Below, in pieces: positions 1 to 32,000 of a DNA stretch of 32,000 nucleotides (positions are counted from its first letter, which is position 1; each line of letters opens with the position of its first letter). The stretch is from Candidatus Saccharimonadota bacterium (GTDB lineage Bacteria > Bacillota_I > Bacilli_A > Mycoplasmatales > Hepatoplasmataceae). The notes beneath the pieces are model-generated. The model had not been told where the DNA came from. It did not search any database and worked only from the letters and a program-made list of their open reading frames with translations. The stretch is taken from assembly GCA_027925225.1 (NCBI GenBank), contig AP027131.1, positions 600,001 through 632,000 of the forward strand, given 5' to 3'. The translations under genes and the position numbers were made by a program.

Positions 1-1
1 T

Positions 2-274
2 TGAATAATTGCTCTAATTTATGGATTAGGTTTATTTCTTATATTTTTAATTACAGTAACTCAATTATGATTAGAAAACGTAGAAGCTACAACAACTAAA
101 ATAAAACTTCCAAATTGGTATAAAAAATTAGGATATTTTTATGAGCCAGTTGAGATATTTTTAAATCTTGAGACAGAACCAAATTATGATGATGAATTAA
201 CTTCTGATACATCTTTTCTCGAGATTAAAAGCGAAAATAAATTTTATGAATCAAGTGATGATAGGCGTTGATAA
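2..274 (+). CDS. 3' end of a hypothetical membrane-associated protein (partial, start outside window)
   Basis: Frame 2 is open from the window edge to TAA at 272-274 with TGA=Trp. It has a hydrophobic helix (IIALIYGLGLFLIFLITV) followed by an acidic tail. No family recognised. Confidence 0.4.
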
Positions 275-304
275 ATATAAAATAGAAATCTTTAATATTG
301 ATTT

Positions 305-679
305 CTATTTTTTTTCTTCTTTCTTAGCATTCTTTTTTGCTTCTTTTTCTTTTTTCTTTGCTTTTTTTGCTGCTTTTGCTTGTTCTTTTTTTGCTTTTAT
401 TCCTGTTTCTTCTTTTATTGTTTCAATATTTCTGTGAATTAAAATAGTTTTTCTAACAGAATAATAAATAAAGAAAACAAATAAAAAACATTCTAATAAA
501 TATAGTAATGCAACTAAAACTGTTACAAAAGTATCTCATCCATCTTCTGAATCTGATACATCAATCATTTTTTGAATAGAATTTACTATTGCATCAACAC
601 CAAAAGCAACCGATAAAATTCCTATAAAAAATCATCCTATAAATCTAGGTCATAATTTTGATATTTCTTTACTGCTCAT
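305..679 (-). CDS. small 2-TM membrane protein with Lys/Ala-rich C-terminal tail (hypothetical)
   Basis: ATG at 679-677 is preceded by AAGAGGAGAAAA. The 124-codon frame has 4 in-frame TGA and ends at TAG 307-305. The plus-strand ORF 246-437 in the track is its antisense artefact. Confidence 0.6.
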
Positions 680-756
680 TTTTCTCCTCTTAAATTATAT
701 TTTAAGAAAATAAGTTACAATTTTAAAAAAAATCTTTGCAAAGTTATTTTTAAAAA

Positions 757-1221
757 TTATTTTCTTTTAAAGTAATATGCGTTTATAAAAGTATTTATTT
801 TTTTTGTTTTTATTAATAAAAAATCATTATTATCTCATTTGGGAAAATATACATCACCTTTAAATTCTTTTTCTATAATTGATATAATCATTAAATCAAC
901 AAAAGGAAGAAATTGTAAATAAACATTTCTTCCACCCAAAACAATAATATCTTCATTTTTAGATCTGTTTACTATTTTTTCTATATCAGTTTCAATTTCC
1001 AAATTTTTATATTTATTTAATAAACTTTTATTATTGCTTAATAAAATTATTTTTTCATTAGGTATTTTCTTAAAAGAATAAAAAGTATTTTCCCCCACTA
1101 CTAGAATTTGATTTTTTATTTCTGATTTAAAATGTTTTAATTCATCAATAAAATATCATGGCATTTTATTACCACTTCCAATAAGCATATTTTTATCATA
1201 TGCAACAATTAATTTAAGCAT
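757..1221 (-). CDS. folA: dihydrofolate reductase
   Basis: 154 aa once TGA is read through. Motifs seen: IGSGNKMPWYF, VVGENTFYSF, IIVLGGRNVY, GDVYFPKWD. Start is ATG 1221-1219 and stop is TAA 759-757. Confidence 0.85.
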
Positions 1222-1240
1222 TATTTTTATAACTATTTCT

Positions 1241-1741
1241 TTAAAGTTTTTTTTCTGTTTTTTTGCTTATTTTTTTTGAATTTGACTTAACTTCTACTGA
1301 ATTTTTATTATTTTTAATTTCTAATAATTTTTTATATTCTTTTTTTTCTTTATTTATTTCATTTTTTCTAACATTTTTCAATTTATCAGATAAAAAAGAT
1401 TCATCTTTTCTAAATTGCTTTTCCATTATAAAAATTTTTTCTTCTTGAATTTTTATTAATTTCTTTAAATTTTCCTTTGAAAATTTAATAATTGTATCAC
1501 TTTCTTTTTTTAAATTAGTTTTTTTACTTTTTGCATTTTCTGATTGACTTTTAATTTCAATATTAGAATTATTTGTTTTTTTTGGTGATGATAAAACCTC
1601 AAGATTTTTCTTATCTTTCTTCTTTTTAAGAGAATCACCCTCAATTATATTTTTATCATTTTTAATTTGTTTTCTATAAAACTCATTAAAAAAATTAGAA
1701 ATGCTTTTATCACTACGAACTTTTTTAGAAAAAATAGACAT
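1241..1741 (-). CDS. Lys-rich, coiled-coil-like hypothetical protein
   Basis: Continuous ORF ending in TAA. The preferred start, ATG 1741-1739, lies behind GAGGAAATTT. The ORF ends 20 nt upstream of the folA start. No family recognised. Confidence 0.55.
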   Translation of the reverse strand: MSIFSKKVRSDKSISNFFNEFYRKQIKNDKNIIEGDSLKKKKDKKNLEVLSSPKKTNNSNIEIKSQSENAKSKKTNLKKESDTIIKFSKENLKKLIKIQEEKIFIMEKQFRKDESFLSDKLKNVRKNEINKEKKEYKKLLEIKNNKNSVEVKSNSKKISKKTEKKL

Positions 1742-1825
1742 AAATTTCCTCAACATAAACAACCTTTTTTTATATAGGATAATTATACTAAACAATAAAG
1801 CAATAAATTAAAAAAGATTAAATAT

Positions 1826-3085
1826 TTATAAAAATTGTTTTTTTGTTTTTAATTTTTTATTTTTTAATAAAAAATTAAATAAACTAAAAAATATAACAAA
1901 ATCTATTAAACCAATATAAATAATAAATTGAAAATTTGTATAAAAATTATTAATCACTTGTGGAAAGATTCCAAAAAATAATAAATCTAAAATTGTTCCC
2001 ATAGATATAATGACTGAAGTATTTAATAAATCTAAAATCATAAAATTTAATCCCACAAAAAAACAATAAAATAAGTAAATTGGCAAAAATTCAATAAATA
2101 AAAATTCAATAGGTTCACTAATACCCGTAAAAATTACAAATAATGCAAATCAAAGAAACTTTTTATTTTTTGTGTTTTTAAAATAAGCAATTGAAATAGC
2201 GGGCAATATAAATATCGTCACATCAAGTAATCCTTGTTCATATTGTCCTGGATTAATACCATAAGTAAAATAATATGTCTCACCATTAACTTCATCCAGT
2301 AAAAGTGCACCAGTATTTGAATATTCTCTTACTTGATCCATTGTAATACTATTTGTATAACAAAAAAATCAAATCCCAATTTCTCCTTGTGAAACAACTT
2401 CTCCATCTGTAACAGAGATAATTTGTCCACCTAATGAAGAATAATTAAACAAAGCATTTGTAATTATTTGCGTTCCAAAAATAACAAATAATCTATTTAA
2501 AAATCCATAAAAAAAGGCATCAAATCCATATGGTAATCTTATTGTTAATAACAATGAATTAAAAATAAGATAATAAAATATTGGAAATAATAATATATAT
2601 AAAAAAATAAAAAACAAATTAAATAAAAAATAATAAAAATAAAATTCTTTCTTTTTTTCAATAAAATATTTATTAAAAATAAATCCATTTAAAAAAGCTA
2701 ATAAAAAAAGAGAAAAAAATGTAAAAGAAAAATATGATATGCCATAAAAACTTTTTATAATATATTCTTTATTTTCATTTAAAAGAAATAAGTCATTTTT
2801 TATAAAAATATTTTGAAATAAAAAGAAAAATAAAAAAACAATTATGAAAAAAATAAAAGACAATTCTTTTTTTTCTTTTGTATAAAAATATAAAAAGAAA
2901 AATGAAATAAAAATAAATAAAGTATTTAAAAAAAAATTTAAAACATCTTGAAAAACAAATGAATTAAAAACTAAAAAAATTCCATTAATAAAAACAAGAA
3001 AACCCACAAAAATTAATGGAAAAATTATTGCTCTTGAAAGATTTTGAAAAAAATTACTTTTACCGATTTTCTTATTAGTTTTCAT
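1826..3085 (-). CDS. PTS sugar transporter, EIIC component (glucose/GlcNAc-family-like)
   Basis: Three track fragments share one frame joined by TGA, giving 419 aa. The N-terminus FFQNLSRAIIFPLIFVG resembles the EIIC N-terminal motif. The EIIC signature GISEPIEFLF is present at about 2096-2125. Confidence 0.8.
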
Positions 3086-3093
3086 TTAAATTA

Positions 3094-3462
3094 TTATTTT
3101 ACAATAAAACCTAAATCTAAATATCTATGTAATAAATTTCTCTTTTCTCTGAAATAAATATAAATATTAGCAATAAATAAAGTAAAAATTGAAAGAAAAA
3201 CAAATCCTATTTCCCTTCTTATAATTAAAAGAAAAAATGGAAAAAATAACATTATAAATTCTTTTCGTTTATTAAATCTAAATTCTACTAAAAAAAGATC
3301 TTTGCTCATTTTATCTACTTTAAATAAAAATCCATTTTTCTTTAAATTGAATGATTCATTTTGAAATTTTTTTAAAATTTTATCTTCACTTAATTCTAAA
3401 AATAAGGACAAAGATTTTAAATTAAATTTTTTTTCTAAAATTAGATTGTTTTCTTTATTCAT
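3094..3462 (-). CDS. hypothetical membrane protein between the EIIB- and EIIC-encoding genes
   Basis: ORF with ATG 3462-3460 (the track start at 3477 is a TTG) and TAA stop. It has two C-terminal hydrophobic helices. Confidence 0.45.
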   Translation of the reverse strand: MNKENNLILEKKFNLKSLSLFLELSEDKILKKFQNESFNLKKNGFLFKVDKMSKDLFLVEFRFNKRKEFIMLFFPFFLLIIRREIGFVFLSIFTLFIANIYIYFREKRNLLHRYLDLGFIVK

Positions 3463-3507
3463 AATTAAATATTTCAAGAAGAATTATAGTTTATTTTAAA
3501 TTAAAAA

Positions 3508-4611
3508 TTAATTTTTAAATATTTCTTTATAAATTAATTCGGATTTTAAGCCAAAAATAATTTGAACATAGTTTTCATTTTTTATTATTCCCTTTGCACC
3601 ATTTTTTCTTAATAAATTTTCATCAATTTCTTCAATTTTTTTTAAACTTAATCTTATTTTAGTTAAACAAAATGAAGAATTTATAATATTATCTTTTCCT
3701 CCTATTGCTTTTAAAATTTCAAAATGTTTTATTTCATTTTTTTCATTTTTAAATTTTAAATGAGAAAAATTTAATTTTAAAAAATAAAATAAAATTAATA
3801 AAAAATTAATAAGTAAAAAAATAAAAATAATATTAATTTGGAAATAAGATACTAATAAAAAAAGTAAATTTACTAATAAAAATGGAAAAATAAAAGTAGG
3901 AATAAGTAAAAATGGAATTGAAATTAGATATGAATATTTTGTTAAAAAAATTAATAAAAAGGAAAGAAAAAATATAAATAATAAGAAAATATAATTTTTT
4001 TTATTTAATAAAAAAAAATTTAAAAAAAGGAATAAAGAAAATATTAAAAAAGAAATAAAAAATAAAGATGATAAATTATATATTTTATCTTCATAAATAA
4101 AATTTGAAAAAATACTTAATAAATAATAAAAAAAGGAAAGAAAAATTGAAAAAATAAAAAAAAATATTGGAAAAAACTTAGAATCTGAAATCAATGAAAA
4201 TTTTCCATTTTTATAATTTGATGTAAAAGATAAAAAGTAAAATATTATTAAAAATGAAAAAATAATTTGAAAAAAATTTATTGGAATTAATAAAAAATTA
4301 TTTATTTCTCAAAAATTAAAATTAGTATTAATAAGATTTGTATTTATGAAAATATTTTCAAAAAGCAATAATGAAAAAAAAAATATTCAAACTGAAAAGT
4401 AAATAAAAATATTTTTTTCAAAAATAGAATAAAAATATCCAGAAATTCAAAAAATAATTGAAATAAAAATTAATGAATAAGATATATTTTTAGAATAAAA
4501 GGATATTGTAAAAAATAAAAAAATATTTAATAAAAATAAGGAAAATAAAAATAAATTTTTATTGCTAATACTTACAAAAACAATTTTTCTTTTGCTAAAT
4601 GCTTTTAACAT
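3508..4611 (-). CDS. polytopic F/L/I-rich membrane protein with C-terminal PTS EIIB domain
   Basis: 367 aa, checked stop-free from 4195 to 4611 with TGA=Trp. The C-terminal roughly 75 aa, ILKAIGGKDNIINSSFCLTKIRLSL...GAKGIIKNENYVQIIFG, match the glucose-family EIIB pattern including the Cys. Confidence 0.7.
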
Positions 4612-6949
4612 TTTTTACATTCCTTTTAAGATTAGAATTATTTAATCATTTCTCAATTTCTAACAAAGTTCCATTTACAAAATGATTATTCTGCACTTCA
4701 AAAGTAATAACATTTTTATATCTATTATAAATTTGAATTTTATCATCTCTCATACTGTAATCAATTTGTTTTTGTTCGCTTTTATTTACTGAAGTTTTAT
4801 TTAAAAAGAATTTTGTATAAGGGTGAATTGGATAATTAAAGATGTAGTTTGCTGTTCCATATTCAACAATGGAACCATATTGAAAAACATAAACTCTATC
4901 TGAAATATATTTTGTTGTTCCAAAATCATTTGTAATAAAAAGAATAGAAATTTTATATTTTTCTTTTATCAATTTTAAAATTTCTATTATTTCAAATTTT
5001 GTAATACTATCCAAAGAAGTAACTGATTCATCAGCAATTATTAACTTAGGATTAGAAACAAGAGCTTTTGCTATTAAAATTTTATGTTTTATTGAATTTG
5101 GAAATTGAAAGGGATAATAATCTAAAATATTTATAGGTAAATTTAAAATTTCAAAAATATCTAAAATTTTTTCTTTAAAAATATTTTCTTTATTTTTTTT
5201 AGAATAAAGATTTTCTATTATTTTTATATCTTCCAGTATTTTTATTCTTTGACTTTCTAAGTCTCTAATTTTTTTTGTTATTTCAAATGAAAATGTTTCC
5301 TCCTTTTCAAAATTTGAAATTCCTCGTTTTTTTATATTATTTACAAGATTTTCTTTTAAAGTATCTAACTTTTCATTAATATTTTTTTCTATTCATTTGT
5401 TTTTAACTAAAACTTTTACTAATTCTTTTTTTTCTTTTTTTAAATTTATAATTCTTGCTTTATCTGCTTTTTTTTGCAATGTATATTCTTTTTTAAAAAA
5501 TTTTCTTTGATTTTTAAATTTTCAACTCATAAGAGAAAGATAAACAGTACAAATTTTATTATTATAAAAATAAATGGTTTTATAGAAACTCTTTAAATTA
5601 TTTAAATTGTGATTATAAATTTCTTCTTTAGAATCTTCTAAAAATTTTAAAAACATTTTTTTAATTTCTCTAAAAAGAACTAACTCATAGTTTAAACTTA
5701 AAATTTCATCTTTTTTTAGCAAAATAAGTTCTTTGTTTGTAATTCTTTTATTTTTAATTTTTAAAAAATCAATATATTTTTCTAAGTTTTCAATTATTTC
5801 ACTTTGCTCTTCTAGACGTTTATTAATTTGATCTGTAAAATGATTCATAAATTTTTTAAAAGGAATTGAATTAATTGGAGATTTTTCAAAAAGTAAATTT
5901 TTAATATAATTTATTCTAACACTATATTTTTCAATAATAGGAAACTTCTCTTTTTCTGATAAAAGATAATTTAAATAAATAATTATTTCTTTTTTATTTT
6001 TTTTTACATCTTCTATTGATTTTATTTTTTCAAGTTCAAAATCAGGTTTTTCAAGAAAAATTTTAAAATCTATATCTTTTTTAAAAAGTTTTTGAAAAGT
6101 TTTTAATAAAAATGTTAATTCAGAAAAAATAAGAGAAAAATTTAATTTTTTTAAAAAATATTCGCTATCTAAATATAATATTGCATATTTTTCATCTTTA
6201 AAAGATAAAGATGCTATTTTTTTATCTTGTTCATAATTCTTTTTAATTTTTCTAATCTCAGTAAATTTTTCTTCTCTTAAAAATTTAATTTTTTCACGAT
6301 ATGTTAATCTATATTTCTTTTTTGATAATTTTGAATTTTTTATATTATTATTTATTTCTTTTAATTTTATTTTTTTTTCATAATAAAGCTGTTTTTGTTC
6401 TGTTTCTTTATAAAGCATATCTTTTTCACTTTTTAAAATACTATCTACTTTATTTATCATTTTATTTGCATTATATTTCTCAGGATATTTATATTTAAAT
6501 AATTTATTTTCAATTTCCTTTTTATTTTGATAAAGAATTTCTAATTCTTTTTCTTCTTCTTTTTCAAGAATTCCAAAGTCTTTAAATGATTTTTTTAAAA
6601 TTGTTTTTATCTTATCATTAGGATTTAAAGATGAAGCTGCATTTTCAAAAATCATTTGTACAGTTTCATAAATTCATCTATTTTTATTATTTATGTTTTT
6701 TATACCATGCGTTGGAATTAATTTTTCATTAATAATAATTTTTCCTTCGTAGAATTTATTGTAGCCTAAAATTGTTTTTGCTAGGGTTGTTTTTCCGGCA
6801 CCAGATTCACCAACTATTCCAACAATTTCATTTTTTTTAATTGTAAAATTTATATTATTTAAAACACTATCAATTTTTTTATATGATTTCATATTTATTG
6901 ATAAATTTTTTATTTCTAAAATTGTTTCGACTTTTTCTTTATTTTCCAT
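4595..6949 (-). CDS. oppF: oligopeptide ABC transporter ATP-binding protein with about 480-aa Lys/Glu-rich insertion
   Basis: All fragments are in one frame, giving 784 aa. Walker A is GESGAGKTT, the Q-loop region is QMIFENAASSLNP and Walker B is KLIIADES. The C-terminus YPIHPYTKFFL is typical of Opp ATPases. The gene reads through the TGA at 4646-4648 to TAG at 4595-4597. Confidence 0.85.
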
Positions 6950-6954
6950 AGTAT

Positions 6955-8031
6955 TTATTTATTCCATATATCTTGGATTAATTTTGAAACCTCTAAATTT
7001 TTAGGAGAATTTTTATCATAGATTCAAGAATATACATAATGGCTATTAGTATGAAAAAATTGTGGGGGTTTTAAAAATTGATCTATTTTTAAAGAATATT
7101 CATTTTTAAAAGAAAAATAATTATCATTATTTTTAAAATTTTTATGTTTTTTATCATCTGAAAATATATCAAAATATTTTGCATTTTTTTCATTAATTAT
7201 AGTCATTATTAGACTTCAAGTATAGGGATGAAGAGGATATTTCATTATCTCTTCTTTTTTGCCTTCTTCTACTAAAGAACCTTTGTATATTATTCCCATA
7301 ATACTTGCCAATTCAGAAATTAAATTAATATCATGAGAAATTATTATCATCCCAATATTATTTTTTTCTTGAATTAATTTTAAAATTTTTATCATTTCAT
7401 TTCTTTCCATTAAATTTAAATTCATAAAAATTTCATCTAAAATTATTAATTTTGGTTTACTAAAAATAATAATTAATAATGCAATTTTTCTTAATTCAAA
7501 ATTTGAAAGTTCATGAGGATAAGAATTTAAAACAACATAAGAATTTTTAAAATTAAAACTTTCTAATAAATCTGAAGCTTTTATAAGCAATTTATTTTTA
7601 TAATTTTTATCTTTTTTATTTTTTAATAATTCTTCTTCAATAATTTGAAATCAAATCTTAAGATTTGGGTCCAGCATTAAAAAATTAGATTGCATAAAAT
7701 AACCAATGGTTTTCCCTCTTAATTTTGATTTTATTCAATCTGATCTTTTAAAATTTGTAACATCAATTCCATCTAAAATTATTTCTCCTTTTTCAATAAA
7801 AAAATCATTTTCAACTCCTAGAATTAAATTAGCAAGTATGCTTTTACCAGAACCCGTTTCACCAACAATTCCATAAATTTCATTTTCATACAATTTTAGG
7901 GAAATATTATTTAAAATAATATTGTTATTTTTATCATATACTCTTAAGTTTTTTATTAATAAAAGAGGATTATCATGTAATTTTGCTTTTACTTTTTTTG
8001 GTAGAATTGTTGTTAAAACTGGTAATTTCAT
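6955..8031 (-). CDS. oppD: oligopeptide ABC transporter ATP-binding protein
   Basis: 358 aa in one frame. Motifs seen: Walker A GETGSGKS, YPHELS, KLIILDE, IISHD, YPLHPYTW. Confidence 0.85.
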
Positions 8032-8936
8032 TATTTTAATTCTCCCTTTTCAAGATAAAATTCTTCTTTATTTATTCCAAAAATAAATAATTCTAAAAAA
8101 ACAAGAAAAATTACAAGCATTGATGTTGTAACTCAAATTGCATCTTTATTTATAGGATTTGATCAAAGTGCTTCACTTAGAGTTCCGCCTATTGTTAAAA
8201 CATTTTCATTATTAAGACCCATAACTCCTATGGTAGCTTCAAAAATAATTATTAGTGGAATACTTTTAAAAAACTCATATATTAAAAAAGGGAACATTAC
8301 ACCAAATAAAGATATTAATCCACTAACATTTTTTCCTCTTAATGTTTGTGTTTTTCAAAGATATTCTTGTTCATCTAATTTTTTAATTTCCTGATCAATT
8401 CTAACTGACATAATTGACCAACCAGTAAGAATAAAAGAGATAAAAATAATTAAATAAGATTCCTCAAATAGAAGTGTAAAAATTGTAAGAATCAGTAATG
8501 ATGGTAATGCTTGTAACATTTTTATTAAAAAAACAAAGAAGTTTGAAAATTTTTTTCAATAATTTATTGAAAAACTAACAAGACTTGCAATAACCATATT
8601 AACAAAGGAGATTACAATTGCAAGACAAAAAGTAATTAAAAATGAATATCAAAGTCTTGACCATATATCTCTACCAAATTGATCAGTTCCTAAAATATAT
8701 TGATTAGATGAAAGCTGATTTATATCATCGCTTTTTAAAAGTGGATCAATTGTGAAAAAAATTACTATTATAATGGTAACTAAAAGAAAAAATAAAGATA
8801 ATATTAATCCAATTTTTGCAGTAAGACTTGATACAAAAACTCTTTGAAAAGTTTTAGAAAAATTCTCTTTTGATTTAAGAGTTTCAACCTTTGTTTCTGA
8901 TGTATATTTTTCAAATAAATTTATTTCTTCTTTCAT
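8031..8936 (-). CDS. oppC: oligopeptide ABC transporter permease
   Basis: 301 aa, checked stop-free. The N-terminus has the pattern ILGTDQFGRDIWSRLW typical of OppC/DppC. Its TAA overlaps the oppD ATG (TAATG). Confidence 0.8.
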
Positions 8937-8937
8937 T

Positions 8938-9816
8938 TTATTTCAAGTGCCTTATTTTTGGATCTGCAATTTTTGTAAGAATTTCTCTTACACCAAAAAT
9001 TACAACAAATAAAATTGAATAAATCATTATTGAATCTAAAAATAAAACTCCATCTCCACCAGGTTCTTTTATAGATATAACTAATAATGAACTTATTCCA
9101 GGAATATTAAATAAAATTTCAAGTGCAATTGAATTAAAAATTAATAAAACCATCACAACCGGTAAATAATAAATATAATAATAAAAAATTTGAAAACTTA
9201 AATGATTCTTAAGAATATTTTTTTCATTTAAGCCTTTAGTATAAAGAAAATTAAAATAAGTTTTTTCTTTCTCTTTTTTTAAAGATTTTGAAATTAAATG
9301 TGTATAAAAAAATGAAATTGAAATAAAAAGTGAAAAAATAACAAGAAAAATAGGAAGAAAATTATTCTGGTTTTCTAAAAATGTTTTATTTGAAGCAAAC
9401 ATAAAAAACATTATTCCGAAAACAAAAGGTGAAAAAGCATAAGAAAAAATTGCTATAAATTTCGATAAAAATTTTTCTCCTTTAAATTTTTTAATTGAAA
9501 GAAAATAAGAAGAAAAAACTGCTACAATAGAAGAAAAAAATAAAACAATAAAAATTATTAAAAAAGAATATTCAATATTTGTAGAAGCAAAAGAAGAAAA
9601 ATCTGCGCCTTTAGCTACAGAATATCCTCAATCAAAACTTAAAAAGTTTCCAAGATAATCAAAATATTTTGAAGCACCATATTCACTTGTTGAATCAAAA
9701 TTTGGGGAAACTTGTATAAAAATAAAAACTATTGTAAATATAAATCAAATAAAAAATATTGTTTCTAAAACTAATTTTAGAAGTATAAAAAACCATTGTT
9801 TAAATTGCAATGACAT
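8938..9816 (-). CDS. oppB: oligopeptide ABC transporter permease
   Basis: Polytopic permease whose C-terminus ADPKIRHLK matches the OppB/DppB ending. Start is ATG 9816-9814; an in-frame GTG at 9897-9895 is an alternative start. Confidence 0.75.
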
Positions 9817-9932
9817 CTTATCAGATAAAATATTTACTTTTTTATCTTCTATTAAAGTTTGAATGGCGATATATTGGTCTTTGTTATTATTTTTCACTTT
9901 GACTTGTTAATTATATCATTAAGTTAAAATCA

Positions 9933-10784
9933 CTATTTTACAATATCTATAGCATAAAGTGCAGATTTTATAAAATAGAAATAAACAAAAATTCTTATAT
10001 AAATCAAATAAGATGAAGAAGCTATTCTTAAATTTATTTCACCCAGTCAATTGTAATTAAAATAGAAATATTGTGAATAAGGTCTTATTACATATCCCGT
10101 TATAACTCGCGCAATAATTATTGCAAGGGAAATAAAAAATATTAAACTCAAATCCCTATATTTTTTATTTTTTAATAAAAGAAACATTCAAATCATAAAA
10201 ATTATTATAAAAAATAAATTTATTCCTAAATAAATAAAAGAAACTTCTAGTCTCAAATCTTCTACAAAAAATAATAATCATGTAAAAGTTAATGCTAAAA
10301 AAGAAATATAAAGTAAATTAGTTTTCATAATAAATGACTCAGCACTTCCTTTATCATTAATACTTTTATTTTTATACATTCTTCCAAAATATCCAGAAAT
10401 TAAACCTGTAATTGGCAATATGAAAAATGCAATAATTTGAAATCCTCAACCATTTATTAGTGTTCTTGTCGTGTCTGCTATTGCACCAAAAAATATTGCT
10501 TCTATTGGTCCATATAAAAAACCGATTGAAACAATTGTAAGATCATCCATAGAAAAAGGAATTATTTCATTTGTATGAGGAATAACTCTTGTGATATAAG
10601 CTTGAAAAATAAAAATTGCTAAAAACATTCCAAAAATTGGAAGTTTTTCAATTGTAAGAATTTTTGTTCCTTCTTTTCTATATTTAAAAAAATAAAAAAG
10701 TATTGATGATAACAATAAAAAAGAACAAGAAACAACAATAATACCTCAAATTGCTCAATCTAATGAACTATAGTCACTTGTCAT
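9933..10784 (-). CDS. polytopic membrane protein, ECF-transporter S-component-like
   Basis: 283 aa, checked stop-free. The motif YGPIEAIFFGAIADTTRTLINGWGF resembles the conserved G-P...D..G loop of ECF S components. The assignment is tentative. Confidence 0.5.
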
Positions 10785-11686
10785 TATTCATTAATATTTA
10801 AAAATAAAATAATTTTTTTCATTCAAGAATCTATTGTAGATCTTGAAATATTTGCTTTATATATTAAATTGTATTTGTAATTTAAATCAGAAAGTGAATC
10901 TCCTGGATTTTCAAGTCTTAAATTTGCTAAATTTTTTAAATTCATTGGCAATCTAGAAAACTTATTTTCTTTTTTTAATTTCTTAATTGCTTTTATTTGT
11001 TTTTCACTTGCAGTATGTGTTTTAATTTTATTATATTTTTCAACTGATTCTGTTTTTTTAGTAATGGAAATAAAATCTCTTGCAATTCTTTGATCTTCAA
11101 AATAAAGTAAAGAACTAGATGCATTCATAACTTTTAAAAGGTCAGAAATATAGGTAGCTTTTTTAACATAAAAGTGATATTTATCTTCTTTTTTATAAAG
11201 CAAAAAATTTATATTTAAAATTTTAAAAATTTTTTTAAGTAATTTAAATATTATTTCACCTTCAAATTCATCCTTAAAAGATAATTCAAAATGATAAAAC
11301 TTTGATGTGGGAGAAGTTATTGTTCCTTTTGCAAGAAAAATTGCGGACAATATTGGTTTTATATCATTTATATTTTTTAATTTTATTTTATTTACAAAAT
11401 TTGTTAATTTGCTTTTTATATTTTTTAATTCAATATCTAAAATAAAAAAATTTTTTGTATTTATAATATTTAATTTATCGGGATTTATTATTTCTTTTAT
11501 TAATTTTTCTAAATTATCTTTGCTATTTTTTGAAAGATATATTTTTGCTAATAATTTATCATCTGTAAGATTCTTTTTTGAAAAATAAAGAAAAGAAATT
11601 ATCAAATTTTTTTTATCATCTTCTTTTCATGAAAAATTTAATATTTCATATTTTACAAAATCTGTAAAGGATGTTTTTATATTCAT
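10784..11686 (-). CDS. whiA: DNA-binding sporulation/cell-division regulator WhiA homolog
   Basis: 300 aa. It has a degenerate LAGLIDADG-like core (FLAKGTITSPTSKFYHFEL) and a C-terminal HTH region (RLENPGDSLSDLN). Its stop overlaps the downstream ATG by 1 nt. Confidence 0.75.
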
Positions 11687-12612
11687 TATTTGTTTTCTTC
11701 TAAATATTTTTTTGCCTCAAGAGCAGCAATCGCCCCATCAGAAGTTGCAATTACTAATTGTCTATATTTTTTTTCTATTACATCTCCTGCTGCAAAAACT
11801 CCTTTAATTTTTGTTTTATTATTTTTATCTACAATAATATATTTATTTTTATTTAAAATTTCAAAAGGGAGAAAAGACGTATTTGGAATTCACCCTATAT
11901 AAGTAAATATTCCAGAAACTTTTATTTCTCTTTCTTTTTTTGTTTTTGAATCTTCTATAATAATAGATTTAATATTTCCATTTAAATGATTTATTTTTTT
12001 AATTACTGAATTATTATAAATTTCAACATTTTTGTTTTCTTTTAATTCTTTTGTTATATATTCAAAAGCTGTTGGTTCATTTGTAATATTTACAATATTT
12101 AATTTATCAACAAAATTAATAGCAAAAATGCTTTCTTCTAAAGCCGAATTTCCTCCACCTATTACTGCAATTTTTTCACCTTTATAAAATGGCGCATCAC
12201 AAATTAAACAAGTATGAATTCCTTTTCCAAAAAGTAAATTATAATCATTTATTTCTAGTTTTTTTGCAGTTAATCCAGTTGCAATTATTACTATTCTTGT
12301 TTTAATAATTTTTTTATCTTTTAGATAAATAATTTTAATTTCTTTATCTAAATCATCTATCTTTTCTATTTCTTCTATTAAAATTTTTGCTCCTAATTTT
12401 TTAGCATGATTTAAAAAATCAATTGCTATTTCAGAACCAGTTTTCCCAATAATTCCTGTGTAATTTTCAACCCTAAAAGTATTAAGTAATTTCCCTCCAG
12501 GAACACTATTTTCAATAATTAAATTATCTATCGATAATCTTGATAGATAAATAGAAGCTGTAAGACCTGCTGGTCCCGCTCCTAAAATCACTACATCATA
12601 ATCAACTTTCAT
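11686..12612 (-). CDS. trxB: thioredoxin-disulfide reductase
   Basis: 308 aa. Motifs seen: GAGPAG, a redox CxxC (CLIC), GGGNSALEE, GVFAAGD. Confidence 0.9.
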
Positions 12613-12614
12613 AA

Positions 12615-13619
12615 TTAATATTCAGTTATAATAGTTTTTTTAAATTTTTCTACTTTTAAAAAATTTAAATTTCCAACATATATATTATATTTCTTTTTGT
12701 TCTTCTTAATATTTAATAAAAAATTATTAAAGCTTAATTTAAAAATAATAAGATTTCAAAAATTTGTTAAATTACTAAAAATTTGTTTCTTTTTTTGCTT
12801 GTAATTAAATTTTATTCACACTTCTTTTTTAACAAAAAGAAATTGATAATAATACATAATAAATAAACCGATAAACATAAAAATTAATGCTAAAACAAAA
12901 GAAGTGGGAACGTTGCCAATATGCATTATAAAAGTATTATCTCTAAATAATTCTAAACTGGCCCTTATCATTCCATATCAAAATAAATAAAAACCAGCAT
13001 GAACTCCAGGTTTTATTTTTTTAGAATTTTTTAAAATTGAAATTATTATTATTCATCCTAAAAAATCTAAAATAGATTCATATAAAAATAAAGGTTGTCT
13101 ATAGGCATCATCAATATACATATGTTCCCTTATAAATTCTGGAAGCATAGCTAAATCATTTGCTGCCACATTACCATAAACATCTTGTTGAAAAAAATTT
13201 CCTCATCTCCCTATTGCTTGCCCTAAAAGAATATTAGGAAGAAATATAGAAAGCGCAAATCTTGTTTCGATATAAGATGCATGAAATTTTGTATAATAAA
13301 AAATTCATAGATAAACAAAAAAGATGGAACCTAAAATTGATCTCCCTGAGGAAATTGAAAACAAGGAAACAAATCCTTGAAAATCTGATGGGTTAAATAT
13401 TAGATACCAAATTCTTGCACCTAATAAAGCAATAATTACACCAAATCCAATAAGAATAAAGAAATCAAATTTATCATATTTCTTTTTTCTTCATTCATAA
13501 TATGAGAATATTAAAAAGGCAAAAAAACCTAAAGTAAATAAAATACCATATCACGAAACAGAAATTGGACCTATGGTAAAAGCTGTTGCAAAGTCATTTT
13601 CCAGTAAAAGTCCACCAAT
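12615..13619 (-). CDS. lgt: prolipoprotein diacylglyceryl transferase with Lys-rich C-terminal extension
   Basis: The frame was checked codon by codon and has 9 TGA=Trp. The Lgt signature [13 protein letters not shown] is present. No ATG, GTG or TTG start is available, and the first plausible start is ATT at 13619-13617. Confidence 0.8.
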
Positions 13620-13632
13620 CTTTTATGATTAT

Positions 13633-15261
13633 TTACATATTCTCTATTATATCTATTCCAAGCAATTTATATATTCTTTGATATAAATTATTAAAAAGAA
13701 TAATTAAGGAAACTCGCTCTTTAGTTAGAGCATCATCCTTACTTATTATCTTATAAGAACTATAATACGAATGAAAAACTGAGGCCATTTCTTTTAAATA
13801 ATTTAATAAAATATTGGGCTCTCTGTTTTTATAAACAGAATCTATAATATAATCAAATTCAAGCATTTTTTTAATTAATAAAAACTCTTTATTTTCTTTT
13901 AAAGAGAATATTAGTTTGAATGATTTTTTAAGAGGTTTTGTTGTATTTTCTAATTTATATTTTTTAAATAAATTAAAAATTCTTGCATTAACATATTGTG
14001 TATATCAATAAGGATTATTTAAATTTTTGTTATTTATCTCATCAATTTCAATTACTAAATTTTGTTCTTTTAATTTAGAAATCATATTAAATCTTAAAAT
14101 ATTTTTTCCTATCATTTCTAATGTTTCATTTATTGTTAATGCATTACCCTTTCTTTTTGACATTTTTACTTCTTCACCATTTTTAGCTATTTTAACCATT
14201 GAAATATAATCAACAATTAATTTTTTACTATCATATCCCAAAATATCCAAAGCGGCTTTTACTCTTTTCTCATATCCGTGGTGATCCATACCTCAAAGAT
14301 TTATCATTAAATCAAATCCTCTATTATATTTTTCAATATGATTAGCAACATCTGCAACCATATATGTAAGTGCATTATTACTTTTTCTTAAAACTCTATC
14401 TTTATCATCTCCAAATAATGAAGTTTGAAGTCAACTTGCTCCATCTTTCTCAAAATAATGTGGTGTTTTTTTAATAATTTCAAAAAATTTATCAACTTTT
14501 TTATCATCAAAAAGTTTTTGCTCTGAAGTAAAAACTTCAAATTTTTTTAATCCTAAATTTTCAAGGGTTTTTTCTATTTCTTTTAAAAAATGTTCTTTTG
14601 CATTTCCTAAAATATAATCATATTTATATTCTTTTGATTCATTAAATAAAATATTTGCATATTCTATAATTTCAGATCCATGATATGCAATAGAATTTAA
14701 ATTTTCTTTTAAAGAAGGATCTACTAATCTTTCATAATAATAAAAAACTGAATTTGCTAAATTTATAATTTGATTTCCAGCATCATTTATATAATATTCT
14801 CTCACAATTTTTTGTTTTAAATATTCAACAGTATTTATATAAATATCTCCAACAACTGCATTTCTTGCATGACCAATATGAAGATTACCAGTAGGATTTG
14901 CTGAAACAAATTCATAATTAATATATTTATCTTTTAAATTTAAATTCGGAACATATTCTTTATTTGCAAATTCAACTAATTTTTTTGTAATAAAACTTTG
15001 ATTTAATTTGAAATTTAAAAATCCTGGATTTGTAATAGAAATTTCTTCAAAATAGTTTTTATAATTTTCTTCTAAAAAAATTTTAATATTTTTTGCTAAT
15101 TTAATCGGAGGAATTAATAAATCGGAACTTAATTTTAAAGCTAAATTTGTAGAATAATTTACATCATTTTTGTCATTTATTTTAAAAATTTCAATTTTTG
15201 GATAATATTTTTCTTTTTCATCAAAATAATTTACTAAAATATCAATAATTTCTTTTTTCAT
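13633..15261 (-). CDS. argS: arginine--tRNA ligase
   Basis: Three fragments in one frame give 542 aa. The HIGH motif (NLHIGHARN) is present and the C-terminal anticodon-binding region ends in ...IIENM. Confidence 0.9.
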
Positions 15262-15262
15262 T

Positions 15263-16432
15263 TTATATACTTACTCCTACTTTTTTGCTAAAATTTTTGT
15301 CATTTGATTTGTTTTTTATAATTGAAGAAACTTCTCTTAATGAATAAATAGAATTATCAATTAAAATTTTTGCTTCATTTTTTTTAGTAGTATAAAGAAA
15401 ATTGATGCTCTTATTTAATGTAATTATGTTTCATGTTTGATTTTTTTGTTCTGGAATAATTTCATTTTTCAAATTATTTATTTCTTCTTCTGTTTCATAT
15501 ACTTTTGGCAATCTTTTTTCTAAAATATTTGTTGATAATTGTTTAATAATATTATCATTTTCTTCTTCTTGAATTTTTCGCAATGCATTTAAAAATAAAA
15601 TATCATCTAATTTTAAAAATTCTTTTACACTTAATTCTTTTTTATATAAAGGAAGCAATAATTCATCATATTTATTATTTAATAAATTATTATCATTTAA
15701 AAATCTTAGTCTATTAAATAATCAAATAAACTGTTCCTGTAAACTAAAACTTTTTAGATTTTTATAAACACTTTTATTCATATGCAATCTTGCTAAAACA
15801 ATACTTTCTACAAGTGAAAGAGCTTTATATTGAAAAACTAACTCATTTTTAAAAATTAAAATATTTTTAAGTAAATAATTTAAATCAATTTTTCCAAAAA
15901 GAGCGCCCGTAAAATATGAATCTCTAAGTAAATAATCAATCCTATCTGCATCTATTTCTGAAGAAATCAATTGATTTATTCATCTTAATGGATGCTTACC
16001 TTTTAAAATTAAAATTGTTTCTTTTAAAACATCAGGATGATATTTTAAAAAAATTTTATTAATCTCTGTTTCATCTGAAGTAATTATTTTTAGTGAATAT
16101 TTTTCATGCTTAATTTGTGAAATATTTTCAAAAGAATGAGAAAATATACCATGACCTAAATCATGTAAAAGAGCCGCAGAAAGAATAGCTCTTTCAGTAT
16201 TTTCATTTATTTCTGCTTTTAAAACATTCAGCATTCTTCTTGCAATTTCATAAACTCCTAATGAATGAAGATATCTTGTAAAAGTTGCAGCAGGAAAAAG
16301 AAAATCTGTAAAACCCAAATGGCTAATTCAATGTAATCTTCTAAATTCTTTTGTTTCCATTAAATTAAAGATTAATTCATCTTCTATTAAAATTTCTCCA
16401 AGTACAGGATCAACAATGTATTTTTTTTTCAC
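15263..16432 (-). CDS. HD-domain phosphohydrolase (dNTP triphosphohydrolase-like)
   Basis: 389 aa. Start is GTG 16432-16430 behind AGGTG. Motifs seen: RYLHSLGV, LLHDLGHGIFSH, DADRIDYLLRDSYFTG. Confidence 0.8.
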
Positions 16433-16449
16433 TTATAAACACCTATTTA

Positions 16450-17889
<1,440 letters not shown>

Positions 17890-17970
17890 TTATTAATATT
17901 TTTAAAAAAGAAAAATACTAACATTAAAAATGTTAAATTAATTATTAAAATTTTTTAGATTTATATTAAT

Positions 17971-18150
17971 TTAATATAAATCTTCATCTTCTAAAAGATA
18001 AATATGACTTGATTCTAAATTATTATCAACTTGCTGTGTAATATTTACTTGACTTTCAGTATTGTCTTCAATTTTAGGTAAATAAATAATTAACATAATA
18101 AAAATTCCAAGTAACAATATAGAAATAATAATTAATAAAATTAATTTCAT
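17971..18150 (-). CDS. 59-aa single-TM peptide with acidic C-terminus (hypothetical)
   Basis: ATG 18150-18148 follows AGGAGAAATTTAG. The sequence is MKLILLIIISILLLGIFIMLIIY...EDEDLY. A hairpin plus T-run lies downstream at about 17917-17935. Confidence 0.45.
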   Translation of the reverse strand: MKLILLIIISILLLGIFIMLIIYLPKIEDNTESQVNITQQVDNNLESSHIYLLEDEDLY

Positions 18151-18216
18151 CTAAATTTCTCCTATTTTCAAAAGTATTATATAATAAGAAATTAATTTTT
18201 ATTAAATTAATTAATT

Positions 18217-18867
18217 TTAAATATTTAGGTTTTTTTTATCAATTAATTCAAAAAAACTATTTAAATTAGTTTTGTATTTATTTACTTTTTTAAATTTAGA
18301 TTTATATTTTTCAATATCAGATATTACAAAAAGATGATAAAGATCAATTGCAAATATTTCTAATTTATTATTCCTTATTGTACATATAACTCTGAGTTCT
18401 TTAGAAGTTTTATTATGTTCATTATTTTCAATATGATGTAATTTTAAATGATAAATTTCCTCAGATATTAAAAATCCTAAATTTAGAGAAAATAAAATTC
18501 TTTTTATTCGCCCATCTTTTTTAATTTTAAAAGGATCCTTTTCTTTTCTATCGTTTGAAAGAGCTAGATTCATAAGATTATTAATATAATCTTTTTTATT
18601 TTGAAAATATTCACAAATATTTTTATAAATAAAATCTAAATATTCATTTTCATCTGGTTTGTGAATTTTGACCATATTTGTAAAAGTGTAATTTTTTAAT
18701 ATATAAGATTTTTTAGCTAAAAGATTAATAAAAATTTCATTAGGATATTCTTCATTTTTTTTGTCAAATTTACTTAAAGATATTTTTCTATTAAGAGATA
18801 AATTTTTCTTAAAATTAACAGAATGAATTGTATTTTGATTTATTTTTTCTAAATCAATTTTATCCAT
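18217..18867 (-). CDS. hypothetical 216-aa protein, downstream partner of the DUF4065-like gene
   Basis: Uninterrupted ATG...TAA ORF starting 9 nt after the upstream stop. The C-terminal segment ELRVICTIRNNKLEIFAIDLYH vaguely recalls the RelE/HigB strand pattern. No firm family. Confidence 0.6.
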   Translation of the reverse strand: MDKIDLEKINQNTIHSVNFKKNLSLNRKISLSKFDKKNEEYPNEIFINLLAKKSYILKNYTFTNMVKIHKPDENEYLDFIYKNICEYFQNKKDYINNLMNLALSNDRKEKDPFKIKKDGRIKRILFSLNLGFLISEEIYHLKLHHIENNEHNKTSKELRVICTIRNNKLEIFAIDLYHLFVISDIEKYKSKFKKVNKYKTNLNSFFELIDKKNLNI

Positions 18868-18876
18868 ATTTAAATA

Positions 18877-19431
18877 TTAATATTCTTCTCTTTTAAAATA
18901 TTCTTCAATTATATTTTCAGATAAAATTTCTTTAGAATTTTTATCTTCTAAATTTCATGCTTCAATTCAAGAATTATCTTTATGGCTTCAATTAACTAAT
19001 GAAAAATCACTAATATCAAAAATATTGTTTAATAAAAAATCATCAATAAAATTTTTTGATTCATTATTTTCATTCATCTTTTTTGAATACAAAGAAAACT
19101 CATCTTTTATATTTTCATTTAATTTATTTTTAGATACTTTCATATATTCTTTATATTCTTCAAATATTTCTTTTTCAACAGGCCCAAATTGTCTTGCTTG
19201 AAATTTTGGATTAGAAAAAAGATAAATATTATCTTTTTTAATAATTTCACCTTCTTCATTTTCATTTTTTATTTCTTGATTTAATTTTTTATTAAAACCA
19301 CCTCAATAAGCAAATAAAAAATAAATTGATTTTTGAAATTTAATTGAAGAAATTTTCTTATTATATTTCTTTTCATAAAGAAGTGTAATATATTTTGCTA
19401 AATCTTTTTTATTATAAATACCTTTTTGCAT
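18877..19431 (-). CDS. DUF4065 / Panacea-domain-like protein (SocA/GepA-type putative antitoxin)
   Basis: 184 aa with 4 TGA=Trp. The pattern IKFQKSIYFLFAYWGG...FQARQFGPVEKEIFEEYKEY matches the remembered DUF4065 core (KLQKLLYF...W..GPV...vY..yk). Confidence 0.6.
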
Positions 19432-19522
19432 ATCAAATATGTAACTCCTTTTTAAAAATATAATTAATTAATCTAATTGTCTCAAATATTTTTTAATATT
19501 TATTAAATAAAATTATATAAAA

Positions 19523-20626
19523 TTAAACATTAAACTTAAAATTACAAATATCACCATCTTTTACAATATAATCTTTTCCTTGAAGGGAAATTAATCCTTT
19601 TTCTTTAAGAATTTTTTCATCGGGTGTTTTTTTAAAATCATTATATGAAATTACTTCGGCTTTAATAAAACCTCTCTCTATATCTGAATGAATTTCTCCA
19701 GCAGCAGCAGGAGCAAAAGTGCCTTTTTTTATTGCTCAAGCTCTAACTTCTTTTGGCCCAGCTGTAAAAAAAGTTTCCATATTTGCAATTTTAAAAATCT
19801 TTTCTGTAATTAAATTTAAACCATTTTCTTTTAAGGAAAATTCATTTAAAAATTCCTTTTTAGAATCTTCATCTAGCTTTGAAATTTCAAATTCAAATTT
19901 TGCTGAAATAATTTCATAATTTAAATTATTTTTTATTAAATAATTACTAATAAAGTCTTTTGTTTCATTATTTAACCCGTTTATTAATTCTTCTTCAGAA
20001 ATATTGATTACATAAAAAAATGGTTTTAAAGTAAGAAAATTAAAACCTTTTAATATTTTTTCTTCTTGTTCGGTAAAAAAATGTTCAAAAAGAAAAACTT
20101 CTCTTTCTAAAAGAGATTTAACTTTTCTCATTAAAGCCACCAATTCTTGATCTTCTTTATTATTAGGAGAAGAAGAAGATTTTTTTTTATTTCTATTTAA
20201 TCAATTTTCAGTTTGTTCTAAATCAGAAAAAATTAATTCTAAATTTATTATTTTTAAATCTCTTAAGGGATTTAGATTTTTTTCAACATGAATTATTTTT
20301 TCATCAGAAAAACCCCTTATTAAATGAATAATTGCATCCACTTCTTTTATATTATTTAAAAATTTATTTCCTAGTCCTTCGCCTTTATGTGCATTTTTTA
20401 CAAGTCCTGCAATATCAAAAAATTGAATTTTATTATATTTTTTTATTTTACTTTTATAAGTATCGGCGAGAAAATCAACCCTCTTATCTTTTATTTCTAT
20501 AATAGAAATATTAGGATCTATTGTTGCAAAAGGATAATTTTCAGCTTCTACACTTGAATTTGTAATTGCATTAAAAAGAGTGGATTTTCCAACATTTGGT
20601 AAACCGATTATCCCAATTTTTATCAT
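19523..20626 (-). CDS. ychF: redox-regulated ribosome-binding ATPase YchF
   Basis: 367 aa. The G1 motif GIIGLPNVGKSTLFNAIT is present, and the C-terminal TGS-like region ends in DGDICNFKFNV. RBS is GAAGGAGAA. Confidence 0.9.
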
Positions 20627-20639
20627 AATAATTCTCCTT

Positions 20640-21470
20640 CTAATCTAATTCTAAAATTTCCTTTAATTTCTCTAAAACAAAACTATTATCCAATTTTACT
20701 ATTAGTTTATCTTTATTTAATTCTATATTTTGTTTTAACAAATTACTATAAAATGTTTTTCTTATTAATTTTTTATTATCTTTTTTTACTAAATTTTCAA
20801 CATCTCTTGTATTTAAATTTTTGCTTAAAATTTCTTTAAAAATATTTAATTGTTTTTCTTTTTCAAAATTAATAAGCATTTTAACTTTTCCAAAAGAAAT
20901 CTTATTTATAACTAAAGCTTCTAATATTTTTTCATCTAATTTACTTACTCTTAAAATATTACTAACATATGAACGAGATTTATTTATTTTTTTTGCAAGT
21001 TCCTCATGTGTTCAATTGTTTTTTTCTAATATATTTTTATATGCTAGACTTTCTTCTATTTTATTCAAACCTTCTCTTGAAGTATTTTCAATTAGAGCAA
21101 ATTCAGCAGATTTAGAATCTGTTACATTTTTTATAATAGAAGGTATTGATTTTATATTTAATAATTTAAAGGCGCGGAGTCTTCTTTCTCCTGCTATTAA
21201 AAAATATTGATTACTATTATTTTCATCTTCCTTTAAAAGTATTGGAAAAAGTAATCCATTTTCTTTTATAGAAAAAGCTAATTCTTTTAATTTTTTTTCA
21301 TTAAATTGTTTTCTGGGCTGATTAGGATTTTCTTTGATTTTTACTAAATCAACTGAAACCACTTCACCTAAAATATTATTTTGTTCTACATCATTTATTA
21401 AATTCTCTAAATTTTTATTAAAAATATTATTTAACCCTTTTTTATAATTATTTTTATTAAAATTACTCAC
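20640..21470 (-). CDS. parB: chromosome partitioning protein ParB/Spo0J
   Basis: 276 aa. Start is GTG 21470-21468, overlapping the parA end. Motifs seen: ENPNQPRKQF, IAGERRLRA, and the HTH WTHEELAKKINKSRSYVSN. Confidence 0.85.
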
Positions 21471-22242
21471 TGTAACCTCTTTTTAATTGTAAAAATTCCT
21501 CTATAAAACTTTCATAAGCTTTTGCACCTTTGCAATTTTTATCATAATCAAAAATACTTTGACCAGAAGAAGGAGATTCAGCTAATTTTATATTTATTGG
21601 GATTCTTGTTTTTAGAATTTTATCTTTAAAAAATATATTTAATTCTTTTTCTATTTCTTTAGAAAAATTAATTCTTTTATTAAATTTTGTAAGCAATATT
21701 CCATCAATATAAAGTTTTCTATTATATCTTTTTTTTACAATAGAAATTGTTTCTAAAAGTTGACTTAACCCTTCAAGCGAAAAATAATCTGCTTGCATTG
21801 GAATAATAAGTGAATTTGAAATTGAAAGTGCATTTTTACTCATAAGTCCAAGTGCAGGAGGACAATCAAAAATAATATAATCATATTCTTTTTTTATTTT
21901 TTCTATAAAAGGAAAAAAAATTAGTTCTTCTGTACGATTATCTCTTACAAGTTGTACTTCAACACCTGCAAGACCCATAGAAGAAGGGACCACATCAACA
22001 TTTTTTGTTGTTGTTTTTAAAATTAGTTTTTTTGGATCAAGATTTTTACTAATAATTAAGTCATAAACATCATAATTTGGATAATCATTATCTATACCAA
22101 TTCCTCTTGTCAAATTTGCTTGAGAATCTATATCTATTAATAAAACCTTTTTATTTTTAATTCCAAGACCAGCAGCCATATTTAAAGCTGTTGTAGTTTT
22201 ACCAATTCCTCCTTTTTGATTTATTATGCTTACAATTTTCAT
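21463..22242 (-). CDS. parA: chromosome partitioning ATPase ParA/Soj
   Basis: Deviant Walker A NQKGGIGKTT is present. ATG 22242-22240 is preferred over the track's TTG at 22260, because a TATAAT sits just upstream. Confidence 0.9.
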   Translation of the reverse strand: MKIVSIINQKGGIGKTTTALNMAAGLGIKNKKVLLIDIDSQANLTRGIGIDNDYPNYDVYDLIISKNLDPKKLILKTTTKNVDVVPSSMGLAGVEVQLVRDNRTEELIFFPFIEKIKKEYDYIIFDCPPALGLMSKNALSISNSLIIPMQADYFSLEGLSQLLETISIVKKRYNRKLYIDGILLTKFNKRINFSKEIEKELNIFFKDKILKTRIPINIKLAESPSSGQSIFDYDKNCKGAKAYESFIEEFLQLKRGYSE

Positions 22243-22286
22243 ATTAATAAAATTATACAAAGTTAATAATCTTTAAATTAAAAAAT

Positions 22287-22312
22287 AAAACCAAAATAAA
22301 AATTTTGGTTTT
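22287..22312 (-). terminator. rho-independent terminator closing the small-protein array
   Basis: Perfect 11-bp stem aaaaccaaaat/attttggtttt with a 4-nt loop, T-rich 3' side on the minus strand. It lies between array gene 1 and the parA promoter. Confidence 0.6.
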
Positions 22313-22340
22313 ATTATATGTAATATATTTATTAAAATCA

Positions 22341-22583
22341 TTAATTTTTTATAAAATACAATATTTTTTTTAAAAATTTACATATTGATTTATATAAATT
22401 TCAAATTGAAGCTATATAAAAACCTAAATCAAAAAAAATTCATGTTAAAAATAAAATTTTTAAAAGTTTTATTTCAAAATCAGTATGTTCTCAATGATCA
22501 ATTTGATTTTTTGTTAAAATTGTAAGATATATAAAAAATGTACCTAATCCTAAAAAAATAAAAAATAAAATAAAGTTTTTCAT
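22341..22583 (-). CDS. array paralog 1: 80-aa two-TM protein (divergent C-terminus)
   Basis: Sequence MKNFILFFIFLGLGTFFIYLTILTKNQIDHWEHTDFEIKLLKILFLTWIFFDLGFYIASIWNLYKSICKFLKKILYFIKN. RBS is AAAGGA. Confidence 0.65.
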
Positions 22584-22630
22584 ATTATTAAAATCCTTTC
22601 TATTTAATTTTAAAAATTCAAATAATAAAA

Positions 22631-22659
22631 AATACTTAAAATTGTTAATTTTAAGTATT
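22631..22659 (-). terminator. inter-unit hairpin terminator (downstream of paralog 2)
   Basis: 13-bp arms aatacttaaaatt / aattttaagtatt with a 3-nt loop, followed on the minus strand by TTTTTATTATTT. Confidence 0.6.
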
Positions 22660-22678
22660 TATAAAATTTAAAATATAT

Positions 22679-22927
22679 TTATTTATTTTCTTCTTTTTTA
22701 AAAATTAATTTTATAAATTTATATAAATTTCAAAATGAAGCCATAACAAATCCAAGATCTAAAATGCAAATTGATGTGAATAATACTTTTAAGATTTTAA
22801 AATCAAAATTTGGATCATTGTGCTCATTCGAAGAAAAAGAGTTAATTTCATTTTTTATATTTGCTGCAAAATATCCAAAAAGCATTCCTAATCCTAAAAA
22901 AATTAAAAATCATATAAATGTTTTCAT
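22679..22927 (-). CDS. array paralog 2: 82-aa two-TM protein
   Basis: Sequence MKTFIWFLIFLGLGMLFGYFAANIKNEINSFSSNEHNDPNFDFKILKVLFTSICILDLGFVMASFWNLYKFIKLIFKKEENK. The frame was verified. Confidence 0.7.
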
Positions 22928-22974
22928 ATTATTAAAATCCTTTCTATTTAATTTTAAAAATTAAAATAATAAAA

Positions 22975-23003
22975 AATACTTAAAATTAATAATTTTAAGT
23001 ATT
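22975..23003 (-). terminator. inter-unit hairpin terminator (downstream of paralog 3)
   Basis: Same 13-bp arms with loop aat and a T-run on the minus strand. Confidence 0.6.
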
Positions 23004-23022
23004 TATAAAATTTAAAATATAT

Positions 23023-23286
23023 TTATTTATTTTCTTCTTTTTTAAAAATTAATTTTATACATATATATAAATTTCAAAATGAAGCTGTTAAAAATCCAAA
23101 ATCAAAAAAAATTGATGCAGAAAATAATATTTTATAAAGTTTAAGATCAAAATAAGAATCATCATGATTATAGTGATTATAATCCTCTATTTTTTCCTTA
23201 AAATCAACTGTAAAATATATAAAAATCATTCCTAAACCTAAAAAAATAAGAAATCAAATTAAATTTTTTATATTAAATTTTTTCAT
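23023..23286 (-). CDS. array paralog 3: 87-aa two-TM protein
   Basis: Sequence MKKFNIKNLIWFLIFLGLGMIFIYFTVDFKEKIEDYNHYNHDDSYFDLKLYKILFSASIFFDFGFLTASFWNLYICIKLIFKKEENK. RBS is AAGGAGAA. Confidence 0.75.
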
Positions 23287-23333
23287 ATTTATTTATTCTC
23301 CTTATTTTAATTTTTAAAATTAAAATAATAAAA

Positions 23334-23362
23334 AATACTTAAAATTATTAATTTTAAATATT
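23334..23362 (-). terminator. inter-unit hairpin terminator (downstream of paralog 4), one mismatch
   Basis: Same arms, but the right arm reads aattttaaatatt (g to a), giving one mismatch. Confidence 0.5.
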
Positions 23363-23381
23363 TATAAAATTTAAAATATAT

Positions 23382-23645
23382 TTACTTATTTTCTTCTTTT
23401 TTAAAAATTAATTTTATACATATATATAAATTTCAAAATGAAGCTGTTAAAAATCCAAAATCAAAAAAAATTGATGCAGAAAATAATATTTTATAAAGTT
23501 TAAGATCAATATAAGAATCATTATGATTGTGATAATTATAATGATCAATTTCATATTTTGTATTTACTGTAAAATATATAAAAATCATTCCTAAACCTAA
23601 AAAAATAAAAAATCAAATAAAATTTTTTATACTAAACTTTTTCAT
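23382..23645 (-). CDS. array paralog 4: 87-aa two-TM protein
   Basis: Sequence MKKFSIKNFIWFFIFLGLGMIFIYFTVNTKYEIDHYNYHNHNDSYIDLKLYKILFSASIFFDFGFLTASFWNLYICIKLIFKKEENK. Confidence 0.75.
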
Positions 23646-23692
23646 ATTTATTATTACCTTTCGTTTTAATTTTAAAAATTAAAATAATAAAA

Positions 23693-23721
23693 AATACTTA
23701 AAATTGTTAATTTTAAGTATT
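23693..23721 (-). terminator. inter-unit hairpin terminator (downstream of paralog 5)
   Basis: Perfect 13-bp arms with loop gtt. Confidence 0.6.
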
Positions 23722-23740
23722 TATAAAATTTAAAATATAT

Positions 23741-23995
23741 TTACTTATTTTCTTCTTTTTTAAGAATTGATTTTATACAGATGTATAAATTTCAAAATGA
23801 AGCAATAAAAAAACCAAAATCTAAGAAAAGAAAAGAAGAAAATAAAACTCTTAACAATACATAGTCTTTATGTTCAAAATCAGGATAATTAGTATTAATT
23901 TCTTCCATTGTTTTTCCTAAAAAATATGCAAAAAGAATTCCCAATCCAAAAAAAATAAAAAATCAAATTAAGTTTTTTATATTAAAATTTTTCAT
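23741..23995 (-). CDS. array paralog 5: 84-aa two-TM protein
   Basis: Sequence MKNFNIKNLIWFFIFFGLGILFAYFLGKTMEEINTNYPDFEHKDYVLLRVLFSSFLFLDFGFFIASFWNLYICIKSILKKEENK. Confidence 0.75.
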
Positions 23996-24041
23996 ATTTA
24001 TTTATTCTCCTTATTTTAATTTTAAAATTAAGAAAATAAAA

Positions 24042-24070
24042 AATACTTAAAATTGTTAATCTTAAGTATT
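24042..24070 (-). terminator. inter-unit hairpin terminator (downstream of paralog 6), one mismatch
   Basis: The right arm reads aatcttaagtatt (t to c), giving one mismatch. Confidence 0.5.
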
Positions 24071-24089
24071 TATAAAAATTAAAATATAT

Positions 24090-24347
24090 TTATTTATTTT
24101 CTTCTTTTTTAAGAATTGATTTTATACAGATGTATAAATTTCAAAATGAAGCAATAAAAAAACCAAAATCAAAAAATATTATTGATGTAAATAATATTTT
24201 TAAAAAAACTATTTCTAAATTAGTTAATTCAAATCCAATAGGACGGTTAATTTTATACATAATATTACTTGCAATATAAATAAAAAGGAATGATAATCCT
24301 AAAAAAATTAAAAATCAAATAAAATTTTTTATATTAAATTTTTTCAT
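24090..24347 (-). CDS. array paralog 6: 85-aa two-TM protein
   Basis: Sequence MKKFNIKNFIWFLIFLGLSFLFIYIASNIMYKINRPIGFELTNLEIVFLKILFTSIIFFDFGFFIASFWNLYICIKSILKKEENK. Confidence 0.75.
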
Positions 24348-24404
24348 ATTTACTTATTCTCCTTATTTTAATTTTAAAAATTAAAATAATAAAAAATACT
24401 TAAA

Positions 24405-24433
24405 ATTGATAATTTTAAGTATTTATAAAAATT
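24405..24433 (-). terminator. inter-unit hairpin terminator (downstream of paralog 7)
   Basis: Perfect 13-bp arms with loop gat. Confidence 0.6.
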
Positions 24434-24442
24434 AAAATATAT

Positions 24443-24690
24443 TTATTTATTTTCTTCTCTTTTAAAAATTAATTTTACAAATTTATATAAATTTCAAAAT
24501 GAAGCTGTAAAAAAGCCAAGATCTAAAAGAATCCATGCTGAAAATAAAATTTTATAAAGCTTAATTTCAAAATCAGAATGAGTACCATGATTAATTTCGT
24601 TTTTTGTATTTACTGTAAAATATATAAAAATCATTCCTAAACCTAAAAAAATTAAAAATCAAATAAATTTTTTTATATTAAAGTTTTTCA
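24443..24690 (-). pseudogene. array paralog 7, frameshifted at an A5 tract (or phase-OFF copy)
   Basis: The span is 248 nt, not a multiple of 3. The N-terminus MKNFNIKKFIWFLIFLGLGMIFIYFTVNTK is in frame with the ATG. The family C-terminus EINHGTHSDFEIKLYKILFSAWILLDLGFFTASFWNLYKFVKLIFKREENK lies in another frame. Read as given, the ORF stops at TAG 24525-24523. Confidence 0.7.
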
Positions 24691-24782
24691 TATTTATCAC
24701 TACCTTTCTATTTAATTTTAGAAATTAAAATAAAATTTTTAAAAAAAATAAATAAGTTTTGATAATAAGATTTATATTTAGG

Positions 24783-24854
24783 TTAATTAAACAAAACTAA
24801 AAGAAAAAAGAAAAAATAATTAACATATAAAATAAATAATTTTTGTTTAATTAA
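24783..24854. promoter_or_regulatory. perfect 14-bp inverted repeat in the divergent control region between the array and the tail operon
   Basis: ttaattaaacaaaa (24783-24796) and ttttgtttaattaa (24841-24854) are exact reverse complements 44 nt apart. They lie inside the 197-bp intergenic region 24691-24887. Confidence 0.4.
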
Positions 24855-24887
24855 AAATGATTTTAAAACTAAAATAAAAGGAGAAAA

Positions 24888-26846
24888 ATGAAAATTTTTT
24901 TATTCAAAAATACAAAAATTAATAAAAATAGAACTATTCTTAATTTTATGGGAAACGAAAACTTAAATTCTTATTTAAAAAAAAATAATAAAAACTTTAA
25001 TTCAAATAATGATAAAAATTTCTTAGAAATTTCTGGCGAGGAAATAAAAAATGATTTTTTTAAAGAAAAATTTCAAATTTTAGATTTAGACAAAGATTTC
25101 TTAAACTATGATTTTGCAATTGTAAAGTCTTTTCCATATTCAAATGGAAAAGACTTTTATTTTTTTATAAAAAATATAAAAATAGTAAGTTCTAGTCAAA
25201 TTGAATTGTCTTTTGAATTTGACTTTATTTCAACTTGAAATATTTGAGAAATAATATTAATTAATGAAAAAATAGCTATTAAACAAGGACATTTAAAACA
25301 AGGAATTAATTTTGAATTAAATAAAAAAAAATTAGCAAAAAATGCTTTCTTTAGAAAAAAACAATTATTAAGTAAAAACCATAATTTAAAAACAATTTAT
25401 ATTCCAGAATCATTAATAAATAACAATGAAAAAAAAATGAAGGAAATTTTTAAATTTGATAAATGATTAATTTGTTTTATGGATTCTAATTTTGGAATGG
25501 GTGTAGATTTTAAAAATGTAATAAAAATAAGTGATCCAAATTCAAATGGAACTTTTGAATATAAATATAATATAATTGCTTTACCTTTCTCTGAAAATAA
25601 TGAAATTATGTTTAGAGGAAAATATACATCAAAAGAAAACATTATTACAGTTTCAAAAGATACAAAAATAAATGCATTTGAAATTTATAAAAATTTACAA
25701 GAAAATAAAACTTTTATTTATGGTTATTTAATAGATAGACTGCCCTTAAATAATATAAACTTTATTTCCGATGAAACAGGAAATTATATTACTGGAATTG
25801 ATATTTATGAAGTAAAAACTGATCCAAATAAGGATAATGGTGATGATAGTGATCAATATAATATTATTGTTCCAATAATTAAAGAAATTAGCTCAAATGT
25901 AAAAATAAATTATAAATCTTCACAAAAATTATTTAATTGAGAAGAAGCAGATAATAATTTTAAAAATGATAATGATTGAAAAAATATTATCTGAAAAAAA
26001 GAACAAGAAGCAATTTTAAATTTTGCTCCTTTTAAAAAATATGAAATAGGTATTTATACAGAAAATACAAACTCAGGATTTAAATTTGATTTAAACGATT
26101 TAATAAATTTAAATGTTCATGAAAATGATTATCTTAATATATTTGTAACTTTTGAACCGTATATTTTTGATACTGCTTTTGAATTAAAAGAAAGAGAAAA
26201 TACAGAAAATAATACTGATTATTATTATGGAGAAAGAATTTTTAAATTAAAACGTTCTATTGTAATTCCATATGAAAATTCAAAATGAATTGAAAATATG
26301 AAAAATAAAGAATTATCGGGATCTCAAAATTTTTTAACACCTGGGAAAAAAGCAGTTGGTTCTGTATTGTCTTCTCTAATTCCTGAAACTAAATTTTTAG
26401 ATTGAATGATACCTGGAGCAAAAATAGGAGCAAAATTATTTAAATCTATATTTGGGAAAGAAGACGAAAAAAGCGAAGAACCTGATTCAACCGCAAATAC
26501 AGGAACAGATTTAAATGTTGAAATATTAAGCAGTTATGATTTTAAAACTTTAAAAATAACAAAATATTTAGAAAGTGATGAAAATAAATTAGCATTTCAT
26601 ATTCATAAATATGGATATAACTTATTTGATGAACATTATTATCTGTCAGAAATACTTTTAGCAAGAACTAGATTTAATTTTATACAACTATCTGATTTTG
26701 AAACTGAAGAAATATTTAGTAATATACCTAATATTTATAAAAGTGAATATTTAGAAAGATTAAAATCTGGAATAACATTTTGAAATTTTATACAAGATGA
26801 ATTTGCTGATGTTTATGGAATAAATAAATTTATATTTAAATACTAA
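24888..26846 (+). CDS. phage tail knob / distal tail-tube protein, phi29 gp9-like
   Basis: RBS is AAAGGAGAAAA. The three track ORFs share one frame and are joined by 9 TGA=Trp, with the gaps checked, giving 652 aa. The N-domain YSNGKDFYFFIKNIKIVSSSQIELSFEFDFISTWNIW compares with remembered gp9 [35 protein letters not shown]. The C-terminus HKYGYNLF...RTRFNFIQ...SGITFWN compares with gp9 HKYGYKIN...RKAFNYVQ...NGITLWH. Confidence 0.7.
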
Positions 26847-26877
26847 TAATTAAAAAACATTAAAAGAGGTGAAAAAT

Positions 26878-27543
26878 ATGGCAATAAAAAATCCAGATGC
26901 AAAACAATTATCTTTAATTCAAATTTTAACTGATTATTTAATTACAATAGATGCAACTTTAGAAGGTGGAATAAATCAAGAAATAATAAATGAAAATAAT
27001 TTTACATCATTAAATCAAATAAAAACACTTGTTGAAACAGATACATATAATATATCAGCAAATGAAGCAAGTATTGGTACACTATCTAATCTTAATACTA
27101 CTGCAAATGCTGATTTAGTTCAATCTATAAACGAATTAAAAGATGCAATTAATATGATAAATGGTAAAGGAACTAGTTCTTATCCAGTTGGAACAATAGT
27201 AATAGCTCCAACTGCTCCTCAAATAGGAGGCTGAGAAAATTTAGGAGAAGTTTTAGAAGGACAAGCAATAATAGGCGGAACTTCAACCTATGGTTCAGTA
27301 ATGTCTCATACACACAATGTTGAATATAATGGTTCAGCAGATGATTATGAACATAAATATTGAGATATATGTGATAATATGAGTTCAGGAAATTATAGTA
27401 GAGGAAGCTCAAACAATAGTGGTAATTTATATGTTGATATAGCAAATAGATTACAAATTATTTCAACAGGAGGAAAAGAAAATATTCCATATGGAATAGG
27501 AATGGGATTAGGGCTTTATGTTTGAAAAAAAAATTCAAAATAA
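26878..27543 (+). CDS. tail-fibre / receptor-binding-like protein with tail-collar-type C-domain, paralog 1
   Basis: AGAGGTG lies 6 nt before ATG 26878. 221 aa with 3 TGA=Trp. Motifs seen: the fibre motif NADLVQSINELKDAI, the collar-like YPVGTIVIAPTAPQIGGWENLG and the H-x-H motif MSHTHNVEYNGSA. Confidence 0.65.
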
Positions 27544-27576
27544 TTTTATTTAAAATTAAAAAATAAAGGAGGAAAT

Positions 27577-28245
27577 ATGAATACAAAAAAAGGTAATTTA
27601 GATCAAGTAATTTTTGCTTCAATTTTAACAAATCAAGTTATACCAACAGATGCAGCTAGAGAAGGTGGAGAAAATCAAGAAATAATAAATGATAATAACT
27701 TTACATTGATAAACCAAGCAAATGAAAATATTAATAAAAACATATCAAATATTTCTATAAATACAAATAACATAGGTAATTTATCTAGTCTTAAAACTAA
27801 TATGAAATCAAATTTAGTAGATGCAATTAACGAGCTAAAAGATGAAATTGATTTAATAACAGGAGGAAATGGAACTACTCCTTATCCAATAGGAACAATA
27901 GTAATAGCTCCAACTGCTCCCGAAATAGGAAATTGAGAAGATTTAGGAGAAATCTTAGAAGGCCAAGCAATAATAGGTGGATCTTCATCTGATGGTTCAA
28001 TAATAGCACATACACATAATATTGAATATAATGGTTCAGCAGAGGGAATTAGTAACAAATTTTGAGATGAATCTGCAGATGATATGAGTGGAAATTATAG
28101 CAGAGGAGCTTCAGATAATGGTGATGGTAATTTTTATGCAGATATAGCAAGCAAATTAAAAATTACAACTACAGGAAATGATAAAAATAGAGCTTATGGA
28201 ATTGGACTAGGATTAGGGCTTCATCTTTGAAAAAGAATTAGTTAA
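27577..28245 (+). CDS. tail-fibre / receptor-binding-like protein, paralog 2
   Basis: RBS is AAAGGAGGAAAT. 222 aa, roughly 60% identical by eye to paralog 1. Motifs seen: SNLVDAINELKDEI, YPIGTIVIAPTAPEIGNWEDLG, AHTHNIEYNGSA. Confidence 0.65.
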
Positions 28246-28283
28246 TTAAAAGTAAAAATGACAATAAGAAATTAATATTTTTT

Positions 28284-28410
28284 ATGTTTCAAGAAACAAC
28301 AAAAAAATGAATTTTATATTTTAATAAATTTATTAATTGTATTTACTTTAATTACGTTAGGATTATTGTTTTTTATAACCATAATAGAACTACTAATATT
28401 TTTTGGATAA
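28284..28410 (+). pseudogene. possible frameshifted remnant duplicating the N-terminal TM of the downstream membrane protein
   Basis: The ATG-frame reads MFQETTKKWILYF.... The +1 frame reads ...LINLLIVFTLITLGLLFFITIIELLIFFG*. Together they mirror MKKEKKILYFLIALSIIFTLVILGLLGG of the next gene. No single intact frame exists. Confidence 0.25.
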
Positions 28411-28456
28411 TTAAAAAATAAATAAAATAAAGGAATTTAACAATAAAAAAATAAAA

Positions 28457-29131
28457 ATGAAAAAAGAAAAAAAGATACTTTATTTTTTAATAGCTTTATC
28501 AATTATATTCACCTTAGTAATATTGGGATTGTTGGGAGGAACTCTTGCAAACAATAATTCTTATGCTTATGATGAATTTAATAAATGAATGATGTGTAGA
28601 AATGCAATGTTTGCATTTACAGCACTAGCTTCTTTATCAATAATAGCATTAATAATATTTATTATATTTAAAAATACAAATCAAGAAAATAAATTGAAAA
28701 TTGAAAAAAAAGAAATAAATAAGAATGATAATTTAAATGAAATAAATGATAAAAATATAACAAAAAATGTAAATAACTTTAAAAAAGAAATTAAAAATGG
28801 AAAGAAAACTTATAAAAAAGGATTATTGTGTCTTTTATTTTTTGGCTTATTTCTTATATTAATACCAATAATGATTAATACTAAAAATACTATTAATGAT
28901 TTAAAAGATGATTTAAGATATTTATCTGATGTTGAATTATTAGTTCTAAAAAATCAAAGAATTTTACTTGTTTCATTAATTTTTATTGATGCTTTTTTTG
29001 CATTAATGTCTTTTAAATATTTTTATAATTCTTTAATTAATTTAAATATTTTAGGAAAAAATCTAGAAATAGAAGAAAAGAAAAAGAGAGAAAGAAACTT
29101 AGAAGAAGAAGAAATAAATTTTATCAATTAG
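28457..29131 (+). CDS. 224-aa four-TM membrane protein with charged central loop and Glu/Lys-rich C-tail (hypothetical)
   Basis: ATG 28457 is in frame with track ORF 28589-29131 through one TGA. There are four hydrophobic helices, and the tail reads EIEEKKKRERNLEEEEINFIN. Confidence 0.6.
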
Positions 29132-29132
29132 A

Positions 29133-29179
29133 TATATATAAAAAAAAGGAAGTTAAATTCTTCCTTTTTTTTATATATC
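29133..29179. terminator. bidirectional rho-independent terminator (about 20-bp stem)
   Basis: atatataaaaaaaaggaag (7-nt loop) cttccttttttttatatat. It lies between the convergent tail operon and the tRNA operon. Confidence 0.75.
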
Positions 29180-29230
29180 TAATTTACTATTTTAAAATTC
29201 CTTTTACATCTTTAAAATAAAATCTTAAAA

Positions 29231-29306
29231 TGGTGGTTCAGGACGGAATCGAACCGCCGACACAGGGTGCTTCAAACCCTTGCTCTACCGACTGAGCTAC
29301 TGAACC
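29231..29306 (-). tRNA. tRNA-Phe (GAA), CCA encoded
   Basis: Reverse complement is GGTTCAGTAGCTCAGTCGGTAGAGCAAGGGTTTGAAGCACCCT...GGTTCGATTCC...ACCA. Anticodon loop is TTGAAGC. Confidence 0.9.
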
Positions 29307-29311
29307 TTAAT

Positions 29312-29387
29312 TGGCGGTTCTGACGGGAATCGAACCCGCGATCTCCTCTGTGACAGAGAGGCGTGATAACCACTTCACTACAGAACC
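29312..29387 (-). tRNA. tRNA-Asp (GTC), CCA encoded
   Basis: Reverse complement begins GGTTCTGTAGTGAAGTGGTTATCAC. Anticodon arm is CCTCT-CTGTCAC-AGAGG. T-arm is GGTTCGATTCC. Confidence 0.9.
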
Positions 29388-29389
29388 AT

Positions 29390-29466
<77 letters not shown>

Positions 29467-29480
29467 ATATTATTTTAAAA

Positions 29481-29573
29481 TGGCGGAGATGGAGGGATTC
29501 GAACCCCCGCGCAGCTTTCACCACCTGGTAGTTTTCAAGACTACTCCCTTCAGCCAGACTTGGGTACATCTCC
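29481..29573 (-). tRNA. tRNA-Ser (TGA), class II, CCA encoded
   Basis: 93 nt with a long variable arm. Anticodon arm is GTAGT-CTTGAAA-ACTAC. Discriminator is G. Confidence 0.9.
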
Positions 29574-29596
29574 AAAGCCATTTTAAAATGTTTGAT

Positions 29597-29673
29597 TGGT
29601 GGTCCGTGCTGGACTCGAACCAGCGACCAACCGGTTATGAGCCGGTGGCTCTAACCAACTGAGCTAACGGACC
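29597..29673 (-). tRNA. tRNA with CAT anticodon, probable tRNA-Ile2 (lysidine type)
   Basis: Anticodon loop is CTCATAA. The body GGTCCGTTAGCTCAGTTGGTTAGAGC resembles Firmicute tRNA-Ile(CAU). Its position in the conserved order Met-Ile-Ser-fMet-Asp-Phe supports this call. Confidence 0.7.
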
Positions 29674-29697
29674 ATACAATACAAATTAATTAATTGT

Positions 29698-29774
29698 TGG
29701 TAGCGAGAGAGGGATTTGAACCCACGACCTATCGGATATGAACCGAGCGCTCTAACCAACTGAGCTACCTCGCC
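29698..29774 (-). tRNA. elongator tRNA-Met (CAT), CCA encoded
   Basis: Anticodon loop is TTCATAT and the acceptor stem GGCGAGG is fully paired. Confidence 0.8.
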
Positions 29775-29775
29775 A

Positions 29776-29851
29776 TGGTGGAGCGGATGAGATTCGAACT
29801 CACGACCTCCTATGTGCAAGACAGGTGCTCTACCAACTAAGCTACCGCCCC
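29776..29851 (-). tRNA. tRNA-Ala (TGC), CCA encoded
   Basis: Acceptor stem GGGGCGG carries the G3:U70 identity pair. Anticodon loop is CTTGCAC. Confidence 0.9.
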
Positions 29852-29852
29852 A

Positions 29853-29929
29853 TGGTCGGGAAGACAAGACTTGAACTTGCGACCCTTGCGTCCCAAACGC
29901 AATGCTCTGCCAAACTGAGCTACTTCCCG
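29853..29929 (-). tRNA. tRNA-Pro (TGG), CCA encoded
   Basis: Anticodon arm is TTGCG-TTTGGGA-CGCAA. Acceptor stem is CGGGAAG. Confidence 0.9.
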
Positions 29930-29963
29930 AAGAGAGATTTTTTTAAATTTATCCTATAAAATT

Positions 29964-30040
<77 letters not shown>

Positions 30041-30041
30041 A

Positions 30042-30126
30042 TGGTGCGGGTGGAGGGACTCGAACCCTCACGTCTCTCGACACTAGATCCTAAGTCTAGC
30101 GTGTCTGCCAATTCCACCACACCCGC
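30042..30126 (-). tRNA. tRNA-Leu (TAG), class II, CCA encoded
   Basis: 85 nt with a long variable arm. Anticodon arm is CTAGA-CTTAGGA-TCTAG. Confidence 0.9.
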
Positions 30127-30129
30127 ACA

Positions 30130-30206
30130 TGGTGCCGTTGATAGGAATCGAACCTACGACCTACTGATTACAAGTCAGTTGCTCTGGCCTGCTGAGCTAC
30201 AACGGC
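30130..30206 (-). tRNA. tRNA-Thr (TGT), CCA encoded
   Basis: Anticodon arm is ACTGA-CTTGTAA-TCAGT. Confidence 0.9.
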
Positions 30207-30220
30207 TTGGGTTGTAAGAT

Positions 30221-30296
30221 TGGTGGGGCATATAGGACTTGAACCTATGACCTCCTGCTTGTAAGGCAGATGCTCTCCCAACTGAGCTAATACCCC
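30221..30296 (-). tRNA. tRNA-Val (TAC), CCA encoded
   Basis: Anticodon arm is TCTGC-CTTACAA-GCAGG. Confidence 0.9.
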
Positions 30297-30301
30297 TTTA
30301 T

Positions 30302-30377
30302 TGGTGACCCATACGGGACTCGAACCCGTGAATGCTAGGATGAAAACCTAGTGTGTTAACCTCTTCACCAATGGGCC
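30302..30377 (-). tRNA. tRNA-Glu (TTC), CCA encoded
   Basis: Anticodon arm is CTAGG-TTTTCAT-CCTAG. Confidence 0.9.
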
Positions 30378-30383
30378 AAAAAA

Positions 30384-30458
30384 TGGCGCTCCGGAGAGGA
30401 TTCGAACCTCCGACCAACTGGTTAACAGCCAGCTGCTCTACCGCTGAGCTACCAGAGC
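30384..30458 (-). tRNA. tRNA-Asn (GTT), CCA encoded
   Basis: Anticodon arm is GCTGG-CTGTTAA-CCAGT. Discriminator is G. Confidence 0.9.
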
Positions 30459-30488
30459 AATGTGTCTTTTAAAATTCTATACCCTTAT

Positions 30489-30497
30489 ATTATAGCA
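30489..30497 (-). promoter_or_regulatory. extended -10 promoter element (TGCTATAAT) of the tRNA operon
   Basis: The minus strand reads TTTTTTGCTATAATATAAGG about 30 nt upstream of the tRNA-Asn 5' end. The -35 element is not confidently placed. Confidence 0.5.
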
Positions 30498-30671
30498 AAA
30501 AAGAACCCTATTATTATACTTCAAGCATAATCAAAGATGTACAATGAATATTAAAATGTATTAATTATCTTATTACTTCCTATGAATAATGATAGTTTAT
30601 TATAATAAAAAAAATCTAAAAAATTAAAAAAAATATATTTTTGTTATTATCTTTATAATAAGAGTTTAATA

Positions 30672-31364
30672 ATGAAATTCATAGGTAAAAAAGAAATGAA
30701 AAAGAAAAATATAGCAATCTTTGGTGCCGGTAGATTTAGTAGTTTTCTTATACAACAACTTTCTAGATTTCCACGTTATAAAATTACATTGATAGAAAAA
30801 GATGAAATAAAAGCTAGAGCATTATCTGATCATGTAGAAGAAACATATATAGGCGATGCAACAGATGAAGCTTTTTTAACAAAATTACATTTAAAAAACA
30901 TTGATATATTTGTAGTTGGAATTGGAGACAATATTCAAAACTCTATTTTGATTTGTTCAATTTTACAAGAAAAATATACTGGTTTAATAATTGCAAAAGC
31001 AGTAGATCTTAGACATGAAGAAGTATTAAGAAAGATAGGAATAAAAGAAGTAATAAATTTACAAACAAACGCTGCTAGAGTAGCTCTTTTAAAAATAATT
31101 AATCCTATTTTAGGAAGTATTGATAGAAAAAATTTAATTGAATTAGATGAAGAAATTTCATTTTTACGTACAGGAATAAGTGAGAAATGAAAAAATAGAA
31201 CAGTTCAAGAAATTAATCTTCCTCAAACCATTTCTATTGTTCTAGTACAAAGAGATAAAAAAAATCTAATTGTATCCGGACATACAATTATAAAAGAAGA
31301 AGATAATCTAATCATTTTAGGAAGAAATGAAGAATTAAATAAATTAATAAAAGATTACTTCTAA
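30672..31364 (+). CDS. ktrA: K+ uptake system peripheral NAD-binding (RCK) subunit KtrA/TrkA
   Basis: 230 aa through one TGA. Rossmann motif IAIFGAGRFS is present, with RCK_N followed by an RCK_C-like C-terminus (ISIVLVQRD...IKEEDNLIILG). Confidence 0.8.
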
Positions 31365-31406
31365 TAATTAAATAGTTTTATAATAAACTTAATTTTAATT
31401 TTCAAA

Positions 31407-32000
31407 ATGACAAAAATGAAAAATAATAATAATTTAACAGAAGAAAAATTTGTCAATGAATCAACAAAAATAAAAGAAGTTGATCCTAATAAAAAAAGGA
31501 AAAAGACAGGTTTTGATTTAGATAAATCTTCAACATGAAGTAATTTTTGAAGAATATGAATTCCAACAATAGTAACTCAATTAATTGCTGGAACTTTTAT
31601 TGTGTTTGACACAATGTTTATTGCTCATGGTTATCATAGTGGAAACATAGGGGATATATGAACATGAAATTCAGATGTTGCTTATGCTGCGATTGGTCCT
31701 AGTGGTACCGCTTTTGCAATGCCTTATACATTATTGATGGTTTCTATGGGGCTTTTAATAGGTGGGGGAATTTCTATTAAAGTAATCAAACAAAAAGCAG
31801 TTGGTGATGATGAAGGTGCAAAAAAAACAATGAATAACCTTACTCCAATTGTTTTAATGTATGGTCTTGTAATGACAGGAGTTTTCTTTATAGGAGCAAA
31901 GTTTTTTATATGGCTAGGTTCTGGTTTTCAAACTGTATTTCTTGATAATTGATTTAATAATCCTCTACTTAATTCAGATTGAAATGGTTCAATTACTGAT
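31407..32000 (+). CDS. MATE-family-like efflux transporter, 5' part (runs off the window)
   Basis: ATG 31407 is in frame with track ORF 31719-31952 via TGA codons. The N-terminal pattern FWRIWIPTIVTQLIAGTFIVFDTMFIAHG is typical of MATE TM1. Confidence 0.55.

Follow-up and report, generated by a model that had tools for sequence, protein, structure and literature searches.

Two adjacent minus-strand genes of the isopod-gut mollicute Candidatus Hepatoplasma vulgare, here called A and B, probably constitute a bicistronic, antitoxin-first toxin–antitoxin (TA) or defence module of the PanAT type, in which a Panacea-domain protein (A) is encoded ahead of a member of a sizeable uncharacterised family (B) that is found only directly downstream of one Panacea subfamily. 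The genes lie in the 32,000-nt stretch of DNA analysed as a whole (the window), which comes from a MAG with a 662-kb genome. Open reading frames (ORFs) were called with translation table 4, because the genome reads TGA as Trp; the calls made with table 11 were broken at TGA and were rejected. Under table 4, gene A (HPAVJP_5530, BDV02664.1; positions 18877–19431, minus strand) encodes 184 residues and gene B (HPAVJP_5520, BDV02663.1; 18217–18867, minus strand) encodes 216 residues (B216), exactly the two linked ORFs with a 9-nt gap described in the initial annotation. The spacer (TATTTAAAT; 18868–18876, minus strand) separates the TAA stop codon of A (18877–18879) from the ATG start codon of B (18865–18867). 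The sole Shine–Dalgarno (SD)-like element for B is a degenerate AGAGAAG located within the 3′ end of A, suggesting coupled translation; the earlier statement that the second gene has no separate ribosome-binding site (RBS) is roughly right, except that this degenerate element does exist. In clostridial and phage homologs, A and B overlap by 19–29 nt, and the GAGGA RBS and ATG of B are embedded in the conserved C-terminus of A ('...KEEIINEY').

Gene A is preceded by an SD sequence read directly from the DNA (AAGGAG; 19445–19450, minus strand), 13 nt before its ATG, and by a promoter-like TTGAGA-17-TATATT (19457–19485, minus strand), which is a consensus match only; such matches are no commoner in the sequence than in shuffles (15 found versus 21 expected), so that it counts as a candidate and not as evidence. 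The promoter/terminator scan showed no enrichment over shuffles and no terminator, and only low-complexity AT palindromes were found upstream of A when operator-like inverted repeats were sought. TAA and TAG account for 6.6% of the codons over six frames in the 8-kb stretch 15001–23000, giving probabilities of about 4e-7 and about 4e-6 for chance open frames of 216 and 184 codons, respectively; A and B are therefore not chance ORFs. The pair is flanked upstream by ychF (19523–20626) and downstream by gltX (16450–17862), the latter beyond an adjacent 59-aa transmembrane ORF (17971–18150, minus strand) with its own AGGAG SD. This small ORF matches its equivalent on a sister Hepatoplasma contig at 78% identity, close to the values of the core flanks (77–86%), has no counterpart next to the pair in the other loci examined, and probably stands outside the module. 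The supposed phage-tail genes begin at 24888, 5.4 kb away from the pair and not 3 kb as first given, and are weakly phage-like, with a single weak PHROG hit; this 'phage-tail island' was set aside as a sign of a local prophage, and no prophage around the pair was detectable in the 662-kb genome.

The product of gene A matches Pfam PF13274 (SocA_Panacea/DUF4065) with 26.2 bits (E 1.6e-5), narrowly above the gathering cut-off of 25.7 bits, and the matched Panacea core (residues 74–155) is encoded at 18967–19212 (minus strand). The PF13274 tag precomputed for this protein in the protein database agrees with the score, and homologs bearing the same tag are 34–44% identical to A. In addition, phrog_1281 covers residues 2–182 (E 7.7e-15), practically the full length, and the NCBIfam SocA model NF047745 aligns weakly to residues 76–181 (33.3 bits, E 3.7e-8), far under the equivalog cut-off of 190 bits, and A is therefore not classed as a SocA equivalog. 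Judged from these profile matches, which bear out the original assignment of the upstream protein to DUF4065, A is a stand-alone Panacea protein with no N-terminal domain. All four Trp codons of the gene are TGA, and the conserved Trp residues are kept; gene B contains no TGA codon. A second Panacea paralog, HPAVJP_0040, is encoded elsewhere by Hepatoplasma vulgare.

The product of gene B is basic (pI 9.5) and predicted to be soluble, with no transmembrane segment found. It gave zero matches in Pfam, NCBIfam, PADLOC, and PHROGs, and a profile search through the whole set of PDB sequences returned nothing with an E of 10 or less; the remark that the partner has no named family thus holds across all of these collections. 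A word-indexed search with B216 returned only B216 itself, and exhaustive phmmer against 1.84 billion representatives added one non-self relative (P0005), so that the pair is not part of a universal Mollicute core. The wider family was reached only via the neighbours of A homologs, and comprises at least 100 protein clusters, mostly of about 180–240 aa and spanning 169–290 aa by profile search, all without a name and without a Pfam domain, except for one member carrying PF00563. The Asp, Tyr, and His of a D-x-Y-H signature at the end of a β-hairpin are invariant in 71 aligned members (D175-L-Y-H-L179 in B216; codons at 18331–18345, minus strand), and a second motif, F62-T63-N64 (18676–18684, minus strand), is at least 92% conserved across the family. 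Conserved positions are S54, T63, N64, R120, K122, R123, R159, D175, Y177, and H178; among these and their neighbours, B216 and P0005 both retain S54, the Phe and Asn of FTN, R120, K122, R159, and DLYHL, the position of T63 being Ser in P0005.

The link between the Hepatoplasma proteins and the large clostridial family rests on profile comparisons. With no sequences shared between the two sides, hhalign related the Hepatoplasma pair to the clostridial family with a probability of 88% (E 3e-6) over 113 columns that cover the FTN, RIKRI, and DLYHL motifs. A leave-one-out HMM ranked B216 first among the 442 window ORFs with 11 bits (E 0.005), which, taken alone, indicates a weak link. The Hepatoplasma-type B alignment retrieved nothing from metagenome or viral sequences, and tblastn of B216 and its homolog P0009 against 50,697 phage records gave no match; the phage homologs of B were found via A and via a fold search. 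Nothing recurrent appeared for B216 and its homologs in Pfam, NCBIfam, PADLOC, or PHROGs. A Glyco_hydro_31 match (13 bits) was dismissed as chance, and so was a REase_II match in PADLOC (14 bits, E 0.0046) of gp25 from phage BL3; apart from the latter, no model of PADLOC-DB v2 matched A184, B216, or their homologs.

A and B evolve as a unit. In the neighbourhoods of B homologs, as the initial annotation had proposed to survey, a Panacea gene of the same subfamily is located directly upstream of the B-family gene on the same strand, usually overlapping it, at 49/49 loci (27/27 loci plus 22/22 IMG/VR viral contigs), drawn from Hepatoplasma, Clostridia and Bacilli MAGs, IMG/VR contigs, and the phages BL3 and bIL312. 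At the homologous loci, the two genes overlap by 19–40 nt or are separated by small gaps. The two proteins also co-diverge, with a Mantel r of 0.92 that was reached by 0 of 5000 permutations. The A proteins are neutral to acidic (pI 4.4–6.9), and the B proteins are basic (pI 9.1–9.9) in five of the seven pairs measured, the two B proteins from cultured phages being not basic (BL3 gp25, pI 5.8; bIL312 Orf25, pI 7.1). The typical gene order is tail/DUF859, holin, endolysin, A–B, and HTH repressor or integrase, which places the pair in the accessory ('moron') slot of temperate phages, with the lysis genes on one side and the integrase/repressor on the other; the B family is carried mainly by temperate phages of low-GC (gut) Firmicutes, and the flanking genes vary with the context (repressor, integrase, rpmG/efp, or gltX). 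In phage phiAT3, a related A is present alone. That B was never seen without A at the 49 loci, with a related A standing alone in phiAT3, is the asymmetry expected if B is harmful on its own. Altogether, the invariable pairing, the co-divergence, the mostly complementary charge, and the phage accessory-slot home lend strength to the TA or defence interpretation advanced at the outset.

Members of the B family occur in two cultured phages. In the temperate Brochothrix phage BL3, the genes are ordered gp19 (tail fibre), gp22 (holin), gp23 (amidase), gp24 (PanA), gp25 (B family), and later gp29 (integrase); the Panacea gene gp24 (ADH03105.1) overlaps the 208-aa gp25 (ADH03106.1) by 29 nt, and both are unannotated. 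BL3 gp25 aligns with the B family at an hhalign probability of 90% and carries INFTNL and VDIYHLFIPS, although it is only 18% identical to B216 and acidic. The surroundings differ, with a Fic-like gene and the integrase next to the BL3 pair and housekeeping genes around the Hepatoplasma pair. In BFVD, the family model has a single significant fold match, the 208-aa phage protein D7RWK8 (E 1.3e-5, TM 0.52), which is taken to be BL3 gp25 from its length. In Lactococcus prophage bIL312, the partner is Orf25, of 188 aa, whose gene is overlapped by that of the Panacea protein (−35 nt), and this Orf24/Orf25 pair (NP_076824.1/NP_076825.1) exemplifies T16, a predicted PanAT cluster (Kurata et al. 2022, PMC8832971). 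Dataset S1 of that study lists 12 T16 pairs, mostly from Bacilli and all marked 'notest', and for a T16 representative HHpred turned up nothing ('50S ribosomal subunit, 51.5%') (PMC8832971). Orf25 shares with the B family the genomic context and the FTN (as QFTNFL), (I)D-x-x-H-L-x-IP (as IDPLHL), and C-terminal CIS motifs, but has Leu in place of the Tyr of D-L-Y-H. The family profile aligns with Orf25 over 49 C-terminal columns (hhalign probability 60%, E 8.4e-5) and scores 13.6 bits as an HMM, and B216 does not match phrog_28810, the PHROG that contains Orf25; the B family thus appears to be a remote relative of T16. In the NetFlax supplement text searched, the bIL312, Brochothrix, and T16 accessions have no entry.

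The Hepatoplasma pair shares with known PanAT systems a two-gene, antitoxin-first arrangement with a very short spacer, a frequent location on prophages among its homologs, a stand-alone Panacea protein, and a partner that is a 'hypothetical protein' without a domain hit. PanAT loci most commonly place the antitoxin gene first, and ten of the pairs are validated (Kurata et al. 2022, PMC8832971). In that study, a partner was to lie within 100 nt of the Panacea gene, and here the spacer is 9 nt; no conserved operon was to extend beyond three genes, and here the flanks differ among contexts. PanA-linked pairs have already been predicted in Mycoplasma, Spiroplasma, and phytoplasma, the Mycoplasma/Spiroplasma partners forming cluster T1, and 41 of the 88 predicted PanT clusters have no domain hit (Kurata et al. 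2022, PMC8832971). Validated PanTs are toxSAS, Fic/Doc, MazF-like, or nucleotide-cyclase-like proteins or membrane peptides; B differs from these in being a soluble protein of about 200 aa that matches no solved structure. By analogy with other stand-alone Panacea proteins, which form stable complexes with their toxins and neutralise them directly (Ernits et al. 2023, PMC10440598; PMC8832971), A would neutralise B through direct protein–protein binding, and B would act as a growth-inhibiting cytoplasmic effector once neutralisation is relieved, either on degradation of A, for example by Lon, or on sensing of a trigger by A, for example phage infection. The lack of a hydrophobic segment in B, together with the conserved S54, T63, N64, R120, K122, R123, R159, D175, Y177, and H178, would make a membrane toxin less likely than an enzyme whose substrate bears a phosphate (RNA, a nucleotide, or the translation apparatus); any such activity is conjectural, since B matches no toxin family or fold.

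The fold of B bears directly on an earlier suggestion, made from the C-terminal stretch ELRVICTIRNNKLEIFAIDLYH, that B loosely recalls RelE/HigB toxins, in which case it would belong to the RelE/HigB/ParE superfamily, act as an mRNA interferase or poison gyrase, and be much extended at the N-terminus. This identity appears improbable. Like such toxins, B216 is basic, follows an antitoxin gene, and has a short β-hairpin ending in a conserved His, which recalls the C-terminus of YoeB/RelE-type toxins. A Foldseek list obtained against the PDB with a low-confidence model of B216 (pLDDT 62.7) was crowded with HigB, RelE, YoeB, ParE, YafQ, and MqsR chains, all of them at E of at least 0.37 and TM of at most 0.31, and MqsR-like toxins are the most common recognisable partners of PanA (PMC8832971). 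However, the enrichment was not accepted, because the confident model of homolog P0009 (pLDDT 85, pTM 0.84) fails to reproduce it: no PDB match is significant (best E 0.57), and the best ParE match has an E of 2.8, a TM of 0.16/0.31, and an rmsd of 14 Å. The RelE/ParE fold was taken as a compact domain of ~90–110 aa with two N-terminal helices on an antiparallel sheet. B is about twice the size of a RelE-type toxin and predicted to form one compact unit, and the P0009 model has a different strand–helix order, with helices between strands where RelE has a plain meander. Neither B216 nor 70 family members gave a RelE, ParE, HigB, YoeB, Gp49, or MqsR match in Pfam at E up to 10, and the PDB sequence profile search was equally empty; these comparisons do not support the proposed resemblance.

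The same genomic context that favours a PanAT-type module would also suit a non-toxic phage accessory pair, in which A and B serve a lysogeny-related function (superinfection exclusion by blocking DNA entry, regulation, or anti-defence) with no self-poisoning, and the Hepatoplasma copy is a leftover of a long-lost prophage. Prophages carry diverse cargo in their accessory slot, and B is unlike any known toxin. Moreover, roughly half of all DUF4065 proteins are encoded outside TA-like loci, and of 25 predicted PanTs, 8 showed no toxicity in E. coli (PMC8832971). This explanation is nevertheless rather unlikely: B is never without A while a related A can stand alone, the architecture points to translational coupling, the proteins co-diverge and mostly have complementary charges, and a genome of 662 kb has kept the pair with no prophage detectable nearby. 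Decay bears on another explanation, that the ORFs have no function and are leftovers of an ancient mobile element that Hepatoplasma has yet to lose. The pair is syntenic upstream of gltX in the sister Hepatoplasma contig L002, where both ORFs are intact but have diverged much faster (A 59% and B 48% identical) than the flanking genes (77–86%); the degenerate RBS of B would also fit erosion, as would the genome paper in noting neither a toxin nor a TA system. That paper stated that the genome encodes no toxins and gave restriction-modification and CRISPR-Cas9 as the only defences. Against it, both frames have stayed open in two diverged species despite the stop-codon frequency given above, B216 and P0005 keep the family-wide conserved residues save for the Ser at T63, and A keeps its conserved Trp residues recoded as TGA, so that we regard functionless decay as quite improbable. 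The synteny, a GC3 that matches the neighbouring genes, and the TGA Trp codons further indicate an old resident, contrary to the 'insertion-like' character first ascribed to the pair. As for mechanism, A might instead be a proteolytic adaptor that feeds B to ClpXP, as in SocAB, the type VI TA system of Caulobacter, rather than a binding inhibitor. SocA is the founding Panacea protein (PMC8832971), SocAB likewise has an antitoxin with a Panacea domain, and A does align weakly to the SocA model, but its 33 bits fall far below the cut-off of 190, and B, having no NCBIfam match, is not SocB-like. Mollicutes generally lack ClpXP. Of the conserved peptidases, the Hepatoplasmataceae genome paper lists Prp, FtsH, and Lon and makes no mention of ClpP or ClpX, and the stand-alone PanAs validated so far hold their toxins in stable complexes, neutralising them directly; an adaptor mechanism of this kind is highly improbable in the Hepatoplasma lineage.

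Returning to the PanAT-type module, the Hepatoplasma pair may represent an old domesticated or selfish remnant that was already present before the two Hepatoplasma species diverged; protection against phage, or the cost of losing a TA pair, would explain its retention. A more specific proposal, which we regard as possible and put forward tentatively, is that the B family constitutes a new cytoplasmic toxic effector with a fold absent from the PDB and a conserved S/T-N...R-x-K-R...R...D-x-Y-H site, deployed by temperate phages of low-GC Firmicutes as a module always locked to one Panacea subfamily for abortive infection or superinfection defence, and playing the same role in Hepatoplasma. The novelty is limited in that the PanAT concept, its prophage association, and the remote relative T16 have already been published as predictions. 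What is added is that an orphan Mollicute protein is now connected with a family of partner proteins, at least 100 clusters in size and tied to one Panacea subfamily, that is common on prophages of Firmicutes from human and animal guts and for which BL3 and bIL312 provide tractable cultured phages. If the module reading is true, one of the smallest free-standing bacterial genomes keeps such a pair alongside CRISPR-Cas9 and restriction-modification, and the retained PanAT-like pair, together with the paralog HPAVJP_0040, would extend the small set of accessory functions that outlast genome reduction in a gut symbiont.

The two genes lie on the minus strand as open frames of 184 aa (HPAVJP_5530, hereafter gene A; 18877–19431) and 216 aa (HPAVJP_5520, gene B; 18217–18867), separated by a 9-nt spacer, with ychF upstream and, on the downstream side, a transmembrane ORF of 59 aa followed by gltX, in the 662,108-bp MAG of Candidatus Hepatoplasma vulgare, a mollicute from the isopod hepatopancreas. 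The G+C content of the window is 21%; TGA interrupts its genes under translation table 11, and the frames, including those of A and B, close under table 4. Because TAA and TAG make up 6.6% of the codons (six frames of the 8-kb stretch 15001–23000), an open frame would arise by chance with P ~4e-6 for 184 codons and ~4e-7 for 216 codons, and neither ORF is considered fortuitous. Gene A has a canonical AAGGAG Shine–Dalgarno sequence, and the sole such element of gene B is a degenerate AGAGAAG within the 3′ end of A, in agreement with the tightly linked pair between ychF and gltX described in the initial annotation.

The DUF4065 domain, given the name 'Panacea' by Kurata et al. 2022 (PMC8832971), had been recognized by eye in the product of gene A (A184), and this assignment is upheld by the Pfam SocA_Panacea model, narrowly (26.2 bits; gathering cut-off, 25.7), and by a full-length match to phrog_1281 (E, 7.7e-15); the match to the NCBIfam SocA model is weak (33 bits; equivalog cut-off, 190). 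Lacking an extra N-terminal domain, A184 is a stand-alone Panacea protein; proteins of this type neutralize toxins directly, and a sensor role has been proposed for the domain (Ernits et al. 2023; PMC10440598). Panacea antitoxin–toxin (PanAT) pairs were predicted at 1,268 loci with 88 partner clusters (41/88 without a domain match), the usual order being antitoxin-first, and ten pairs were validated; the predictions in Mollicutes (cluster T1) include the Mycoplasma mycoides group, Spiroplasma citri, and a phytoplasma with 25 DUF4065 genes (Kurata et al. 2022; PMC8832971). Outside the window, the H. vulgare genome encodes a paralog, the Panacea protein HPAVJP_0040 (BDV02115.1; 183 aa), which shares 59% identity with A184 and 50% with A of the sister Hepatoplasma contig.

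Gene B was initially assigned to no family, and its product (B216) indeed has no match in Pfam, NCBIfam, PADLOC, or PHROGs; when 1.84 billion representatives were searched exhaustively, the only relative besides B216 itself was P0005, 47% identical. The wider B family was reached through homologs of A. One of these (P0004; 40% identical), on a 23%-GC contig, adjoins a 217-aa protein that has '...IEIYLLDLYHLF' in common with B216, and seven A homologs in MAGs of gut Clostridia and Bacilli are each followed directly by a 196–212-aa ORF with the same motif (7/7). A profile of ten B-family proteins retrieved 100 clusters (169–290 aa), none of them named and only one, P0092, having a Pfam domain (PF00563). 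D175, Y177, and H178 (B216 numbering) are invariant across 71 aligned members, F62-T63-N64, S54, R120, K122, R123, and R159 are conserved in the family and all present in B216, and B has no hydrophobic segment. An HMM lacking B216 scores it at 11.3 bits (E, 0.005) and ranks it first among 442 six-frame ORFs of the window, and the hhalign alignment of the two Hepatoplasma B proteins with 70 other members (probability, 88%; E, 3e-6) covers 113 columns that span all family motifs. Based on these independent profile tests, the identical genomic position, and the size, B216 is very probably homologous to the wider clostridial/phage B family.

Throughout the neighborhoods surveyed, a Panacea gene of A's own subfamily precedes the B-family gene on the same strand, in 27/27 loci (about 19 non-redundant) and in 22/22 IMG/VR viral contigs. 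The two genes usually overlap by 19–29 nt, and in the clostridial loci the GAGGA ribosome-binding site and ATG of B are embedded in the codons of the conserved C-terminus of A ('...KEEIINEY'), an arrangement for coupled translation. The pairwise distances of A and B in 18 loci are correlated with r = 0.92 (0/5000 Mantel permutations as high); within this A/B clade, partners have not been swapped. Outside Hepatoplasma, B diverges faster than A (14–23% vs 28–44% identity to the window proteins). For seven pairs, the pI of A lies in the neutral to acidic range (4.4–6.9), and that of B is basic in five (9.1–9.9; B216, 9.5), the exceptions being BL3 gp25 (5.8) and bIL312 Orf25 (7.1). A solitary B-family gene was never seen among the loci examined; a Panacea gene can be solitary, as is the related ORF19 of Lactobacillus phage phiAT3 (2956–3864, with the region downstream) at the lysin–integrase junction, with no B-like ORF within the following 400 nt. 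In three Arenicellales/Gammaproteobacteria MAGs (L010–L012; about 6470–6910), more distant A homologs (22–27% identity) have after them the gene of a 116-aa transmembrane-segment protein unrelated to B (3/3; directly in L010 and L012), which exemplifies a change of Panacea partners towards small membrane toxins.

On long contigs, the pair is preceded by tail (DUF859), holin, and endolysin genes and followed by an HTH repressor or integrase gene. Temperate siphoviruses have their accessory-gene ('moron') slot at this position. Some genomes have the pair in the chromosome, flanked by NUDIX and rpmG/efp. Two cultured elements carry the pair, Brochothrix phage BL3 and, as a remote relative, Lactococcus prophage bIL312. 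In BL3, the Panacea protein gp24 and the 208-aa gp25, whose genes overlap by 29 nt, directly follow holin gp22 and amidase gp23, and gp25 aligns with the B-family profile at an hhalign probability of 90%. In bIL312 (Orf24/Orf25), Orf25 aligns over 49 C-terminal columns with a probability of 60% and shares the FTN, D-x-x-H-L-x-IP, and CIS motifs with the family. The gene directly after gp24/gp25, BL3 gp26 (5121–6248; 375 aa), has a HPFLDGNGRMGR motif, which we take by eye to be a Fic/Doc signature; gp26 would then add another toxin-like gene to the cargo of this slot. The bIL312 proteins (NP_076824.1/NP_076825.1) are given in Dataset S1 of Kurata et al. 2022 as PanA and predicted toxin cluster pT17/T16, and the 12 pairs given for T16, which come mostly from Bacilli, had uninformative HHpred results (PMC8832971); our literature search found no later publication characterizing this partner family.

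The pair has been retained in Hepatoplasma. The 23.6-kb contig that encodes P0005, from a related Hepatoplasma, matches the window in gene order (A fragment, B, 60-aa ORF, gltX, HD, argS, lgt, trxB, whiA), and identities to the window are 77–86% for the flanking proteins, 59% for A, and 48% for B. Because the pair is syntenic in the sister species, its GC3 (0.06–0.07) equals that of its neighbors, and all four Trp codons of gene A are TGA, it appears to be an old resident, contrary to the insertion-like character first ascribed to it. The 59-aa ORF between B and gltX (17971–18150, minus strand), with its own AGGAG Shine–Dalgarno sequence, encodes a single transmembrane helix at the N-terminus and a tail of acidic character; being 78% identical to its counterpart in the sister contig (1472–1654), it evolves like the core flanks, unlike A and B. 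The closest A/B pair outside Hepatoplasma (Logan SRR26949868; 1991 bp; 23% GC; A, 40% identical) uses TGG for Trp and has the same translation under tables 4 and 11.

Elsewhere in the window, parA (21463–22242, minus strand) is intact, and parB looks split (20640–21470, minus strand) into a ParB-like N-terminal 152-aa ORF with a GTG start (21012–21470) and, 132 nt apart, a 79-aa ORF with a weak HTH_ParB match (20640–20879; E, 0.0016). Next to parA, seven tandem paralogous ORFs of 80–87 aa (22341–24691, minus strand), repeated about every 350 nt and each starting with a transmembrane segment (MKKFNIKNxIWFLIFLGLGM...), constitute an expanded small-membrane-protein family. On the plus strand (24888–28245), a 652-aa ORF with no Pfam or PHROG match is followed by two paralogous ORFs of 221/222 aa with long identical stretches, one of which weakly matches phrog_4757, a family of unknown function (E, 8.6e-5), and, more weakly, a tail-fiber family (E, 0.0078). 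The 'phage-tail island' of the initial annotation is only weakly supported, and it starts 5.4 kb from gene A rather than 3 kb.

With the family alignment, AlphaFold2 gave a pLDDT of 62.7 for B216, and 85.2 (pTM, 0.84) with the clostridial member P0009 as the target, which was modeled as a single compact mixed α/β unit. In Foldseek searches, the P0009 model had nothing significant in the PDB (best E, 0.57) and a single significant match in BFVD, D7RWK8, a phage protein of 208 aa (E, 1.3e-5; TM, 0.52), presumed from its length to be BL3 gp25. A RelE/HigB-like strand pattern had been suspected in B, and the Foldseek list of the weaker B216 model is crowded with HigB, RelE, YoeB, ParE, and MqsR chains, all with E of at least 0.37, TM of at most 0.31, and rmsd mostly >10 Å. 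This crowding was not reproduced with P0009, RelE-type Pfam models gave no match, even weak, in 70 B-family members, and a PDB sequence profile search returned 0 matches. The suspected likeness is therefore not borne out, and a RelE-like toxin, as one form of toxin mechanism, is improbable.

The best-supported reading, which we hold to be rather probable, is that A and B constitute a PanAT-type module. The data show which domain A has, that B belongs to its family, and that the pair is strictly linked, co-diverges, occupies the prophage cargo slot, and has been retained; its toxicity, direct neutralization, target, and biological role are inferred. A would bind B and neutralize its putative toxicity, B being a soluble effector, basic in most members, and the conserved polar and basic residues suggest that B may be an enzyme whose substrate is RNA, nucleotides, or a component of the translation machinery. 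The phage-borne module would most likely serve lysogen defense or prophage stabilization, and the Hepatoplasma pair may be kept for defense, or because toxin–antitoxin pairs resist deletion; the defenses reported for Hepatoplasmataceae are restriction-modification and CRISPR-Cas9 only, with no toxins encoded (PMC10928387). The pair might instead be a non-toxic accessory of phages, which we consider unlikely, or a decaying remnant, of which there is little likelihood. An adaptor system for ClpXP resembling SocAB is highly improbable; the conserved peptidases of the Hepatoplasmataceae include Prp, FtsH, and Lon, with ClpP unmentioned (PMC10928387).

The A/B pair is genuine and provides a sound lead, the PanAT kind being already described. 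What is new is the placement of an orphan Hepatoplasma protein in a large family that is strictly coupled to Panacea, is mostly prophage-borne, bears a D-x-Y-H signature, and lacks a structural relative among solved proteins, and the identification of two cultured-phage representatives, which makes the B family testable.

What the first reader, a model, noticed from the sequence alone, without database searches (positions are those of the whole stretch)
22261..29185. Accessory island pairing a phage tail module with a polymorphic small-membrane-protein array, with no other phage genes
The roughly 6.9 kb between parA and the 14-tRNA operon contain no housekeeping homologs.
- A shared 197-bp control region (24691-24887) drives two divergent modules.
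- Leftward lie seven monocistronic paralogs of an 80-87 aa two-TM protein.
- Rightward lies an operon of a phi29-gp9-like tail knob, two tail-fibre/collar-like paralogs and a 4-TM membrane protein, closed by a strong terminator.
- No capsid, portal, terminase, polymerase, terminal protein, integrase or repressor gene appears anywhere in the 32 kb. This does not look like a conventional prophage, and phi29-like podoviruses are not known to integrate.
- The long ORFs are intact in a genome where random sequence hits TAA/TAG very quickly. They have strong RBSs and use TGA=Trp throughout, which argues for maintained, host-adapted genes.

Hypothesis (inference): this is a domesticated minimal tail, combining a pore-forming tube with receptor-binding fibres. 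A wall-less cell could use it as an inter-cell weapon or conduit, with the small TM proteins acting as cognate immunity/exclusion or holin-like release factors.
Basis: partly seen in the sequence, partly recalled or inferred. Interest (0 to 1): 0.9.

Follow-up and report, generated by a model that had tools for sequence, protein, structure and literature searches.

The report
Captured phage tail tip in Hepatoplasma
A wall-less gut symbiont of woodlice (Candidatus Hepatoplasma vulgare) has kept only the membrane-piercing tail knob and two receptor fibres of a tiny phi29-like phage, next to an array of small membrane proteins, and natural selection is preserving these genes, so the bacterium probably uses them itself.

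Summary
The window is Candidatus Hepatoplasma vulgare (TGA=Trp, about 19% GC).

- **Layout.** Between parA and a 14-tRNA array lie seven tandem 80-87 aa two-TM paralogs on the minus strand. A 196-bp divergent spacer separates them from a 652-aa gene, two 221/222-aa paralogs, a 4-TM gene and a strong terminator.
- **Knob.** An AlphaFold model of the 652-aa protein (pLDDT 74.7) matches only phi29-type tail knobs: gp9 E 6e-20, C1 gp12 and Andhra.
- **Phage relatives.** Its sequence relatives sit mostly on 4-11 kb code-4 phage-like contigs, next to connector-like and packaging-ATPase-like genes and fibres that share the N-terminal adaptor and C-terminal tip of the Hepatoplasma fibres.
- **Missing phage genes.** No such head or packaging gene matches anywhere in the 32 kb, or at the same locus in a sister strain.
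- **Selection.** Knob dN/dS against that strain is 0.30 (parB 0.29, ychF 0.25) at equal dS. This indicates vertical inheritance under purifying selection.
- **Recurrence.** Lone knobs of other phage clades occur in H. crinochetorum and another mollicute, each among defence-type genes.

Domestication is therefore supported, but the function is untested. "Collar-like" is not supported.

The parts
22285..22312 (.). AT-rich hairpin (AAAACCAAAAT / ATTTTGGTTTT) between the parA start and the last small-TM gene. It is a likely terminator closing the small-TM array.
   Evidence: Sequence. Fold dG -12.7 kcal/mol.
22341..22583 (-). Small two-TM paralog 1 (80 aa). It is the most divergent copy and has a different C-terminal tail.
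   Evidence: ORF and translation. Family alignment. Family HMM score 106 bits.
22679..22927 (-). Small two-TM paralog 2 (82 aa).
23023..23286 (-). Small two-TM paralog 3 (87 aa).
   Evidence: Its repeat unit is 90% identical in DNA to unit 4.
23382..23645 (-). Small two-TM paralog 4 (87 aa).
23741..23995 (-). Small two-TM paralog 5 (84 aa).
24090..24347 (-). Small two-TM paralog 6 (85 aa). It is the likely ortholog of the single 88-aa copy in the sister strain (54% identity).
24443..24691 (-). Small two-TM paralog 7 (82 aa from the ATG; a GTG at 24700 would add 3 aa). It is the copy next to the knob gene.
24692..24887 (.). Divergent 196-bp intergenic region (about 13% GC) between paralog 7 and the knob gene. 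The sign of the GC skew changes here.
   Evidence: Sequence. Composition. Promoters are inferred only; the scan is uninformative.
24888..26846 (+). Tail-knob homolog, 652 aa (HPAVJP_5640). It has the phi29 gp9 fold and an 80-residue low-confidence, partly hydrophobic loop at residues 463-542, at the position of the gp9 membrane-active loop.
   Evidence: Identity to HPAVJP_5640. AF2 pLDDT 74.7, pTM 0.69. Foldseek PDB: 5fb5 E 5.8e-20, TM 0.51-0.62; 4eo2 and 8egs about 1e-12; next hit E 0.13. BFVD: phage Nf gp9 E 9.5e-23. Twenty HMMER relatives. dN/dS 0.30.
25124..25157 (+). 14-bp-stem hairpin followed by a T-run inside the knob ORF (codons about 80-90). It is kept in the sister strain with one compensatory G-C to A-T change. 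It may be an intragenic attenuator; its function is unknown.
26878..27543 (+). Fibre paralog 1, 221 aa (HPAVJP_5650). It has an N-terminal adaptor (MAIKNPD...EGG.NQEIIN.NN), a coiled-coil stalk with the L..LV.SINELK motif, and a C-terminal tip domain with HTH and YGIGxGLG..WK motifs.
   Evidence: tblastn of the L003 phage fibre against this gene, E 3e-12. Weak PHROG tail-fibre hits on the stalk. dN/dS 0.47-0.50.
27577..28245 (+). Fibre paralog 2, 222 aa (HPAVJP_5660), 55% identical to paralog 1.
   Evidence: tblastn of the L003 fibre, E 1.5e-12. phrog_25848 tail fibre E 4.7e-5. dN/dS 0.60 on the 88 C-terminal codons.
28457..29131 (+). 4-TM protein, 224 aa. It fuses a two-TM 'anchor' module with a distant copy of the small two-TM module. 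In the sister strain the same anchor carries fibre-tip domains.
   Evidence: Anchor HMM 136 bits. Small-TM HMM matches residues 120-194 over HMM positions 7-75, 21 bits, E 0.015 at Z=1e6. No RBS, 211-bp spacer upstream.
29131..29181 (.). Long perfect hairpin (AGATATATATAAAAAAAAGGAAG / CTTCCTTTTTTTTATATATCT) with T-runs. It is a bidirectional terminator between the island and tRNA-Phe.
   Evidence: Sequence. dG -21.3 kcal/mol.

Best explanation
**Shown**
- The island is what remains of a roughly 10-kb phi29-like podophage of Mollicutes.
- It holds the hexamer-type tail knob, which is the part that breaches the cell membrane, and two receptor-binding fibres that keep the phage-type N-terminal adaptor and C-terminal tip.
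- These genes are flanked by two families of small membrane proteins.
- The connector, capsid and packaging-ATPase genes of the related phage contigs have no match at the locus, and no integrase, repressor or replication gene was found there.
- The module was already present in the common ancestor of H. vulgare and a sister strain.
- It has since evolved under purifying selection as strong as on parB and ychF. It is therefore an exapted, host-maintained gene set and not a decaying prophage.

**Inferred mechanism, to which I commit at about one chance in three**
- The module works against phages of the same kind.
- Knob and fibres have no export signal, so they are made in the cytoplasm. There they can take the place of an infecting phage's own knob and fibres on nascent tails. 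In the sister strain they could also be held at the inner face of the membrane by the tethered tip paralogs. Either way, progeny particles would be defective.
- The separately transcribed, loop-variable two-TM proteins sit in the membrane and block entry through the knob pore, as superinfection exclusion.
- Expansion of the array to seven copies would widen the range of phages excluded.

The direction of the conflict, defence or attack, is the open point.
For: **Phage origin**
- The knob has the phi29 gp9 fold and matches nothing else.
- A family member hits Pfam phi29_gp9_C (PF20934) at E 8e-6, 25.3 bits.
- Weak tblastn hits land only on the knob genes of phi29-like Bacillus and Staphylococcus phages.
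- Relatives lie mostly on 4-11 kb code-4 contigs. L003 has a connector-like gene (phrog_2038) and a terminase-like ATPase. L005 and L009 have repeated ends, so they are complete circles.
- In L003 and L005 a fibre with the same adaptor follows the knob, and the L003 fibre also has the same tip.

**Loss of the rest of the phage**
- Only the knob and fibres of L003 and L009 match the window, L001 and L002.
- Other window ORFs are housekeeping or unmatched.
- There is no att-like repeat of tRNA-Phe.

**Maintenance**
- Knob: dN/dS 0.30, dS 0.43. parB: 0.29 and 0.54. ychF: 0.25 and 0.47. parA: 0.08 and 0.41.
- The chance probability of the open frame is about 1e-27.

**Recurrence**
- H. crinochetorum X271_00542 is a lone 638-aa knob. 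Its nearest relative is a phage knob of another clade (40% identity, against 24% to the window knob).
- A third lone knob-fibre fusion lies in a 52-kb mollicute contig.

**Defence leaning**
- In the sister strain, the slot that holds six extra small-TM copies here is occupied by PDC-M49A/B (E 3e-91 and 7e-16).
- The H. crinochetorum knob lies beside a KAP NTPase and methyltransferase genes.
- The L006 knob lies near ThsB-TIR and a methyltransferase.
- A SocA/Panacea pair lies 3 kb from the island.
- The first 20 residues of the knob and the fibre adaptor are among the best conserved parts between host and phage copies. I infer, untested, that they include the surfaces that dock onto phage parts.
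- The tethered tip paralogs have K-rich flanks on both sides of a K-poor loop, which places the tip in the cytoplasm (inference from the positive-inside rule).
Against: - No expression, protein or phenotype data exist.
- No bacterial precedent is known to me for a chromosomal structural-protein decoy.
- The closest known phage knobs are only 27-34% identical, so co-assembly with a current phage is unproven.
- Retention of the hydrophobic loop in all three chromosomal knobs suggests the membrane-insertion activity itself is under selection. That fits a pore-forming effector at least as well as a decoy.
- Defence islands also collect phage debris, so the neighbourhood is weak evidence.
- The small-TM family has no significant relative in phage contigs or in the PHROGs, Pfam or PADLOC libraries.
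- Only 32 kb of the 662-kb genome was seen. Head genes elsewhere in the genome are not excluded.
- Membrane topology was judged by eye, not predicted with a tool.
Confidence: 0.4

Rival explanations
1. The genes form a capsid-less, tailocin-like particle: a knob hexamer plus fibre trimers. It is released from a fraction of cells, binds rival wall-less cells through the fibre tips, and kills them by inserting the knob loops into the membrane. The small two-TM paralogs are immunity proteins, and the 4-TM protein is a release factor.
For: - Knob, both fibres, their adaptors and tips, and the loop are all kept intact.
- The phi29 knob loop is described as hydrophobic and pore-forming (PMC6542822, read). 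A wall-less target offers no barrier in front of its membrane.
- The small membrane proteins are transcribed from the opposite strand with their own upstream blocks. This recalls the immunity genes of pore-forming colicins and arrays of orphan immunity genes (the comparison rests on my own knowledge).
- Fibre-tip paralogs are strongly diversified between two close strains, 2 against about 6. Such diversification is seen in targeting proteins.
Against: - There is no export signal.
- No holin, lysin or other recognisable release gene is present.
- No regulator gene is present.
- The cytoplasm-facing tethered tip paralogs are unexplained.
- H. crinochetorum keeps a knob without any fibre gene.
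- The loop of the small TM proteins shows dN/dS of about 0.85, not above 1.
- No podovirus-derived bacteriocin is known: a literature search found none, and I know of none.
Confidence: 0.25
2. The island is an inert remnant of a defective prophage. The genes are leftovers with no present function and survive by chance, or because deletion is slow.
For: - The island contains phage-derived genes only, with no integrase or regulator.
- It sits in a variable region beside a tRNA array.
- Phage debris is common in such regions.
Against: - Knob dN/dS is 0.30 at dS 0.43, the same as housekeeping neighbours.
- The 652-, 647- and 638-codon frames are intact in three lineages, in DNA where stop codons arise at 0.09 per codon.
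- Strong RBSs are kept.
- The genome is a streamlined 0.66 Mb, and the related H. crinochetorum genome is described as free of mobile elements (PMC3942034, read).
Confidence: 0.12
3. The island is part of a still-active element. Either it belongs to a phage whose head and replication genes lie elsewhere in the genome, or it is a satellite that supplies its own tail tip and fibres to heads made by a helper phage.
For: - The adaptor and knob N-terminus that would dock onto a phage collar are conserved.
- Only 5% of the genome was examined.
- Related complete phages evidently circulate.
Against: - dS equals that of the flanking chromosomal genes, and the locus is the same in the sister strain. 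This indicates long vertical residence.
- There is no integrase, replication, packaging or att feature.
- Published Hepatoplasmataceae genome papers report no phage genes (one of them used a keyword search only).
Confidence: 0.08
4. The genes serve surface adhesion. The fibre-tip domain has been recruited to attach the symbiont to the isopod midgut-gland epithelium, and the membrane-anchored versions are the working adhesins.
For: - The tip domain is fused to membrane anchors in the sister strain.
- Hepatoplasmas are regarded as ectosymbionts for which adhesins are sought (PMC10928387, read).
Against: - The charge distribution around the anchors places the tip inside the cell (inference).
- The H. 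vulgare fibres have no anchor or signal.
- The model does not explain conservation of the knob or the lone knob in H. crinochetorum.
Confidence: 0.07

Closest known systems
Tail knob proteins of phi29-like podophages (phi29 gp9, PDB 5fb5/5fb4/5fei; Streptococcus phage C1 gp12, 4eo2; Staphylococcus phage Andhra knob, 8egs)
   Same: - Same fold over the whole length: Foldseek E 6e-20 to 2e-12, TM 0.42-0.62.
- Similar size.
- A long internal loop at about 70-83% of the chain, where gp9 has its pore-forming loop.
- In the phage relatives L003 and L009 the gene lies beside connector-like genes, and in L003 and L005 a fibre gene follows it.
   Different: - Only 12-13% sequence identity to the solved knobs.
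- The window protein itself does not reach any Pfam or PHROG knob model.
- It is encoded in a bacterial chromosome with no connector, lower collar, capsid or packaging gene nearby.
- The host has no cell wall, and no wall-degrading tip protein such as gp13 is present.
Phage tail-like bacteriocins (R-type and F-type tailocins)
   Same: - Tail genes kept in a chromosome without head, packaging or replication genes.
- Maintained by selection.
- Receptor-binding fibres diversify between strains.
   Different: - Known tailocins derive from long contractile or flexible tails and carry sheath, tube and baseplate genes, a regulator and a lysis cassette.
- Here there is only a podovirus knob plus fibres, with no recognisable lysis or regulatory gene.
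- Killing activity is untested.
Prophage-encoded superinfection exclusion membrane proteins (for example T4 Imm, an 83-aa two-TM protein that blocks DNA entry; from my own knowledge)
   Same: - Size of 80-87 aa.
- Two TM segments with both ends predicted inside.
- Each copy has its own upstream block, which suggests separate transcription.
- Location next to phage-derived genes.
   Different: - No sequence similarity was found to any known exclusion, immunity or holin family.
- The family is present as a seven-copy tandem array with a variable outer loop.
- Function is untested.
Immunity genes of pore-forming colicins and orphan immunity arrays of polymorphic toxin systems (from my own knowledge)
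   Same: - Small integral membrane proteins encoded on the opposite strand beside a pore-forming effector.
- Multiplied in tandem and divergent between copies.
   Different: - No homology.
- The putative effector here is a phage tail part, not a toxin with translocation and receptor domains.
Virus-derived host restriction genes such as mouse Fv1 (gag-derived); an analogy only
   Same: A structural gene of a virus is captured by the host and kept under selection. More than one virus lineage has been captured in related hosts.
   Different: - The analogy comes from eukaryotes.
- The interference mechanism proposed here, mis-assembly of tails, is hypothetical.

Membership tests
phi29-type tail knob (gp9 family) | Three-dimensional fold of gp9 over the full chain. 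| tested here: met
   - AF2 model: pLDDT 74.7, pTM 0.69.
- The nine best PDB matches are all tail knobs, E 5.8e-20 to 1.6e-12, probability 1.00. The tenth match has E 0.13.
- BFVD best match is phage Nf gp9, E 9.5e-23.
phi29-type tail knob (gp9 family) | Sequence match to Pfam phi29_gp9_C (PF20934) above its gathering score. | tested here: not met
   - The window protein has no hit at E<=1.
- Relative P0009 scores 25.3 bits against a cut-off of 27, E 8e-6, collinear at the C-terminus.
- The link is therefore transitive and structural, not direct.
phi29-type tail knob (gp9 family) | Long internal hydrophobic, membrane-active loop. | tested here: inconclusive
   - An 80-residue low-confidence segment (463-542) lies at the equivalent relative position and contains hydrophobic or amphipathic stretches.
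- The loop is more Gly/Ala-rich and hydrophobic in phage relatives and in the other chromosomal copies.
- Membrane activity was not tested.
phi29-type tail knob (gp9 family) | Hexameric tube that docks onto the lower-collar tube of a virion. | not testable with these tools
   No multimer prediction was available, and no lower-collar gene is present at the locus.
Phage tail fibre or receptor-binding protein of the same phage group | Homology to the fibre gene that lies next to the knob gene in the related phage genomes. | tested here: met
   - tblastn of the L003 511-aa fibre against both window paralogs gives E 1.5e-12 and 3.3e-12.
- The N-terminal adaptor is shared with the L003 and L005 fibres.
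- The C-terminal tip is shared with the L003 and L004 fibres.
- PHROG tail-fibre hits on the stalk have E 3.5e-5 to 3e-4.
Phage tail collar domain (Pfam PF07484) | Profile match to the Collar domain. | tested here: not met
   - None of seven family members hits at E<=1.
- A PDB profile search found nothing relevant.
- The structure model was too poor to test the fold, pLDDT 40.
Tailocin (phage tail-like bacteriocin) | Tail genes without head, packaging or replication genes. | tested here: met
   Met within the 32-kb window and at the sister-strain locus. The rest of the genome was not seen.
Tailocin (phage tail-like bacteriocin) | Sheath/tube/baseplate or tape-measure type tail apparatus. | tested here: not met
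   Only a podovirus knob and fibres are present.
Tailocin (phage tail-like bacteriocin) | Dedicated lysis cassette and regulator for release. | tested here: not met
   - There are no holin, endolysin, spanin or repressor hits.
- The membrane proteins have holin-like size and topology only.
Tailocin (phage tail-like bacteriocin) | Bactericidal particles released from cells. | not testable with these tools
   This needs supernatant electron microscopy and killing assays.
Prophage (complete or inducible) | Integrase or att sites, repressor, capsid, portal and terminase genes at the locus. | tested here: not met
   - Pfam on the unknown ORFs found none.
- Phage-contig ORFs other than knob and fibre do not match the window.
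- There is no att-like repeat of tRNA-Phe.
Holin | Membership of a described holin family. | tested here: not met
   - No Pfam, PHROG or NCBIfam holin hit.
- Only the architecture fits: two TM segments and a charged C-terminal tail.
Known anti-phage defence systems (PADLOC) | Profile match of any island protein. | tested here: not met
   - The small-TM and 4-TM proteins have no PADLOC hit; the knob and fibre proteins were not scanned against PADLOC.
- The hit to PDC-M49A/B belongs to the sister strain's neighbouring genes, not to the island proteins.

The most novel reading that the evidence does not exclude
Wall-less bacteria have repeatedly captured the membrane-piercing knob of their tiny podophages, with or without its fibres, and turned it into a host function. 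That function would be either a capsid-less pore-forming killer particle with a matching array of membrane immunity proteins, or a decoy that spoils the tails of infecting phages. Either would be the first domesticated podovirus tail part and a new class of phage-derived conflict system.
Probability: 0.45. Interest if true: 0.85.

Novelty: new variant of a known kind. Interest (0 to 1): 0.72.

Why it matters
**Precedent.** As far as I know, every known domesticated phage tail comes from long tails: R- and F-type tailocins, extracellular contractile injection systems and type VI secretion. A selected, capsid-less knob-plus-fibre module from a phi29-like podophage would extend phage domestication to the smallest tail type. 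It would also extend it to bacteria without a cell wall, where a knob that opens membranes can act directly.

**Effect on the published picture.** Hepatoplasma genomes have been described as free of phage genes. The knob loci show that phage-derived genes were missed because their sequences are so divergent.

**New phage group.** The same analysis revealed a group of roughly 10-kb code-4 phage genomes that appear not to be described and that presumably infect these symbionts.

**Testability.** The knob can be expressed and tested on liposomes or cultivable mollicutes. The small membrane proteins can be tested for protection against it.

Tried and rejected
**Direct sequence searches with the window proteins**
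- Pfam, PHROGs, NCBIfam and PDB sequence searches with the knob found nothing usable. Only the exhaustive HMMER search found relatives.
- A PDB profile search with the 19-member alignment gave one chance hit.

**Collection scans**
- Scans of viral, genome and metagenome contig collections with knob and fibre alignments found no relative.
- tblastn of the window knob against GenBank phages found no match. Relative P0009 gave only marginal hits, all on knob genes.

**Fibre structure**
- AF2 on a 4-sequence alignment failed at pLDDT 40.
- The tip fold and the 'collar' idea therefore could not be tested by structure.
- The AFDB fold library was unavailable.

**Ideas I dropped**
- I suspected that the 85-aa two-TM protein after the knob in phage contig L009, and the 83-aa protein after the knob in L006, belong to the small-TM or anchor families. 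HMM searches did not support this, so I dropped it.
- I considered that the island sits on the replication origin, because of the GC-skew sign change next to parAB. DnaA boxes are not enriched: 12 found against 9 expected. I left this as a side note.
- I looked for an integration scar at tRNA-Phe and found none.
- I tested for positive selection on the small-TM loop. Pooled dN/dS is 0.85, not above 1.

The promoter scan is uninformative in this AT-rich DNA.

Full report
**Source and gene map**

The 652-aa ORF is identical to HPAVJP_5640 of Candidatus Hepatoplasma vulgare, a 662-kb genome of a mollicute from the midgut glands of the woodlouse Armadillidium vulgare (PMC10928387). The window has about 19% GC. 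It must be read with TGA=Trp: the knob gene alone has nine in-frame TGA codons.

With code 4 the interval contains, in order:
- parA at 21463-22260 (-)
- seven small genes on the minus strand
- a 196-bp divergent spacer
- the 652-aa gene
- two paralogs of 221 and 222 aa
- a 211-bp spacer
- a 224-aa four-TM gene
- a long hairpin terminator
- fourteen tRNA genes

At the island's base composition, stop codons arise at 0.091 per codon. The long frames cannot be chance: the probability is about 1e-27 for 652 codons.

The remaining uncharacterised ORFs of the window give housekeeping Pfam hits or none. The hits include PTS EIIB, an ECF transporter S component, WhiA, Lgt and ArgRS.

**The knob**

Direct profile and PDB sequence searches were empty. 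An exhaustive HMMER search of 1.8 billion representative proteins found 20 relatives.

With 19 of them as an alignment, AlphaFold2 gave a model with pLDDT 74.7 and pTM 0.69. It contains one 80-residue low-confidence segment at residues 463-542.
- Foldseek against the PDB returned nine matches with E<=0.001. All are tail knobs of phi29-like podophages: phi29 gp9 at E 5.8e-20 and TM 0.51-0.62, phage C1 gp12, and phage Andhra. The tenth match has E 0.13.
- Against predicted viral structures the best match is phage Nf gp9 at E 9.5e-23, followed by podovirus 'major tail proteins'.
- One relative (P0009) hits Pfam phi29_gp9_C at E 8e-6, just under the curated cut-off.
- The weak tblastn hits of P0009 in GenBank phages fall only on phi29-like Bacillus and Staphylococcus phages, and the best-scoring ones lie on their tail or knob genes.

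In phi29 the knob sits at the end of the lower-collar tube, and its long hydrophobic loops leave the tube to breach the membrane (PMC6542822). The low-confidence segment here lies at the same relative position.

**Where the relatives live**

Most relatives are on contigs of 4-11 kb.
- L003 (6.9 kb) carries a connector-like gene (phrog_2038), a 152-aa gene, the knob, a 511-aa fibre and a terminase-like ATPase.
- L005 (9.6 kb) and L009 (10.2 kb) have about 30 identical bases at both ends, so they are complete circles. They carry knob and packaging-ATPase-like genes plus ORFs that I take, by size and position only, for capsid and connector; L005 also has a fibre with the same adaptor and L009 a 525-aa candidate receptor-binding protein.
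- L004 (10.8 kb) adds a Rep_1 gene.
- All need code 4.

In L003 and L005 the fibre that follows the knob begins with the same adaptor as both Hepatoplasma fibres (M..KNPD.K...EGG..Q.IN.NN). The L003 and L004 fibres end with the same tip domain (P.G[ST]I...P..G.W.DLG...GQ..IGG...H.H...YG.G.G..H.W[KR]R). tblastn of the L003 fibre against the window gives E of about 1e-12 for each paralog.

The 652-aa gene and the two paralogs are therefore the knob and fibres of a small phi29-like phage of Mollicutes. The 'collar-like' label is not supported:
- There is no PF07484 hit for any of seven family members.
- A PDB profile search found nothing.
- The fibre model was unusable at pLDDT 40.

**What is missing**

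I ran a code-4 tblastn of every ORF of L003 and L009 against the window, the two sister-strain contigs and L006. It matches only knob and fibre. No connector, capsid, small collar-like or ATPase gene appears, even as a fragment. There is also no integrase or repressor and no att-like repeat of the adjacent tRNA-Phe.

**The same locus in a sister strain**

A Logan contig, L001 from run ERR14127475, carries ychF-parB-parA, then a 704-aa and a 104-aa gene, one small two-TM gene, a 647-aa knob (77% identical) and the start of fibre 1. The two extra genes are the PADLOC candidate defence pair PDC-M49A/B (E 3e-91 and 7e-16).

A second contig from the same run, L002, starts inside a fibre whose C-terminus is 73% identical to fibre 2. 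It continues with more proteins that carry the tip domain. Two of these have N-terminal two-TM anchors. That L002 continues L001 is my inference.

Nei-Gojobori estimates between the two strains:

| Gene | dN/dS | dS |
|---|---|---|
| knob | 0.30 | 0.43 |
| parB | 0.29 | 0.54 |
| ychF | 0.25 | 0.47 |
| parA | 0.08 | 0.41 |
| fibre fragments | 0.47-0.60 | 0.43-0.66 |
| small TM genes | 0.55-1.0 | 0.31-0.65 |

The knob has therefore been in this chromosome since before the two strains split. It is as constrained as its housekeeping neighbours. The fibres and membrane proteins evolve faster, and their gene content turns over.

**Other chromosomal knobs**

Relative P0016 is X271_00542 of H. crinochetorum Av. 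It is a lone 638-aa knob beside a KAP NTPase and several methyltransferase genes, with no fibre gene after it. That genome was published as having 'no detectable phage' gene on the basis of a keyword search (PMC3942034).

In a neighbour-joining tree P0016 groups with the knob of phage contig L009 (40% identity). It does not group with the H. vulgare knob (24%), which clusters with L003 and L005. This points to separate captures from different phage clades.

A third lone copy, a knob-fibre fusion, lies in a 52-kb code-4 contig, L006, near ThsB-TIR, a methyltransferase and a GIY-YIG gene.

**The membrane proteins**

The seven small paralogs share two conserved hydrophobic segments. These include an invariant Asp-x-Gly-Phe in the second segment and a W-N-L motif after it. 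The copies differ mainly in the 20-25-residue loop between the segments.
- Charge distribution suggests that both ends are inside and the loop is outside (my inference).
- Each repeat unit keeps a nearly identical 95-bp upstream block with a hairpin plus T-run and an RBS. This fits separate transcription of each copy.
- Pooled dN/dS is 0.85 in the loop and 0.43-0.73 in the TM segments. That indicates relaxed or diversifying evolution but no clear positive selection.
- No library recognises the family.

The 4-TM protein is a fusion of two modules:
- Its first half is the anchor module that carries tip domains in the sister strain (136 bits).
- Its second half is a distant member of the small-TM family (HMM positions 7-75, E 0.015 at Z=1e6). 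No other membrane protein of the window scores.

**Interpretation**

Three things are shown: the phage origin of the genes, the loss of the rest of the phage at the locus, and vertical inheritance under purifying selection. What the module does is inference.

I lean to an anti-phage role. Host knob and fibres would replace or trap the parts of infecting relatives. The small membrane proteins would block entry. My reasons are:
- Nothing in the soluble proteins suggests export, and no lysis gene is present.
- The tethered tip paralogs appear to face the cytoplasm.
- The N-terminal stretches of knob and fibre are among the best conserved parts between host and phage copies, and I infer (untested) that they include the phage-docking surfaces.
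- Different phage clades were captured in different hosts.
- All three loci lie among defence genes.

The hydrophobic loop is kept in every chromosomal copy, and the opposite-strand array of small membrane proteins looks like an immunity array.

My rough probabilities are:

| Reading | Probability |
|---|---|
| Defence | 0.35-0.4 |
| Weapon | 0.25 |
| Inert remnant | 0.12 |
| Part of an active phage or satellite | 0.08 |
| Adhesion | 0.07 |

**Limits**
- Only 32 kb of the genome was visible.
- The related contigs are unannotated assemblies of unknown host.
- Topology was judged by eye.
- Pairwise dN/dS in very AT-rich genes is approximate, although the comparison with neighbouring genes is internal.
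- No expression data were available.

Noticed in passing
L005 1-9601; L009 1-10249; L004 1-10790; L003 1-6867: These are code-4 contigs of 7-11 kb. Two have identical ends and so are complete circles of 9.6 and 10.2 kb. They encode knob and packaging-ATPase-like genes with connector- or capsid-sized ORFs, and most a fibre. L004 carries a rolling-circle Rep_1 gene, and no protein-primed polymerase was seen. They may be among the smallest tailed-phage genomes and seem undescribed.
   Followed up: partly
L001 3072-5454: The sister strain has the PADLOC candidate defence pair PDC-M49A/B (E 3e-91 and 7e-16) between parA and its single small-TM gene. This is exactly where the window has six extra small-TM copies, so the slot is a variable hotspot.
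   Followed up: partly
L002 316-1125, 2318-2995, 3238-3909, 3934-4857: The sister strain has four further proteins with the fibre-tip domain. Two are fused to N-terminal two-TM anchors, one of which is duplicated. The flanking charges suggest that the tip faces the cytoplasm.
   Followed up: partly
L007 10001-11917 (H. crinochetorum Av CP006932, X271_00542): This is a lone, intact 638-aa knob homolog beside a KAP NTPase and methyltransferase genes, with no fibre gene. The genome was published as having no detectable phage gene. Its closest relative is the knob of phage contig L009 (40% identity), not the H. vulgare knob.
   Followed up: partly
L006 10001-12301: A 766-aa knob-fibre fusion stands alone in a 52-kb code-4 contig of another mollicute. 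It is followed by a small two-TM ORF and lies near ThsB-TIR, an N6/N4 methyltransferase and GIY-YIG genes.
   Followed up: partly
window 25124-25157: A 14-bp-stem hairpin followed by a T-run lies inside the knob ORF, about 240 nt from its start. It is kept in the sister strain with one compensatory G-C to A-T change. It may be an intragenic terminator or attenuator.
   Followed up: partly
window 18217-19431 (-): This is a two-gene pair. The 184-aa protein has a SocA/Panacea antitoxin domain (Pfam E 1.6e-5; phrog_1281 E 8e-15), and a 216-aa partner of unknown family lies downstream. It is a likely toxin-antitoxin pair 3 kb from the island.
   Followed up: no
window 24500-24800: The GC skew changes sign and the cumulative skew reaches its minimum at the divergent spacer, next to parAB. 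Genes to the left are on the minus strand and most genes to the right are on the plus strand. DnaA-box matches are not enriched (12 against 9 expected), so an origin of replication here is not supported but not excluded.
   Followed up: partly
window 22341-24691: The small-TM paralogs look mosaic. For example, copy 7 shares its first half with copy 4 and its tail with copy 2. This suggests recombination or gene conversion within the array.
   Followed up: no
window 28246-28456: The 211-bp spacer before the 4-TM gene contains a 42-codon frame (MFQETTKKWILYF...). It faintly recalls the start of the anchor module. In the sister strain the anchor is duplicated, so this may be a decayed first copy. 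It was not picked up by the HMM search.
   Followed up: no

Follow-up and report, generated by a model that had tools for sequence, protein, structure and literature searches.

The class II holins and pinholins (for example, S68 of phage 21) are proteins of 65-95 amino acids with two transmembrane (TM) helices, an N-in/C-in topology and a Lys-rich, charged carboxyl-terminal tail, and Imm of phage T4, a protein of 83 amino acids that also has two TM helices, effects the membrane exclusion of incoming phage DNA. Genes of the Imm type form self-contained units near phage structural genes and are typically fast-evolving and lineage-specific; the region after the fibre genes is the usual phage site for genes of small membrane proteins, and the morons of prophages are independent promoter-gene-terminator units among the late genes, usually single genes. 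To our knowledge, tandem arrays of seven diversified copies have not been described for phage membrane exclusion proteins. In Mollicutes, the usual form of surface variation is that of tandem paralogs with conserved ends and variable exposed parts (Vsa, Vlp and Vsp, and the paralog arrays of hemoplasmas).

The array that we compare with these systems lies in a 32,000-nucleotide stretch of DNA (the window) from 'Candidatus Hepatoplasma vulgare', a wall-less, mycoplasma-like gut symbiont of woodlice with a genome of 0.66 Mb; the paper on the source genome does not mention it (PMC10928387). The minus strand of the window holds, at 22341-24691, seven intact paralogs that encode proteins of 80-87 amino acids under genetic code 4 (TGA = Trp); a table-11 listing of open reading frames (ORFs) breaks these genes at TGA, and table 4 restores all seven. 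Tandem Repeats Finder (TRF) reports a single array at 22603-24733 (period 359, 6.1 copies, 79% matches), which together with the seven table-4 ORFs bears out the seven tandem two-TM paralogs proposed in an earlier note on this DNA. The tandem periodicity given there also stands, with the exception of its lower bound of 343 bp, the measured start-to-start distance being 338-359 bp.

The first gene of the array, c7 (24443-24691; 82 residues), is identical to HPAVJP_5630 and is the only copy whose upstream region is ancestral and common to the sister species. It is followed by c6 (24090-24347; 85 residues), whose tip, NRPIGFELTNLE, is of the type retained by the single copy of the sister species, and then by c5 (23741-23995; 84 residues; tip NTNYPDFEHKDY), c4 (23382-23645; 87 residues; tip DHYNYHNHNDSY), c3 (23023-23286; 87 residues; tip EDYNHYNHDDSY) and c2 (22679-22927; 82 residues; tip NSFSSNEHNDPNF), the last of which has a short amino-terminus. 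The last and most divergent copy, c1 (22341-22583; 80 residues), has a different carboxyl-terminal tail (KFLKKILYFIKN). The helix and tail sequences earlier quoted as shared by all units are those of c3 and, for the tail, do not extend to c1.

Several observations concern the coding status of these frames. In a shuffling test the chance of an open frame was 1.5e-4 to 1e-3 per copy, length differences and indels between copies are all multiples of 3, and most variation in the TM segments falls at the third codon position; all seven frames, Shine-Dalgarno (SD) sites and terminators are intact. At the corresponding locus of the sister species (L004) there is a single copy, again adjoining the 650-residue orphan gene and tail-fibre-like genes, and a distant mollicute has a single-copy homolog (P0006). 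Open frames, coding-type variation in the TM parts, the sister-species ortholog and the distant homolog together mark the array ORFs as a true paralog family, and we hold this descriptive account of the array with high confidence.

The two-TM family is real and, as far as the sequence comparisons reach, is confined to a narrow lineage. Searches of Pfam, NCBIfam, PHROGs, PADLOC and PDB sequences gave nothing significant for the two-TM proteins, with weak PHROG matches to 'moron' membrane-protein families (E 0.0026-0.027), and PADLOC likewise did not match the four-TM protein described below. Foldseek against BFVD and PDB returned generic hairpins alone (E>0.4), and the array matched no Rfam family. 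By tblastn, the two-TM family, the neighbouring 652-residue protein and one fibre-like protein did not match phage records, and P0006 did not match plasmid records. A strict DNA-pattern scan of viral and metagenome contigs gave zero matches; a loose one gave more than 120, all of which the family HMM showed to be chance.

AlphaFold2 models c3 as a helical hairpin (pLDDT 88, helices 6-38 and 45-86). Lys and Arg are found at both ends of the proteins and the loop is net acidic; these charge counts and the modeled hairpin support an N-in/C-in topology with the variable tip predicted to lie outside the cell, in agreement with the outward loop that had been deduced from the positive-inside rule. 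The variable stretch had been put at about 20-25 residues, but the region that truly differs is only 8-13 residues at the tip of the hairpin. The flanks of this region are partly conserved, with an invariant I33 and, in five of the seven copies, H-x-D-(xx)-[FI]-[DE]-[ILF]-K; invariant residues elsewhere are G17, and G64xxxA68 in TM2.

The spacers between the array genes, 94-95 nt long, are the best-conserved portion of each unit (84-97% identity). The array hairpins have stems of 13-14 bp and loops of 3-5 nt, begin 18 nt past the stop codons and are followed by UUUUUUAUUAUUUU. All on the minus strand, they lie at 24394-24424 after c7 (a 14-bp stem, then a U-run) and, by folding, at 24041-24071 after c6, 23692-23722 after c5, 23333-23363 after c4, 22974-23004 after c3 and 22630-22660 after c2; the hairpin after c1 (22287-22312, just upstream of parA) is a different one, with AAAACCAAAAT and ATTTTGGTTTT before its U-run. 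An SD site, an ORF and a 13-bp-arm hairpin with a T-run for every unit, as first described, thus hold overall, with stems of 13-14 bp and with c1 as the exception in its hairpin, and the division of ribosome-binding sites into two types (c1, c2, c4 and c7; c3, c5 and c6) was found as claimed.

Following the promoter model for Mollicutes (PMC5138195), we located a putative -10 box of the type TAWAAT upstream of each gene: TAAAAT for c7 (24715-24720, minus strand, at -29, then 6 nt and a G) and, at -29 and/or -23, boxes for c6 (24365-24376), c5 (24013-24024), c4 (23669-23674), c3 (23304-23309), c2 (22951-22956) and c1 (22607-22612). Because the frequency of TAWAAT in the present DNA (21% GC) is about one per 169 nt, it is solely the position of the boxes that marks them as putative promoters. 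A generic scan for sigma-70 promoters and terminators is uninformative here, since it found fewer promoter-like sites than expected (28 versus 34.7) and its terminator rule requires at least three G-C pairs, which the AU-rich array hairpins do not have. From this arrangement we infer that each unit may be an autonomous expression cassette (TAAAAT, 6 nt, a G start, an SD leader of about 17 nt, the ORF, and a hairpin with a U-run), and the putative layout would be that of prophage morons.

The units are mosaics. Segment trees and segment identities are discordant across units, the PHI test on the aligned units gives p<=0.001 at w=5, and a second sample contains a recombinant unit, consistent with mosaicism; short-read polishing of a long-read assembly could in principle generate some mosaic patches. 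The gene conversion suggested in the earlier note is upheld by these results, as is its assignment of carboxyl-terminal types (c2 with c7, c3 with c4, c5 with c6). Loop DNA identity is 70-76% for c3/c4 and c7/c1. In the flanks, synonymous divergence (pS) among paralogs is 0.26, as against 0.32-0.38 between species: short-tract recombination between units keeps the TM segments, the gene ends and the spacers similar, and the tips of 8-13 residues remain different from copy to copy.

The TM segments are under purifying selection (pN/pS = 0.64). The corresponding loop ratio of 0.87 was computed as the comparison with the TM segments had suggested but is uninformative, since loop pS, at 0.49, has reached the saturation value of shuffled sequence (0.46) and dN/dS thus cannot show positive selection on the tip. 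Loop pS also exceeds the between-species value, so that the tip types probably arose before the two species separated. Between two strains the tips show little or no change, and both species retain the c6-type tip. 'Hypervariable' in the sense of positive selection cannot be demonstrated; on these two observations of tip stability, a mechanism like that of diversity-generating retroelements (DGRs), or hypermutation, was considered and rejected. The two-TM gene is the fastest-evolving at the locus, at two to three times the rate of its neighbors (pN/pS of c6 against the sister-species ortholog is 0.76-0.99; ParA, ParB, YchF and the 652-residue gene have 0.09-0.37).

The array adjoins parA on one side and, on the other, an orphan gene of 652 residues (24888-26846, plus strand) that diverges from c7 and is also its neighbor in the sister species; a block at 24767-24833 in the intergenic region, conserved in the two-species alignment, is a candidate shared regulatory region. 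The 652-residue protein has 77% amino acid identity with its sister-species counterpart where aligned (74-75% by BLASTP) and no database matches, and its AlphaFold model, built from two sequences, is unusable (pLDDT 29.5). Next on the plus strand come two tail-fibre-like paralogs, of 224 residues (26869-27543; coiled-coil stalk, HxH motif and Gly-rich hydrophobic carboxyl-terminal end) and 222 residues (27577-28245; PHROG tail fibre, E 4.7e-5); the matches of the fibre-like genes to PHROG tail-fibre families are weak (E 5e-5 to 3e-4). In both species the two-TM gene is paired divergently with the 652-residue gene and a fibre-like gene. In the window, the fibre genes are followed directly by a gene for a four-TM protein (28457-29131, plus strand; 224 residues) that closes the cluster at its far end, and the second half of this protein (residues ~120-196) is distantly related to the two-TM family (hhalign 80%, E 1.5e-5; hmmsearch E 1.5e-6).

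This island is flanked by a cluster of 14 tRNAs and by parAB. A Panacea-type toxin-antitoxin-like pair lies 3 kb away, and the sister species has an insertion directly beside the two-TM gene, PDC-M49, which PADLOC classes as a candidate defence system. Clear phage genes, such as those for an integrase or a capsid, are absent from the window, and among the neighbors there is no endolysin or lysis cassette. A phage derivation of the neighbors is weakly suggested by their similarities.

Our preferred reading, held tentatively as possible and well short of probable, is that the array encodes a diversified set of proteins for exclusion or immunity at the level of the membrane, associated with a fibre module of phage origin. 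The two-TM proteins would confer exclusion or immunity at the cell membrane, probably as oligomers held through the invariant G64xxxA68 face of TM2, and their exposed tips would interfere with a membrane-targeting agent delivered by fibre-type proteins; this agent might be a phage that injects its DNA into the wall-less cell or the neighboring fibre module's own product, and with seven differing tips a wider range of agents would be blocked. On its side we count the coding evidence, hairpin fold, cassette layout, mosaicism, homogenized flanks and fast evolution, together with the conserved fibre pairing, the distant paralog domain, the tRNA/parAB island, PDC-M49 and the Panacea-like pair. On the other side, Pfam, NCBIfam, PHROGs, PADLOC and PDB yielded no homolog with an exclusion, immunity, holin or defence role, the gene is carried by no phage or plasmid record searched, the phage origin of the neighbors draws on weak PHROG matches, the association with a defence island is known from one other genome, and for the tip positive selection cannot be demonstrated. 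Carried further, the array might be a new membrane-level defence repertoire of a wall-less bacterium, with seven cassettes whose tips are kept different and with gene conversion reshuffling ends and tips, so that the specificities of a population would change against phages or fibre-delivered toxins; this extension we regard as speculative and unlikely.

It is rather unlikely, in our judgment, that the array is instead a variable surface family, in which tips would serve as epitopes or contacts and copy diversity would alter adhesion to hepatopancreas microvilli or the way in which lectins or antimicrobial peptides of the host recognize the cell. Mollicutes usually vary their surface by means of tandem paralogs with conserved ends and variable exposed parts, the tip is predicted to lie outside the cell, the units are mosaic and the family evolves fast. 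All seven copies, however, have no lipobox Cys after TM1 (the second TM helix comes next) and no internal peptide repeats, both as previously stated, and a phase-variation switch is missing as well: besides the 359-bp unit, TRF finds within the array a few short imperfect AT-rich repeats (period 14, about two copies, at 23254-23289 and 24322-24350) and no GAA-type tract, and no recombinase-like ORF was seen on looking through the window's ORF list. Moreover, the helical hairpin exposes only about 10 residues, the tips are stable across strains and species, and the isopod host has no antibody-type immunity.

A further explanation, to which we give little credence, is that the ancestral gene anchors or assembles the fibre-like proteins and that unequal crossing-over produced seven copies, largely neutral, with drifting tips. 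Values of pN/pS near 0.8-1 fit such drift, as does the fact that the tips differ as much as random sequences of the same composition, and the pairing with the 652-residue and fibre genes persists in two species, of which the sister species has one copy. Against it, all seven frames, SD sites and terminators are intact, and the TM segments show purifying selection (third position most variable, pN/pS 0.64); loop synonymous divergence above the between-species value, with tip types probably predating the split, and a c6-type tip conserved across species also count against it.

Resemblance to class II holins had been pointed out from size, topology and tail, and a pore former of this kind, in which oligomeric holes would release or export the 652-residue and fibre-like proteins or lyse the cell and the four-TM paralog would be the original holin, is quite improbable. 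The 80-87 residues, two TM helices, N-in/C-in topology and charged tail do match, packing of the helices is suggested by the invariant residues of G64xxxA68 and by G17, the 652-residue and fibre-like proteins have no signal peptide, the distant paralog domain comes directly after the fibre genes, and there are the weak PHROG 'moron' matches noted above. The likeness is nevertheless one of size and topology: no holin family or profile is matched, endolysin and lysis cassette are absent, the host is wall-less, the array lies on the strand opposite to the fibre operon, seven copies under apparently constitutive putative promoters would be hazardous, and a pore explains neither seven distinct outward tips nor the fast evolution of the whole protein.

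The composition of the tips raises the question of metals. The isopod hepatopancreas stores Cu, Zn and Ni in large amounts, and in yeast the dose of CUP1 is raised by tandem amplification; His/Asp-rich tips might similarly bind Cu, Zn or Ni, with tandem copies raising the dose, but we find this very doubtful. His, Asp, Asn and Tyr are abundant in the outward tips and Lys is nearly absent, the variable core is 68% H/D/N/E/Y (16% His), HxH and HxxH patterns occur in five of the seven copies, the loop of the distant homolog contains EH...D and HYH, and a promoter-like box for each unit would fit a dosage effect. Yet the tips of c6 and of the sister-species single copy have no His, and no metal transporters or regulators are nearby among the window's ORFs; H, Y, N and D are all encoded by NAT codons and are interconverted by one first-position change, which fits a hydrophilic tip drifting in AT-rich DNA. 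That the non-coding spacer (a terminator/promoter or small RNA) is the repeated functional element and the ORFs are incidental is scarcely credible and is rejected as a sole explanation, although the spacers are the best-conserved part, because frames would not stay open by chance in 21% GC DNA, the lengths of indels are divisible by 3, variation in the TM parts is of the coding type, protein-level homologs have different spacers and Rfam has no match.

Hepatoplasma symbionts are unculturable, and the genes specific to their lineage are for the most part blank. The locus is a compact and sharply bounded case of the birth of a gene family, with one copy in the sister species versus seven in Hepatoplasma vulgare, and it displays partial concerted evolution; that 2.4 kb of paralogs are retained in a genome of 0.66 Mb suggests that they are useful. 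If the proteins do act in exclusion or immunity, then the locus would illustrate the defence of a bare membrane by a cell that has no wall, and the catalog of defence systems would gain a family of small, easily synthesized proteins; if they do not, it still offers a marker for strain typing and for studies of recombination in symbionts.

Set against the known systems, the array shares with Vsa, Vlp, Vsp, Vpma and the hemoplasma arrays the tandem paralogs of Mollicutes, conserved 5' ends, variable exposed parts and recombination between copies, but it has no lipoprotein signal, peptide repeats or homopolymer or invertase switch, and its tip is about 10 residues long. T4 Imm is alike in size and in predicted two-TM topology, although there is no homology and no intact prophage at the locus. 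Arrays of small membrane proteins can also confer immunity to pore-forming bacteriocins or effectors. Like the present locus, these consist of diversified paralogs in tandem that encode small integral proteins of the membrane, and they are linked to a polymorphic protein, secreted or fibre-like, whose end is Gly-rich and hydrophobic; here, in contrast, no toxin domain was identified among the neighbors, a secretion system is absent from the vicinity, and the array proteins have no homology to known immunity families. Prophage morons resemble the units in that each has a putative -10 box, an SD site, an ORF and a terminator-like hairpin, and the array adjoins tail-fibre-like genes on the opposite strand and has weak PHROG 'moron' matches; it is, however, multi-copy rather than the usual single gene, and the phage nature of the island is weakly supported. 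The class II holins and pinholins are alike in size, topology, carboxyl-terminal tail and, as predicted, small-residue packing motifs in the TM helices, but the array proteins show no sequence or profile match to them, no lysis cassette or endolysin and no dual-start motif, and the array consists instead of seven chromosomal copies that have diversified and that each carry a promoter-like box and a terminator of their own.

Under translation table 4 the array resolves into seven intact ORFs on the minus strand, c1 (22341-22583), c2 (22679-22927), c3 (23023-23286), c4 (23382-23645), c5 (23741-23995), c6 (24090-24347) and c7 (24443-24691), in DNA of 21% G+C in which TGA is read as Trp; a table-11 ORF listing breaks every array gene. 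Transcription runs toward parA, c7 first and c1 last, with starts 338-359 bp apart and intergenic spacers of 94-95 nt, and Tandem Repeats Finder reports one array at 22603-24733 (period 359, 6.1 copies, 79% matches), bearing out the tandem arrangement described in the earlier note. In the metagenome-assembled genome of 'Candidatus Hepatoplasma vulgare' (662-kb contig), the encoded two-transmembrane (two-TM) proteins have identical entries, HPAVJP_5570 to HPAVJP_5630. This organism lives as a symbiont in the hepatopancreas of the pill bug Armadillidium vulgare, and the source-genome paper does not mention the array (PMC10928387). The genome is a Flye assembly of Nanopore reads, polished with Medaka and POLCA (PMC10928387), so the 2.4-kb array should be covered by single reads.

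The ORFs carry several marks of coding sequence: the open frame of an array gene survives shuffling with a probability of only 1.5e-4 to 1e-3, all length differences among c1-c7 are multiples of three, and codon position 3 varies most in the TM segments (0.23-0.33, versus 0.09-0.23 at positions 1 and 2). Protein-level relatives of the family lie in different flanking DNA, and the spacers match no Rfam family. On the strength of this coding pattern and of the protein homologs with other flanks, we rejected the reading, named in the earlier note as a possible refutation, that only the intergenic element matters and the ORFs are incidental, which we consider extremely improbable. The two-TM family is real, previously undescribed and of narrow distribution.

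From a nine-sequence alignment (c1-c7 plus two outside homologs), AlphaFold2 models a helical hairpin (helices 6-38 and 45-86 joined by a six-residue turn; mean pLDDT 88, pTM 0.71). The proteins have one to three Lys at the N-terminus and four to five Lys/Arg in the C-tail, and of the five copies whose loop was scored, four have a net acidic loop and c7 a balanced one, a charge pattern that fits an N-in/C-in topology with the tip of the loop outside. Eleven columns are invariant in all nine sequences (I10, F15, G17, L18, F22, I33, G64, A68, W71, N72 and K82), and the helix-packing motif G64xxxA68 suggests that the proteins may form oligomers. The coding tests, hairpin model and charge distribution uphold the paralogy and topology proposed earlier, and the earlier note was also right about the shared TM1, TM2 and tail and about how the copies divide into three C-terminal and two ribosome binding site types.

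The part that differs among c1-c7 is a tip of 8-13 residues with semi-conserved residues on both sides; H-x-D-(xx)-[FI]-[DE]-[ILF]-K is common to five copies, and the tip is 68% H/D/N/E/Y (16% His) and nearly devoid of Lys. We estimated pN and pS by the Nei-Gojobori method (table 4, 21 pairs pooled), obtaining pS 0.49, pN 0.43 and pN/pS 0.87 for the loop, and pS 0.26, pN 0.17 and pN/pS 0.64 for TM segments and tails. The loop ratio is uninformative, because codon-order shuffles yield a loop pS of 0.46, close to that observed, indicating that synonymous sites are saturated; the loop-versus-TM dN/dS comparison suggested at the outset therefore does not discriminate. With pN in the 13-column core (0.51) near its random value (0.57) as well, positive selection can be neither demonstrated nor excluded. 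Codon position 1 is the most variable in the loop, in keeping with the NAT codons of His, Tyr, Asn and Asp, any of which becomes another by a single change. 'Hypervariable' overstated the case: the tip is short and saturated, and its types are stable both across strains and across species.

Identity matrices computed segment by segment are mutually discordant: at the N-terminus c7 clusters with c3 and c4 (0.94-0.95), in TM2 c3 equals c4 (1.00), in the C-tail c5 goes with c6 (0.98) and c7 with c2 (0.96), and in the upstream spacer c6 pairs with c3 and c2 with c1. Our own implementation of the PHI test, applied to the unit alignment, gave p<=0.001 at a window of five informative sites and weaker signals in wider windows, as expected for short exchange tracts, and the units are thus mosaics, as claimed earlier; some mosaic patches in the source genome could stem from short-read polishing. 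Compared with the between-species pS of neighbouring genes (0.32-0.38), the pS among paralogs is lower in the flanks (0.26) and higher in the loop, from which it follows that the tip types probably predate the species split and that the flanks are undergoing homogenisation. A 547-bp contig from another sample (L002; ENA ERZ27229184) reads c4 upstream spacer, c4 5' end, c7 tip and 3' end, a spacer, and c2, and departs from the window at a few single bases. It suggests that another strain has a recombinant and probably shorter array; a chimeric assembly would be a less likely source, as only about 51 nt of identical sequence are shared at the junction.

Every spacer holds a 13-14 bp AU-rich hairpin, starting 18 nt past the stop codon and followed by UUUUUUAUUAUUUU; the terminator assigned earlier to each unit stands in this form, except that the hairpin after c1 (22287-22312) is of another kind. 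The sister-species gene (described below) has a hairpin at the equivalent place with one compensated pair (U-A in the window, C-G there). Hairpin loops vary by unit (AACA, ATTA, AATA, ATCA), and at L002 318-323 the loop of the other strain reads TGTT, the reverse complement of AACA, an outcome to be expected if template switching or inversion had occurred at a quasi-palindrome. An exact TAAAAT lies at -29 and/or -23 from the ATG in every unit (in c1, c2 and c7 followed by 6 nt, a G and then the SD), and the sister-species gene keeps the box at -25. In Mollicutes the core promoter consists of TAWAAT, a spacer of 6 nt and a start at G or A (PMC5138195), which these boxes fit, but TAWAAT occurs about once per 169 nt in the window, making the promoter argument positional only, and a generic promoter scan found no enrichment of promoter-like sites relative to shuffles. 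If the candidate boxes are real, each unit would be a promoter-SD-ORF-terminator cassette. Three spacers (23287-23381, 23996-24089 and 24348-24442) carry an SD of the AAGGAGAA type, which a second predicted hairpin pairs with the terminator U-run; in the spacer preceding c5, this predicted pairing is strengthened by a T-to-C change (UUUUCUU; z = -4.8), an arrangement that could reflect translational masking, or chance.

Apart from the family's own members, an exhaustive profile search of 1.84 billion cluster representatives returned only P0006 (85 aa, E 2.4e-7; 97% probability by hhalign). Its source is a metagenome labelled TANS21, where it is single-copy on contigs of 631-658 bp (26% G+C in L001; TGA = Trp); an 81-aa ORF is translationally coupled to it, and the terminator that follows it is richer in G+C. 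On the TANS21 contig L003 of this distant mollicute, the single two-TM gene (31-276) overlaps the end of the 81-aa ORF (no assigned family; PHROG 29800, E 0.006), with which it is probably co-translated, and a gene for a membrane-anchored protein lies downstream. A second round of profile searching brought in a further relative, P0011 (88 aa), whose gene lies on L004, a Logan contig of 8.4 kb. The family was not found in other sequenced Hepatoplasmataceae or in phage, plasmid, viral-contig and JGI metagenome collections.

By amino-acid identity to the window (ParA 94%, ParB 72%, YchF 80%), L004 is the equivalent locus of a sister species. Its order is a tail-fibre-like gene (64% identical to its window counterpart), a 647-aa gene (matching the 652-aa ORF beside c7 at 74-77% identity, depending on method), one divergent two-TM gene, two inserted genes and parA. 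The single two-TM gene is 59% identical to c6 (tip NRPLTYDLSDLD versus NRPIGFELTNLE), and its upstream region is orthologous to that of c7. The inserted genes (704 and 104 aa; L004 2931-5313, minus) match PDC-M49, a candidate defence system of PADLOC (M49A E 2.9e-91, M49B E 7e-16), marking the locus as a landing site for defence genes. Between species, pN/pS of the two-TM orthologs is 0.76 in the loop and 0.99 outside it, against 0.09 in ParA, 0.32-0.37 in ParB, YchF and the 652-aa gene and 0.57 in the fibre-like gene; on a small number of counted sites, no other gene of the locus evolves as fast.

Divergent from c7 lies the 652-aa gene (24888-26846, plus), whose L004 ortholog is its sole relative among 5.8 billion proteins; Pfam, PHROG, PDB and phage searches gave no match, and its structure model (pLDDT 29.5) is not usable. 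A block in the intergenic region between c7 and the 652-aa gene (AAGATTTATATTTAG..TTAACATATAAAAT; 24767-24833) is well conserved in the sister species and may be a common regulatory site. Beyond are two fibre-like paralogs (224 and 222 aa; 26869-28245, plus), whose residues 40-100 give weak matches to PHROG tail-fibre families (E 4.7e-5 to 2.9e-4) and also resemble trimeric coiled-coil stalks. They contain an HxH motif (SHTHN / AHTHN, read from sequence) and a Gly-rich hydrophobic C-end (YGIGMGLGLYVWKK; YGIG[ML]GLGL) that may serve as a membrane anchor or as a glycine-zipper insertion segment. Signal peptides are absent from both and from the 652-aa protein. Directly beyond the fibre genes, a 224-aa protein with four predicted TM helices (28457-29131, plus) matches the family profile at residues ~120-196 (hmmsearch E 1.5e-6 among window ORFs, next best 0.011; hhalign 80%); it resembles a fused double unit, probably one distantly related to the two-TM family.

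The island (22.3-29.2 kb) is flanked by parAB and a cluster of 14 tRNA genes (29231-30458, minus) and looks like the domesticated remnant of a phage tail-end module, though it contains no integrase or capsid gene. The tRNA cluster directly adjoins it, and the junction at ~29.2 kb should be treated with caution because the tRNA and rRNA clusters, contaminated by a co-occurring H. crinochetorum, were for that reason hand-patched from an Illumina assembly (PMC10928387). Elsewhere in the window, between ychF and gltX, a 184-aa ORF (18877-19431, minus) with a SocA/Panacea antitoxin domain (Pfam E 1.6e-5; PHROG 1281 E 7.7e-15) and an adjoining 216-aa ORF of no family (18217-18867, minus) are probably a Panacea-type toxin-antitoxin pair, and several overlapping short tandem repeats at 311-420 (periods 9-33), within a minus-strand ORF (305-679), probably encode a repetitive Lys/Ala-rich stretch.

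Homology searches yield no functional match for the two-TM family, leaving as arguments its architecture, its fast evolution, the tandem diversification of an outward tip with homogenised flanks, the kept linkage to a fibre-type module with a distant paralog, and a site where defence genes land. Our tentative reading, possible though well short of probable, is that the proteins act at the membrane to exclude, or give immunity to, an agent delivered by fibres, be it a phage or a toxin. A variable surface contact for host interaction we think unlikely. More doubtful is that the family serves the fibre module as a membrane partner, its extra copies being largely neutral. Fainter again is the case for a holin-like pore releasing the signal-less neighbouring proteins: the holin likeness noted earlier is a resemblance only, and neither profile matches nor gene context place the family among holins. 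Binding of metals, with amplification for dosage, is improbable. Membership in a Mollicute variable-lipoprotein family fails too, there being no lipobox, internal repeats or switch. The array is best described as a tandem family of Mollicute membrane proteins, exposed at the surface and homogenised in part.

Follow-up and report, generated by a model that had tools for sequence, protein, structure and literature searches.

Why would the reduced chromosome of a bacterium without a cell wall keep a gene for the tip of a phage tail? The question is raised by a stretch of 32,000 nucleotides (positions 600,001 to 632,000 of contig AP027131.1), here called the window, and more precisely by a gene at 24888..26846 on its plus strand. 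The encoded protein is identical to HPAVJP_5640 of NCBI, from the 662-kb contig of Candidatus Hepatoplasma vulgare. Hepatoplasma is a wall-less gut symbiont of woodlice. The best explanation overall is that a knob of the phi29 gp9 type and its fibres were captured as a module, have been retained and probably act as a tail tip.

The knob gene and its kinship with phi29 gp9

With translation table 11, the region falls apart into three ORFs in the same frame (24888..25238, 25479..25940 and 26406..26783). With table 4, they merge into a single ORF of 652 amino acids, in which nine in-frame TGA codons are read as tryptophan; this fusion had been proposed in a preliminary description of the locus and was reproduced. 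When the ORFs of 100 or more amino acids are added up for all 32,000 nucleotides, table 11 yields 4469 amino acids and code 4 yields 9382, twice as many. The TGA codons of the knob gene coincide with alignment columns that hold tryptophan or an aromatic residue in the homologues; at positions 193, 369, 467 and 632, tryptophan is found in 10 to 16 of 19 sequences. Position 632 pairs with the tryptophan of 'GITLW' in gp9, and phi29 uses the standard code. Judged by composition alone, 652 codons without TAA or TAG should be far beyond chance in DNA of 21% GC. A Shine-Dalgarno sequence, AAGGAG (24878..24883, plus strand), is located 4 nt 5' of the ATG.

The homology to gp9 is visible only with a family profile or a structure model. 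As a single sequence, the knob protein found no match in Pfam, PHROGs or the PDB sequences, nor by tblastn in 50,697 phage records, and alone it reaches no curated threshold (Pfam PF20934, PHROG tail family). A search of genome, viral and metagenome collections with a five-row alignment of the knob confirmed no related locus. When the profile of 20 family members was compared with the PDB, phi29 gp9 (5fb4_A) came out best, with a significant E-value of 2.6e-9 over two collinear stretches; the next match is at 0.45. By hhalign, the C-terminal block aligns with gp9 470-588 (96.8%, E 2.6e-10). PF20934, the C-terminal domain of gp9, is matched by one family member (8e-6), and phrog_2248 'tail protein' by two (1.9e-18).

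The preliminary description had paired three parts of the protein with gp9, and HMMER places all three in the same register; the collinearity is thus upheld computationally. The N-terminal domain (aa 1-135, 24888..25292, plus strand; pLDDT 76-92, dN/dS 0.25) aligns with gp9 29-133, residues 29-133 of the knob facing the same numbers in gp9. The central pairing comprises FAPFKKYEIG. The C-terminal block (aa 546-652, 26523..26846, plus strand), with the motifs FHKYGY, RFNF[IL]Q and GITFW, had been paired via HKYGY, FN[FY][IV]Q and GIT[FL]W; it is the best-conserved part of the protein, with a segment dN/dS of 0.17. With phi29 gp9 (PDB 5FB4, 5FB5, 5FEI) the knob has in common a full-length collinear fold, the N-terminal block, an LNFxPFK/MMYPYC strand region, a long loop in the same place and a FHKYGY...RxFNY...GITxW block at the C-terminus.

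AlphaFold with a two-row alignment gave an unusable model (pLDDT 29.5); the AF2 model used for the fold search has a pLDDT of 73.3. Its top nine Foldseek matches in the PDB are all tail knobs, with E-values from 7e-21 to 5e-12, and the next match is at 0.12. First comes phi29 gp9 (5fb5_A, E 7e-21; TMt 0.56-0.64 over about 680-700 columns) at 12-14% identity; C1 gp12 (4eo2) and the Andhra knob (8egs_Y) follow with 1e-13 and 5e-12. The matches to these three solved knobs are full-length and keep the order, and TM reaches 0.64 at most among the nine. In BFVD, Nf gp9 is best (5.5e-22), and about 20 viral models show a full-length, order-preserving match. Family profile and predicted fold together show that the product of the Hepatoplasma gene belongs to the phi29 gp9 tail-knob (distal tail tube) family, of which it is a very divergent member. 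The knobs of Streptococcus phage C1 (gp12, 4EO2) and Staphylococcus phage Andhra (8EGS) have the same fold, and no match of theirs to the window protein was found at the sequence level; they are virion components of lytic picoviruses with walled Gram-positive hosts.

That the resemblance might be due to composition or chance, as the empty single-sequence searches and the low identity to gp9 could suggest, is effectively refuted: sequence profile, hhalign and structure (three solved knobs and viral models) concur, at least eight orders of magnitude separate the knob matches from the next match in each line, and the homologues are located in morphogenesis modules of podophages.

Relatives on miniature phage genomes

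Nine of the 12 sampled relatives of the knob are found on circularly assembling, code-4 podophage genomes of 8.6-10.9 kb. These contigs are small and low in GC, and have their genes, including connector, ATPase and MCP-like genes, on one strand. They encode a connector, a small protein of about 160 aa ahead of the knob, the knob itself and a fibre, and in addition a packaging ATPase and a capsid candidate of about 500 aa. Several of them self-close via direct overlaps, and they have no ITR. They appear to be complete genomes of tailed phages and would, at 8.6-10.9 kb, be smaller than that of Mycoplasma phage P1 (11.66 kb), the smallest given in two reviews. The nine homologues are embedded in a morphogenesis module (connector, collar, knob, fibre, ATPase); the copy in the window has only the fibres. 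Such mini-podophages are the likely source of the Hepatoplasma knob, whose identity to the phage knobs sampled is no more than 27-33%. A further copy, the P0008 knob on contig L002, is a second and independent chromosomal one; it resides on a 52-kb non-phage contig.

The mini-phages are not simply small versions of phi29. Genomes of Salasmaviridae are linear, end in inverted terminal repeats and encode a protein-primed family-B DNA polymerase as well as a packaging RNA, none of which was found for the mini-phages. No such polymerase was detected on their contigs, one of which (L011) carries Rep_1, and four of their genomes gave no Rfam match to a phi29-type pRNA. The setting of the Hepatoplasma knob differs too: phi29 has connector, collar, gp12 appendage and gp13 hydrolase, while the Hepatoplasma gene is chromosomal in a wall-less host and has none of these nearby. 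According to the relevant passage of PMC6542822, the phi29 knob assembles onto collar and connector, both of which are absent from the window.

Mycoplasma phage P1 (Delislevirus) shares with our case the short tail of the phage, a Mollicute host and code 4 (PMC13375369), yet its genome is a linear one that has inverted repeats of 350 bp and encodes a DNA polymerase, whereas the mini-phages assemble circularly. The preliminary description had suggested a link to its proteins. This link did not hold: the family HMM run against P1 in six frames under code 4 (hmmsearch --max) gave no significant match, the best E-value being 0.43. Spiroplasma phage NSRO-P1 was also considered as a relative and rejected, as it had no match to the family HMM with the filters off. 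The phi29 gp9 tail-knob family is herewith extended to Mollicutes, which are nowhere mentioned in a 2024 review of phi29-like phages.

Fibres, membrane proteins and a candidate loop

The knob gene is followed by two tail-fibre paralogues on the plus strand, HPAVJP_5650 (26878..27543, 221 aa, ribosome-binding site GAGGTG) and HPAVJP_5660 (27577..28245, 222 aa, ribosome-binding site AAGGAGG), which are 55% identical to each other. The first consists of a phage-type, docking-like N-terminal domain, a coiled coil and a fibre-tip domain. In BLASTP it matches the C-terminus of a phage fibre (L006) with 2.4e-13 and the N-terminus of the post-knob protein of another contig (L008) with 1e-4; its PHROG tail-fibre matches are weak. 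Those of the second range from 5e-5 to 3e-4. The docking-like domain is conserved between the Hepatoplasma and the phage fibres, and the order, knob and then fibres, is that of the related phage contigs. A supposed similarity of the fibre-tip domain to the 'tail collar' domain of T4 gp12 was not supported: the domain profile has no match in PDB or Pfam. The knob had been called stand-alone in the preliminary description. This is half right: the 32-kb window yielded neither a connector nor a packaging ATPase or capsid gene, yet the knob gene is followed, in phage gene order, by two fibre genes of phage type.

Further downstream, a membrane protein of 224 aa (28457..29131, plus strand) is associated with the knob-fibre module. 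Its N-terminal domain is 61-66% identical to fusion proteins of 225 and 269 aa on L013; in this relative, the N-terminal domain with its two transmembrane segments is fused to the fibre-tip domain. Divergent from the knob gene, on the minus strand, seven tandem genes for two-TM proteins of 80-87 aa occupy 22341..24700 as a 359-bp repeat. A single copy stands at the equivalent place in the relative; the two-TM gene is a conserved neighbour. No significant relative of either family was detected on the phage contigs, and positive selection in the loop of the two-TM proteins is not demonstrable (pN/pS 0.87).

The flanks of the locus are housekeeping: ParAB, YchF, tRNAs and TrkA. An integrated prophage has an integrase, att repeats and contiguous head and packaging genes; the locus lacks all of these in the window. 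Neither an integrase nor an att-like repeat of tRNA-Phe was found there, and besides knob and fibres, no homologue of a phage core gene turned up in the window or in the contigs L001 and L002. A lysis or export route is not evident from the sequences, as read for knob and fibres, which are without a signal peptide. A promoter scan yielded 62 sites versus 73.5 in shuffles, a result without meaning in DNA this AT-rich.

Of particular interest is the loop of the knob, aa 475-531 (26310..26480, plus strand), which aligns with gp9 around 417-491 and thus takes the position of the gp9 L-loop. In the AF2 model it lies within the sole long stretch of low confidence, 463-545. The loop of gp9, whose membrane-penetrating function is described in a passage of PMC6542822 citing Xu et al. 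2016, contains a 53-residue uncharged Gly/Ala/Ser/Met stretch; that of Hepatoplasma is Lys-rich and amphipathic, with 16 of its 57 residues charged and a longest uncharged run of 11. The amphipathic loop peptide quoted in the preliminary description is at residues 477-523 (nt 26316-26456), in agreement with the place given there, and the strongest amphipathic 18-mer of the whole protein, aa 502-519, with a hydrophobic moment of 0.51, indeed falls into the loop. Within the family, however, no other loop is as charged or as little hydrophobic (the phage-borne member P0009, for example, has a hydrophobic one), so that pore formation is no more than plausible. Being highly charged, the loop may also insert differently from that of gp9.

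Possible mechanism, role and origin

By homology to gp9, the protein probably works as a hexameric tube with docked fibres and a membrane-inserting loop. Six copies of the knob would make the tube, and the fibres would dock via their conserved N-terminal domain; the loop aa 475-531, placed in or near the lumen, would upon release form an amphipathic helix that inserts into the bare lipid membrane. The knob is a concrete candidate for the breach of a bare membrane by a short tail without any peptidoglycan hydrolase. As to origin, tree and synteny suggest that an ancestor of two Hepatoplasma lineages captured a knob-plus-fibre segment from a mini-podophage of this kind. The segment would have been inserted between parA and the tRNA cluster, and the fibre gene duplicated thereafter.

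What the cell does with such a device is a matter of tentative suggestions. Possibly, a headless tail-tip particle binds other wall-less cells by its fibres and permeabilises them in the manner of a minimal tailocin; the adjoining small membrane proteins would then be candidate immunity factors. Equally tentative is a broader proposal: a free-standing podophage tail tip might have been domesticated, either as a minimal pore former directed by its fibres against competing Mollicutes or as a poison subunit in defence against mini-podophages, with the two-TM proteins providing immunity or exclusion, and such a tip might have been captured at least twice. The two captures appear to be that of the Hepatoplasma pair and that of P0008 on L002. 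If true, no earlier case would exist of a short-tailed phage giving rise to a tailocin-like or defence device, and the bare membrane would make the remainder of the tail dispensable.

Like the R-type and F-type tailocins and monocin, the locus has chromosomal tail genes without head genes, as far as the 32-kb window goes, and its fibres could set a target range. The tailocins known so far go back to long tails, contractile or flexible, that possess tube, sheath, tape-measure and baseplate, and lysis and regulatory cassettes come with them. In the window, no tube, sheath, tape-measure, baseplate or lysis gene was found at the Hepatoplasma locus, which offers a podophage knob and fibres only. 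Since none of these genes was found, we refrain from calling the module a tailocin, which it resembles in function only.

A role against infecting phages of the same family, with the knob as poison subunit or decoy, is unlikely but deserves discussion. Knob (a hexamer in gp9-type tails) and fibres (likewise multimers), made constitutively, would co-assemble with or sequester tail parts of the mini-podophages, so that defective virions result, and the small two-TM proteins would block membrane penetration. The locus of the relative adjoins a candidate PDC-M49 A/B defence system (E 2.9e-91 and 7e-16), and the P0008 copy has a ThsB-TIR gene at a distance of about 8 kb and a methyltransferase gene at about 1.5 kb. 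Defence islands, however, are also insertion hot spots, which makes adjacency weak evidence, and neither knob and fibres nor the small membrane proteins are matched by any PADLOC model. The high charge of the Hepatoplasma loops would be expected of a disabled subunit, yet fairly charged loops are already present in the phage clade closest to them. The docking-like domain is kept as in phage fibres, and the membrane-tethered fibre-tip fusions of the relative probably have the tip in the cytoplasm, to judge from the positive-inside rule. A decoy, on the other hand, should follow its targets: the knob has the low identity to sampled phage knobs mentioned above, its evolution is as slow as that of housekeeping genes, and in none of its segments is dN/dS raised.

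This slow evolution bears also on the possibility that the locus is an inert remnant of a degraded phage insertion, still intact by chance, which we consider improbable. The window is indeed devoid of integrase, att-like repeat, head and packaging genes, and the orthologues are patchily distributed, being found in two genomes only among about 15 billion proteins. Insertions beside tRNA clusters are, moreover, common. But the orthologue in the second Hepatoplasma lineage (L001) is intact and syntenic. At a dS of about 0.43, both lineages have kept an open 1.9-kb ORF, in DNA of 20% GC, where stop codons arise readily, and in a genome reduced to 662 kb. The dN/dS between the orthologues is 0.30 throughout, with all five segments at or below 0.41; YchF and ParB have 0.25 and 0.29. 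Both orthologues have good ribosome-binding sites, the fibres have been duplicated, and the fibre-tip domain has spread into new fusions. Intactness, synteny, ribosome-binding sites and substitution pattern show the knob to be a retained gene under purifying selection like its housekeeping neighbours, and not debris. That a 662-kb reduced genome keeps about 3.3 kb of a headless tail tip under selection calls for a functional explanation.

Such a function could also be that of a complete phage or satellite, the head and packaging genes of which reside at another locus or on an episomal mini-phage that uses the tail tip in trans. The related phages are very small and built of modules, a separate fibre gene is missing from the one of 8.6 kb, and the absence of head genes pertains to a 32-kb window of a 662-kb genome. 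We know of no split arrangement of this kind, and regard it as improbable. In the published genome paper on H. vulgare the term 'prophage' does not occur, and 'phage' is used three times, each time with regard to defence systems; and in each phage genome of the family that was sampled, a knob gene is present beside the connector gene.

The knob protein and its loop

The GC content of the window is 21%. Under translation table 11, the interval 24888-26846 comprises three ORFs in the same frame (24888..25238, 25479..25940 and 26406..26783). With table 4 they merge into exactly the single ORF of 652 amino acids (24888..26846, plus strand; nine in-frame TGA codons) that the preliminary description had proposed. 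Code 4 is valid across the window, since it doubles the total length of ORFs of at least 100 amino acids as compared with table 11, and since the TGA codons of the knob gene fall on alignment columns that are Trp or aromatic in the homologues. One of them encodes the Trp of the GITxW motif near the C-terminus, and a W stands there also in gp9, the tail knob of Bacillus phage phi29, where the standard code is used. The product matches HPAVJP_5640 of Candidatus Hepatoplasma vulgare without a single difference; this species is a Mollicute that lives as a symbiont in the midgut gland of isopods (PMC10928387). A Shine-Dalgarno sequence, AAGGAG, is located 4 nt 5' of the knob start codon. The sole terminator-like hairpin in a 7-kb scan (25124-25157, plus strand; a 14-bp stem, then a T-run) sits within the ORF, in the region encoding the conserved FPYSNGKDFYFF, where the coding sequence itself probably accounts for it.

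As a single sequence, the knob protein matches nothing in Pfam, PHROGs, the PDB sequences or 50,697 phage records, and curated Pfam and PHROG models do not recognise it on its own. A word-index search retrieved one homologue only, with 74% identity. When 1.84 billion cluster representatives were scanned exhaustively with HMMER, 19 homologues emerged, mostly of 620-820 amino acids, 16 of them below 1e-10. The resulting 20-row alignment displays the conserved blocks LNFxPFKxFEIG, a Gly/Ala-rich stretch, KNxPDT, FHKxG, RFNYLKLS and GIxFWN. When its profile is compared with the PDB sequences, phi29 gp9 (5fb4/5fb5/5fei) ranks first with E 2.6e-9, the next entry having E 0.45; the match consists of two collinear stretches, 29-133 with 29-133 and 283-617 with 237-590 of gp9. 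Hhalign against gp9 from NC_011048 gives a probability of 96.8% (E 2.6e-10). An AlphaFold model built from the 20-row alignment (pLDDT 73.3, pTM 0.69) retrieves exclusively tail knobs as top Foldseek matches in the PDB: phi29 gp9 (E 7e-21 to 2e-17, TM up to 0.64), phage C1 gp12 (1e-13) and the knob of phage Andhra (5e-12), the next match being at E 0.12. A library of viral models adds Nf gp9 (5.5e-22) and about 20 distal-tube or major tail proteins of podoviruses. Because all these approaches agree, the homology to gp9 is sound and the alignment collinear; with the knob protein, the gp9 tail-knob family gains a new and highly divergent member. The pairings with gp9 given in the preliminary description reappear in the HMMER alignment, and the proposed profile and structure comparisons both lead to gp9. 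The finding is real and its first interpretation is supported, with two corrections, which concern accompanying fibre genes and the character of the loop.

Low confidence over a long stretch occurs at one place only in the AlphaFold model, residues 463-545, a region that faces the L-loop of gp9 in the profile alignment. The loop peptide originally singled out (residues 477-523) had thus been placed correctly. According to the passages of PMC6542822 that cite Xu et al. 2016, the L-loop of gp9 is a hydrophobic, pore-forming loop; it is a helix bundle within the knob and exits to become a hydrophobic helix barrel, the height of which is about the thickness of a bilayer. The loop of the window differs from those of other family members in being unusually charged: 16 of its 57 residues (475-531) carry a charge and its longest uncharged run is 11, versus 5 of 75 and 53 in gp9, 4-8 charged residues and runs of 21-44 in many phage-borne members, and 6-12 and 13-19 in the nearest phage clade (P0003-P0005). 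Residues 502-519, inside the peptide, are the most amphipathic 18-mer of the entire protein (muH 0.51). Membrane activity in the manner of an amphipathic helix is plausible.

Chromosomal surroundings and fibres

The gene order in the window is YchF, ParB, ParA, seven genes for small proteins with two transmembrane (TM) segments (minus), the knob, two paralogues of 221 and 222 amino acids (26878..27543 and 27577..28245) and a membrane protein of 224 amino acids (28457-29131), the latter four on the plus strand; 14 tRNA genes and then TrkA follow. The tRNA cluster (29231-30458, minus strand) is directly downstream of the knob module; tRNA-Phe has its 3' end towards it, and an att-like repeat was not found. 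A short open frame between the second paralogue and the membrane protein gene (about 28276-28450, plus strand) matches the HMM of the latter's N-terminal TM domain (E 5e-6) and is probably a degraded extra copy of it. Between gltX and ychF (18217-19431, minus strand), an antitoxin-like protein of 184 residues with a SocA/Panacea domain (Pfam E 1.6e-5, slightly over the gathering score) adjoins a 216-residue protein without family match; they are possibly a toxin-antitoxin pair.

The two-TM genes (80-87 codons, 22341-24700) are tandem paralogues, divergent from the knob gene, with a repeat unit of 359 bp (22603-24733, 79% matches). They vary mainly in the loop between the TM segments (pN 0.42 versus 0.12-0.15; pN/pS about 0.9). 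Small membrane proteins that confer immunity or superinfection exclusion, T4 Imm among them, may be comparable in size and architecture.

The 221/222-residue paralogues share 55% identity. At their C-terminal end, 120-170 residues match the C-terminal part of a 511-residue protein whose gene directly follows that of the knob on phage contig L006 (E about 2e-13); at their N-terminal end, 45-60 residues match the product of the gene next after the knob on phage contig L008. By these two independent sequence criteria they are phage fibres, and they follow the knob in phage order. They also give weak PHROG tail-fibre matches; the tip domain matches no solved structure or Pfam family. Homologues of connector, ATPase and capsid are absent from the window, and likewise from two further contigs with chromosomal knob genes, L001 and L002; at the window locus, an integrase, a lysin and an att-like repeat were looked for and not found, and a prophage was rejected on these grounds. 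The knob had been called stand-alone. This holds for the missing phage core genes, but two phage-type fibre genes accompany it; the locus is therefore a module of knob plus fibres that lacks a head, rather than a single gene.

Maintenance and possible role

The only close knob homologue, P0002, is found on L001, an 8.4-kb contig from another sample, with the same synteny: YchF-ParB-ParA, then, in the place of the array, one two-TM gene (minus), knob and fibre. Under code 4 (Nei-Gojobori), dN/dS of the whole knob is 0.30 (dS 0.43, 77% amino acid identity), as compared with 0.25 for YchF, 0.29 for ParB and 0.07 for ParA; within the knob it ranges from 0.17 in the C-terminal block to 0.41 in the loop. 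The knob is under purifying selection. That its ORFs are intact in both lineages, with a low dN/dS and, in the window, good ribosome-binding sites for knob and both fibres, in a 662-kb genome of about 20% GC prone to stop codons, argues for a kept function. An inert remnant, for which the headless state might be taken to speak, is accordingly quite improbable.

On L013, from the same sample as L001, a region with about 69% DNA identity to the fibre and membrane-protein region of the window shows the fibre-tip domain multiplied. Two tip copies (316-1125 and 2318-2995) are fused to a two-/four-TM N-terminus homologous to that of the 224-residue membrane protein; by the positive-inside rule, a cytoplasmic location would be expected for their tips. 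After them come two more fibre-like paralogues, which are soluble (223 and 307 amino acids).

By homology, the knob would form a hexameric tube, dock the fibres by the conserved N-terminal domain of the fibres and insert its loop into an exposed membrane, which we consider rather probable. A wall-less target would require no peptidoglycan hydrolase, and none was found at the window locus. As to the cellular role, we tentatively think of a particle made of the tail tip without a head, which would act on other cells lacking a wall. Known precedents for headless phage tail genes under selection are weapons or delivery devices, and the slow, housekeeping-like evolution of the knob fits a cell-autonomous role. 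We do not class the module as a tailocin: it has no tube/sheath, baseplate or lysis genes at the locus, and killing by it is hypothetical.

Interference with infecting phages by the module is a less likely role. The charged loops of Hepatoplasma would suit it, as would a candidate defence system next to the module in the relative: between parA and the module, L001 (3072-5454) encodes a 704-residue PHP/ATPase protein and a 104-residue protein that match PDC-M49 A/B of PADLOC (E 2.9e-91 and 7e-16). However, identity to the sampled phages is low and there is no arms-race signature. With PDC-M49 in one lineage and the two-TM array in the other, the site is a variable hot spot. A phage, split or complete, whose head genes are located at another place is about as improbable as an inert remnant; the comparison with phage core genes covered the window, L001 and L002.

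What is new, as a variation on kinds already known, is a podophage knob with fibres retained without head genes at the locus in a minimal Mollicute chromosome. A review of phi29-like phages leaves Mollicutes unmentioned, and the word "prophage" is absent from the published H. vulgare genome paper.

Phage relatives and probable origin

The contigs of twelve family members were looked up. Nine members reside on small code-4 contigs (4.5-10.9 kb, GC 23-29%) with genes mostly on one strand. All-against-all comparison defines their core: connector (phrog_2038), a protein of 150-200 amino acids, knob, often a fibre (with a phrog_1219-like N-terminus in L006), packaging ATPase (phrog_2150) and a protein of about 430-525 amino acids with a weak major-head-protein match. 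L003, L004 and L005, from three NCBI assemblies, are mutual rotations of a circle of about 8.59 kb with terminal overlaps of 140-141 nt; L007 (55 nt), L008 and L016 (30 nt each) also close on themselves. Taken together, these contigs have the appearance of miniature Mollicute podophages.

The genes for morphogenesis resemble those of phi29, yet the replication of these phages differs from that of phi29 and also of Mycoplasma phage P1, which is linear, with 350-bp inverted terminal repeats and a DNA polymerase. The phage contigs checked showed neither a family-B polymerase nor inverted terminal repeats nor an Rfam pRNA, and L011 encodes a Rep_1 rolling-circle initiator. The suggested link to P1 fails: the knob HMM does not match it.

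A neighbour-joining tree, which carries no support values, places the phage-borne clade P0003/P0004/P0005 as sister group of the two Hepatoplasma sequences. A second, phylogenetically separate chromosomal homologue, P0008 (766 amino acids; L002 10001-12301), groups with phage-borne P0010, which suggests that knobs have been captured from phages independently at least twice. P0008 retains a hydrophobic loop and has a C-terminal extension. Its neighbours on this 52-kb code-4 contig are non-phage (RCC1-repeat, methyltransferase, ThsB-TIR, GIY-YIG), and no other phage core genes were found near it.

L003/L004/L005, L007, L008, L016, L011 and L017 are apparently complete code-4 genomes of tailed phages, about 8.6-10.9 kb in size, that assemble as circles. 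Their genes cover connector, knob, packaging ATPase and a putative capsid protein, without DNA polymerase; about 1.07 kb of L003 (5595-6667) is free of called genes. If complete, they undercut the smallest tailed phage that the reviews consulted list, P1 with 11.66 kb.

What the first reader, a model, noticed from the sequence alone, without database searches (positions are those of the whole stretch)
26878..28245. Tandem duplicated tail-fibre / tail-collar-like genes with conserved core and diverged tips
The two adjacent genes (221 and 222 aa) are clear paralogs.
- Both carry the fibre motif [NS][AN]-LV-x-[SA]-INELKD-x-I, a collar-type Y-P-[VI]-G-T-I-V-I-A-P-T-A-P-x-I-G-x-W segment, an H-T-H-N-[VI]-E-Y-N-G-S-A motif and a G-L-G-L-x-[VL]-W C-terminus. 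H-x-H metal-binding motifs occur in phage fibres.
- An exact 29-nt identity (27190-27218 = 27892-27920) sits in the core.
- The N-terminal 20 aa, residues around 45-75 and the region after the HTH motif differ strongly. This is the pattern expected for alternative receptor specificities and for recombinational tip swapping.
- Two fibres with different tips beside seven variable-loop membrane proteins suggests a matching or arms-race relationship.
Basis: partly seen in the sequence, partly recalled or inferred. Interest (0 to 1): 0.7.

Follow-up and report, generated by a model that had tools for sequence, protein, structure and literature searches.

The report
Phage tail-fibre gene pair in Hepatoplasma
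Two neighbouring genes in the isopod gut symbiont 'Candidatus Hepatoplasma vulgare' are duplicated copies of a tail-fibre gene from a tiny, undescribed phi29-like virus of wall-less bacteria; they sit behind that virus's tail-tip gene, and the host genome has kept the set intact.

Summary
Genes A (26878-27543) and B (27577-28245) are full-length paralogs (55% aa identity), with the quoted motifs and the 29-nt identity.

They are phage fibre genes, but not Pfam tail-collar members. Their C-terminal ~120-aa head defines an uncatalogued family of about 43 proteins. The head always lies at the extreme C-terminus, mostly of long fibrous proteins on small code-4 phage contigs. Profile comparison links it remotely to the T4 gp10 C-terminal domain (P=81%), and both share a W-x-R-x-x-COOH ending.

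The upstream 652-aa gene is a phi29 gp9-type tail-knob homologue (hhalign P=90-93%). The same knob-fibre pairing recurs on three phage contigs.

The module lies between parAB and a tRNA cluster, with no head, packaging or replication genes nearby. It is syntenic in a second Hepatoplasma lineage. Its GC3 matches the host, and the knob gene is under purifying selection (dN/dS 0.30).

Divergence between A and B is mosaic, not simply tip-focused. Gene conversion is not needed to explain the 29-nt run. The present function is unknown. The proposed arms race with the seven membrane genes remains untested.

The parts
26878..27543 (+). Gene A (HPAVJP_5650), 221 aa: short phage-type fibre protein. It has an N-terminal module (1-45), a helical stalk with the LVxSINELKD motif (46-100) and a C-terminal head domain (102-221).
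   Evidence: Table-4 ORF; paralog of B; matches the family profile.
27577..28245 (+). Gene B (HPAVJP_5660), 222 aa: paralog of A with the same architecture.
   Evidence: A 72%-identical ortholog fragment lies on L001.
27181..27543 (+). Head domain of A. It runs from YPVGTIVIAPTAPQIGGW through EGQAIIGG, HTH (27307-27315) and a variable insert to YGIGMGLGLYVWKKNSK.
   Evidence: Family alignment A4: nearly invariant P, G, W, G, G, GG, G, H-x-H, N, G-x-G-x-G, R. hhalign to the gp10 C-domain profile gives P=81%. The terminal motif occurs in 37 of 38 members.
27883..28245 (+). Head domain of B, with HTH at 28009-28017. This domain was used for the AF2 model.
   Evidence: (pLDDT 67; beta-rich after a helix).
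27190..27218 (+). 29-nt stretch identical to 27892-27920; it encodes G-T-I-V-I-A-P-T-A-P.
24888..26846 (+). 652-aa gene (HPAVJP_5640): homologue of the phi29 gp9 tail knob (distal tube protein). It ends 31 nt before gene A starts.
   Evidence: 28% identity over the full length to the gene beside the fibre on L008 (E=2.5e-46), and to the L009 gene. hhalign to a gp9 family profile gives C-terminal P=90-93% and N-terminal P=56%; the reversed control gives 0.1%. dN/dS is 0.30 against the ortholog P0049.
28457..29131 (+). 224-aa membrane protein just downstream of B. Its N-terminal two-TM hairpin is shared with proteins of a related Hepatoplasma that carry the fibre head domain at their C-terminus.
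   Evidence: BLAST of residues 1-55 against L001 ORFs (51-68% identity); alignment; TM scan.
22341..24700 (-). Seven tandem genes for 80-87-aa two-TM proteins, transcribed away from the module. They are linked to it by synteny only, and their role is unknown.
   Evidence: period 344-359 nt. A single ortholog occupies the same position on L004. dN/dS is about 0.9.

Best explanation
A and B are tandem duplicates of the tail-fibre (receptor-binding) gene of a small phi29-like podovirus that infects TGA=Trp Mollicutes. Together with the gp9-type tail-knob gene directly upstream, they form a three-gene tail module in the Hepatoplasma chromosome. It is not a complete prophage.

Shown: (1) the paralogy; (2) membership of a coherent head-domain family that sits at the C-terminus of fibrous proteins on phage contigs; (3) the knob homology and the recurrent knob-fibre adjacency; (4) chromosomal synteny in two lineages; (5) host-like codon usage; (6) purifying selection on the knob gene.

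Inferred mechanism: each protein forms a short homotrimeric fibre. The N-terminal ~45 residues (conserved block E-G-G-x-N-Q-E-I-I-N) would dock it on the tail. Residues ~46-100 would form a helical stalk. The C-terminal beta-rich head, distantly related to the T4 gp10/gp11 C-terminal domain, would bind a surface receptor. The near-invariant H-x-H would hold a metal ion on the threefold axis, and the variable insert after it would form the binding surface. In the ancestral virus the fibres would bind a wall-less cell, and the knob would then breach the membrane with its hydrophobic L loop.

In Hepatoplasma the module appears to be an old acquisition that selection still maintains. The two paralogs most likely give two binding specificities. 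What they bind, and for whose benefit, is not established.
For: Paralogy and motifs.

Family: an exhaustive HMM search found 46 hits, of which about 43 are true members, and the domain is always C-terminal.

Phage contexts:
- L003 carries a terminase and capsid-like and portal-like genes, with 57 in-frame TGAs.
- L002 carries a phage-type replication module: DUF669, Metallophos and a large polymerase-like ORF.
- L008 carries an upper collar connector (phrog_2038) and a packaging ATPase.
- L009 and L007 pair the fibre with a knob gene and an ATPase.

Knob homology. A Gly/Ala-rich hydrophobic segment lies at the position of the phi29 L loop. The pore-forming role of that loop is described in PMC6542822.

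Head-domain link to gp10/gp11:
- PDB profile top hit is gp11 (E=0.13).
- hhalign gives P=79% for gp11 and 46% for a single gp10 sequence, rising to 81% with a 7-member gp10 profile; the reversed control gives 0.2%.
- The COOH-terminal motif is shared.
- The BFVD top hit is 'Gp10 C-terminal domain', followed by baseplate, tail-collar and tail-fibre proteins.
- PHROG tail-fibre hits fall in the stalk.

Retention in the host: synteny ychF-parB-parA...small TM-knob-A-B-TM protein in an independent assembly of a related lineage. dN/dS is 0.30 for the knob against 0.25 for ychF and 0.29 for parB. GC3 is 0.06-0.08, the same as housekeeping genes, and every Trp codon is TGA.
Against: - No curated library recognises the head domain (Pfam; PADLOC and NCBIfam were not run). 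PHROGs gives only weak hits to the stalk.
- The AF2 monomer model is poor (pLDDT 67), and no fold match is significant.
- The gp10 link rests on 56 aligned columns plus an 8-residue terminal motif.
- Trimerisation, metal binding and receptor binding are all inferred.
- A and B are much shorter (221-222 aa) than most phage members (450-1155 aa) and lack any export signal or TM segment. A role outside the cell would therefore need lysis or an unknown export route.
- The fibre genes evolve faster than the knob (dN/dS 0.5-0.6, from only 88-128 codons), which also fits relaxed constraint.
- Only 32 kb of the genome was visible, so other phage genes could lie elsewhere.
Confidence: 0.72

Rival explanations
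1. The module is a functionless remnant of an old phage insertion that is slowly decaying. The two fibre genes are leftovers with no present role.
For: No capsid, portal, ATPase, polymerase or integrase gene lies within the 32 kb. The fibre genes show raised dN/dS (0.5-0.6; A against B 0.77). The downstream membrane protein lacks the head domain that its counterparts on L001 carry. A and B are truncated compared with phage fibres.
Against: All three ORFs are intact in two lineages that have diverged to dS of about 0.45. The knob gene's dN/dS (0.30) equals that of neighbouring housekeeping genes. In a 660-kb reduced genome with strong deletion bias, 3.4 kb of useless DNA would not be expected to persist. 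Both fibre genes keep strong ribosome-binding sites. The family has expanded to at least six copies in the related lineage.
Confidence: 0.15
2. The proteins are cellular surface adhesins of Hepatoplasma, used to attach to isopod midgut-gland epithelium. Phages would have captured the domain from the host, not the reverse.
For: The related lineage encodes the head domain fused to N-terminal TM hairpins (L001 269-aa and 225-aa proteins), so the domain can be tethered to the membrane. The family is extremely rare outside Mollicutes-like code-4 sequences.
Against: A and B have no signal peptide, lipobox or TM segment. In the TM-anchored forms the charge distribution places the head on the cytoplasmic side. 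Most family members lie in phage structural modules. The domain is remotely related to T4 baseplate heads. The adjacent gene is a tail knob. No homologue was returned from the other published Hepatoplasmataceae genomes.
Confidence: 0.08
3. The module serves phage defence. Fibre and knob proteins expressed by the host would block or mask the receptor, or poison the assembly, of related incoming phages (superinfection exclusion by a domesticated remnant).
For: Related small code-4 phages exist and share both proteins. Hepatoplasmataceae invest in defence through CRISPR-Cas9 and restriction-modification systems (PMC10928387). In the related lineage a large ATPase gene that looks like a defence gene is inserted beside the module (function not verified). 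The neighbouring small TM proteins resemble typical exclusion proteins in size and topology.
Against: There is no direct evidence. Cytoplasmic fibres cannot mask an external receptor. No PADLOC search was run. Known exclusion systems rarely keep a 652-aa structural protein under full-length constraint.
Confidence: 0.05

Closest known systems
T4 gp10 / gp11 (and gp12) C-terminal head domains: the 'Gp10 C-terminal domain' / phage tail collar superfamily
   Same: A leading strand motif Y-P-I-G-T-I, then P...G-[FY]-G-x-W...G...h-h-G. The position is at the extreme C-terminus of a trimeric fibre or pin. The chain ends with h-h-W-x-R-h-[AGS]-COOH. A Gram-positive prophage member (Streptococcus Javan174) also has S-H-S-H at the matching place. 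BFVD top hits are of this kind.
   Different: No Pfam model is matched. The loop between the strand and G-x-W is 7-9 residues shorter. The G-Q-x-I-I-G-G-x-S-x-x-G block and the N-K-A-Y-G-L-G-x-G block are specific to this family. The hosts are wall-less Mollicutes and the carrier phages are tiny podoviruses, not myoviruses. The fold is not confirmed.
phi29 gp12 pre-neck appendage (tailspike)
   Same: The same functional slot: the adsorption organelle of a phi29-type podovirus, encoded in the tail gene block beside connector and knob genes.
   Different: phi29 gp12 is an 854-aa protein (2565-nt CDS). From my own knowledge, it is a beta-helix tailspike with an autocleaved chaperone domain. No sequence similarity to A or B was found.
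phi29 gp9 tail knob (for the upstream 652-aa gene)
   Same: Similar length (652 aa against 599 aa). There are collinear N-terminal and C-terminal profile matches (P=56% and 90-93%). A hydrophobic or amphipathic segment lies at the L-loop position. The gene sits beside connector and fibre genes.
   Different: The middle ~300 residues are not alignable. There is no hit in Pfam, PHROGs or PDB sequence searches. In the Hepatoplasma copies the loop is less hydrophobic than in the phage copies.
Phage tail-like bacteriocins (tailocins) and other domesticated phage tail modules
   Same: Tail genes without head, packaging or replication genes, kept in a bacterial chromosome under selection.
   Different: Known tailocins derive from contractile or long flexible tails and comprise a dozen or more genes (own knowledge). 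Here there are only a podovirus knob and two short fibres, and no particle has been shown.

Membership tests
Pfam Phage tail collar domain (PF07484) | Match to the family HMM at or above the gathering score | tested here: not met
   A and B have no Pfam hit at E<=1. None of the 38 family head domains hits PF07484 at E<=1.
Pfam Phage tail collar domain (PF07484) | Alignable to the collar region of T4 gp12 | tested here: not met
   hhalign of the family profile against a T4-type gp12 aligns 13 columns (PVGAIMMW), P=1%.
T4 gp10 C-terminal domain superfamily (gp10/gp11 heads) | Profile-profile similarity to gp10 and gp11 C-terminal domains | tested here: inconclusive
   gp11 P=79% over 24 columns. 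gp10 single sequence P=46%. A 7-sequence gp10 profile gives P=81%, E=1.2e-5, 56 columns, against a reversed control of 0.2%. This is suggestive but below the usual 90-95% confidence level.
T4 gp10 C-terminal domain superfamily (gp10/gp11 heads) | Chain ends in the strand motif h-h-W-x-R-h-[AGS]-COOH | tested here: met
   37 of 38 family members end in h-[WFY]-x-R-x-x, and 7 of 7 gp10-type sequences end in W-x-R-x-x.
T4 gp10 C-terminal domain superfamily (gp10/gp11 heads) | Three-dimensional fold of the head domain | tested here: inconclusive
Phage tail fibre / receptor-binding protein (functional class) | Encoded in a phage structural gene block next to tail genes | tested here: met
   Relatives lie on L002, L003, L007, L008 and L009 beside capsid, connector, knob and ATPase genes. 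In the window the genes follow a gp9-type knob gene.
Phage tail fibre / receptor-binding protein (functional class) | Elongated modular protein with a C-terminal globular head | tested here: met
   The head is at the extreme C-terminus of all true members, which range from 102-aa fragments to 1155 aa. The stalk hits PHROG tail-fibre families and trimeric-adhesin coiled coils weakly.
Phage tail fibre / receptor-binding protein (functional class) | Homotrimer, part of the virion, binds a host receptor | not testable with these tools
   No multimer prediction or experiment was available.
phi29 gp9 tail knob family (upstream 652-aa gene) | Sequence or profile homology to gp9 | tested here: met
   hhalign of the 4-sequence profile against a 9-10-sequence gp9 profile gives C-terminal P=90.4-92.7% (E=1.4e-6 to 4.3e-7) and N-terminal P=56% at equivalent positions; the reversed control gives 0.1%. 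BLAST shows two collinear HSPs. HMM libraries do not detect it.
Complete prophage | Integrase, capsid, portal and packaging genes at the locus, bounded by att repeats | tested here: not met
   The flanks are parAB, small TM genes and a tRNA cluster. No such genes lie in the 32 kb. Only low-complexity direct repeats flank the module.

The most novel reading that the evidence does not exclude
The knob gene plus the two fibre genes could be a domesticated minimal podovirus tail: a 'mini-tailocin' or membrane-puncturing adhesion device. A knob hexamer carrying two kinds of receptor-binding fibres would be released by the neighbouring holin-like membrane proteins. It would bind other wall-less cells (competing mollicutes) or host membranes and insert its L loops to form pores. 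The seven-gene array of variable small TM proteins would then act as immunity or holin/antiholin factors. No tailocin derived from a short-tailed phage is known.
Probability: 0.1. Interest if true: 0.85.

Novelty: new variant of a known kind. Interest (0 to 1): 0.55.

Why it matters
Hepatoplasma genomes have been described as free of phage genes (PMC3942034), and the paper presenting this genome does not mention the locus (PMC10928387). The finding gives three things.

1. It is the first evidence of phage-derived structural genes kept under selection in this reduced symbiont.
2. It defines a fibre head-domain family that Pfam does not recognise and for which PHROGs gave only stray weak hits.
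3. It opens a window on a clade of very small phi29-like phages using code 4, one of them apparently a complete 9.4-kb genome. A 2024 review of phi29-like diversity has no occurrence of 'Mycoplasma' or 'Mollicutes' (PMC11476376).

If the module is functional, it would be a rare case of a podovirus tail being co-opted by a host. It would also offer a handle on how phages adsorb to and penetrate wall-less bacteria.

Tried and rejected
- Table-11 ORF calling truncates every gene at TGA. I replaced it with table 4.
- Pfam, PHROGs, PDB sequence searches and tblastn against 50,697 phage records gave nothing significant for A, B, the 652-aa protein or its L008 homologue.
- The search for related loci failed on genome and viral collections. 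One likely reason is that its back-translation uses TGG for Trp. My own TGR pattern recovered all known copies. In the collections it found only one mis-binned code-4 contig among genomes (L007) and nothing in IMG/VR or JGI metagenomes.
- The last word-indexed homologue search, with the knob alignment, returned only the two known proteins.
- Gene conversion as the cause of the 29-nt identity was rejected as unnecessary.
- The N-terminal module of A and B is not significantly similar to phage fibres beyond a weak 22-residue match to P0004 and a G-I-N-P-like motif.
- No convincing att-like repeats flank the module.
- The promoter scan is uninformative at this AT content: 39 sites found against 41.6 expected.

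Full report
**Source and genetic code.** The window is extremely AT-rich (13-28% GC outside the tRNA cluster). Under table 4 (TGA=Trp) the window resolves into long ORFs. The two genes match HPAVJP_5650 and HPAVJP_5660 of the 'Candidatus Hepatoplasma vulgare' metagenome-assembled genome exactly. Every Trp codon in the locus is TGA.

**Check of the observation.** Gene A is 26878-27543 (221 aa) and gene B is 27577-28245 (222 aa). Each follows a strong Shine-Dalgarno sequence.
- The two proteins are 55% identical over their full length, E=1e-75.
- The 29-nt exact identity is real. It lies in a 179-nt core that is 85.5% identical.
- A run that long is unlikely under uniform 71% identity (p=0.009) but unremarkable inside that core (p=0.18).
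- Synonymous divergence in the core is not near zero (pS 0.24), so recent gene conversion is not required.

Divergence between A and B is mosaic:

| Residues | Segment | pN | pS |
|---|---|---|---|
| 1-20 | N-terminus (diverged) | 0.47 | 0.21 |
| 21-45 | conserved block | 0.19 | 0.22 |
| 46-80 | stalk (diverged) | 0.38 | 0.48 |
| 97-152 | conserved core | 0.13 | 0.24 |
| 153-205 | insert after H-x-H (diverged) | 0.33 | 0.36 |
| 206-221 | conserved C-terminus | 0.18 | 0.22 |

The extreme C-terminus is conserved, so the pattern is not simply 'diverged tips'.

**What the proteins are.** Curated libraries are nearly silent. There is no Pfam hit. PHROGs gives only weak tail-fibre hits to the stalk (residues about 45-100). 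The nearest PDB sequences are trimeric adhesin coiled coils, at non-significant scores.

The word-indexed protein search found only one further relative. An exhaustive HMM search with the C-terminal domain found 46 hits, three of them spurious repeat proteins. In every true member the domain lies at the extreme C-terminus. The full-length members range from about 160 to 1155 aa.

The conserved pattern is P-[IV]-G-[ST]-I...P-x-[YI]-G-x-W-x-[DL]-G...G-Q-x-I-I-G-G-x-S-x-x-G...H-x-H, then a variable insert of about 30-100 residues, then N-K-A-Y-G-L-G-x-G...h-[WFY]-x-R-x-x-COOH.

**Genomic contexts of the relatives are viral.**
- L003 (16 kb, 57 in-frame TGAs) carries a terminase and capsid-like and portal-like genes. 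Its family member follows the capsid gene and has a head-tail-adaptor-like N-terminus.
- L002 carries a phage-type replication module (DUF669, Metallophos, a large polymerase-like ORF).
- L008 carries a phi29-type 'upper collar connector' and a packaging ATPase.
- L007 and L009 pair the fibre with a large tail gene and an ATPase.

All these contigs use code 4 and have 24-31% GC. They therefore appear to be small podoviruses of Mollicutes-like hosts.

**Relation of the head domain to known folds.** The 'tail collar' call fails as a membership claim. None of 38 members hits PF07484, and alignment to gp12 is negligible. Four weak but independent lines point instead to the related T4 gp10/gp11 C-terminal domain:
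- The top PDB profile hit is gp11 (E=0.13).
- Two members hit the PHROG 'baseplate wedge subunit' family.
- hhalign gives P=79% to gp11 and 46% to a single gp10 sequence. This rises to 81% (E=1.2e-5, 56 columns) against a seven-member gp10 profile, with a reversed control of 0.2%.
- The best BFVD Foldseek hits are a 'Gp10 C-terminal domain' protein, baseplate proteins, tail-collar proteins and tail fibres, none individually significant.

In addition, the chains end in the same way...YITVYRWIRIA in T4 gp10 and ...H-I-W-K-R-T-A in this family (37 of 38 members). A Streptococcus prophage fibre that belongs to the gp10 set also has S-H-S-H at the corresponding position.

I read this as probable remote homology, not proven. 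The AF2 monomer model (pLDDT 67) is too poor to decide, and PDB Foldseek gave noise.

**The neighbouring gene.** The 652-aa ORF (24888-26846) ends 31 nt before gene A starts.
- It is 28% identical over its full length (E=2.5e-46) to the 637-aa gene immediately upstream of the fibre on L008. It is also homologous to the gene next to the fibre on L009.
- A recollected resemblance to the phi29 tail knob gp9 was tested. BLAST gives two collinear weak HSPs at equivalent positions.
- A four-sequence profile against a nine-sequence gp9 profile gives P=90.4% (E=1.4e-6) over the C-terminal 107 columns and P=55.6% over N-terminal residues 16-117 against 25-118. The reversed control gives 0.1%.
- Adding the L007 protein, which itself matches the gp9 HMM at E=4.5e-7, raises the C-terminal match to 92.7%.
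- Just upstream of the aligned C-terminal block, the phage homologues carry a Gly/Ala-rich hydrophobic segment. phi29 gp9 has its pore-forming L loop at that position (PMC6542822). The Hepatoplasma copies have a more amphipathic segment there.
- AF2 of this protein failed (pLDDT 29.5).

**Chromosomal status.** The module lies between ychF-parB-parA plus seven small TM genes on one side and a membrane protein plus a 14-tRNA cluster on the other. The 32 kb contain no head, packaging, replication or integration genes.

Two contigs from one Logan sample (L004 and L001, 19% GC, code 4) come from a related Hepatoplasma lineage. They show the same order: ychF-parB-parA, an inserted 704-aa and 104-aa gene pair, one small TM gene, a 647-aa knob gene (74-77% identical), an A ortholog and a B ortholog. 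At least four more family members follow, two of them fused to N-terminal TM hairpins.

Nei-Gojobori estimates between the two lineages:

| Gene | dN/dS |
|---|---|
| parA | 0.07 |
| ychF | 0.25 |
| parB | 0.29 |
| knob (652 aa) | 0.30 |
| A, N-terminal half | 0.50 |
| B, C-terminal part | 0.60 |
| small TM gene | 0.90 |

dS is about 0.42-0.54 for the conserved genes in this set. GC3 of the knob, A and B (0.06-0.08) equals that of housekeeping genes. The module is therefore old, adapted to the host, and maintained by selection at least for the knob gene. The fibre genes are less constrained.

**Mechanism.** The shown and inferred steps are separated under 'best explanation'. In brief, A and B are short trimeric receptor-binding fibres of phage origin with a metal-binding H-x-H head. 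In the ancestral virus they worked together with a membrane-piercing knob. Their present role in Hepatoplasma is open. A and B have no export signal. In the TM-anchored relatives the charge distribution puts the head on the cytoplasmic side, which no explanation so far accounts for.

**Novelty.** Leclercq et al. reported no detectable phage genes in H. crinochetorum (PMC3942034). The H. vulgare genome paper does not discuss this locus (PMC10928387). A 2024 review of phi29-like phages has no occurrence of 'Mycoplasma' or 'Mollicutes' (PMC11476376). The family is absent from IMG/VR and JGI metagenomes. Among GTDB representative genomes it appears on only one mis-binned contig, when searched with a code-4-aware pattern.

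Noticed in passing
window 22341-24700 (- strand): Seven tandem genes (period 344-359 nt) encode 80-87-aa two-TM proteins with a conserved frame and a variable, His/Asn/Asp-rich loop. The related lineage has a single copy at the same position (L004 5560-5826). dN/dS is about 0.9. They resemble holins or immunity proteins in size and topology, but no function is known.
   Followed up: partly
L009 (Logan ERR7998032 contig, 9439 nt): The knob gene is split across the two contig ends and joins in frame if one A is added to a terminal A-run. The contig therefore looks like a complete, circularly permuted phi29-like genome of about 9.4 kb (24% GC, code 4), with ATPase, capsid-like, connector-like, fibre and knob genes. 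This is very small for a tailed phage.
   Followed up: partly
L001 316-1125 and 2318-2995 (related Hepatoplasma lineage): The fibre head domain is fused to N-terminal two- or four-TM hairpins homologous to the N-terminus of the window's 224-aa membrane protein (28457-29131). These copies lack the H-x-H insert. By the positive-inside rule the head would face the cytoplasm. This is unexplained.
   Followed up: partly
window ~24700-24900: All genes to the left are on the - strand and all to the right are on the + strand up to the tRNA cluster. GC skew changes sign and cumulative skew reaches its minimum here, next to parA/parB. This may be a replication origin or terminus region. No dnaA gene is in the window.
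   Followed up: no
window 18217-19431 (- strand): The 184-aa ORF (18877-19431) matches the SocA/Panacea antitoxin domain just above the Pfam cutoff (26.2 against 25.7 bits). The adjacent 216-aa ORF has no hit and could be its toxin partner.
   Followed up: partly
L004 3072-5454: In the related lineage a 704-aa protein (N-terminal H-x-H PHP-like motif plus a P-loop/ABC-type ATPase signature, by eye) and a 104-aa protein are inserted between parA and the small TM gene. They are absent from the window. This may be a defence gene, but Pfam gave no significant hit.
   Followed up: partly
window 25124-25157: A perfect 14-bp-stem hairpin followed by a T-run (terminator-like) lies inside the 652-aa coding sequence, in the region encoding the conserved F-P-Y-S-N-G-K-D-F segment.
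   Followed up: no
L007 (JBKEDB010000070.1, labelled Cumulibacter sp. MAG): This 6.5-kb contig has 31% GC and TGA=Trp, and encodes a fibre, a gp9-like knob and a packaging ATPase. It is almost certainly a mis-binned Mollicutes-type phage contig, not actinobacterial DNA.
   Followed up: partly
tool behaviour (against 65-67): Back-translated pattern scans that encode Trp as TGG miss homologues in code-4 genomes, where the conserved Trp is TGA. A hand-made TGR pattern recovered them.
   Followed up: yes
window 29231-30458 (- strand): A cluster of 14 tRNA genes lies immediately downstream of the module. tRNA clusters are common integration targets for mobile elements, but no att-like repeat was found.
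   Followed up: partly
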